This document shows positions 1 to 35,888 of a DNA stretch of 35,888 nt, in pieces. The stretch comes from a virus. Lineage: Duplodnaviria; Caudoviricetes. The stretch is taken from positions 1-35,888 of IMG/VR virus record IMGVR_UViG_3300030613_000136, one strand, 5' to 3'. The notes under the pieces were generated by a model. That model was given only the letters and a program-made list of their open reading frames with translations. It searched no databases and was not told the origin of the DNA. Each line of letters starts with the position of its first letter. The first letter of the stretch is position 1. The translations under genes and the position numbers were made by a program.

Positions 1-395
1 AGCTTTGAGCTTTCTCTCAAGACAGGACAATATATCTCGTTCGGAATGTATTCTCCGTTTTCTTGGCGCGACGGAACTTCGCAAAGAACAGAAACTATTC
101 CGATAGAAGGCCTTTTGCCAGATGGTCTGTATCCTAACGCTTTCGCAAACGACGTGACATTCTCGATTTGTTTTGCGTTTTCTTTCAATTCCTCAAACTG
201 CATATCTTGATAATGAGAAAGAACATCTCCAACGTATGAAACAAGTTCAAGTATAGCCATTCCAGACGACGTTTCGTTGTAATCTTGGAACGCACCAGAC
301 TGATGAGCTTTCGTGTACTCCATCAGATCTCGTTTGAAAGACGAGAAATCACGATTCAAATATTTCACGTTTTTTTCTTTGAAGTCTATCGACAC
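1..395 (-). CDS. Baseplate wedge subunit, T4 gp6-like (runs off window edge)
   Basis: Hand translation from GTG at 395 (GGGAGAG upstream): MSIDFKEKNVKYLNRDFSSFKRDLMEY...DYNETSSGMAILELVSYVGDVLSHYQD...AKALGYRP, a typical gp6 N-terminus; next to a gp25-like gene. Confidence 0.85.
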   Translation of the reverse strand, partial: MSIDFKEKNVKYLNRDFSSFKRDLMEYTKAHQSGAFQDYNETSSGMAILELVSYVGDVLSHYQDMQFEELKENAKQIENVTSFAKALGYRPSGKRPSIGIVSVLCEVPSRQENGEYIPNEIYCPVLRESSK

Positions 396-409
396 TCTAG
401 CTCTCCCAT

Positions 410-802
410 TCAGTCTACTATAACTTGAAATCTGCTGGAAAGACTTGGATTGTATTTCAGCGAGAAGGATATCGATATCACAAACGCATTCTGTGGAATA
501 GAATTATCGTTAGAATAATCAGCAACATTCAGGTTGTCTACCGATATGAATGGCAACCAAGTCTCAACTTGCTGAAGAATTCTTGCTGCTATTTTCGCTC
601 GTATCTCGTCATTTCTGAAATTTTCAAACAAAAATTCTCTTAAATTACACCCAAAGTAAAAATGACAAACACGCTCTCCCCAGTTAGTGAGCAACAAAGA
701 TCTCAAGTTATTTGTAGCGGCAGACAACTGATCGCTTGTCATTTCTAAAAACCCGACAGAACCAGTCGATTTAGCTAGTGGAAAAGTCAAACCTATCGCC
801 AT
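410..802 (-). CDS. Baseplate wedge protein, gp25/GPW family
   Basis: NLRSLLLTNWGER...FGCNLREFLFE...WLPFISV motif; start moved to ATG 802 (AGGAG SD). Confidence 0.85.
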   Translation of the reverse strand: MAIGLTFPLAKSTGSVGFLEMTSDQLSAATNNLRSLLLTNWGERVCHFYFGCNLREFLFENFRNDEIRAKIAARILQQVETWLPFISVDNLNVADYSNDNSIPQNAFVISISFSLKYNPSLSSRFQVIVD

Positions 803-844
803 ACATTCTCCTACGAATAGATAGGTAACCAACAACGTTTGTTG

Positions 845-1375
845 TCAAGAGACAGGAAGCACCGACGCTACAGGCGGTGCAGACGTTGTTGTGGCTAACA
901 CTTGCAATTTTGTCGTCCACGAATAAAGCGTTTTAGACAACACAAGAGAAACTTCTTCAAGAGTCATCGGCGAATCACGTGAATTAATCATCTTCAGTAT
1001 ATCGGCTGACAACCCAGCAGCTGAAGCAGAGACTGAAATCGGAACAACTGGATTTGTTGGTATGAAGCCCGGCCCCGCAAAAATGACAGGCGACCAATAC
1101 GCAGCAAACCCTGGACCGAAGCCCGCCAGCAAAGGCATTGCTAACAACGATTGAAGAGCAGATTTCAATCCTGGAGAAACTACAGTTAGCGCTCCCGCCA
1201 TTGGCACGCTTGAAACAACCCAGTTATCGTATGCTTCTGTCAAAGCAGCGCAAACTTCGTTTGGAATGCTTGGGTGAGGAGGAGTTTGCGGATAAGCTAC
1301 CTTTCTTCTTCCTTCTCGCAGATCGTTGAACACGTTAAGCAATTGAAGCTGCAACGTGTTTTGCATCAACGTCAT
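845..1375 (-). CDS. Hypothetical virion/baseplate-associated protein
   Basis: Ala/Pro/Gly-rich ORF between spike and gp25 genes; ATGA overlap sets start at 1375. Confidence 0.6.
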   Translation of the reverse strand: MTLMQNTLQLQLLNVFNDLREGRRKVAYPQTPPHPSIPNEVCAALTEAYDNWVVSSVPMAGALTVVSPGLKSALQSLLAMPLLAGFGPGFAAYWSPVIFAGPGFIPTNPVVPISVSASAAGLSADILKMINSRDSPMTLEEVSLVLSKTLYSWTTKLQVLATTTSAPPVASVLPVS

Positions 1376-2160
1376 TTGAAACACTTCTGCCCAAGTTCTG
1401 CTAACTTGGCTATAGCAGTGGGCCATTGAGCAGTTGTCAATGGATGAGAACCTGGAGAAGGAGATGCTAACGAACTCGCTTCAATCGAAGACGGACCTAG
1501 TCCAGCTGGTAGACTAGGACCCATCGACGTCATGTGACCATGATTAGCTACGAGAAAAATCAACGTGTTGAAAAGTTCTTTCCAGTCATTTCCAGCAGAT
1601 CCAGCAAGTTTGAAATGAGGAGAGTCCACAGTCACGTCTGAATCTTTGATAGTTAGCTGAGTTTGACCGAAGTTAACGTTTAGCTTGTCTCCGTCGAATT
1701 CAACAAAATTCGAACCAAAGTTCACTACAAACTTGTCACCACTCAAAAACACATAGTGTTTGTCGTCATCGTTCACACAAATTTTTGTATCTACTCTAGA
1801 AACTATTCTTACGAAGTCAGATTTCAAAACAACTGCTGGAACTGCGTTGCTAGATTTCTGTATAGACGAAATTTCAAGATTGTCGTCTACGTTAGACTTC
1901 ATCGTGACATAAACGAAAGATTTGTCTGCAGAAAAATCAGGATCAGAATCAGCTCTACCAGCGATTAAATGAATAGTTCCTGTTCCTTCTCCTTTGCCAG
2001 ATGCGTCTATATGACCTAAGCCATCGTCTATCGAAGCCTGTCCCGACGCTGCTCTGTCTGTGCCAAGAACTATTAAAGCGTTGTTTGAACCTTCCGCTAC
2101 GTAGTCTCCGTAACGACGAACAAACTTAGGAACTTGTTCTACAATCACGTCGTATGACAT
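1372..2160 (-). CDS. Baseplate central spike, C-terminal part (beta-helix with HxH apex)
   Basis: GD...EGSNNALIVLG, short beta-strand repeats and C-terminal HGHMTSMGPS, as in gpV/gp138-type spikes. Confidence 0.65.
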   Translation of the reverse strand: MSYDVIVEQVPKFVRRYGDYVAEGSNNALIVLGTDRAASGQASIDDGLGHIDASGKGEGTGTIHLIAGRADSDPDFSADKSFVYVTMKSNVDDNLEISSIQKSSNAVPAVVLKSDFVRIVSRVDTKICVNDDDKHYVFLSGDKFVVNFGSNFVEFDGDKLNVNFGQTQLTIKDSDVTVDSPHFKLAGSAGNDWKELFNTLIFLVANHGHMTSMGPSLPAGLGPSSIEASSLASPSPGSHPLTTAQWPTAIAKLAELGQKCFK

Positions 2161-2166
2161 GTCATT

Positions 2167-2778
2167 TCACTTGAAAAGAGAACTCAGTTTATCTGTTCTT
2201 TTAGTCTCTGCTGCAGATTCGTCGGTGTCAAACTTTTTCGAATTAGACGATGACAAACCTTTAGTGTCTGAAAACTTGTCAGACAAATTTGACCCGTCTT
2301 GTTCTACGAAAAAAGAACTGCCAGGTGCGTAATTTACACCGACATGCCCAGCAACTTTCGATGTCCAAAGTCCGTGCTGCTGACTAGCATCTTCGAAAAG
2401 AACGTAAACGTGTTCACCTGGCTTGATGGGTATTGACATGTTCTCTGGAAAAAACGGCCAAAACACTTTCAAATTATCGTCTGAAGAAAACTTGTCAAAT
2501 CCATCAGTCAGTAAACGAGCCTTTATGCTATTCGGAGGATTGCTTGGTCCAACTCTTGCTTGAACATTGAACTTTTTGCCGCTTACGTTATGCTCTACTC
2601 CTCCAGACGAATCTGGATTTTCTAGATTGCCGCCTTCTACATCAACTGCAACGACAAGCGCACGAAAAAGAAATTGATTATCGTTAGCTTCGCGATCGCC
2701 AACGACATTTTTTCGTATTACTTCTTGAAAAAAGAGTTCAGGTCTTCTAAAACGATCTCTAGAAAAATCTGATGTCAC
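2167..2778 (-). CDS. Baseplate spike/hub OB-fold protein (gp5 N-terminal-like)
   Basis: WPFFP...PIKPGEHVYVLF OB-fold-like motif; baseplate context. Confidence 0.6.
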   Translation of the reverse strand: MTSDFSRDRFRRPELFFQEVIRKNVVGDREANDNQFLFRALVVAVDVEGGNLENPDSSGGVEHNVSGKKFNVQARVGPSNPPNSIKARLLTDGFDKFSSDDNLKVFWPFFPENMSIPIKPGEHVYVLFEDASQQHGLWTSKVAGHVGVNYAPGSSFFVEQDGSNLSDKFSDTKGLSSSNSKKFDTDESAAETKRTDKLSSLFK

Positions 2779-3065
2779 TGTTTAATCGCCTCTTGCTCTT
2801 CTGAAATTTCATCGAAAATAGAATCTGCGTGTTTCTCTTTTGTTTCCTTCACACCCTTAGTTCCGACCTTCACGAGTTCAACTAGCTGCGCATTTATCTT
2901 CGTCAGCGCTTCAGACAAGCGCGCTACATTTTCTGTTGCAAACCCCAAATTCGCTTGGTCTTCAGAAGACAATACATTCATAAGCGAATCACGCACACGT
3001 TCTATCGTGTGCCTGTCGCTTCGAGCATTCGTCAATATTTCAGTGACAAGATCATCAACGTCCAT
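2775..3065 (-). CDS. Hypothetical helical protein
   Basis: 96-aa ORF coupled to both neighbours. Confidence 0.65.
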   Translation of the reverse strand: MDVDDLVTEILTNARSDRHTIERVRDSLMNVLSSEDQANLGFATENVARLSEALTKINAQLVELVKVGTKGVKETKEKHADSIFDEISEEQEAIKQ

Positions 3066-3702
3066 CTTCTTGGTACTTCCTCTTCCACTCGTCGTAAAAA
3101 ATCTTCAACGACTTAAGACTAGCAACTATTTGCTTCGTGTTGAAACCAGTCAACTCTCTCAAGTATAAGTAGATTGCTTTTTTGTTAAAAATCGTGATCA
3201 TGTCCGAGTTACTGAAAATGGTGTCGACTGCAGAAAGCACGTCTCTATCGATTTTCTTCGTCAACTTCGATGACCAGCAACTCATGTTTTTTCTAAAATT
3301 TTTCCACTGTTCCAACTCTTCAACTGCACTTTCATGAGGATTCACTGTGAACTCTGGATCTGTCGAAAGCGATTCAAAGTCAACGAGATCATTGCTTCGT
3401 TTATTCCTTTTCGCACAATCCCTAGACTTCTGTATGAACCAATTTCTTGCGACGACGTTGAAATACGAAAAGCCCTTTGTTCCCTTCGTAGCATCAAACT
3501 TAGTCAAAGTCTCAAACAAGTACGTCATACATTCTCTCTTGAGAGTCTCTACGTCTCCCAAGTTGTAAAATCCGTAAACAAATATCAAGCTCTCTATCAA
3601 CTTTTCAAATGCTGGTCTGATTTCGTCGTTGAAAACCTTTTTGTCATTTGTCAAAACATATTCTACTATGGCGTCGTCTGTGCTTTTCGTGAAATAATTC
3701 AG
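3055..3702 (-). CDS. Phage RNA polymerase sigma factor (gp55-like late sigma); probable CTG start
   Basis: Region-2-like FDATKGTKGFSYFNVVARNWF and NKKAIYLYLRELTG; the frame extends upstream of TTG 3654 through NYFTKSTDDAIVEY to CTG 3702. Confidence 0.7.
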   Translation of the reverse strand: MNYFTKSTDDAIVEYVLTNDKKVFNDEIRPAFEKLIESLIFVYGFYNLGDVETLKRECMTYLFETLTKFDATKGTKGFSYFNVVARNWFIQKSRDCAKRNKRSNDLVDFESLSTDPEFTVNPHESAVEELEQWKNFRKNMSCWSSKLTKKIDRDVLSAVDTIFSNSDMITIFNKKAIYLYLRELTGFNTKQIVASLKSLKIFYDEWKRKYQEDGR

Positions 3703-3720
3703 ATCATCCTCTTTCCATTT

Positions 3721-3999
3721 TCAATCTTTGTTTGTCAGTTCTTTCATTCTAACACCAAATTCTTCAAGACGTTTTGAAATTATACCCATGTTTTTGTTTG
3801 CTGCTCTCACTTCTTCTGATGATTCGTACAACGACGTAGACAATAAATTCTCGAAATATTTCACATTTACGTCTATATCGAACGCGAACAGCTCAAACAA
3901 ATCATCAAATTGAAAAAGTCTATGGGACATACGAATTATTCCATACACTAGCGCGATATTTATGACGACTGACACAAAAAGAAAAATTTCGATTATCAT
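3721..3999 (-). CDS. Membrane-anchored hypothetical protein
   Basis: N-terminal TM segment IIEIFLFVSVVINIALVYGII; ATGA overlap sets start at 3999. Confidence 0.65.
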   Translation of the reverse strand: MIIEIFLFVSVVINIALVYGIIRMSHRLFQFDDLFELFAFDIDVNVKYFENLLSTSLYESSEEVRAANKNMGIISKRLEEFGVRMKELTNKD

Positions 4000-4184
4000 T
4001 TCTTCACGCTCGAATAACCATCTTTCGCCCAACAGCAGCCTTTGAAAATCGCGATCGGAGCAAACAAAACATTCTTCATAACGACGTTACATGTCACGCA
4101 AATCGGAGCTTCTCGCTCAGACATCTTTTGCAAAAGATCAAACTTATTTCCACACTTTTCGCAAGAATAAACGTATATCGGCAT
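3996..4184 (-). CDS. FmdB-family zinc-ribbon protein
   Basis: MPIYVYSCEKCG...CVTC...FKG..W. Confidence 0.85.
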   Translation of the reverse strand: MPIYVYSCEKCGNKFDLLQKMSEREAPICVTCNVVMKNVLFAPIAIFKGCCWAKDGYSSVKK

Positions 4185-4187
4185 ACG

Positions 4188-4379
4188 TCACCCGTTGTCT
4201 CTCTTACTTTTGTATTCTTCTGACAGAAGCAAAAGAGAGTTGCTGTACGTTCGACCGTGATCAACTGTCGGAACATCCAAGTCAATCTCTCTCAACATTT
4301 CAGACACATCGATTCCTTCAAGAATTCCCTTCTGCACTATGTTGACGATCTCAAGCAAAACTTCAGCAGACAATTTCAT
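4188..4379 (-). CDS. Hypothetical protein
   Basis: 63-aa ORF with GAGGAG SD. Confidence 0.7.
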   Translation of the reverse strand: MKLSAEVLLEIVNIVQKGILEGIDVSEMLREIDLDVPTVDHGRTYSNSLLLLSEEYKSKRDNG

Positions 4380-4388
4380 GTTTTCTCC

Positions 4389-5315
4389 TCACGTTGGAAC
4401 GCTTGTCCCAAACTTTTGAACTACTTTTCTTGAACATTCGTTTGCAAACCTTATCGCCATCCTGAGATCGTCATGGGCAAGAAGCGAAAACGTCATGGCA
4501 GCTGTATGAGTGTCACCGCAACCTGTCACATCGCTTGTTGCAACAGACAACGACGGGAAGTTTTCAGTCAACGTTATGTATCTTTCGTCATTCGCAGACA
4601 CGACGTTCTTGTGACTGTCTTTTATCGACTTCAGCATCTGACGAAGTTCGGCTCCGTCCTTGCCTTTCGTCACGACAACGTTCGTGAACAGACTCTCGAC
4701 ATTGACGTACGGAGCCTTTGAAACTTGTCTAGAATATTCAAATTCGTTTATCTTCAATACTAGCGAACCCTTGAACATCGAGAGATCTAACCTCTTCGAA
4801 TCGACGACGATGAAACCGGGAGAACATGATTTGACAATCAAATCTACTATCTGAGCGTTGAGCGTTCCTTTGTCGTAATCTGAAAATATTATCGCGTCGA
4901 ACTTGTGAATCTCTGCGCTCAAGAAGAACGACAGCATTCTTTTAAACACATCAATACGATTTTGATCGAAGCTCTTGAAATTGTCGCATCTCAGCACGTA
5001 CTTCATGTTGTCGTCTACGAATCTATCCTTGCGCATCGTAGAACCGCTAGAGCACAAAATTGTGTTTATTCCTATGTTCTCTATTATCTTTCTGTCTCGT
5101 TCGTCAACGATACCAGACAAATACACTTCTACGTCGTTTACACCCAAAATTTTCAAGTTATGCGCGACATTCGCTGCTCCACCCAAGCGGCGCTCTTGTT
5201 TCACTACATCCCACACTGGAATCTTTGCCTCAGAAGCGATCCTATTCGACGTGACATAAACGTAATTGTCTATCATTATGTCGCCCGCGACTAAGACTCT
5301 CTTCTTATCTTCCAT
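4389..5315 (-). CDS. PfkB-family sugar kinase, HldE/RfaE domain I-like
   Basis: GDIMIDNY, LGGAANVAHNL, FSDYDKG, DVTGCGDT. Confidence 0.9.
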   Translation of the reverse strand: MEDKKRVLVAGDIMIDNYVYVTSNRIASEAKIPVWDVVKQERRLGGAANVAHNLKILGVNDVEVYLSGIVDERDRKIIENIGINTILCSSGSTMRKDRFVDDNMKYVLRCDNFKSFDQNRIDVFKRMLSFFLSAEIHKFDAIIFSDYDKGTLNAQIVDLIVKSCSPGFIVVDSKRLDLSMFKGSLVLKINEFEYSRQVSKAPYVNVESLFTNVVVTKGKDGAELRQMLKSIKDSHKNVVSANDERYITLTENFPSLSVATSDVTGCGDTHTAAMTFSLLAHDDLRMAIRFANECSRKVVQKFGTSVPT

Positions 5316-5814
5316 TTTTGATCCTTTCAGACAAACTCGTGGAAGAAAATCCTTCTACGGTGTCAACGAAAATCACGGGAGCAAATTCAGATCCAACTAC
5401 TTTTTGTCCCTTGTAGTCAGAACCTTTCACTATCACGTCAGGACAAAGAACTTCGATCAATTTCAACGGAGTGTCTTCGTCGAAGATCAAGGCACAATCT
5501 ACTGAGCGTAAAGCTACAAGAATAGAAGCCCTCGAAAGTTGGTCGGTGAACGGTCTGTCTTGGCCTTTGTTACTCCTTACTGATCTATCTGAATTCACGC
5601 CGACGACAACGGCGCCTCTCGGCCCGGCCAAAGAACGACAATAATTGAGCAACTTTATGTGTCCTGGATGGATGAGATCAAAACAGCCGTTAGTAAAAAC
5701 AACCCTGCTGTAACCCGTACCTCCGTACATTTTTCGTCCGTGTTCATGAAACGAATTAACCATGACTGTATACGGTTGTTCAGTCGAGGATATCAAGTAT
5801 TCTTGCGAAGTCAT
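5305..5814 (-). CDS. Sugar-1-phosphate nucleotidyltransferase, HldE/RfaE domain II-like
   Basis: VFTNGCFDLIHPGH, GVNSDRSV..KG..RP, FDEDTP, VKGSDY, SST; exact start uncertain. Confidence 0.92.
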   Translation of the reverse strand: MTSQEYLISSTEQPYTVMVNSFHEHGRKMYGGTGYSRVVFTNGCFDLIHPGHIKLLNYCRSLAGPRGAVVVGVNSDRSVRSNKGQDRPFTDQLSRASILVALRSVDCALIFDEDTPLKLIEVLCPDVIVKGSDYKGQKVVGSEFAPVIFVDTVEGFSSTSLSERIKNGR

Positions 5815-6121
5815 CTACATTAATTCCTTTGTCGTCGATGTAAATGTCACCCGCTGGCTTTCCGAAAATCAACTCGTCGTAACAAATACTGTTTTTAACA
5901 AGCCATTGCTCAGTGATCATTTTGTATTTGTTCTCAGCTTCGACTTGATTTCCTTTGCACGAATTCATGCCACGAGCAGTGTAAATTACCACGTAGTCGC
6001 CGTGAATAGTTGCTGAAAACAAAAATTTCTTCATCTTTTCATTGACTTTTGCACGGTGATAATTCTTAGAAGTTTCCTGACTGCAAAGAGTTCCATCAAG
6101 ATCGACGATTATTCGTTTCAT
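5780..6121 (-). CDS. HAD-superfamily phosphatase (capsule-biosynthesis phosphatase-like)
   Basis: DLDGTL, YTARG, YDELIFGKP.GDIYIDDK; ATGA overlap sets start at 6121. Confidence 0.88.
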   Translation of the reverse strand: MKRIIVDLDGTLCSQETSKNYHRAKVNEKMKKFLFSATIHGDYVVIYTARGMNSCKGNQVEAENKYKMITEQWLVKNSICYDELIFGKPAGDIYIDDKGINVDDFARILDILD

Positions 6122-7050
6122 TTGTCTGTCACCACACGATCTTTCTGTGACTCCCAATTACGATCCTCTCTAACTTCGAGATTTCTTTCGTAAACGGTAG
6201 TGAACATGCGTTCTTTGACACCAATTTGCTTAGCAAAACTTATTAAGTTATTGATATCCTTACAAAAGCAATGACCGCCGAAGCCTAACGAACCATCAGG
6301 TCCTGGAACTATCGTATGGCCAGCCCCGATCCTGTCATCGAGAACGGCAAGCTGTCTCACGTCCTCGTAGTTGACTCCAAGTTTTAAGCAAATCTGATAC
6401 ATCTCGTTGCTGAACATGACCTTCGTCGCGAGCATTCCGTTAGCGTACAACTTCACCAATTCAGCCGTAGTCGAATCAGTTTGGATTATCAAGCGCTTGC
6501 CGTCAAGCATTTTGAGATCAGCTTCAGCGAAATACTTGCAAACAACGAGCGCGTCGTCCTGGTCGCCGCCAACGATTATCCTGTTTGTGTTCTTGAAATC
6601 GTTTATGCTATTCGCTTCAGTCAAAAATTCAGGAGAAAACACTATCCTCATCGGAAGATACTTGTCCTGCATTTCATCAGTGAATCCTGGATACACTGTC
6701 GACTTGATAACGATGATGAATGAGTCAACGTTTCTACCGATTTTAGCTGCCGTTTCCTTGATGTTCTGAAGAACTTCGTCGATGAATCCAGTGTAGCACG
6801 AGCCATCTTTTCGCATTGGAGTCGGCACGGCGATGCAGATCACTTCAGATCTAGCGACGACATCGTCTAACGTGCTTAACGGGCCATTCTGATCTGCTGG
6901 CATAGCTTTGTCGTAAACGACGACCGCGCACTTGTCCTTGAAGAATTCGTACACTGCCTTGCCTATGAACCCAAATCCTATCTGACCGACTGTGGCGTTA
7001 GCCATCTTGAAAGTTTCAATAAAATCTTTGGAATTGATGTCTACGGTCAC
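6118..7050 (-). CDS. UDP-glucose/GDP-mannose 6-dehydrogenase family
   Basis: GFGFIG, IAVPTP, IKSTV.PG, FSPEFL, GFGGHCFCKD. Confidence 0.92.
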   Translation of the reverse strand: MTVDINSKDFIETFKMANATVGQIGFGFIGKAVYEFFKDKCAVVVYDKAMPADQNGPLSTLDDVVARSEVICIAVPTPMRKDGSCYTGFIDEVLQNIKETAAKIGRNVDSFIIVIKSTVYPGFTDEMQDKYLPMRIVFSPEFLTEANSINDFKNTNRIIVGGDQDDALVVCKYFAEADLKMLDGKRLIIQTDSTTAELVKLYANGMLATKVMFSNEMYQICLKLGVNYEDVRQLAVLDDRIGAGHTIVPGPDGSLGFGGHCFCKDINNLISFAKQIGVKERMFTTVYERNLEVREDRNWESQKDRVVTDK

Positions 7051-7051
7051 G

Positions 7052-8047
7052 TTATCTCCAATCTGCGATTAGCTTATTAAATCTAGTAGCTTGCACTTTC
7101 CAATCTTCAGACACTGCGAGATCACGAGCGTTCTTACCGATCTTCTTCCAATTTCCGTTGTTGACGTTTTCAAGTATCAACTTCGGCCACTCATGTATCC
7201 CAGCTACTACACCATCTCTAAAGTTATTTATGACTTCAGAAGGCGTACCCATATTCGGAGGATAAAGGACCAAACTTCCAGCTGCTTGAGCTTGTCTGTA
7301 CGCTCTAGACGACGGTTCCTTGAACGTCGAAGTGTAAGGAAGAATTCCGCACACGTTGAACAAGCTCCACAGCACTTGTCCGTTTGAAACATTGTCGTAA
7401 TACGAGATAGCTGGATGTTTGATCCTAGAAACTCCATTGACGTAATCTGGGTAACACACGTTGAGTTTGAACTCTTTGTCAAGCTGATGCATCACTATAG
7501 CTAACTGCGTAGCGAGTAACAAACCGCGTCCTGGATCTGATGCCCACAACATCTGATGCGGATCTTTATTCTCAGCCGGCCCGTACACGTTTGTGTCGAC
7601 GCCGAACGTATATCCCGAATGAAACATTTCTGGAGGGAGCGGAATCTCTTGTTTCAACTGTCTTTCGTGCCATGTCTTGTAACAGAGGATGCCATTCAAT
7701 TCTTTTCTGTTCGCTGCGCCGACGACTGCGTCTTTCCATTCGCTTGAATACGAATGATCACAAGTGTGAAGCAAGTTGATCGCTCCATCAACGTATAACT
7801 CTGGAAACCATTTTCTCCAATGGATTACGACATCATACTTTTCTTTTGCAGTTATGAACGTTTTCTCAGTTTGATGACGTAAAACAGAATCATTGTCGTT
7901 TTGATCCACTGTAGTAAGCGTGACATCGTTTTCTCCATAATACGAATAATACCACGGAATTTCAAGATGAAATCTGTCAAAAAAATACGAATATCCCTTG
8001 TTGAGCTCCTGATATTTTCTCTTGACCCCAACGAATGCGATCTTCAT
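7052..8047 (-). CDS. Glycosyltransferase (GT-B, GT4-like)
   Basis: WASDPGRGL, YTSTFKEPSSRAYRQAQAAG. Confidence 0.75.
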   Translation of the reverse strand: MKIAFVGVKRKYQELNKGYSYFFDRFHLEIPWYYSYYGENDVTLTTVDQNDNDSVLRHQTEKTFITAKEKYDVVIHWRKWFPELYVDGAINLLHTCDHSYSSEWKDAVVGAANRKELNGILCYKTWHERQLKQEIPLPPEMFHSGYTFGVDTNVYGPAENKDPHQMLWASDPGRGLLLATQLAIVMHQLDKEFKLNVCYPDYVNGVSRIKHPAISYYDNVSNGQVLWSLFNVCGILPYTSTFKEPSSRAYRQAQAAGSLVLYPPNMGTPSEVINNFRDGVVAGIHEWPKLILENVNNGNWKKIGKNARDLAVSEDWKVQATRFNKLIADWR

Positions 8048-8650
8048 CTAATACTCCGGCCAAACGAAGTCACCCTTTTTTGCAGTGAAAAACAAGTTCC
8101 AATTCTGTTGATGCGTTTCACCATTTTCGTTGACAATTGCTTCGTCTATGTCAACAAATCCACTTTCAGTCAAATACTCTCTCAACGTTGTTTTAGTGAA
8201 CGAATTGTAATGAAAATTTCCCTCGTAATCTTGACCACCGAAAATTCTATGCATAGCGGCACGTTTTATCAATCTTGAAGATTGTCTGCAGGAAGCGCAT
8301 TCCGTTTCCCATACCTGTACTCTGGACCCACACTTGTTACACAGAAATTGTTCTTCGCCCAATATAGTGTACGCGCATTCTTGAAAATCTGGGGTCTGAA
8401 TGTTAAGCTTTCCTCCGACTTTCAAAATTCTCCAACATTCTTGAAAAACAATCTCTGTCTTAGAATATGGAATGTGCTCCAAGAAGTCTATCATCAAAAT
8501 CTCGTCTGCGATGTCAGAATCGAAATCCCATCGAGATCTTGTTTCCAACTCGTCTATCAGATTTCTCTTCAAAACTCCTGGAAAATCCCGTAAATCAACG
8601 TTCACATATCCTTTACGTATGTCTCTGCCGCATCCCAAATTCAATTTCAT
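8048..8650 (-). CDS. Class I SAM methyltransferase with Zn-ribbon insert
   Basis: LNLGCG, DFLEHI, RILKVGG...PD; CNKC/CASC insert. Confidence 0.85.
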   Translation of the reverse strand: MKLNLGCGRDIRKGYVNVDLRDFPGVLKRNLIDELETRSRWDFDSDIADEILMIDFLEHIPYSKTEIVFQECWRILKVGGKLNIQTPDFQECAYTILGEEQFLCNKCGSRVQVWETECASCRQSSRLIKRAAMHRIFGGQDYEGNFHYNSFTKTTLREYLTESGFVDIDEAIVNENGETHQQNWNLFFTAKKGDFVWPEY

Positions 8651-9537
8651 CAGATGCTCCTCACGAATTCAACTATTTCTTTTGCTCTGTGCTCTGGAAG
8701 ATGTTCTTTGTTGAGACAGTCGTACAAGGCTTTTGCTCCTATCTCCCTGTGAGTCTTCGAATTCAGCAAGACTTTCAGCCAATAAATCAATTCTTCGTCA
8801 TCACGAAATTGAAAAACGCCGTCAAGAGTTTCATCATTGTCGATTTTATTTGACAAGACGCATGACTTCGTGAATCCTGCTTCGAAGTGTCTGCATTGGT
8901 ATCCGAAGCCATGACCGAAAGGCTGGCCTACGTCGGTAGCGTGGTTGAGTACTACTTTGGACCTGTTGTAAAGTTTGCAAATCTCGTCTGTGTCGAACAG
9001 TTCGCTTCTTGTCTCTATCTTCACTCCCATTTTTCTAACGATGTCTATCATCTTCATCCTGCCAGCGTGATTTGCTCCGTACGAAAGACTTCCGACGAAA
9101 CAAGCATCTACGTCTTTGTTCTTTGCTATCTCTGGCATGTGTCTGTACAGAAGATTATCTGCAGTAAGCAACATTCTCTGCGCGCTTCCGTAACCGTAGC
9201 TTTTTGCTAGCGTTGCTCCGTCTTCATCGAATGTCAACGCATGATCACATGTGTCACGCATGTCGATCATAATCTTCTTGATGTGAGGAAATCTCAAGTC
9301 GTCAACTTGATAAATGATCTTCTTCCCTGGAAGAGACTTTATTTTGTCTCTGAGCTGTCCTGGATCAAGCCATTTGAAAATGATCGTCGCATCGGGCTCT
9401 TCATCAAACTTTTGATCTGTGTAAGAAGGATCAATAACAGTTACTTGTTCACCGATTCGTTCAAGACCTTTTTGAAAAGCAATTTCCGTGCCAAACGGAA
9501 AGTTACGTTTAAACGCACCGATGATGTTGAATCTCAC
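8650..9537 (-). CDS. CgeB-like glycosyltransferase
   Basis: FVGS, YNRSKVVLN, RHFEAG, HRAKEI; GTGA overlap sets start at 9537. Confidence 0.8.
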   Translation of the reverse strand: MRFNIIGAFKRNFPFGTEIAFQKGLERIGEQVTVIDPSYTDQKFDEEPDATIIFKWLDPGQLRDKIKSLPGKKIIYQVDDLRFPHIKKIMIDMRDTCDHALTFDEDGATLAKSYGYGSAQRMLLTADNLLYRHMPEIAKNKDVDACFVGSLSYGANHAGRMKMIDIVRKMGVKIETRSELFDTDEICKLYNRSKVVLNHATDVGQPFGHGFGYQCRHFEAGFTKSCVLSNKIDNDETLDGVFQFRDDEELIYWLKVLLNSKTHREIGAKALYDCLNKEHLPEHRAKEIVEFVRSI

Positions 9538-10256
9538 TTGTTTGACATCCTTACTTTCGAATTGAAATATTCTCTCAAACAATTTCCGCAACGACTGCAC
9601 GAGTGCGTAGACGAATCTTTTCCACAAGAGTATACGTAAGCGTTGTCTGCATACACGTCCATTATTTTCTTCCATTCGCTAGGAAGTATCACTAGATATT
9701 CATTTAATGTGCGCTTCTTAAGCGAATATTTGTCGGCATACTCTTTTGGAATTTGACTAGTGTAATACGCCATAAACGTCATTACTACTGGAACTTTTAC
9801 TCGTCCGTTCGTGTAATGTTTTACGACTCTATCTGCTAATTCTAAATTCCAAGCGTTTATCCTGAACCTAACGAACATCAAGTTTTTAGAAATTTCGATT
9901 AGATGTGCTGCCTTGTCGGTCATTTTTCCGGGATTGACTGTCAAGACAACAGGTCTGTCAAAATCTGCAAGATTCAGCGGCATCGACGTGTTGTAAAATG
10001 CATCGCGATATTCAGAAGCAGCTTTGACAACAACATCTCTTTGGTTGTTGCTGTCATTTCCGTCATTCATTCTCACTATGAATCCATTCGATTCATCGAC
10101 ATCAGGAAGATTTGGCAGATTTTTTTCTAGAGGTTCAAGATAAGAACGTCCAGACTGAAAAAAACAATCATCGCATTTAACTGGGCACTGACCGACTTGC
10201 GGAATTGCGCAAATTATTCCGCTTCCTTTTGTTTTAGGATTCTCGATATACGACAT
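9534..10256 (-). CDS. Radical-SAM-like Fe-S protein (phage GP88-like)
   Basis: CPVKCDDCF (CxxxCxxC), RMNDGND, C-terminal C-x7-CSRCGNC. Confidence 0.6.
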   Translation of the reverse strand: MSYIENPKTKGSGIICAIPQVGQCPVKCDDCFFQSGRSYLEPLEKNLPNLPDVDESNGFIVRMNDGNDSNNQRDVVVKAASEYRDAFYNTSMPLNLADFDRPVVLTVNPGKMTDKAAHLIEISKNLMFVRFRINAWNLELADRVVKHYTNGRVKVPVVMTFMAYYTSQIPKEYADKYSLKKRTLNEYLVILPSEWKKIMDVYADNAYVYSCGKDSSTHSCSRCGNCLREYFNSKVRMSNK

Positions 10257-10257
10257 T

Positions 10258-10629
10258 TCAATCACCCTTTTCTACGCGAAGGCTATCTCTTTCGTCATGA
10301 ATAGTGCTGAACTCAAATAGCTCGCTGGCTTCGATCCCTATTATCTGATGCACTTGACCACGAAGAATTCTGACTGAATCTCCTGGAAAAAGACAAATAA
10401 TATATGGCTTTCCGGTGTCTGGATCGACCATCTTCAGATCAATTCTGCCGCTTTGCAAGTACATAGTCTCTAACTTGTTCATGTGAAAATGAAGAGAACC
10501 TCTTTTTCCGGCTTCCACAATCAACAACTTTCCACAATAATCTTGAATATTTTCTATCCAGATTTCTTTTCCCCAGCCACGTCTGACTATCTTTTGTTCA
10601 TTTCCGTCAACTTTTTCTAACTTTGCCAT
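10258..10629 (-). CDS. Cupin sugar isomerase-like protein
   Basis: GWGKEIW, YCGKLL, SLHFH..KLETMY, HQ, FEFST. Confidence 0.85.
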   Translation of the reverse strand: MAKLEKVDGNEQKIVRRGWGKEIWIENIQDYCGKLLIVEAGKRGSLHFHMNKLETMYLQSGRIDLKMVDPDTGKPYIICLFPGDSVRILRGQVHQIIGIEASELFEFSTIHDERDSLRVEKGD

Positions 10630-11312
10630 TTAGTGATGTCCTCCTCAAATTGTTTGATCGCCCTGTCAGTCTGATCATGTTGCAGCATATCTCGAATTAC
10701 TTTCGTTGACGCAGTGACGATGTCAGACCCGTTTGTCCACGCTCTGAACACGTCATCAGGCTTTCTTATACTGCCGCAGATGACTTTGACTTCTTTGTTT
10801 CTGATGTCAGCGAAATCTTGCAAGACATAATTTGGATCTGATCCACCGTCTTTGATCCTGTTGTAGAAAAACGACACTATACCAGCGCCAGCGTCCTGAG
10901 CCATCTTAGCTTGAAGCGCCGTCATACAACAAGTCGCGTTGATATCCACGTTTTTTCTCGTAAGACGAGAGATAAGATTGAGATTGTCAAACGTCACTGG
11001 GATCTTTACGAAAAGATCTACGCACTGGTGTGTCCTACTGACTTCATCGAATGAAAGCGCTTGCTCGAGCATCTTGTCAGCAGAAGTTTCTATGACTTCA
11101 ACGCTCAAATGAAACTTTCTGCCAACACGCATTCCCTTGTCATTAACGAGAACGATCAAATTTTTGATCATGTCGCTGTACGCGCACTTCTTTTCTTCCT
11201 TCGCGACGAGAGAAGGATTAGTCGTCACACCTCTTATCGCTCCCGTCCCCAAAAACTTGTCAATGTCATCGAAGTTAGCTGTGTCAAGAAACAAAAGTCT
11301 GTCATCGTTCAT
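10617..11312 (-). CDS. Transaldolase (TalC/FSA-type)
   Basis: LFLDTA, GVTTNPSL, VKIP, INAT, GSIR; ATGA overlap sets start at 11312. Confidence 0.92.
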   Translation of the reverse strand: MNDDRLLFLDTANFDDIDKFLGTGAIRGVTTNPSLVAKEEKKCAYSDMIKNLIVLVNDKGMRVGRKFHLSVEVIETSADKMLEQALSFDEVSRTHQCVDLFVKIPVTFDNLNLISRLTRKNVDINATCCMTALQAKMAQDAGAGIVSFFYNRIKDGGSDPNYVLQDFADIRNKEVKVICGSIRKPDDVFRAWTNGSDIVTASTKVIRDMLQHDQTDRAIKQFEEDITKWQS

Positions 11313-12274
11313 CGTTTCACCTTTCTCAAATCTTCGTTCTTTGGAACAACTGTGCCTACGTATGTTGTAGAAAGCGCCGCCCACTTGTTCGCAAACGTCA
11401 AATCTCCACTGTGAACAAGCGCAGCCAAAAAAGCGTCGCCCGCGCCGCAAGTGTCTTTTACGTCAACTTTGAATCCACGAGATGTGTGTGAACGTGAATC
11501 ACAGCTAAACGTCTTCACTCCTTCGCTGCCGAGCTTCAACACGATATCAGAATGAAATTGTTCAGCCAATCGTTTTGCTTTGTAGTCACGTGAAACGTTG
11601 ATTGCAATTCTATGCTTTGAAAACGCCTTTTCAAGCTCATTCTCGTTCATGAGCATTAAGTCTACTCCAGAATACATGTCGTGATTGCTTCCGTTCATCG
11701 CAGAAATCTGACTATCAACAAACGTGAGAATAGAATACTGATGAGAAAGCTGGATGATGCCCTTGACTACATCTTCTGAAAACATTCCGTGTCTGTTGTC
11801 ACACATCACGATAGCGTCTGCTGCATTCGCAGACAAATGATTGTCTAAGTTTTTCAAAAATGATTTAACAAGATCATCATTCCAAGTTCCCTTGTTAAGC
11901 TCGTCAACCTGAAACATCTTGTAACCTTCAGCAAAGAAACGTGTCTTCTTTGTGATGGTCCAATCTTGTGGACAATCAGGATATACCACAAAGTATGATG
12001 CTAATCTTAAACCTTCCAACTCATCTATTCGATCTGAACTGTTGAAGAAAAGATTTTTCAAAGAACGATCTGCAATCGTGAAAAGCGTTACTTCGTCTCC
12101 AAGTCTCAGCAGATTTCTGACGACCAAGCCTGCTCCGCCGACAAACGTCTCAGTGCGTTCTTTCTCTACGACTATGGTTGGAGTTTCTGCAGACAATCCC
12201 CGTCTTTTGCAATAGACATACTCGTCGAGAATCACGTCACCGATCACTACTACTTTTTGTGACTTTCTTTTCAC
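11309..12274 (-). CDS. Second PfkB-family kinase, HldE/RfaE domain I-like
   Basis: IGDVILDEY, SAETP, GGAGLV..NL, DTCGAGDAFLA. Confidence 0.88.
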   Translation of the reverse strand: MKRKSQKVVVIGDVILDEYVYCKRRGLSAETPTIVVEKERTETFVGGAGLVVRNLLRLGDEVTLFTIADRSLKNLFFNSSDRIDELEGLRLASYFVVYPDCPQDWTITKKTRFFAEGYKMFQVDELNKGTWNDDLVKSFLKNLDNHLSANAADAIVMCDNRHGMFSEDVVKGIIQLSHQYSILTFVDSQISAMNGSNHDMYSGVDLMLMNENELEKAFSKHRIAINVSRDYKAKRLAEQFHSDIVLKLGSEGVKTFSCDSRSHTSRGFKVDVKDTCGAGDAFLAALVHSGDLTFANKWAALSTTYVGTVVPKNEDLRKVKR

Positions 12275-12714
12275 TTTATCTCTCCCAACCTCTGGACCCT
12301 GGAAACATGTCTACCACCTTCGAACTTAGTGCTCAAAAATGTCTCAATCAGTTCGTCCATGCCTCCAAGAGGAGTACGCCACTGACCAAGCACTAACACG
12401 TTGCAATCGTTGTGCTGACGCATTAATTCAGCAGTAGCCCTGTCTGTCGCGAGACCTGCTCTGATGTGCTGAAACCTGTTAGCGACGATTGACATTCCCG
12501 TGCCAGTTCCGCAAATCAAAATCCCTCTGCTACCGTATTCGTCGTTAACGAGTTTACAAAGCTTGATCGCGTAGTCCACGTAATCGACTTTCGTTTCGTA
12601 ATCTGGACCGAGATCGACAGGATCATATCCAATCTTAGTCAAGAACTTCGTGATGTAAGCTCTCGCTGCGTTACCGTTGTGATCAGAAGTGATGTAAATT
12701 GTTTTACTGTTCAT
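12271..12714 (-). CDS. rpiB: Ribose-5-phosphate isomerase B
   Basis: SDHNG, DYVDYA, GILICGTGTGMSIVANR, RQHND.NVL, FEGGRH..R. Confidence 0.93.
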   Translation of the reverse strand: MNSKTIYITSDHNGNAARAYITKFLTKIGYDPVDLGPDYETKVDYVDYAIKLCKLVNDEYGSRGILICGTGTGMSIVANRFQHIRAGLATDRATAELMRQHNDCNVLVLGQWRTPLGGMDELIETFLSTKFEGGRHVSRVQRLGEIK

Positions 12715-13435
12715 TCTCTTGTCCATACGAAGTCACGTATCTCTTGCGCCAGCTATCGATCTCTTTCTTAGAAAGAAGTCTATCTTGTTTGTTTCCCATG
12801 AGCAACGTTTGCATCAGCATGTTCTTTGTAGCCAAATTCTCCAGCGAGATGGCAAGTTTCACTGCGCTAACTGGATCGTCGGCAAACGTAAGCGCTCCAT
12901 GATTCCCAAGAAGAATGGCATTCTTTGAATTTCTGTTGTCGATGCCAAGAGTCTCGGCGAGTTCATCACCGACAAGAACTCCCCACTCTGATAGGTCCAT
13001 GTAAGGAAGACAATTAACGTCGCCGCCAAACATGTCTGCTTGCTCAGTGCAATAACAAAGCATGCTCATGTTTGCCATCGCATGAGCAGTCACGTTGGGA
13101 GAATGAGTGTGACAAATTGATTTAATCCCTGTATTTCTATGATAGATCTCAAGATGATGAATCGTGTCAACTGAGGGTTTAAGCTGACTAAGCCTTCTAT
13201 CGTCTTTGGCGCAATGAAACGAAACAGGATCAATCTCGTCTGACACGATACAACAAATCTGCTGAGGCAACACAATCTCTTCGTATTGCACTCCGCTTGG
13301 CTTTATGAGCATGTCACAAGTCTCATCGACAAAATACGACAAATTTCCATGCGCGTCGTTGAAAGATCCTTTGTTCCTAGCCATCAAGTCAAACGCTTCA
13401 AGCATTTTGTCTTCTTCTGCCAAAAGATGTCTCAC
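12704..13435 (-). CDS. Class II aldolase/adducin family (L-ribulose-5-P 4-epimerase-like)
   Basis: GNLS, IKPSGV.Y, KPSVDT..H, HTHS, LL.NHG. Confidence 0.88.
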   Translation of the reverse strand: MRHLLAEEDKMLEAFDLMARNKGSFNDAHGNLSYFVDETCDMLIKPSGVQYEEIVLPQQICCIVSDEIDPVSFHCAKDDRRLSQLKPSVDTIHHLEIYHRNTGIKSICHTHSPNVTAHAMANMSMLCYCTEQADMFGGDVNCLPYMDLSEWGVLVGDELAETLGIDNRNSKNAILLGNHGALTFADDPVSAVKLAISLENLATKNMLMQTLLMGNKQDRLLSKKEIDSWRKRYVTSYGQENEQ

Positions 13436-14346
13436 GTCAATATCTCCCTTAGCTTTTCCATGATTCGTTGTGGAGTCATTATACTACGAAAAGCGCCGGC
13501 GCCATACAACTTTTTTATCTTTTGCTTCTCATTCACACGAAGAGGACTAGACTTTATGAACGAATTGTCGAGAAAGAACATCGACAAGACATCGAGTCCG
13601 CAGCTTGACGCGACGTGCATTGTCCCAGTGTCGTTTCCTACGTAAGCTGAACATTTTGAAATGAGATTAAACATATCTGGAATTCGACATGGAGCGTAAA
13701 ACGAGAATCTGTTCTTGTCTCTAACCAAGCTAGAAATTTGAGAAATTGACAACTTCAAATCGAGCATGTCTCCAGACGTCACAACTCGTTTGTTGGGATA
13801 TTCGCTCAAAATCATTTTTACAAGAGCAGCGTAGTTCGCGTTTCCCCAGTGCTTGACAGACCAAAAGTTACTCGAATCTTTCTTGTATCCTATCCCAAGA
13901 TAAATCAAATCTGGATCTTTGTCGACGAATGGAAGAAATTGGCACGAGGGAGTCTTTCCGTAAAAACCAAGCAAACGAGCGTTGTCCATCTGATATTCAG
14001 ATTCATGATACTTCCATGAAACGAGACCCGTCGTTTTTGGATCAGGTCGAGTTCTTCCGTCGACGACTTTGTCTGCGAAAAAGTGCGCTCCGTTCTTCCA
14101 CCTTCCATCATATGGAATGGCGCACACGGCGACGTCGTAGTGACGCTCGATGGCACTGTTCACACAAATTTTCCCACCACCTATAGCCATATGGTTCAAA
14201 ACGTTCAGCGCACCGACGTCATCTGGCAAATTTCCAACAAGTATGTCAACGTTGTCGGAGCCATATGTTTGTTGAAGAGCTTTGATCGCTGGAATCGCTT
14301 GAACTGCGTTTCCCAGTCCGAAACACTTGCAATAAAGTATCTTCAC
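13432..14346 (-). CDS. Glycosyltransferase family 9 (heptosyltransferase-like)
   Basis: GLGNAV...PAI..L, KHW, YVGNDTGTMHVA; GTGA overlap sets start at 14346. Confidence 0.88.
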   Translation of the reverse strand: MKILYCKCFGLGNAVQAIPAIKALQQTYGSDNVDILVGNLPDDVGALNVLNHMAIGGGKICVNSAIERHYDVAVCAIPYDGRWKNGAHFFADKVVDGRTRPDPKTTGLVSWKYHESEYQMDNARLLGFYGKTPSCQFLPFVDKDPDLIYLGIGYKKDSSNFWSVKHWGNANYAALVKMILSEYPNKRVVTSGDMLDLKLSISQISSLVRDKNRFSFYAPCRIPDMFNLISKCSAYVGNDTGTMHVASSCGLDVLSMFFLDNSFIKSSPLRVNEKQKIKKLYGAGAFRSIMTPQRIMEKLREILT

Positions 14347-14639
14347 GCGAAAAAGAACCCGTCGACTCTTGACAAGCAATTTCTAAGCTGCTCGACGTGT
14401 TTGACATACTCTTCCCTGCCTGGCATAGTCAACATGTATTCATATGCTTCACGAACAACAAGTCCCTTTTCGATCAACCTCTTCAAAACAGGAAGCCACT
14501 TTCCTTTTGGAGACTTGTTCAATCCGCAAACGATCACATTCGCGTTGAAAGACAATTCTCTCCAATTGCTGGCGCGAAGATGAAAAACAGAATTAAGCAT
14601 CGCGAGATCTTCAAAAAACTCGTTGTTGTCGATGTTCAT
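14343..14639 (-). CDS. Hypothetical protein (possible winged helix)
   Basis: LKRLIEKGLV....YMLT..GREE pattern. Confidence 0.55.
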   Translation of the reverse strand: MNIDNNEFFEDLAMLNSVFHLRASNWRELSFNANVIVCGLNKSPKGKWLPVLKRLIEKGLVVREAYEYMLTMPGREEYVKHVEQLRNCLSRVDGFFFA

Positions 14640-14640
14640 G

Positions 14641-15234
14641 TCACTCTTCAGTCTTGATCAGAGCTGCAGTGTCCTGCAAAATTTGTGGAAGTCTGATGGA
14701 CCATCTATCAAATTCTTTCATGCTGTGATCGTTCATCGCCTTGTTGTACGCCTGTAGTATGCAGTCTTCGTAAAGATCGTCGAACACTACGAATCCTCCC
14801 TTCGAGACTAGCGGATAGTACAATCGAAAATCTCCCCACACTGCGTCAAATGGATGATGACAGCCGTCTATGACGAGAATATCAATCTTATCTTTGCCCA
14901 GAACGTTCTTCACTTCAGCAATCGTTTCATCCCACAACGAACACCCTATCACGAGTTGAACTGGAAATTCTGACGTTCTTCTCTTGAAGATGTCCAATTT
15001 TTCCTTGTTGGCTTCGAACACGCATTTCTTTTGCGAAAAAACGTCAGGCCGGTCTTTCACCATCGGGTCGACGCATACGACACGTTCGCAAAATCCAGCG
15101 TATCTCATAACTCCCTGTCCGTCAGCGCATCCTATCTCGAGCACTACAGGCCTTTTTTTGTTTATTTTGTAGAATTCAGATACGCATGACATCACCATGC
15201 CACAAACTTTGCAATAGATATTCGGTTCGATCAT
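14641..15234 (-). CDS. Class I SAM methyltransferase (Methyltransf_24-like)
   Basis: VLEIG...G, IDILVIDGCH, GGFVVFDD; GAGGA SD before ATG 15234. Confidence 0.85.
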   Translation of the reverse strand: MIEPNIYCKVCGMVMSCVSEFYKINKKRPVVLEIGCADGQGVMRYAGFCERVVCVDPMVKDRPDVFSQKKCVFEANKEKLDIFKRRTSEFPVQLVIGCSLWDETIAEVKNVLGKDKIDILVIDGCHHPFDAVWGDFRLYYPLVSKGGFVVFDDLYEDCILQAYNKAMNDHSMKEFDRWSIRLPQILQDTAALIKTEE

Positions 15235-15244
15235 GTTATTGTCC

Positions 15245-15985
15245 TCACGGTTTGATTGCCTTAAACAAAAGGTTTGGGTTTCCAAGTCTCATACAACATT
15301 CTACGTAATGATTTTGATTCCTCGGCTTTAGCAAATCGACATACGATTGAGGAGGCTGTGCAAACCCCTCTTCATCTTTTATCTGTTCAAATCCCATGAA
15401 GCCTGCTTCGAGAAATATCTTTTGAAGATCTAGATACGTGAAAAACGCTAGATGTCCTCCGTGAAAGACTTCATGATCTCCAGACGTATGCGGAAATCTT
15501 TCTTCATGTAACAAAGTTTTGAGATGCTGAAAATATTGAATGTTGGGCGTGTTCACGAAAACGTGTCCGCCCGATCTTAAAACACGAAAACATTCTCTAG
15601 CAAAATTTTCTGGATCTATTATGTGTTCAATGAAATCAAGGGCGGTGACGAGCGTAAAGCCCGCGAACCCATTAGCAAATTTGATTGGGATACCAGCTTC
15701 GTCTATGTCTGCGACTATAGCTTCGTTTCCTTTCGCTGTTGCTGCGCTGAGATTTTTCGACGAAATGTCTACGATCACTCTCCGCTCGAACAAATCTCTC
15801 ACAGAATAACCCAGGTCACCGATGCCTCCACCGATGTCAAGAAGCGAGCCTCCTGACGCAAGCTTGCCTGAGCGGATCAACTTCTCGCATCTGTTCACTC
15901 TACCGTTGTTTCCGTCATACGGTTCTAGATCCTTCGGCTTGAATTTTCTTGACGCTATGTTATCGTATAACGCTTGTTTGTCCAT
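15245..15985 (-). CDS. Class I SAM methyltransferase
   Basis: LLDIGGGIG, DFIEHI.DP, RVLRSGG..F..TPN. Confidence 0.88.
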   Translation of the reverse strand: MDKQALYDNIASRKFKPKDLEPYDGNNGRVNRCEKLIRSGKLASGGSLLDIGGGIGDLGYSVRDLFERRVIVDISSKNLSAATAKGNEAIVADIDEAGIPIKFANGFAGFTLVTALDFIEHIIDPENFARECFRVLRSGGHVFVNTPNIQYFQHLKTLLHEERFPHTSGDHEVFHGGHLAFFTYLDLQKIFLEAGFMGFEQIKDEEGFAQPPQSYVDLLKPRNQNHYVECCMRLGNPNLLFKAIKP

Positions 15986-17009
15986 TCAATTCCTCAAACA
16001 TGTAGTTGACTCTGGCTAGCGCGGTATGATATCTTGTCAAGTGTTCATGACCCGCGTTGGCGATTTTCTCTCTCTCTTCTTCATCTTCAAGCGCTATGTC
16101 TATGCACTTGTCAAGCTCGAACAAATCTGAGAAATACACGCAATGTTCGTTGTCGACGAAAGGATGAACTTGTTTACCAGCGAAACGCTGCGACAGCATG
16201 AACGAACCTACGTATGGAATCTCGTAAAAGCGAAGAGCCTTGCCGCATTCTGCGTCACCGTTCAAATTTATGCAAATCTTTGATTGAGCCATCGTTCTGA
16301 AGTAATCTCTCTTCATCACGAAGCTGTCAAAAGTGTCAGGCCTGCACTCGACAAAAAGAGTGTTATTCAATTTTGAATATTTCCGTGCAACATGATCTAT
16401 TATCTTCGCTCTACTCTTGTTGCTATTGTAACCCATAAAGAAGATGTCGTAAACCTTCTCGCTCAAATATTTTTCTCTATTTTCAACGTCCCAAAGATGA
16501 TCAAAATTTGCAGCGTAAGACATCGGACGAACATTTTTGAGTTGATCGTATTGAGGACGCCAGTTGTCAACGAAAGACAAGAACAAATTTTCATACATGT
16601 AAAAAAGAGTGCTTGGAGTGACTCTTTCGTTGTTAAACTTGTCATGTCCAGCGATCACGATGATTTTAGTTTTGTAAAATCTCGCGAATGTCTCCAAGTA
16701 AAGCTGAAAACTTTCGAGGCGTTCATCGACGAACACGTAATCTATTTCGTGATTTTTCAACAACTCGTTTACTTCATTTTTAGAATAATCGATCAAACGA
16801 TCGTTTAGACTAGTGTAACACAAAGAACGACGTTCTGCACCATAATCTCGTTCTTTGTCACCAGTTGTGATCGGGATTCCTTCGCGATGCTTTTTCTGCG
16901 GCGGCCATCTAACGACATTCTCAGGACCAAGTTTCAACACTAAACCTGCAAGAACTGCGTCCATAGTGAAGTCGCCACCTGAACGAGCGTCTATGAAAAG
17001 AACTTTCAT
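15960..17009 (-). CDS. CgeB-like glycosyltransferase
   Basis: YDIFFMG, SKICIN, RFYEI...GSFMLS, IANAGH...HT...R. Confidence 0.82.
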   Translation of the reverse strand: MKVLFIDARSGGDFTMDAVLAGLVLKLGPENVVRWPPQKKHREGIPITTGDKERDYGAERRSLCYTSLNDRLIDYSKNEVNELLKNHEIDYVFVDERLESFQLYLETFARFYKTKIIVIAGHDKFNNERVTPSTLFYMYENLFLSFVDNWRPQYDQLKNVRPMSYAANFDHLWDVENREKYLSEKVYDIFFMGYNSNKSRAKIIDHVARKYSKLNNTLFVECRPDTFDSFVMKRDYFRTMAQSKICINLNGDAECGKALRFYEIPYVGSFMLSQRFAGKQVHPFVDNEHCVYFSDLFELDKCIDIALEDEEEREKIANAGHEHLTRYHTALARVNYMFEELNGQTSVIR

Positions 17010-17245
17010 GAACCCTCTGTCATGTCGTATCTTACGATTCTGCGCTCGTAATCAGTCGATGTTATTTCATGCGTGTGTAGCGCGCCGTGTTCATAACACA
17101 TCGCGTCGTCGCAAACAACATTATTTTTTGTTTTGACCTCAACCCAAATTGAAACGAACAAAGACCGAGGAGCGACTTCGATTGTTTCATCTTTAATAAT
17201 GCCTTTCAAACTTTCAACTGAGTGTATGTACTTGCCCACTTTCAT
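17006..17245 (-). CDS. Hypothetical protein
   Basis: ATGA overlaps at both ends. Confidence 0.6.
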   Translation of the reverse strand: MKVGKYIHSVESLKGIIKDETIEVAPRSLFVSIWVEVKTKNNVVCDDAMCYEHGALHTHEITSTDYERRIVRYDMTEGS

Positions 17246-17913
17246 GACTCGCTCCAAAATGCATATCCAACTTTTTTCATGAATGTTTCGAGATGTTCAA
17301 ACCCGATATTCGTTTCCCACGGAAAATGAAGCGTCAAAGCGTATCCCGGAAGCGCTGACGCATCTGCATAATATTCTTCAAACTCTGGACACTTCATGAT
17401 TTCGTCTGTTCGCCCGTAGAAATACGGGAATTGACTCGTCTTTACTTCAAGAATGCTTTCTTTTTCGATTACGTTAATCACTTTTGAATCTGCTCCAGGA
17501 CCTGAAAAAAGAGTAGTGAAGCCAGCTCGTTTAAGCGCTTTCGCAGTCTTCAACGAAATCACGTTGTGAGGAGCGATGTAACTAGTTATTCTGCCAGATC
17601 CGTTGATATTTTGAAGTCTTGGAATTGTTGACATGATTTTTCTGTAAATGTCGTCTTCAGTCTCAAACTCCTTGAACTCGTCAAGATACTTTTCATCGTG
17701 AAGAATTCCATGTAACGCTGCTTCGACGCGAGGATTCTCTGCTAGCCAATCGATTTGCTCTTGAGTAGTGTGACGAGGAATGACGCCTAGAACGTAATTA
17801 GACACGTGATCTGCGAGAACTTCGTCGAACAGTTTGAAACTCTCTAAGTTATGTCGCCAAAATTCTGCCGGTTTCGTTCCTGGAAAATCGTCAACTCGTA
17901 AAGTGCATGCCAT
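17242..17913 (-). CDS. Polysaccharide deacetylase-like protein
   Basis: LRVDD, LGVIP, LHG..H, YIAPHN, TLH. Confidence 0.78.
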   Translation of the reverse strand: MACTLRVDDFPGTKPAEFWRHNLESFKLFDEVLADHVSNYVLGVIPRHTTQEQIDWLAENPRVEAALHGILHDEKYLDEFKEFETEDDIYRKIMSTIPRLQNINGSGRITSYIAPHNVISLKTAKALKRAGFTTLFSGPGADSKVINVIEKESILEVKTSQFPYFYGRTDEIMKCPEFEEYYADASALPGYALTLHFPWETNIGFEHLETFMKKVGYAFWSES

Positions 17914-18913
17914 AATTTTCCTTTAAAAAAGATTCCCACTCTGTGCTGAATCGCTCTTTCGAGAAATGACATGCTGCTTTTCTAGGCTGGTACATCGAGC
18001 GTTCTCTGACAATCGAATCGAAAATAAACTTTGAAACTTTTGCAGTCTCTTTCGGTGAACGATATTTTCTATCTATGATTGCTCCCACACAACATTCCTT
18101 GTCACCTTCGCTCTTGCAAATCTTCGAAAGTGAATGAAGCAAGCCAACGTTGTATGCGACTATAGGAACGTCGCACGCAAGGCATTCTAACACAAAAAAA
18201 GAATTTCCTTCGTAGGCGCTAGGCTGAACCACCATCGTAGCATTTCCGAGCACTTCATATTTATCGATGCCAAATTTTCGAGCCGCGTCGTCCAAAAGCA
18301 AAACGTCAGCTTCATCGCCCAAAACGTCTTTCACTGCCTCGATGTGTTCAAATCCTTTGTTTGCGTTTGTGACACCGTGAATTACAAGAGGCTTGTCTAA
18401 CTTAAGCTTGCTAATCGGAGGTTTGAAACTATTCAAGTCTATGGAATTGTTTATCACAGTAGACGGGAAATTCCATTGCAAAGTCATCTGCTCTGAAACA
18501 AAGTCAGATACTGCAACTAGTTTTCCACCAGCTGCGAGATGTCTCTTAGTATGAGCAACTTGAGCAGCATGGTGCAGCGGAAAATCTGCCGCCTTACCTG
18601 AGTCTACGTCGTCTTTTGTCGAATGGCTCCAAATACCGTGACGAACACACACTGTTTTTCTTGGGTCAAATCCGTCAGCCCAAAAGCTATCAGCAACTAC
18701 TACATCTTTTGGTTTTACTTTCTTAGTCCACAACAAGTAACGAGACAAAATCTTCGCTCTGTCCCACTCGTACGTTTGATACGTGTCATGTTCTGGAAAA
18801 TCCCACCATGAGAAATGTTTAGCTCCATGAAAACAAGAAGCAAGATCTCTGTTGAATCTCGGAACACCTCCTGAAGATTCGAGAGGTGTAAACGAGACTA
18901 AAACTAACGACAT
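17891..18913 (-). CDS. Glycosyltransferase family 4
   Basis: GGV.RF, VAVS, NSID, KG, PSAYEG....LE.LAC.VP. Confidence 0.9.
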   Translation of the reverse strand: MSLVLVSFTPLESSGGVPRFNRDLASCFHGAKHFSWWDFPEHDTYQTYEWDRAKILSRYLLWTKKVKPKDVVVADSFWADGFDPRKTVCVRHGIWSHSTKDDVDSGKAADFPLHHAAQVAHTKRHLAAGGKLVAVSDFVSEQMTLQWNFPSTVINNSIDLNSFKPPISKLKLDKPLVIHGVTNANKGFEHIEAVKDVLGDEADVLLLDDAARKFGIDKYEVLGNATMVVQPSAYEGNSFFVLECLACDVPIVAYNVGLLHSLSKICKSEGDKECCVGAIIDRKYRSPKETAKVSKFIFDSIVRERSMYQPRKAACHFSKERFSTEWESFLKENYGMHFTS

Positions 18914-19656
18914 GAATTCTCCTTGATCTTTTTCTTGTCATCAAGACTTTCAGGAAGTTCTCTCTTGAGCCACGTAGAATCTGCAAATCCAGCGTGTTGC
19001 AGAAGTCCTGGCATCACTAAGTTGGTGCGGCCTGTCCTGCAAACTGAATTGACGTGATTTCTGATCATCCACCAGTCAACACCGCTTCCTAGGCCGTCAT
19101 TTGGCTTCCCTCGTTCTCTACCAGTCTCTGGATCAATTCTGTCTATTGGCCACATAGACATCCAGTAATCATGAAAACTCATCATGTTTGTAGCACGAAT
19201 CCAGTCCTTCAAGATCATTCCATTTCCAAGGACTCTCCTGAGAGGATGTTCAACACATTCTACTCCAGACGCAAATCCGAGTTTAAGCGGCCCGCTAAGC
19301 TGCAAAAATTTCGATGACAACTTCATCAACCAATCGTTTGAAAACAACACATCGTCTTGCACGTATGTCGTCAAGCCAAACAGTTTTGTTCCTTCCCATC
19401 TCTTCAGAGTATCGATGTGCGCAAGCGCCATGTTGATTGACGGGCCAAGACCTTCGTTGCGAGAATTTGTCAAAACGTAGTCAATCAGATCAATGTTCTT
19501 GTCAAGAATTTTTCGAGTCTCTTCGTCGAAACCGTCGCACACCATCGTCATCCTATATTGATTTCTTGGAGTATTCTTTCTCAGAGATGACAAGCACATG
19601 TCAAGAAGTCCTGGACGATTTTTGGTAGTGACGAAGATATCGGTGATGATCGTCAT
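18904..19656 (-). CDS. Glycosyltransferase family 2
   Basis: VTTKNR..LL..CL.SL, N.GLG...N, YVQDD. Confidence 0.85.
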   Translation of the reverse strand: MTIITDIFVTTKNRPGLLDMCLSSLRKNTPRNQYRMTMVCDGFDEETRKILDKNIDLIDYVLTNSRNEGLGPSINMALAHIDTLKRWEGTKLFGLTTYVQDDVLFSNDWLMKLSSKFLQLSGPLKLGFASGVECVEHPLRRVLGNGMILKDWIRATNMMSFHDYWMSMWPIDRIDPETGRERGKPNDGLGSGVDWWMIRNHVNSVCRTGRTNLVMPGLLQHAGFADSTWLKRELPESLDDKKKIKENSCR

Positions 19657-22600
19657 TTACATCCAACCTTTCATGATCTCGGGAATTGCGACACTGAGCT
19701 TGAACGTTTTTGCATTTCCGTGTTCACCACCTCGAAACTTAAGTTCAAGAGCTTTACGTTTGACATCTTCGTCTGTCTTCACATCAGGAAAACGATCGAG
19801 CGGCTCAGGATCGTTGTAAAGTTTGCTCCACTGGACGTTCCAAAAGCTCTTGAAATCGTTTATCTTTCGCTCGATGTTTGCCCACGAAAAATGAAAAACA
19901 CTAGGAAGATTTTTGAAAATATCGTTCATCCTTCTTCCATACTCGTCTGGATTTGTCAAACGAAGGTGCTCAAGCTCCTGAGTGTAAAAGCCCTTGTGCG
20001 GAAGAAACTCGTTATTCATGATGTCGATGAATTCGCATCCGTCGCTCATGCCTTTCTTCGCGTAAGTCATTCCCGTCTTTTCATCGAACGCTCTAGCGTC
20101 TTTGTTGATTCCGTGAGTCACTTTAAAATTGTTTCTCGTGAGGCGCCACTTCCACGAGTGTCTGTCAGTTCTAACAGTTTCAGTGTCACCCCAAAGTTCA
20201 ACTACTGGCAAGTGAAGAATGTCAACATCACTTGGAAATGCGTCTGCTAACTTTTTGATCTTTTCGTAATCTCTCTCAGAAACAACTTCGTCTGCGTCCT
20301 GTTGCCACAGGAAATCGTCTGGACTGACAGAACACATAGCACGTCCGAAAGCTTTCTGCAATCCATCCATGCCGGGTTCGTTTGAGTCCCACAAATGCTC
20401 GATGAGTTTGACACGCTCGTCTCCGATAGCGTTTATCTTTTCGACAGTTCCGTCGTTTGAACCGCCGTCTACTACTACTACTTCGTCGCAAAATCCAAGC
20501 ATCGATTTGATCGATTGGATATACGGGAAACCATGGCTCTCAGCGTTGAGAACGTGTGTGTAACCTGCAATCTTCGGACGAACATCGTCGTACATAACAA
20601 GATTTCCGTTTGTTCCGACTCTTTCTACGACTGACTTGACTACCAGTTCAGGATCAATCTGATTGATACACGAATTGTCCTTGTCAACCTTACACTGATA
20701 TTTGTAACACGCTTTCTTGCATCCCAGTCTGTCGGGAGTCTCCAGCAAAGCTCCAAAAGATTTAGCTGGTCCTGTCGAACTTGGATACGAACTTCCGAAC
20801 AAAGAAACGTACGGAGTTCGTAACGCGTCAGCGATGTGCATCGAAACGCTGTCTATCCCTACAAGACACTTCGCGCTTTGTATCACGAAGGCTAATTGGT
20901 TGTAGTTCGTTTTTCCTCTAAAATCTTCGACACCTTCGAACGTAGCATCGTCTTCAGCGCCAACTTGAACAACTGAAAGACCTGTCATTCGCTTGAGATT
21001 GTGAATGACTTTCTTCCACTTTTTGTAATTCCTAGCTTCCCATTGTCCTTTTCCAGAACCTGGATGAAACACGATGTACTTTTCAGGAAGTCCTTCTACT
21101 CGTTCAGTTTGAATAAAGTACTTACCGAGTTCAACTTGACACTGAGCAGCGAATTCCTCTACGAGCTTTCTTCCTTTTCCTCCATGAACCCAATTAGAAG
21201 TGCCAAGCTGAACTGCGAGATTCGGAGTGTAAACTTCGTTAAAAACATTCTCAAGCTCACCGACATTCGTCATCCAATTCTCAAATCGAATGACTGCGTC
21301 TATACTTGCGTTTGACTTCAAAATGTCCATATACTTTGAGTCTGTAGCAAAAATCAAAAAATGATCTGGAAACTTCTTTCTCAAAGAATCGACGATCGCC
21401 GTAGAAACGAACACATCTCCTGCAGACATAGGCATCGTGTAAATCAACGTTTTCTTGTCACCGACATTCAGCATGTCAGTCAAACGAGATTTAACAAAGT
21501 CTTTATTGCTTGAATGAGTAACGACGTTCGCAGAAGAAATTAGCTGAGACAGCACATCAATGAATTGCGCTCCCAACTTTTCTTCGCTAAACTCCAAAGA
21601 AATCCTAGAAGCAAGTTCAAGCGCCCATTCTTTTGGTTTGTCGACGCTCAAGCTGATTTTCTTCATCTTCATTTTAGCATCTTGTTCTTTGACAGACGCC
21701 CAACGTGTTCCTTTCTCCATCACTCCGTTCCAAACTGAAGACTGAGGAATCTCAGTGAGATCGTATTCAATCGGAACGAATCTCTTTTTCCCGTCAATGA
21801 GATGCAAGAAATCCAAATGACCCGACCAGTTCGTCACAAGCACTGGAAGTCCACACGCTGCAGCTTCTATCATAGGCAAACCGTATCCCTCGCCGTGTGT
21901 GAAAGACACGTAAGACTTAATTTTCGGGTGCTTATACAACTCAGCAAGCTTCGCATCTGTCAAACGACCGTGAATAAGCTTGACCCTCGGATATTCGCCG
22001 CAGTTTGTAGAAGCCTTGATCTGCTGTATTCTATTCCTACACGTTTCGTAATCGATGACTGAGTTACCAACTATTCCAGACTTGAGAACAAGGCCAACAT
22101 TCTTGTTGCCAGCGAACGTTTCACAGAAATACTTCACGAGCAAACCAAGATTTTTTCTATCCTCGCCAACTGGCTTGTCGAAGCCAAGTCCAACAGACAA
22201 AAAGTTGAAGTCAGATTCAAGAAGCAAATCACTCGAGACTTTTGTCGTGTTGAAAACTTTGGAATCAACAGCTTCTGGAAGAACGACGAGTGGTTTATTC
22301 AATTTCAGCTGTTCGCCGTTTGCGTTCGTGTAAACGATGTTAGCGTATGTCTCAGCTGAATGTCTTGAAGGAACGATCACAAGATCAACTTCGTTGTTAG
22401 CCTTTATGATCCACTCAGGAGAAACTCTGTCCACTTCAATGCCAGCAGTTACTCCAATGTGAATCGGTGCCATCCTCTTGAATTCGTTTGGTATAGTGAC
22501 CTGAATTGCGACATCGTACTTTTTGTCGCCAAATTCATGCTTCTTTTGAAGAACTGAAATTTCTTCAGCGAATTTGTCGTTCACGTCAAGAAAAGGAGTC

Positions 22601-22731
22601 GAACCCCAGTTGACAGCAACGACGCTTACATCGAATTCTCCGGATCTGAGAATGAACTTAAGCAACTGGCGAGCGTGATGACCGTAGCCGCTGCACGTCA
22701 AAACAGGTCCCCAAAAAAGAAGTTTCTTCAT
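19657..22731 (-). CDS. Three-domain glycosyltransferase (GT4-GT9-GT2 fusion)
   Basis: SGYG...DRKN...GEGYGLP.IEAAACG (GT4); AGDV...GIDSVSMHIA (GT9); DEVVVVDGGSNDGT...QQDADE (GT2); GGAG SD before ATG 22731. Confidence 0.88.
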   Translation of the reverse strand: MKKLLFWGPVLTCSGYGHHARQLLKFILRSGEFDVSVVAVNWGSTPFLDVNDKFAEEISVLQKKHEFGDKKYDVAIQVTIPNEFKRMAPIHIGVTAGIEVDRVSPEWIIKANNEVDLVIVPSRHSAETYANIVYTNANGEQLKLNKPLVVLPEAVDSKVFNTTKVSSDLLLESDFNFLSVGLGFDKPVGEDRKNLGLLVKYFCETFAGNKNVGLVLKSGIVGNSVIDYETCRNRIQQIKASTNCGEYPRVKLIHGRLTDAKLAELYKHPKIKSYVSFTHGEGYGLPMIEAAACGLPVLVTNWSGHLDFLHLIDGKKRFVPIEYDLTEIPQSSVWNGVMEKGTRWASVKEQDAKMKMKKISLSVDKPKEWALELASRISLEFSEEKLGAQFIDVLSQLISSANVVTHSSNKDFVKSRLTDMLNVGDKKTLIYTMPMSAGDVFVSTAIVDSLRKKFPDHFLIFATDSKYMDILKSNASIDAVIRFENWMTNVGELENVFNEVYTPNLAVQLGTSNWVHGGKGRKLVEEFAAQCQVELGKYFIQTERVEGLPEKYIVFHPGSGKGQWEARNYKKWKKVIHNLKRMTGLSVVQVGAEDDATFEGVEDFRGKTNYNQLAFVIQSAKCLVGIDSVSMHIADALRTPYVSLFGSSYPSSTGPAKSFGALLETPDRLGCKKACYKYQCKVDKDNSCINQIDPELVVKSVVERVGTNGNLVMYDDVRPKIAGYTHVLNAESHGFPYIQSIKSMLGFCDEVVVVDGGSNDGTVEKINAIGDERVKLIEHLWDSNEPGMDGLQKAFGRAMCSVSPDDFLWQQDADEVVSERDYEKIKKLADAFPSDVDILHLPVVELWGDTETVRTDRHSWKWRLTRNNFKVTHGINKDARAFDEKTGMTYAKKGMSDGCEFIDIMNNEFLPHKGFYTQELEHLRLTNPDEYGRRMNDIFKNLPSVFHFSWANIERKINDFKSFWNVQWSKLYNDPEPLDRFPDVKTDEDVKRKALELKFRGGEHGNAKTFKLSVAIPEIMKGWM

Positions 22732-22744
22732 TCGTTCTCCGTTG

Positions 22745-23698
22745 TCAAACAAAAATGAGGCCACGAGGGAAACGTCTCTCGTATTCTTCAGTGATCTTCA
22801 AACCATCAATTATATCGACGCTAGCTTTCCACCCGAGAAGTTCAAAAGCTTTCGATGAATCTGCGAGAGTAAGCTTGTACTCTCCTTTTCTGGGAGGGAT
22901 GAATTCGACATCACCGCCAACAAACGCCGCTATCTCTAGGATACTGTGATTTTTGCCCGTTCCTATGTTTATCGTTCCACCGACATCGCGATTCATGGCA
23001 GCCAAAACGTTTGCTTTCACAACGTCACCTACGAAAGTAAAATCACGTCGTTGCGTACCGTCACCGACTACTGTCAGCTTTTGTCCTCTGCGCTTTTGCT
23101 TTTTGAAGATCGCTATCACGGTGGCGTAGTTACCTTCCTCTTGATGTCTAGGACCATAAACGTTGAAGTAACGCAACGACACAGTCGACAAACCGTAAAT
23201 CTTGTTGTAAAACGCGCACAATTCTTCACCGAAGAGTTTGCTGAAAGAATACGGACTGTTGCAGTCAGTCTTTAAGTCTTCCGTAAGACCGCGTCCCGAC
23301 TCAACTACTTTCGCATTTTCTGCGCCGTAAGCAGACGAAGAAGCAGAGTACACCACTCTCTTTACTCCATTTATTCGCGCTGCTTCAAGAACGTTCATCG
23401 TTCCTACGCAGTTCGGCCGCCAAGCTACAAAAGGATCGTTTATAGAAGGTTGAATTCGAGAAGACGCGGCGAGATGGAAAATCCACGCTTTGTTAGCACA
23501 CACGCGTTTCATCAAATCAAAATCGCATATGTTTCCTCTAACAAATTCAAGCTTTGGATTTCCCTTCCAGCCTTTGATGTTTTCGAGAGTACCTTCTGAA
23601 AGGTCGTCTACGATTGTCACTTCATGACCTTGCACCATCAATTCGTCAACGATGTGAGATCCGATGAAGCCAGCGCCACCAGTGACAAGCACGCTCAT
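22745..23698 (-). CDS. NAD-dependent nucleotide-sugar epimerase/dehydratase
   Basis: VTGGAGFIGSH, SPYSFSK, LRYFNVYGP, RDF; AGGAG SD before ATG 23698. Confidence 0.95.
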   Translation of the reverse strand: MSVLVTGGAGFIGSHIVDELMVQGHEVTIVDDLSEGTLENIKGWKGNPKLEFVRGNICDFDLMKRVCANKAWIFHLAASSRIQPSINDPFVAWRPNCVGTMNVLEAARINGVKRVVYSASSSAYGAENAKVVESGRGLTEDLKTDCNSPYSFSKLFGEELCAFYNKIYGLSTVSLRYFNVYGPRHQEEGNYATVIAIFKKQKRRGQKLTVVGDGTQRRDFTFVGDVVKANVLAAMNRDVGGTINIGTGKNHSILEIAAFVGGDVEFIPPRKGEYKLTLADSSKAFELLGWKASVDIIDGLKITEEYERRFPRGLIFV

Positions 23699-23722
23699 AA
23701 TGCTCTCCTTTCGATGATAACA

Positions 23723-23736
23723 ATTATACAACGAAA
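23723..23736 (-). promoter_or_regulatory. Putative early/host-sigma promoter motif TTTCGTTGTATAAT
   Basis: Intergenic TATAAT; the same 14-mer recurs upstream of other genes. Confidence 0.6.
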
Positions 23737-23738
23737 TT

Positions 23739-25088
23739 TTATATCGTTACAATCTTGAGATCGTTATCTCTGACAGTCAGCATCTTGTACAATTTGACTT
23801 GTTCTGTCAGCATCTTGTCCCAAGAAACGATCATGTCGTCGAAATTGAACGTCTTACGCGCCCAATTACTTGCTTGCGAACCAAGTTCTCTTCTTCCGCT
23901 TCTTCCGAGTTCGTACAACTTTGTTAACGCATTTACGACGTCGTTATGAGAAACACGGTCATCATAGATGTATGGAATCTGTTGCGAGCCAGTGCAAGAA
24001 CGAGACGCTGGAAAAAGAGGTATGCCCCACCACTTGAAATTTCCTTGACCGTTAAGAGACTTGTTGTAGCGTTTCTTCGCAATCGAGAGCAACTCGTCCT
24101 GATCAAACACGTTGTCGAGATCATCGTACCAGTCGCCAATTTGATACTGTAAGCCGCCCGTCATGTTGACGACGATTGGCGTTCCAGCCATCAGACTTTC
24201 AAGAGTTCCCAACCCGAATCCTTCGTTGTTGGCGATGTTGATCGTGCAATCACAAGCGTTGTAAAACATGTTCATGAATTCTGGTGGCACTCTGTCTTGA
24301 GATACTACTAAGCTACTTTCGATGTCAAAACACTTCGCGACAGATATGATGTCCTGGCCTTCAGGATCGCCTATCTGCGTGTGCATCACGAGAGCGACTT
24401 TGTTTTTTCCAATCTTCTTTGCGAACTTTGCGAACGTCGCTATGACGTCTCCCGTCATCTTTCTACGAGCATTTCTGTTGTTCCAGAAAAGAACGAAATC
24501 TTTGTCAGTGTGGGGACCAAATCTTTCAAGTTTGAACTTCTTGCATTCGTCTTCAGACACTGGCTTAAAGACGTTTGGATCTACAGCGTGCGGAATGTAG
24601 TTGCAACGTTTAAATTCTAACTCTTTCAGCATCTTATACGTCTTCATGGACAACGCAGAGATATGATCGTTGCTATCGTAAAAAGGCATGTTGAACTTCG
24701 GAGCTGGATCGTTGTCCCAGACGTGCCAATACACGATGGGGCATTGCTTTCTGATTTCGTCTTCCATCTCCCAAACCCAAACAAACTGTCGAGGGTCAGT
24801 GAAAAGAACGACAACATCTGGCTTCTGTTCACGAAGAGCTACTCGCATCTGTTCTTTGCTTCCGTATCCGTCGACTGGCTGAACAATCCAGTTTCCTTCT
24901 CCAAACTTTTCTGGCGATATTTGCTGCAATCTGTAATCAGGATGTTTGACGGCGCCGCCGAAACAGTAAAACTTGAAACGTCCAGTAGCAAGAAGTCCTT
25001 CCATGACGTAACGAGCTTGACTTCCGACACCCGAACTAACCATCGGATGATCGGCTAAAAAAAGAACTTTGATTCTATCATTTTCCAT
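23739..25088 (-). CDS. Glycosyltransferase family 4
   Basis: IPHAVD, NRNARRK, EGFGLGTLESL..GTP. Confidence 0.9.
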   Translation of the reverse strand: MENDRIKVLFLADHPMVSSGVGSQARYVMEGLLATGRFKFYCFGGAVKHPDYRLQQISPEKFGEGNWIVQPVDGYGSKEQMRVALREQKPDVVVLFTDPRQFVWVWEMEDEIRKQCPIVYWHVWDNDPAPKFNMPFYDSNDHISALSMKTYKMLKELEFKRCNYIPHAVDPNVFKPVSEDECKKFKLERFGPHTDKDFVLFWNNRNARRKMTGDVIATFAKFAKKIGKNKVALVMHTQIGDPEGQDIISVAKCFDIESSLVVSQDRVPPEFMNMFYNACDCTINIANNEGFGLGTLESLMAGTPIVVNMTGGLQYQIGDWYDDLDNVFDQDELLSIAKKRYNKSLNGQGNFKWWGIPLFPASRSCTGSQQIPYIYDDRVSHNDVVNALTKLYELGRSGRRELGSQASNWARKTFNFDDMIVSWDKMLTEQVKLYKMLTVRDNDLKIVTI

Positions 25089-25117
25089 TTTGACCTCGTG
25101 AACTTATCTAGTTGTTC

Positions 25118-25978
25118 CTACTTCGTCGTTTTCCAACCTTCGCAAAGTTCAGAACCGTTGTACGGGCACTTGTCGCCGTATTTGCTCACGCACATGTCTT
25201 TGTTATGACGAATAGTTCCTTCGTTCAATCTCTTATCCATGTCTGTTATATCTGCGTTGATATCGTCAAGAGCTCTTTGGACCGACACTGGACCGGCGCT
25301 GACCGGAAAAAATTCGATTGCAGGCGAACCCTTCGGTGGCGTTCTCTTCAGCAATACGAACGCAACTCTGACGTTTTTGGGGTCTAAATTGAATTTCTTG
25401 CACAAGAAATGTTTGTACAGAAACAACTGAGCATGCAAGTTTCTGTCTCTTCTTTTGTCGATCGTCCATCCGAAAGAGCACGTCTTGAAGTCAATAACAT
25501 ATAGTATCGTGTTTCCTCTTACGTCTTTTGTCTTGATCACGAAGTCGATGAAACCTTTGAAATCAATCTTGATGTTGTCAGTTCTTCCTATCGGAATTCT
25601 TATCTCGTGTTCGTTGAACATCACTTCTGCATTTCTTAATTCTTCACACGAGTCAAATTCTTCAAGAATTCTCTTGCCAGCAGAGACGAATATCTCTGGA
25701 CCTGCTGTTCGTTCTTTTTCTCTGTATTTGTCTTTGTTCTTTTCGAACAACTCTCTGAACATCTTCTCAAAAAATATTATCGTGTCAGCGATAGACAACG
25801 AATCTTTCTTCGTTTTGTAACGTTCTATAGACTTGTGGATTGAAGTTCCAAAGTCCAAATGAACGCCAAACGATTGTTCGAAGTGACAGTCAACTACGTC
25901 AAGTTTCCAACGCATCTGACAGCCGTTTTTGTAAGACTGCCAAGCGCTGAAAGAAATTCTATCTGGAAGTGAAGGCAA
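25118..25978 (-). CDS. PD-(D/E)XK nuclease, Cas4/RecB-like
   Basis: FGTSIH, E, GFID, IDFKT, QL..Y, N- and C-terminal Cys. Confidence 0.88.
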   Translation of the reverse strand: MPSLPDRISFSAWQSYKNGCQMRWKLDVVDCHFEQSFGVHLDFGTSIHKSIERYKTKKDSLSIADTIIFFEKMFRELFEKNKDKYREKERTAGPEIFVSAGKRILEEFDSCEELRNAEVMFNEHEIRIPIGRTDNIKIDFKGFIDFVIKTKDVRGNTILYVIDFKTCSFGWTIDKRRDRNLHAQLFLYKHFLCKKFNLDPKNVRVAFVLLKRTPPKGSPAIEFFPVSAGPVSVQRALDDINADITDMDKRLNEGTIRHNKDMCVSKYGDKCPYNGSELCEGWKTTK

Positions 25979-25985
25979 GAAGCAC

Positions 25986-26246
25986 TTACACTTTCTTCAA
26001 AAGAACGACAAGATCGTCATCGAAGACCAGACTCTTCTTCCACTGCTCGTTAAGATCTTTCATTCTTTCGATTCTAGAAACTTTGAAATCGTTTCCGTTT
26101 ACTACGAAAACTTGTTCGATAAATTCAGTTGGAGTCAATTCTGTGATCTTGTCTTGAAGCTCTTTGTTCGCCAGTTCAAGCTGGATTACTCTATCTGCAA
26201 GTTCAAGCTGGATTACTCTATCTGCAAGTTCTTGTTTGGATGACAT
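25986..26246 (-). CDS. Hypothetical protein with duplicated 9-aa segment
   Basis: ELADRVIQL x2; GAGG SD. Confidence 0.65.
   Translation of the reverse strand: MSSKQELADRVIQLELADRVIQLELANKELQDKITELTPTEFIEQVFVVNGNDFKVSRIERMKDLNEQWKKSLVFDDDLVVLLKKV
26173..26231. repeat. Perfect 27-bp tandem duplication
   Basis: AGTTCAAGCTGGATTACTCTATCTGCA x2 + AGTTC. Confidence 0.95.
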
Positions 26247-26507
26247 TCACGCGGCCTCGATAACACAGTGACACAATTTGTTTGACGACAGCGGGCGCCC
26301 TCGTGTAATCTCGAACTTCTTGTCTTCGTGACAGAATGCGATTACGGTCTTCGCAACACTGTTCTCTTCCTTCATCTCGACCAGGGCGAGGCGGAGTCGT
26401 TTTTCTTCGCCAGCGCGGCGAAGGAAGTCTCTGCCTTCTTTGCTAAGTTGAGCTTTCATTTGACTCATCCTGTATAATCTAGTCTTATATGATTTAGATC
26501 TAATCAA
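26247..26507 (-). CDS. Hypothetical basic protein (start uncertain, possibly 26468)
   Basis: ORF abutting the next gene (TGA ATG). Confidence 0.5.
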   Translation of the reverse strand: MIRSKSYKTRLYRMSQMKAQLSKEGRDFLRRAGEEKRLRLALVEMKEENSVAKTVIAFCHEDKKFEITRGRPLSSNKLCHCVIEAA

Positions 26508-26649
26508 CTATTCTACTTTATCACTATTGAACTATTTTCAAGTCAATTTGCTAATCCCCTTAAATAGCTAATTGAACTATTTGTTAAAGGCATTTATTTT
26601 TCCTAATACAGAAAATAAATACTAATACGTTAATGATATCAATTACTTA
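26500..26649. promoter_or_regulatory. AT-rich intergenic element with direct and inverted repeats
   Basis: ATTGAACTATTT at 26526 and 26571; ATTTATTTT/AAAATAAAT inverted repeat at ~26592-26619. Confidence 0.5.
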
Positions 26650-27186
26650 TCATCCTCGCCACGACGCTCTGAATTCCCAGTTCTTTCTGAAAATTTCCTG
26701 AGAGGGATCTCTCTTGATAAGATCATTGTAATATTTTTTTTGAGTTATGCACATCGCATCGACAAACGTTTTCCCCATAGAATTTATCGCAAGCAAGCTT
26801 TTCGGTCCAAGAATTCCGTCTTGCTCTTCCGCAGGAAGAGAAGCTGCTCTTTGAGCTACAATTATAGCATTACGCGGAGAAGCGTTTACTCCAAAGTCGT
26901 AGATCTTTGTAGCTGAAATCTGATCTGACACGAATTCGTATTTGAACGGATCCCAAAAATATTTCTTGTAGAATTTAACAGACGTCGCAAGAGGCAATTT
27001 TCGTATGATCGTGTAATCTCCCCAGTCGTCAACGTCTATATCGAGATCTCTTGGTTTGAGTCCAAGACGTTTGACTATCAAGCTAGAAACACCCCACATG
27101 GTAGGACCGCCTTTGTCATTCTTGACGTTAGCATACCCTCCCTCAGCCTGCTGAACTCTTTTGTGTGCTACGTAGAAGTCACTCAT
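26650..27186 (-). CDS. Endolysin, glycoside hydrolase family 108
   Basis: EGGYAN...DKGGPT.WG, FY...FW, DG.LGP.SL.AIN, F...W..R. Confidence 0.92.
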   Translation of the reverse strand: MSDFYVAHKRVQQAEGGYANVKNDKGGPTMWGVSSLIVKRLGLKPRDLDIDVDDWGDYTIIRKLPLATSVKFYKKYFWDPFKYEFVSDQISATKIYDFGVNASPRNAIIVAQRAASLPAEEQDGILGPKSLLAINSMGKTFVDAMCITQKKYYNDLIKRDPSQEIFRKNWEFRASWRG

Positions 27187-27262
27187 GGTTTGGCTCCGTT
27201 TGGTACGCTCGAATCACGCCGTTGCATCGAGCTCATCCAAATTTAATTAGCCATGAAACCAT
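27184..27262 (-). promoter_or_regulatory. Long interrupted RNA hairpin covering the endolysin SD/start
   Basis: Nested pairings ATGGTT/AACCAT, TGGCT/AGCCA, TTTGG/CCAAA, GCTCGA/TCGAGC. Confidence 0.65.
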
Positions 27263-27267
27263 ATTGA

Positions 27268-27966
27268 CTACTTTTTGCGTGCTTCGGCGACGTCTGAGCT
27301 ATTTCGAGCGAATTTCACTTTCGAGTGATCGCAGAAGCAGAGATCGTCAAACAAACAGCAAAAGAAGTCAGAAAGGCTGAACGAATCATACAACTTTCTA
27401 ATCTTGACTTTGTCTATTTCGCGATTGATCGTTCGCTCGTAAAACACCTTCTTGCACTTCTTCCACTTCGTTTCTTCAAGCTCGACGTGATCGACGATCC
27501 TGATTGGAAGTTGAGCGAGTTCACTCCAACGAGTAAACTCGAGTCCCCAAGGAATTTTGCTGTTGGGATTCTCTCCGTTGCAGCCTAACGATACGCTCAC
27601 ACTAGGCTTTTTTATTTTTCCATAGTTGTTTATTTCAATCAACTTGCTCAGGACTATCGCGCTCACGTCTTTCATTTCTGAAAGATCTGGATTTTTTGTT
27701 GTCTGCCATTCTTCAAGGTTGTTAGAAAAAGATCTACCCGTTCCAGTCACGAGAGAGATAGCTAGTCGAAGATCTGGAGACATATTTCTCATAATGCAAA
27801 AAAGATCTTCGAGTTTGACTTCACCGACGAGTTCAAAAGAAGATCGCCAATGTCTAAGAAAAGTGATGTTTAACTTCATCTTTACGTATTTTTCTCTCTT
27901 GCAAGACCAAACCCAAAAATCATTTTTGTCGAGCAACACTTCTTCTCCGCGTTCTCTGTCGTTCAT
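27268..27966 (-). CDS. Hypothetical protein
   Basis: Long ORF; ATGA overlap sets start at 27966. Confidence 0.65.
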   Translation of the reverse strand: MNDRERGEEVLLDKNDFWVWSCKREKYVKMKLNITFLRHWRSSFELVGEVKLEDLFCIMRNMSPDLRLAISLVTGTGRSFSNNLEEWQTTKNPDLSEMKDVSAIVLSKLIEINNYGKIKKPSVSVSLGCNGENPNSKIPWGLEFTRWSELAQLPIRIVDHVELEETKWKKCKKVFYERTINREIDKVKIRKLYDSFSLSDFFCCLFDDLCFCDHSKVKFARNSSDVAEARKK

Positions 27967-28415
27967 CTGTTTCCTTTCACTCTCACACCAAAAAATCTGC
28001 CAGAGCTTGACTTCCACACTTTTTTCAATCTCTTAGACTCTATTATTCTCACGCCATGTTCTTTTTTGTTTCTTTTAGAATTAGACGAATCGAAAACGAT
28101 GAAATTATTTCCGATCAGACCGCCTATGACCATCCAGTGTTGCATATTGTTGCTACAAACAATCACTGGAAATCCGAAGCACAACGAATTCATCGCAAAG
28201 TCGTTGGCGACGTTCCAGTCTGTCGTGTCGACAATTTCGTATTCGAACTTGAATTCTTTCAACGCAGTCGTGATACCTAAATCGCCAGTTCCATCTTTCT
28301 TCGTAGTCATTGTAAATTTTTTTACAACATTTTCAGAAAGATTTCTACGAAAGCATTTTGCCGCGTTCATTATCGCGATGACGCCGCAAGAATACGAATT
28401 CTTCTGCAATCTCAA
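27963..28415 (-). CDS. C39-like cysteine peptidase
   Basis: Q...YSCG, GT, HWMV, FD. Confidence 0.8.
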   Translation of the reverse strand: MRLQKNSYSCGVIAIMNAAKCFRRNLSENVVKKFTMTTKKDGTGDLGITTALKEFKFEYEIVDTTDWNVANDFAMNSLCFGFPVIVCSNNMQHWMVIGGLIGNNFIVFDSSNSKRNKKEHGVRIIESKRLKKVWKSSSGRFFGVRVKGNR

Positions 28416-28419
28416 AAAT

Positions 28420-28536
28420 TCAGTCCTCGCAGCATTTCTTTTTTCTAGTTTTTTCGTTGTTCAACTTCACGAGACCGCATCTTCGGCAGACAAGCCACGG
28501 AAAAACCTTGTGCAAAATTTCATACACGTGTTTCAT
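28420..28536 (-). CDS. 38-aa Zn-finger-like protein (absent from ORF track)
   Basis: MKHVYEILHKVFPWLVCRRCGLVKLNNEKTRKKKCCED; ATGA overlap, fills the gap. Confidence 0.65.
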   Translation of the reverse strand: MKHVYEILHKVFPWLVCRRCGLVKLNNEKTRKKKCCED

Positions 28537-28940
28537 CGCTTCACTTTCTTAGTCGAAAGATTGACTGTCGGATTGAACTCCCAGCGTGTTACGTTGTCAA
28601 ACCCTGCGCATCTCAGCACAGAAACCATGTCGTCACCACGCTCTTTGTTCTTGCTGTGGACTATTATTTGACGTGGTCTCAAATCTTTTGGCATTTCGAT
28701 CATGAACATACACACGTCCATGCCGTTAGCTTCTAAATCACAGTCTGGGCCTTGCAAGACAGAAACATATTTGAAATTGTTAAGATCGTGATCTAACATG
28801 ACGCAGTCGAATTTGCTTGACGCCAACGCTGCTATACACTCATCGAAAGTGCGAGTCGTTGTAACATCATGTGTGTCGCTGAGTTGTTCTACGAAATACG
28901 CGTGACGAAAATCATCGTCGTCAAGAACAAGAATTTTCAT
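28533..28940 (-). CDS. Stand-alone receiver domain, cyclic-phosphate-processing (cREC) type
   Basis: ILVLDD...R, LDHDL, NG.DV, IIVHS.N...G..M. Confidence 0.78.
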   Translation of the reverse strand: MKILVLDDDDFRHAYFVEQLSDTHDVTTTRTFDECIAALASSKFDCVMLDHDLNNFKYVSVLQGPDCDLEANGMDVCMFMIEMPKDLRPRQIIVHSKNKERGDDMVSVLRCAGFDNVTRWEFNPTVNLSTKKVKR

Positions 28941-28941
28941 A

Positions 28942-29012
28942 TGACCTCGGCGAGGTTCGAACTCGCATTCACGGCTTGAAGGGCCGTTATCCTGCCGTTA
29001 GATGACGAGGCC
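28942..29012 (-). tRNA. tRNA-Glu(UUC), C33 variant, no encoded CCA
   Basis: Acceptor GGCCTCG/CGAGGTC; D-stem ATCT/GGAT (U11-A24, U13.G22); AC arm ACGGC-CCTTCAA-GCCGT; 4-nt variable loop; T arm GCGAG-TTCGAAC-CTCGC. Confidence 0.88.
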
Positions 29013-29084
29013 AAAAGACGCTGCGTAGTTTGAGTCGACATCGTCAAATGTTGTTCCTCATTTCCGTAGCGTCCATTGATAACT

Positions 29085-29098
29085 ATTGTACTACGGAA
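29085..29098 (-). promoter_or_regulatory. Variant promoter motif TTCCGTAGTACAAT between the tRNAs
   Basis: 12/14 match to the recurrent motif; followed by GTTATCA as at the 23723 copy. Confidence 0.5.
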
Positions 29099-29129
29099 TT
29101 TCAGAATTTGATTTTGTCGTATGTCGAAG

Positions 29130-29202
29130 TGCTAGCTGAAGGATTCGAACCTTCATCGTGTCGATTACAGATCGACAGCTTTGCCATTTAAGCTAAACTA
29201 GC
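29130..29202 (-). tRNA. tRNA-Thr(UGU), C33 variant, no encoded CCA
   Basis: Acceptor GCTAGTT/AGCTAGC (C2-G71); D-stem GCTT/AAGC; AC arm GTCGA-TCTGTAA-TCGAC; T arm GAAGG-TTCGAAT-CCTTC. Confidence 0.88.
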
Positions 29203-29651
29203 ATTAGCAACGGAAAAACTTCGTTCTCTTTGTCAAGCGATTTTAAGTAGAATTTCCCGTGACGATCGACCAAGAAAACGTGCTTTTTCAAATCGTTGTA
29301 ATGAGATATCGTGTTCTCTGTTCCTCCCGTCCTGTCATCGTGGACTAAGGCGAAACCAACGTCTGAATTTTCAGCTATCGTAAGGTTTCTAGCGTACGCA
29401 GCTTTCGCGTATTCCCAGCGTGAAACATATGTCACTTTTGGAACAGGAAATTCTAGAAGTTCAACGTGAAAAGATTTTGCCGCGCTAGCTGCGAAGTTGT
29501 CTGCTCCTTTCTTGCATGCACCAGACACGACAACTATTTTTCTTTTCGTGTCAACGTCTTTCATCATCGAGACGATCGAAAAGACAATCCTCATGTCTTG
29601 AAGACTGTCTCTTCGTCTGCTTCCGACTATTCCAATTCGCAGAATACTCAA
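29193..29651 (-). CDS. SLOG-superfamily (DprA/YspA-like) protein
   Basis: IGIVGSR, VSGAC.KGAD..A, ARN..IA..SD, GGT.NTI. Confidence 0.82.
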   Translation of the reverse strand: MSILRIGIVGSRRRDSLQDMRIVFSIVSMMKDVDTKRKIVVVSGACKKGADNFAASAAKSFHVELLEFPVPKVTYVSRWEYAKAAYARNLTIAENSDVGFALVHDDRTGGTENTISHYNDLKKHVFLVDRHGKFYLKSLDKENEVFPLLMLV

Positions 29652-29974
29652 TACACTTTCACAATCTTGAACTGTTGTTCTTTGCTTCTGAGATCAACGT
29701 ACAATATTCCGTCTTCGTATGCAGCTTGAGAATCACAGATCACAAAATCAGGTCCAAAGCTAGACGCTGGAAAATCTAGAATTTCATTTTCTGCCGATTC
29801 AGGCGTTTTCAATGAACGGTATTTGACCCTTAGAAGTTTATCGTCGTAAGAAACTTCGATGTCTTTCTTTTTTACGCCAGGGATGTAAAGTTTGAGCGTT
29901 ACAATGTTGTCGATACGATCAATATCGTAATTCACTTCAGTACCAACTTTCTCGTAGTAACTCCAGAATTTCAT
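29648..29974 (-). CDS. Hsp20/alpha-crystallin small heat-shock protein
   Basis: PGVKKKDIEV, A.YEDGIL.V. Confidence 0.85.
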   Translation of the reverse strand: MKFWSYYEKVGTEVNYDIDRIDNIVTLKLYIPGVKKKDIEVSYDDKLLRVKYRSLKTPESAENEILDFPASSFGPDFVICDSQAAYEDGILYVDLRSKEQQFKIVKVY

Positions 29975-29986
29975 GTTAATTTCCTT

Positions 29987-30406
29987 TCAAGCTTCGTTTT
30001 GCGTTTTCGCCCATGATACATACTTCTTTAATTCTTTGTCTTCTACGTCGTCCACTATCTCGCCTTTCACGAACATGTTATAGCTGTCTGCTCCGTACTT
30101 TCCGATTCCCGGCAACTCTTTCACGTCATCGAATCCGCGCAGAAATGCCTTGCTCATCTCGATTAACGCAGAGGCCCGTCGGTTATAAAAACCAATTGGC
30201 CTTAGGATTTCCACCACATCTCCTATTTCAGCAGTACAGAGGGCCTCGGGGGTGGACCACGACTCAAGGATGTTAAGCATCACAGGCAAGGCTGCCACTG
30301 ACGACGTCTTGTTGAGCAAGATCACCACGACTAACAGTTTCCAAGGTTGGTCACGAAGAAATTCCTGGACTAGAGAATACGGAGAAATTTCAAGAGGAGT
30401 TTTCAA
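29987..30406 (-). CDS. HhH-GPD DNA glycosylase, MBD4-like
   Basis: PWKLLV.VILLNKT, LPGIGKYGADSY..F, DKEL..Y. Confidence 0.85.
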   Translation of the reverse strand: MKTPLEISPYSLVQEFLRDQPWKLLVVVILLNKTSSVAALPVMLNILESWSTPEALCTAEIGDVVEILRPIGFYNRRASALIEMSKAFLRGFDDVKELPGIGKYGADSYNMFVKGEIVDDVEDKELKKYVSWAKTQNEA

Positions 30407-30888
30407 ACTCGCCTCTTCATCATAGACTCTATGACTTTGAATTTGTCTTTTCTAGAGATCCTGTCTAAAAATGTTTTACCGTTCAAGTGGTCGCACTCGT
30501 GTTGTAAAACGAAAGCGTTGAAATTTGCTGCGCTCAAATTGTGACTGACGAATCTTTCGTCATAATATTCGCAATCGACTGACAAACTCCTGTCGATTGC
30601 CAAGGTTATTCCCGGGAAAGACAAACAACCTTCGCTGCTCAATCTCGTTTCTCCGTTGAGATATATCGTGGGATTGATCAACATTGGAGGCAGAAGTGTG
30701 TGTCTTTCATCTACAACGATGACTGATTTCATGATTCCTATTTGGTTCGCTGCCAAAGCAACACCGTTTTTCGAGTGCATGATTTCCATCATCTCTTCTA
30801 CGATCTTATTCAAGTCTTTGTCGACTTCGAAATTCCACTTGTTCGTTGGAGTCGACAAAGACTTGTTTGGATATCTTAAGATCTTCAT
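30403..30888 (-). CDS. def: Peptide deformylase
   Basis: GVALAANQIG, EGCLS, QHECDHLNG. Confidence 0.95.
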   Translation of the reverse strand: MKILRYPNKSLSTPTNKWNFEVDKDLNKIVEEMMEIMHSKNGVALAANQIGIMKSVIVVDERHTLLPPMLINPTIYLNGETRLSSEGCLSFPGITLAIDRSLSVDCEYYDERFVSHNLSAANFNAFVLQHECDHLNGKTFLDRISRKDKFKVIESMMKRRV

Positions 30889-31367
30889 TTGATGCTTTCT
30901 AACTTTGAAATGACAGTTTCAAGCTTTGCAACCACATCTCCTCCTGTTGCATCGTCACTCGCTCTAGCTATCTGGCAAATGAGTTCAAGACTGTCGACAG
31001 ACCACTTGATCACAGACAGAACTTGTTTTGCCATTCTGAACGCTTCGTTATTACCCCAACCGCACATCCAAGAAGTGTAACGAGTGCTTCCTTGTTCGTA
31101 AGGGTTCTGCGATTCAGGAAATCCTTTTTCAGAAGCGTATTCACCAGCATGAATGTCCATGACTATTTCGTTCAAACTGTCGAACTTTTTCGTGACAAAA
31201 TCCAAAGCAGAAAGCGTTTCCATCAACTTATTTTCTGCTTTTTCACGTTTCGACTTCTCTTCTCTCAAACTTTCGTTTACTTTGTGAAAGCAGTTGATGC
31301 AAGTCTCAAGCTGAACTTCCACACGTGAAGACAGCTCAGACGCGCAATACGAACAAACGTTTTTCAT
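30885..31367 (-). CDS. Hypothetical protein: Zn finger, coiled coil, Rmf-like motif
   Basis: CSYC/CINC; G..A...G.....NPY......W..GW. Confidence 0.6.
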   Translation of the reverse strand: MKNVCSYCASELSSRVEVQLETCINCFHKVNESLREEKSKREKAENKLMETLSALDFVTKKFDSLNEIVMDIHAGEYASEKGFPESQNPYEQGSTRYTSWMCGWGNNEAFRMAKQVLSVIKWSVDSLELICQIARASDDATGGDVVAKLETVISKLESIK

Positions 31368-31708
31368 TGAAGAACTCCGCCGCTTGATCTGCTTGTCAAC
31401 TCACTTTTCAACAGATCATTTTCGCATTGCAGATTCACTACAAAATCTTGCAACTTGATGTTTGCGTTCATAAGCTCGATCGATTTGCTCTCGAGTTCTT
31501 CAAACCTTTCCTCGCATGAAGTCAACGTGTTTTTAAACTCTTCGCGTTCAGAAACTAAAAAAGCGTGGTCACTTTTCAACTGCTTCAATTCTTCTTCGAG
31601 ATTGTCAGAGCGATTAGCCATCTCGATAATTTTTGTGACTTGTTCGTCATAACACTCTTGTAAAAACTTGTAAACTCTAGTCGATGCTATTAGTCTGTCG
31701 AATATCAT
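31364..31708 (-). CDS. Coiled-coil hypothetical protein
   Basis: Heptad E/L-rich; ATGA overlaps. Confidence 0.7.
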   Translation of the reverse strand: MIFDRLIASTRVYKFLQECYDEQVTKIIEMANRSDNLEEELKQLKSDHAFLVSEREEFKNTLTSCEERFEELESKSIELMNANIKLQDFVVNLQCENDLLKSELTSRSSGGVLQ

Positions 31709-32046
31709 TGTTCCTCCATACTTGACGATTCATCGTCACACTTTCCGTAACGCTTTATTCTGATTTGGTCTATGACAGCGACATTCAATAATCCGATGTC
31801 GTTAGGCTCGTCGATCAATCTTTGACCAAATCTTTCATTCACTGTGCAAAGAAGACCATCCCACTTAATGACAAACAAGTTTGAAGAATGCCAATTGTGA
31901 GGATTAGTCAACCACTTTCTAGCATCTTCGATGGTGCTTAAGTTTTTTCCAAACTCTTCTGGCAGAGGTTCGAAATCTTCCTTGCGAATGATTTTCTTCG
32001 ACACGACTTCTTTTGACTCGTCAAAGAACAATATTCTTTTAACCAT
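31705..32046 (-). CDS. Hypothetical protein
   Basis: ORF; ATG 32046 preferred. Confidence 0.6.
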   Translation of the reverse strand: MVKRILFFDESKEVVSKKIIRKEDFEPLPEEFGKNLSTIEDARKWLTNPHNWHSSNLFVIKWDGLLCTVNERFGQRLIDEPNDIGLLNVAVIDQIRIKRYGKCDDESSSMEEQ

Positions 32047-32110
32047 GACGTACCCGTTTAACAAACATAACAAAAGTCAGTTTCATCGCGTGAACGCGCT
32101 GTTTGTTCAT
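32039..32110 (-). CDS. Possible 23-aa peptide
   Basis: MNKQRVHAMKLTFVMFVKRVRHG after TGATATAAT and an AAAGG SD; its stop overlaps the next start. Confidence 0.35.
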   Translation of the reverse strand: MNKQRVHAMKLTFVMFVKRVRHG

Positions 32111-32132
32111 AGCTGTTGCCTTTCTTTACGAA

Positions 32133-32141
32133 ATTATATCA
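32133..32141 (-). promoter_or_regulatory. Extended -10 promoter TGATATAAT (approximate)
   Basis: Perfect TGnTATAAT in an intergenic gap. Confidence 0.55.
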
Positions 32142-32146
32142 CTGAT

Positions 32147-32374
32147 TTACTTCGTATGCGGAGGAGAAAGCATTTTGCTTCTGCACTCCAAGCAATACAT
32201 TCTGTCCAAGCAACCGGCCCAATCTTCTGAGATGTCGACGCTTAGTGACAATATTCTTTGGCCGCAGTGACCGGCGCAATCGTTCATCATGTTTTCTGAC
32301 TTGTTTACTTCTTCAACTACGACTATGTCGATATCGTCGTCAGCAACGACATCGTTCGTGACAATGATCGACAT
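32147..32374 (-). CDS. Small acidic Cys-containing protein
   Basis: CAGHC...CLEC; AGGAG SD. Confidence 0.6.
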   Translation of the reverse strand: MSIIVTNDVVADDDIDIVVVEEVNKSENMMNDCAGHCGQRILSLSVDISEDWAGCLDRMYCLECRSKMLSPPHTK

Positions 32375-32414
32375 AGATATTCTCCTGTGACTGTCCTAGA
32401 ATAAGTAACTTTGA

Positions 32415-33059
32415 CTATTCGTTTCTAACGAAATCTCTCACATGTTCGATCACACCATTCGGGTCGTAACTAGTGTCGTAGTCTGACACATCCATTTCGT
32501 TTCCTCGACCTTCAGCACGACATATTTCATAGTCGATCGCAGACAACACACCTGACATTTCTTTTATACTACATCTGATACACGTAGAAAATTTATCTCC
32601 TTTCACAATTGATGTTAGATGTTCTGAACAAAGATTGATAGACAATATGACGTTAATCAATTCCTCATTTGTCAAAACAGCTAACAACTCTTTCTTGTTG
32701 TTCGTTTCTACGTTAAGCAACTCGTCAGATATGACACATAACTCAGGATGTAAATTCGTAAATTCAGAAAATGTGACAAAGACTTCTCGTCCAAGCTTTT
32801 CGTCCCACACGACCCAACCGCCTGCTTTCGCAGAACATTCTGCTATCTCTATCAACTCGTCTACGTACTGGTCTTTTCTTGGGCCCCAATTTTCGTCCCA
32901 AAATCCAGAAGGAAGTTTATCGATGTCGTGCATGTCTTTCCACAAGCTGACTTCTAATCCCTCCATCCATCCAGCGCACCAGTGATTTTCGCTTGTCTTG
33001 CTCATGAGATCCATGAGACAAGTCTGAATTTTTGTCATCGCTTCTCTTGGAATCATCAC
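32415..33059 (-). CDS. Hypothetical protein
   Basis: 214-aa ORF; MS..SE..WCAGW..GLE..LW N-terminal block. Confidence 0.7.
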   Translation of the reverse strand: MMIPREAMTKIQTCLMDLMSKTSENHWCAGWMEGLEVSLWKDMHDIDKLPSGFWDENWGPRKDQYVDELIEIAECSAKAGGWVVWDEKLGREVFVTFSEFTNLHPELCVISDELLNVETNNKKELLAVLTNEELINVILSINLCSEHLTSIVKGDKFSTCIRCSIKEMSGVLSAIDYEICRAEGRGNEMDVSDYDTSYDPNGVIEHVRDFVRNE

Positions 33060-33892
33060 GTGCTCACTTTCATGTTGCTGATGAACTTTTGCGTCACATC
33101 ATGTCTGTCTGAATCGACCTCATTCGTCACACTTCCGTCAGCAAGCACGAAATTCCAATTCACTTTGTCGTTGCTCACGAATTCGATTTCAAAAGTCGAG
33201 TTATCGGCGACAATCCAAAGCAACGACATTACTTCGCCGTTGTACTTTGGCTCATAATGATGAGACAGAACTGGGACAGGAAATGACTTTTTGCTTAAAG
33301 CGATTTCACTCAATGTCTTGAGCGCTCCTTCGCAGACAGAAACGATTCTCTCGTCATCCTTGTCCAAGAATTTCACATGTTCGATTTCTGACTTGAGAGA
33401 ATCATAAAAATCTTGTGCAGTTGAAGTCGACTCTGCGATAGACTTCTCTTTGTCTGTTGTCGAACGAACGTCGCTGCTAGGAAATCCAGCAGCGCTCAAA
33501 GCTTGATCAGCTTCTTTTTCGATTTCACATCTCGTGCATAGTCTGTCTCCGTTAGAAATATAACAAGTGCATGAAGCATTATTATCAAGCAACTTCCTGC
33601 AAGCTTCAAGAGCCTTCAATCCGACGTCTCTTGGATCGTTTGAGGCCAAACATTCGTCGACGTCCCTGTCGTTGTGGCCGACGTCAGACACGTCGGCCAA
33701 AAAACGCATGTTAACGAATTCGTATTTCTCATGAGCGCCAGCGTTAACTGGAATGTCGACGACCAGATCGTTTCCATCTCGATACACTCTAGGTCTGTCT
33801 GCGTAAAAGAATCCCCTGTCTGAAAGAGAATTCAATATGAACTTTACGCATCCATCTCTAGTTTGAAATTTCGCGTTTCTCTCGTCACTCAT
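33056..33892 (-). CDS. Hypothetical protein
   Basis: 278-aa ORF with CTC...CTRC. Confidence 0.65.
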   Translation of the reverse strand: MSDERNAKFQTRDGCVKFILNSLSDRGFFYADRPRVYRDGNDLVVDIPVNAGAHEKYEFVNMRFLADVSDVGHNDRDVDECLASNDPRDVGLKALEACRKLLDNNASCTCYISNGDRLCTRCEIEKEADQALSAAGFPSSDVRSTTDKEKSIAESTSTAQDFYDSLKSEIEHVKFLDKDDERIVSVCEGALKTLSEIALSKKSFPVPVLSHHYEPKYNGEVMSLLWIVADNSTFEIEFVSNDKVNWNFVLADGSVTNEVDSDRHDVTQKFISNMKVST

Positions 33893-33906
33893 GCTGAACT
33901 CGCTTT

Positions 33907-34197
33907 CTATGGAATCTTGATGACCAGCAAATCTCTCGCGTACGCCTCGAGCAAGACGTTCTTGAACTCATCAATCTTGTCAAAAGGCATGCCAGCCAAT
34001 CCTTTTCGCAAGACATTCACGATATACTTGCTTGACATGTCGTTGACTATACTGATCTTTCCAGCCGTGCTTGTCCAAGTTGGTTCCGCGGGCTTTGGGT
34101 TGCATTCTGCACACGTGCACGTTGTCCAGACATCACCAAAAGTGTCAACATCCTGCGTTTTCTTCGTCTTGCTAGTCTTAGTTGTCTTCTTACCCAT
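33907..34197 (-). CDS. Hypothetical protein
   Basis: AAGGA SD; CTCAEC; W....GK.....M...YI.N. Confidence 0.65.
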   Translation of the reverse strand: MGKKTTKTSKTKKTQDVDTFGDVWTTCTCAECNPKPAEPTWTSTAGKISIVNDMSSKYIVNVLRKGLAGMPFDKIDEFKNVLLEAYARDLLVIKIP

Positions 34198-34212
34198 GTG
34201 TTTTGTTTCCTT

Positions 34213-34440
34213 TCAATACTTCAGCGCTATCACTCCGTACGTCAACAACGAAGCCAAGAACATCGAAATTCCAAGCACGATCACAGCGATGCTCAAGTGT
34301 CTCAACTTTTTCTCGATCAACTTCTCAGCGATGACCTTGAAATGTTCGTTAAACGCGATCAACTCAGATTCTGCTTCGGGTCCTTCTTTCTTCGATTCAT
34401 CCGCAACGTCTTTTAAGAAATCGTTAAATCCAGTCATCAC
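34213..34440 (-). CDS. Small C-terminally anchored membrane protein
   Basis: LSIAVIVLGISMFLASLLTYGVIAL. Confidence 0.65.
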   Translation of the reverse strand: MMTGFNDFLKDVADESKKEGPEAESELIAFNEHFKVIAEKLIEKKLRHLSIAVIVLGISMFLASLLTYGVIALKY

Positions 34441-34694
34441 TTGTTCTTTCTCTTGAAATTCTTCTTCATCTCACAAATGACGTCAAGCTGCTTTTCGACG
34501 TTCGGTGTCACACGATACGTTGTCCAACGACTCACTGTCGTCCTGTGTACACCGAGTTCTGCGCTCATGCGCTTGTTATCCCATCCCAACGCGTTCTGGT
34601 AGCAACACAGGACACAACCGAAATCGATTTTGATTCCACAACCTCTGCATTCCCATCTATCACCGTTGTAAAAATAGTCTGAGCAATTAGACAT
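34437..34694 (-). CDS. XRE-type HTH protein with N-terminal Cys cluster
   Basis: MSAELGVHRTTVSRW....TP; CRGC...CVLC. Confidence 0.75.
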   Translation of the reverse strand: MSNCSDYFYNGDRWECRGCGIKIDFGCVLCCYQNALGWDNKRMSAELGVHRTTVSRWTTYRVTPNVEKQLDVICEMKKNFKRKNK

Positions 34695-34721
34695 TTCAAT
34701 GACTTCCTTTCAGTTAACTCA

Positions 34722-34735
34722 ATTGTACAACGAAA
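34722..34735 (-). promoter_or_regulatory. Putative early promoter motif TTTCGTTGTACAAT
   Basis: Intergenic; identical 14-mer at 35661. Confidence 0.62.
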
Positions 34736-34737
34736 CA

Positions 34738-34926
34738 TCAACAAATTCTCTTTTTCTTCTTGTGCTTGCGAATCAAAGCGACGACGTCTATTCCTTTCAA
34801 CACGAAAAACGTTAAGATTGGAAATGCCCACCAAGCGAATTCAACGTGAAAAACGATAGTTACTACGCATCCCATGAGCAAAGCAACAAGCAACGCTTCC
34901 ACGAGAGGATCAATTTCATTTGTCAT
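34738..34926 (-). CDS. Small two-TM membrane protein
   Basis: Two hydrophobic stretches, basic tail. Confidence 0.65.
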   Translation of the reverse strand: MTNEIDPLVEALLVALLMGCVVTIVFHVEFAWWAFPILTFFVLKGIDVVALIRKHKKKKRIC

Positions 34927-35054
34927 TTGTTGAACCTGTCTTCAATCCAAAGCCATACGAGAAATACTGGAGTGAGTGCGATTCTCAAGATAGGAATCAT
35001 TGCAATTCTTCCAGCCAATTTATGACACAGCTTAGTGTTCCATTCGTTTTTCAT
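34923..35054 (-). CDS. 43-aa membrane peptide
   Basis: MKNEWNTK...PVFLVWLWIEDRFNK; ATGA overlaps on both sides. Confidence 0.55.
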   Translation of the reverse strand: MKNEWNTKLCHKLAGRIAMIPILRIALTPVFLVWLWIEDRFNK

Positions 35055-35248
35055 TCGAGAATCCATCCGTTGCAGAACCAGTTGTACAGCCACACGAGCG
35101 CTACGGCAGCACAAAAGCAAAAAGCAAACGCGTACCATTCGTCGCCCAAAGCAAGGCAAACTCTTCTTAGCGCGATGCCGCACAAAACAAACGTGAAAAG
35201 TTTGACTGCTTGATTTCTCATGACAAACTTGACAGTTGAAATAGTCAT
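35051..35248 (-). CDS. Small two-TM membrane protein
   Basis: Hydrophobic; TGATG coupling. Confidence 0.6.
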   Translation of the reverse strand: MTISTVKFVMRNQAVKLFTFVLCGIALRRVCLALGDEWYAFAFCFCAAVALVWLYNWFCNGWILE

Positions 35249-35472
35249 CAGACGTCGCTCTCAGCGAGTTTTCTGATGTCATTCAACGAACGCACGAAGT
35301 CAAAGCTAGATTCGATCTCGTCGAGCGCGTCTAGCACGTCTACGATTTTTGGGTCATCGCCTTGTTCAAGCGATTCTGCTGCAAGGTCCAAGTCGATCGA
35401 CAACATTTCGATGTCGCTTGAAACTTCCTTGATTTTGTCAATCAGCTTGATCTTCAAGTCGTTATCAATCAT
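35248..35472 (-). CDS. Small acidic helical protein
   Basis: GGGAG SD; D/E/L-rich. Confidence 0.7.
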   Translation of the reverse strand: MIDNDLKIKLIDKIKEVSSDIEMLSIDLDLAAESLEQGDDPKIVDVLDALDEIESSFDFVRSLNDIRKLAESDV

Positions 35473-35484
35473 TTTTTTTCTCCC

Positions 35485-35643
35485 TTAGAATTCAGAAAGC
35501 TCGATGAAAATCTTTAAAGCCATCATCACAGTCAAAAACATCAACCAAAGCAAAATCATTTTTTGACTCACGAACACAGCAAAAAAGCAAGCTGTCAAAC
35601 ACACGATCAAGATCGTCCACAACAAAACATTCCCGTTGTTCAT
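35485..35643 (-). CDS. 52-aa two-TM membrane protein (absent from ORF track)
   Basis: MNNGNVLLWTILIVCLTACFFAVFVSQKMILLWLMFLTVMMALKIFIELSEF; AAGGAG SD. Confidence 0.7.
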   Translation of the reverse strand: MNNGNVLLWTILIVCLTACFFAVFVSQKMILLWLMFLTVMMALKIFIELSEF

Positions 35644-35660
35644 TTTTTCTCCTTGACGTC

Positions 35661-35674
35661 ATTGTACAACGAAA
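35661..35674 (-). promoter_or_regulatory. Putative early promoter motif TTTCGTTGTACAAT
   Basis: Intergenic, upstream of an AAGGAG SD; TTAACA at about -35. Confidence 0.62.
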
Positions 35675-35684
35675 AATCTGAATG

Positions 35685-35888
35685 TTAAAGCTTGATGAAA
35701 TAGTCGTAAAACGCCCACGACCAAGATCCAAATCTCGTAGTTGAACGCGCAGCGCTGTTTACGAACTCGAATTCGTGAAGAACTCGTGCGCAAGCTGAAC
35801 ACTGGTTGAATATGTTTCCGTGCGGTGTCGTGAACAAAATCATTGTCGTGGCAATCCTTGCGACGCAGCGTACACGAGTGCTTTGAAA
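35685..35888 (-). CDS. 3' part of a hypothetical protein entering from the window edge
   Basis: Frame open from the edge to TAA 35685 (...QCSACARVL...YDYFIKL). Confidence 0.4.
   Translation of the reverse strand, partial: FQSTRVRCVARIATTMILFTTPHGNIFNQCSACARVLHEFEFVNSAARSTTRFGSWSWAFYDYFIKL

What the first reader, a model, noticed from the sequence alone, without database searches (positions are those of the whole stretch)
28942..29202. Both tRNAs replace the near-invariant U33 with C
Seen: perfect 5-bp anticodon stems enclose the loops CC-TTC-AA (Glu) and TC-TGT-AA (Thr), while all other arms and identity elements are intact, so this is not general decay. Known: U33 forms the U-turn and is almost universal in elongator tRNAs. 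The same change in two unrelated tRNAs suggests selection. Inference: (a) escape from anticodon nucleases, (b) C33-to-U editing that activates the tRNAs, (c) decoys, or (d) a shifted register, CU-UCA-A and CU-GUA-A. In (d) the Glu body would read UGA, of note given the in-frame TGA junctions at the spike and sigma genes; this is the most speculative option.
Basis: partly seen in the sequence, partly recalled or inferred. Interest (0 to 1): 0.8.

Follow-up and report, generated by a model that had tools for sequence, protein, structure and literature searches.

The report
Phage tRNAs with tolerated C33
Both transfer RNA genes in this piece of an uncultured large soil phage have C instead of the almost universal U just before the anticodon; the same swap recurs in a minority of other phage tRNAs, including one that rescued E. 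coli in a published screen, so these are likely ordinary working tRNAs and not edited or stop-codon-reading ones.

Summary
Confirmed: tRNA-Glu(UUC) and tRNA-Thr(UGU) both have C33 in 7-nt loops on perfect stems; contigs from 3 runs of 2 studies agree. It is not unique. Relatives carry C33 in 29 of 341 tRNAs (never A or G), random viral loci in 13 of 561. C33 genes score as well as U33 genes, cluster by genome and isotype, and rise with GC. A natural C33 tRNA-Lys(UUU) of coliphage Bas32 was the most enriched of 10 Lys(UUU) tRNAs rescuing the nuclease AriB in E. coli (supplement of PMC12445682), so C33 likely works unedited; eight U33 tRNAs also rescued, so C33 was not needed for escape there. 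The UGA reading fails: shifted registers do not pair, TGA ends 40 of 56 genes, and the junctions are not conserved. No deaminase was found in 5 records (this contig is 18% complete). Best reading: working tRNAs with a tolerated phage loop variant; C33 as the actual escape mutation is possible but untested. Here an array of about 34 tRNAs in a syntenic relative is reduced to these two. The scan has noted C33 phage tRNAs in at least 11 other genomes.

The parts
28942..29012 (-). tRNA-Glu(UUC) gene, C33 at 28981, no encoded CCA; its 3' end lies 1 base before the ATG of the next gene
   Evidence: nearest fetched tRNAs are Glu tRNAs (7 of top 10... top two are Glu-TTC of L035 and L119)
29130..29202 (-). 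tRNA-Thr(UGU) gene, C33 at 29170, no encoded CCA; its first 10 bases overlap the end of the upstream ORF
   Evidence: nearest fetched tRNAs are Thr tRNAs (6 of top 7)
29013..29129 (-). spacer between the two tRNA genes; no further tRNA remnant
   Evidence: Rfam search to E = 10 over 25900-31000 found only the two tRNAs
28533..28940 (-). cREC receiver-like protein gene (PF20274), downstream neighbour; its homologue lies inside the tRNA array of relative G003
29193..29651 (-). SLOG/DprA-like protein gene (weak Pfam hits under the cut-off), upstream neighbour; its homologue precedes the tRNA array in G003
25118..25978 (-). PD-(D/E)XK nuclease gene, used as the clade marker; in relatives the tRNA array ends just upstream of it

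Best explanation
Both genes carry a genomic C33 on intact cloverleaves and are likely working, unedited tRNAs that a host synthetase would charge with Glu and Thr and that would read GAA/GAG and ACA-type codons, likely topping up host tRNAs during infection. Shown: the C33, the intact bodies, the recurrence of C33 (and only C) across phages. Inferred: expression, CCA addition by the host, charging and decoding. C33 is best read as the one substitution that the loop tolerates (it keeps a pyrimidine and the 2'-OH; recalled structural knowledge), appearing in phage anticodon arms that diversify fast, more often in GC-rich genomes; any nuclease resistance of these tRNAs probably comes mainly from other parts of the arm.
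For: Functional precedent: Lys_TTT_6 of coliphage Bas32 (loop CC-TTT-AA, confirmed in the GenBank record) was enriched 18.9- and 23.3-fold in the AriB rescue screen in E. coli, the highest of 10 Lys(UUU) tRNAs; 8 U33 tRNAs were also enriched (4.2-17.9) and one was not (PMC12445682 supplement). All 9 Thr(UGU) library tRNAs have U33 and the text says eight Thr(UGU) tRNAs rescued P2-OLD, so C33 was not needed for either escape. Relatives: 29 of 341 C33, none A or G; U55 is kept in 342 of 342 parsed. Rfam scores C33 median 53.9 (24 genes) versus U33 54.7 (162), p 0.27. C33 share rises with GC: 5 of 451, 11 of 258, 26 of 193 for loci under 45%, 45-55% and over 55%. In the clade it sits mostly on purine-35 anticodons (26 of 162 versus 3 of 179). 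The sister row on the marker tree, L119 (support 85/86, not starred), also has a C33 Glu(UUC) on a near-identical stem. C33 Val(GAC) and Val(CAC) sequences occur in 144 and 142 of 161 C1 mycobacteriophages.
Against: No RNA data for this phage. The window is only 43% GC, and Glu(UUC) has a pyrimidine at 35, so it falls outside both tolerance trends; Bas32 also has 2 of 24 C33 genes. Clustering by genome (permutation p 0.008) and isotype (Ile-GAU 5 of 6, Pro-UGG 5 of 13; p 0.0003) and a threefold excess beside C33 Thr genes even under 45% GC (6 of 91 versus 5 of 248) fit positive selection as well; none of these tests is corrected for kinship. The GC trend within the clade alone is weak (rho 0.53, p 0.11, 10 loci), and the purine-35 trend is absent from the random set. 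U33C impairs yeast tRNAs (PMC3664417, PMC11096365, passages) and blocks t6A37 formation by E. coli TsaBCDE on initiator tRNA (PMC8887486, passages), so a cost is expected. The Bas32 result is from a pooled overexpression screen; rescue by inhibition of the nuclease is not excluded (raised in PMC12409363).
Confidence: 0.55

Rival explanations
1. C33 is itself the selected escape change: working tRNAs that avoid a host tRNase which reads U33, cuts next to it, or needs a U33-dependent modification (t6A37, wobble U34).
For: PrrC cuts 3' of U33 and RloC makes its second cut there and prefers tRNA-Glu (PMC2610378 passages). Thr(UGU) is a target of P2-OLD and AriB. C33 blocks TsaBCDE and Elongator, and PrrC needs t6A37 (as cited in PMC12409363). 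C33 clusters by genome and isotype, is shared with the sister lineage, and the C33 Lys was the top AriB rescuer. The only two tRNAs left at this place are both C33.
Against: U33C did not change cleavage of an unmodified Glu anticodon arm by gamma-toxin (PMC2275089). U33 tRNAs escape AriB and OLD. No enrichment on U36 (t6A) tRNAs: 10 of 116 versus 19 of 225. GC explains part of the pattern. No host or nuclease is known.
Confidence: 0.25
2. Decoys or non-translating tRNA mimics that bind a nuclease or synthetase without decoding.
For: U33C lowers function and modification in model tRNAs; PMC12409363 allows that overexpressed viral tRNAs inhibit AriB.
Against: In relatives the C33 gene is often the only one seen for its anticodon within an otherwise full array; bodies match their anticodons; for P2-OLD, phage tRNAs rescued by replacement and needed the anticodon.
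Confidence: 0.08
3. C33 is edited to U by a phage or host deaminase, as for C8 (CDAT8, recalled) or the anticodon-loop C edited by TrcP.
For: Only C replaces U33 in the clade (0 A, 0 G of 29); C33 clusters by genome; bacterial anticodon-loop C-to-U editing exists (PMC9553926, abstract).
Against: No PF00383, PF14437 or PF00849 match in 5 of 5 records with C33 tRNAs, among them G009 (91% complete) and G002 (complete); no deaminase motif in six frames of G009, G003, G006 or the window. C33 is a minority within larger arrays (1 of 35 to 11 of 37). The Bas32 tRNA was enriched from a plasmid with no phage protein. 82% of this genome is unseen, and an unrecognised fold or host enzyme is not excluded.
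Confidence: 0.06
4. Early decay: last remnants of a collapsing tRNA array, kept only because they touch the flanking genes.
For: G003 has 34 tRNA genes and a tmRNA between the same flanking genes; the window has two. Thr overlaps the upstream stop codon and Glu abuts the downstream start.
Against: Every stem pair is intact, scores (54.4, 61.1) are at or above the clade median, and two first hits at the same position would be unlikely; L119 shares the Glu C33 in a full array.
Confidence: 0.04
5. Shifted register: the Glu body reads UGA (CU-UCA-A) and the Thr body reads UAC, fusing genes at in-frame TGA junctions.
For: The window's junctions at 2167/2160 and 3721/3654 are in frame with TGA, and the 2167/2160 pair is one gene in 13 of 13 distant relatives.
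Against: A +1 shift leaves 2 of 5 (Glu) and 1 of 5 (Thr) stem pairs. TGA ends 40 of 56 genes, and 10 of 14 in-frame junctions, the same share. The first junction is out of frame in 4 of 5 close relatives; the second ends in TAA or TAG in 3 of 3. C33 also occurs on Ile, Pro, Val, Ala and Phe tRNAs, where no such reading applies.
Confidence: 0.01

Closest known systems
tRNA-Lys(UUU) and tRNA-Ile(GAU) of Escherichia phage IrisVonRoten (Bas32, MZ501075), T5-like
   Same: Genomic C33 in a 7-nt loop on a perfect stem; the Lys gene has a U34-U35 anticodon like the Glu gene here and rescued AriB toxicity in a pooled screen.
   Different: Other isotypes, cultured coliphage, CCA encoded; the passages I read do not mention C33.
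tRNA-Val(GAC) and tRNA-Val(CAC) of cluster C1 mycobacteriophages; nuclease-insensitive phage tRNA hypothesis (PMC10264068)
   Same: C33 kept across most of a phage cluster (144 and 142 of 161); phage anticodon loops that differ from the host's.
   Different: Other isotypes; resistance there is predicted, and position 33 was not singled out in the third of the text that I read.
Phage tRNA-Thr(UGU) that rescue P2-OLD and AriB (PMC12445682, PMC12409363)
   Same: Same isotype as the window's Thr gene.
   Different: All 9 library genes have U33; resistance maps to the anticodon stem.
Initiator tRNA-Met of animals and plants (C33)
   Same: Natural working tRNA with C33 (PMC8887486).
   Different: Initiator, eukaryotic; bacterial TsaBCDE rejects C33.
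Edited tRNAs: TrcP (Vibrio tRNA-Tyr) and CDAT8 (Methanopyrus C8; recalled)
   Same: A genomic C where U is expected.
   Different: A dedicated deaminase exists there; none found here.

Membership tests
Elongator tRNA (RF00005) | Cloverleaf with paired stems and score over the cut-off | tested here: met
   54.4 and 61.1 bits, cut-off 29
Elongator tRNA (RF00005) | U33 | tested here: not met
   C at 28981 and 29170; a known exception class
Elongator tRNA (RF00005) | Expressed, matured, charged, decoding | not testable with these tools
   no RNA run listed
Bacterial tRNA-Glu | UUC-A37, G1-C72, U11-A24, U13-G22, A46, no base 47 (identity set recalled) | tested here: met
   read from the sequence; pair 2-71 is G-U; nearest fetched genes are Glu
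Bacterial tRNA-Thr | G1-C72, C2-G71, G35, U36 (identity set recalled) | tested here: met
   read from the sequence; nearest fetched genes are Thr
Nuclease-insensitive phage tRNAs | Phage-encoded, isotype targeted by a known tRNase | tested here: met
   baseplate and endolysin genes; Thr(UGU) and Glu are known targets
Nuclease-insensitive phage tRNAs | Resists cleavage and rescues translation | not testable with these tools
   needs assay; host unknown
C-to-U edited tRNAs (CDAT8, TrcP type) | A cognate deaminase in the genome | tested here: inconclusive
   none in 5 records incl. two at least 90% complete; this contig is 18% complete and the host is unknown
C-to-U edited tRNAs (CDAT8, TrcP type) | U in the mature RNA | not testable with these tools
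   no RNA reads
UGA suppressor or recoding tRNA | UCA centred in a 7-nt loop on a paired stem | tested here: not met
   2 of 5 pairs in the shifted register
UGA suppressor or recoding tRNA | UGA avoided as a stop, conserved in-frame UGA | tested here: not met
   40 of 56 stops are TGA; junctions not conserved

The most novel reading that the evidence does not exclude
C33 is a general phage counter-defence mark: it removes the base read by U33-dependent modification enzymes and by nucleases that cut beside it, and this phage, having shed an array of about 34 tRNAs, kept only the two whose C33 makes them resistant in its host.
Probability: 0.2. Interest if true: 0.65.

Novelty: new member of a known kind. 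Interest (0 to 1): 0.3.

Why it matters
U33 is taught as invariant, yet about 2% of viral tRNA genes and 8-9% in this clade have C there, and one such natural tRNA already scores as the best rescuer in a published screen. That makes two old questions cheap to test: how much a bacterial ribosome needs U33, and whether position 33 is an escape site for tRNA-cutting defences. This window adds one more case, not a new system.

Tried and rejected
Sequencing artefact: rejected, contigs of 3 runs from 2 studies agree. No RNA holder listed; no evidence either way. BLAST of the region against GenBank phages gave only weak generic tRNA hits (8 records). A first Thr pattern found 2 loci, neither a Thr gene. 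Genome contigs gave one weak marker hit, so the bacterial baseline is a single phylum sample, centred on a Gastranaerophilales genome. A loose pattern was too noisy and is not used. ARAGORN with introns and a lowered threshold gave 36 mostly spurious calls, not used. Promoter and terminator scan: 3 promoter-like sites against 2.9 expected, none placed to drive the tRNAs, no terminator. A t6A-only explanation: rejected, no U36 enrichment. A cyanobacterial long tRNA array had no C33 (L336), and PMC8421152 has no mention of position 33. Metagenome loci L141, L117, L119, L152 could not be searched whole for deaminases. PMC6103680 is not held, so the PrrC-t6A link is second-hand. Literature: no paper on C33 in phage tRNAs came up in searches of an open-licence library; older subscription papers on U33 substitution and T5 tRNAs are outside it. 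No host was identified.

Full report
Context. The window is a 35.9-kb fragment (18% complete) of a large tailed phage: baseplate wedge genes, a long glycosylation cluster, endolysin, peptide deformylase and a PD-(D/E)XK nuclease, on the minus strand, about 43% GC. It is held in soil and sediment metagenomes of two studies.

Observation. ARAGORN and Rfam find two tRNA genes, Glu(UUC) 28942-29012 and Thr(UGU) 29130-29202. Both have a 7-nt loop on a 5-of-5 stem with C at 33 (28981, 29170). Contigs of runs X1, X2 and X3 show no other letter over both genes; all may be sources of the window, but they come from two studies. The bodies match the anticodons: the two nearest of all fetched tRNAs to the Glu gene are Glu(UUC) genes, and 6 of the 7 nearest to the Thr gene are Thr genes.

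Relatives. Using the nuclease as marker I read the tRNA arrays that lie just upstream of it. Of 413 different 7-nt-loop tRNA genes in all 162 marker loci, 384 have U33, 29 C33, none A or G. For statistics I used 17 loci (dropping duplicates L036, L117, L126, L135, L140, L146, loci with one or two tRNAs, most distant marker hits, and 6- or 8-nt loop calls): 29 of 341, from 0 of 25 (L035) to 11 of 37 (L141). For the two isotypes, C33 is in 1 of 9 other Glu(UUC) and 1 of 12 other Thr(UGU) genes. The Glu case, L119, is the window's sister on the marker tree (85/86, not starred) and has almost the same stem, so the Glu C33 may be inherited; L119's Thr has U33. In the syntenic relative G003, 34 tRNA genes and a tmRNA fill the interval between the SLOG gene and the nuclease; the window keeps two, with no remnants.

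Baselines. In 120 viral loci picked by a Gly(UCC) motif, 13 of 561 other tRNAs have C33, 2 G and 1 A (Fisher against the clade p 3e-5). For Thr(UGU) across IMG/VR the C33 pattern hits about 330 stretches (60 of 120 confirmed) and the U33 pattern about 8,700 (107 of 120 confirmed), so roughly 2% (estimates from partial scans). In one bacterial phylum sample the strict C33 Thr pattern matched 0 of 151 genomes and the U33 form 39 of 41; the Glu pattern gave 43 rows in 101 genomes, three with C33, of which one was fetched and is an odd tRNA-Glu on a 6.9-kb contig, and two lack a paired stem by eye.

Pattern. C33 genes are not decayed: Rfam median 53.9 (24 scored, 4 unscored) against 54.7 (162 scored, 41 unscored) in 7 loci, p 0.27; U55 is kept in 342 of 342. 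C33 clusters by genome (p 0.008) and isotype (p 0.0003; Ile-GAU 5 of 6, Pro-UGG 5 of 13). Neighbours of a C33 Thr gene are C33 in 25 of 233 cases against 17 of 329 beside a U33 Thr gene (p 0.015; under 45% GC 6 of 91 against 5 of 248). It rises with GC (rho 0.77 over 26 loci; 0.53, p 0.11, in the 10 clade loci; 0.64 in the 16 random loci). In the clade it avoids C34 (3 of 118) and pyrimidine 35 (3 of 179 against 26 of 162), but not in the random set, and shows no U36 bias. From memory, the U-turn uses both the U33 imino proton and its 2'-OH bond to a purine at 35; C33 keeps only the second, which would fit the clade trend. None of these tests corrects for kinship.

Does a C33 tRNA work? The supplement of PMC12445682 (rows seen; passages in 43, 70) lists a pooled screen of 245 coliphage tRNAs in E. 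coli. Of 10 Lys(UUU) genes, one has C33; it was the most enriched under AriB (mean 21.1; the nine U33 genes 0.36 to 17.9). The gene is in the Bas32 record, where 2 of 24 tRNAs have C33 (one unannotated ARAGORN call left out). It was expressed from a plasmid without phage proteins. This supports function without phage editing, with the caveats of pooling, overexpression and possible inhibition (PMC12409363 passages). All nine Thr(UGU) genes in the library have U33 and eight Thr(UGU) genes rescued P2-OLD. C33 Val genes are in 144 and 142 of 161 C1 mycobacteriophages (PMC10264068: text part 1 of 3, supplement part 1 of 4); that lead came from earlier scan notes.

Escape. For: PrrC cuts 3' of U33 and RloC also cuts there and prefers tRNA-Glu (PMC2610378 passages); U33C blocks E. 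coli TsaBCDE (PMC8887486 passages) and Elongator (PMC11096365 passages), and PrrC needs t6A (second-hand). Against: U33C left gamma-toxin cleavage of an unmodified Glu arm unchanged (PMC2275089 passages); U33 tRNAs escape AriB and OLD; no U36 bias. A cost is suggested by the yeast U33C phenotype (PMC3664417 passages). Open, about 0.25.

Editing. No deaminase or TrcP-type pseudouridine synthase family in G000, G002, G003, G006 or G009 while controls rang in 10-12 of 14 genomes, and no zinc-deaminase motif in four of them. TrcP was seen as abstract only; CDAT8 is recalled. Not excluded for the unseen 82% or for the host.

Register shift and UGA. Shifted registers keep at most 2 of 5 pairs. TGA is the main stop (40 of 56) and is not over-represented at in-frame junctions (10 of 14). 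The gene pair at 2778-1372 is one gene in 13 of 13 distant relatives but split in all 5 close ones, out of frame in 4; the junction before 3654 ends in TAA or TAG in 3 of 3 relatives. Rejected.

Verdict. Shown: sequence, intactness, recurrence, failure of the UGA idea. Inferred: expression, charging, decoding, purpose. I found no paper that discusses C33 in phage tRNAs (searches; open-licence library only; PMC11231383 and PMC8421152 passages added nothing), but such genes are in published data and the scan has 12 similar notes in at least 11 genomes. New member of a known kind; interest 0.3.

Noticed in passing
window 28942-29202 against G003:9261-19047: The tRNA array of relatives (34 genes plus tmRNA in G003) is reduced to two genes between the same flanking genes.
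   Followed up: partly
window 29193-29202 and 28940-28950: The upstream ORF's stop codon lies inside the tRNA-Thr 5' end, and the tRNA-Glu acceptor strand carries a GAGG a few bases before the next ATG, so it may double as the ribosome-binding site.
   Followed up: no
window 1372-2778: Two ORFs that are a single gene in 13 of 13 distant relatives are split in this phage and all 5 close relatives, mostly out of frame.
   Followed up: partly
L037:2624-2911: A phage relative encodes a bacterial type A RNase P RNA (166.9 bits) inside its tRNA array.
   Followed up: no
L003, L035, L037-L040, L119, L122, L152: 24 of 34 tRNA-Leu genes in ten clade loci are under 80 nt, lacking the long variable arm usual for bacterial tRNA-Leu.
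   Followed up: no
L141:588-9446: GC-rich relative with 11 of 37 C33 tRNAs, a short-arm tRNA with UGA anticodon, a long-arm Ile(UAU), a 6-nt-loop tRNA and an HNH-like ORF in the array.
   Followed up: partly
clade loci: A54 in 25 of 342 and non-U at position 8 in 57 of 342 parsed tRNAs (position 8 parsing is approximate); purine 32 in 16 of 343.
   Followed up: no
L335:2038-2227 (G107:C274): A bacterial contig with a C33 tRNA-Glu beside an 8-nt-loop tRNA-like gene with a similar acceptor stem.
   Followed up: no
window 4389-25088: About 20 kb of sugar-nucleotide, methyltransferase and glycosyltransferase genes, with transaldolase and heptose-pathway enzymes.
   Followed up: no
PMC12445682 supplement, Ile_GAT rows: At least five coliphage Ile(GAU) library tRNAs have C33, the same isotype that is C33 in 5 of 6 clade loci.
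   Followed up: partly
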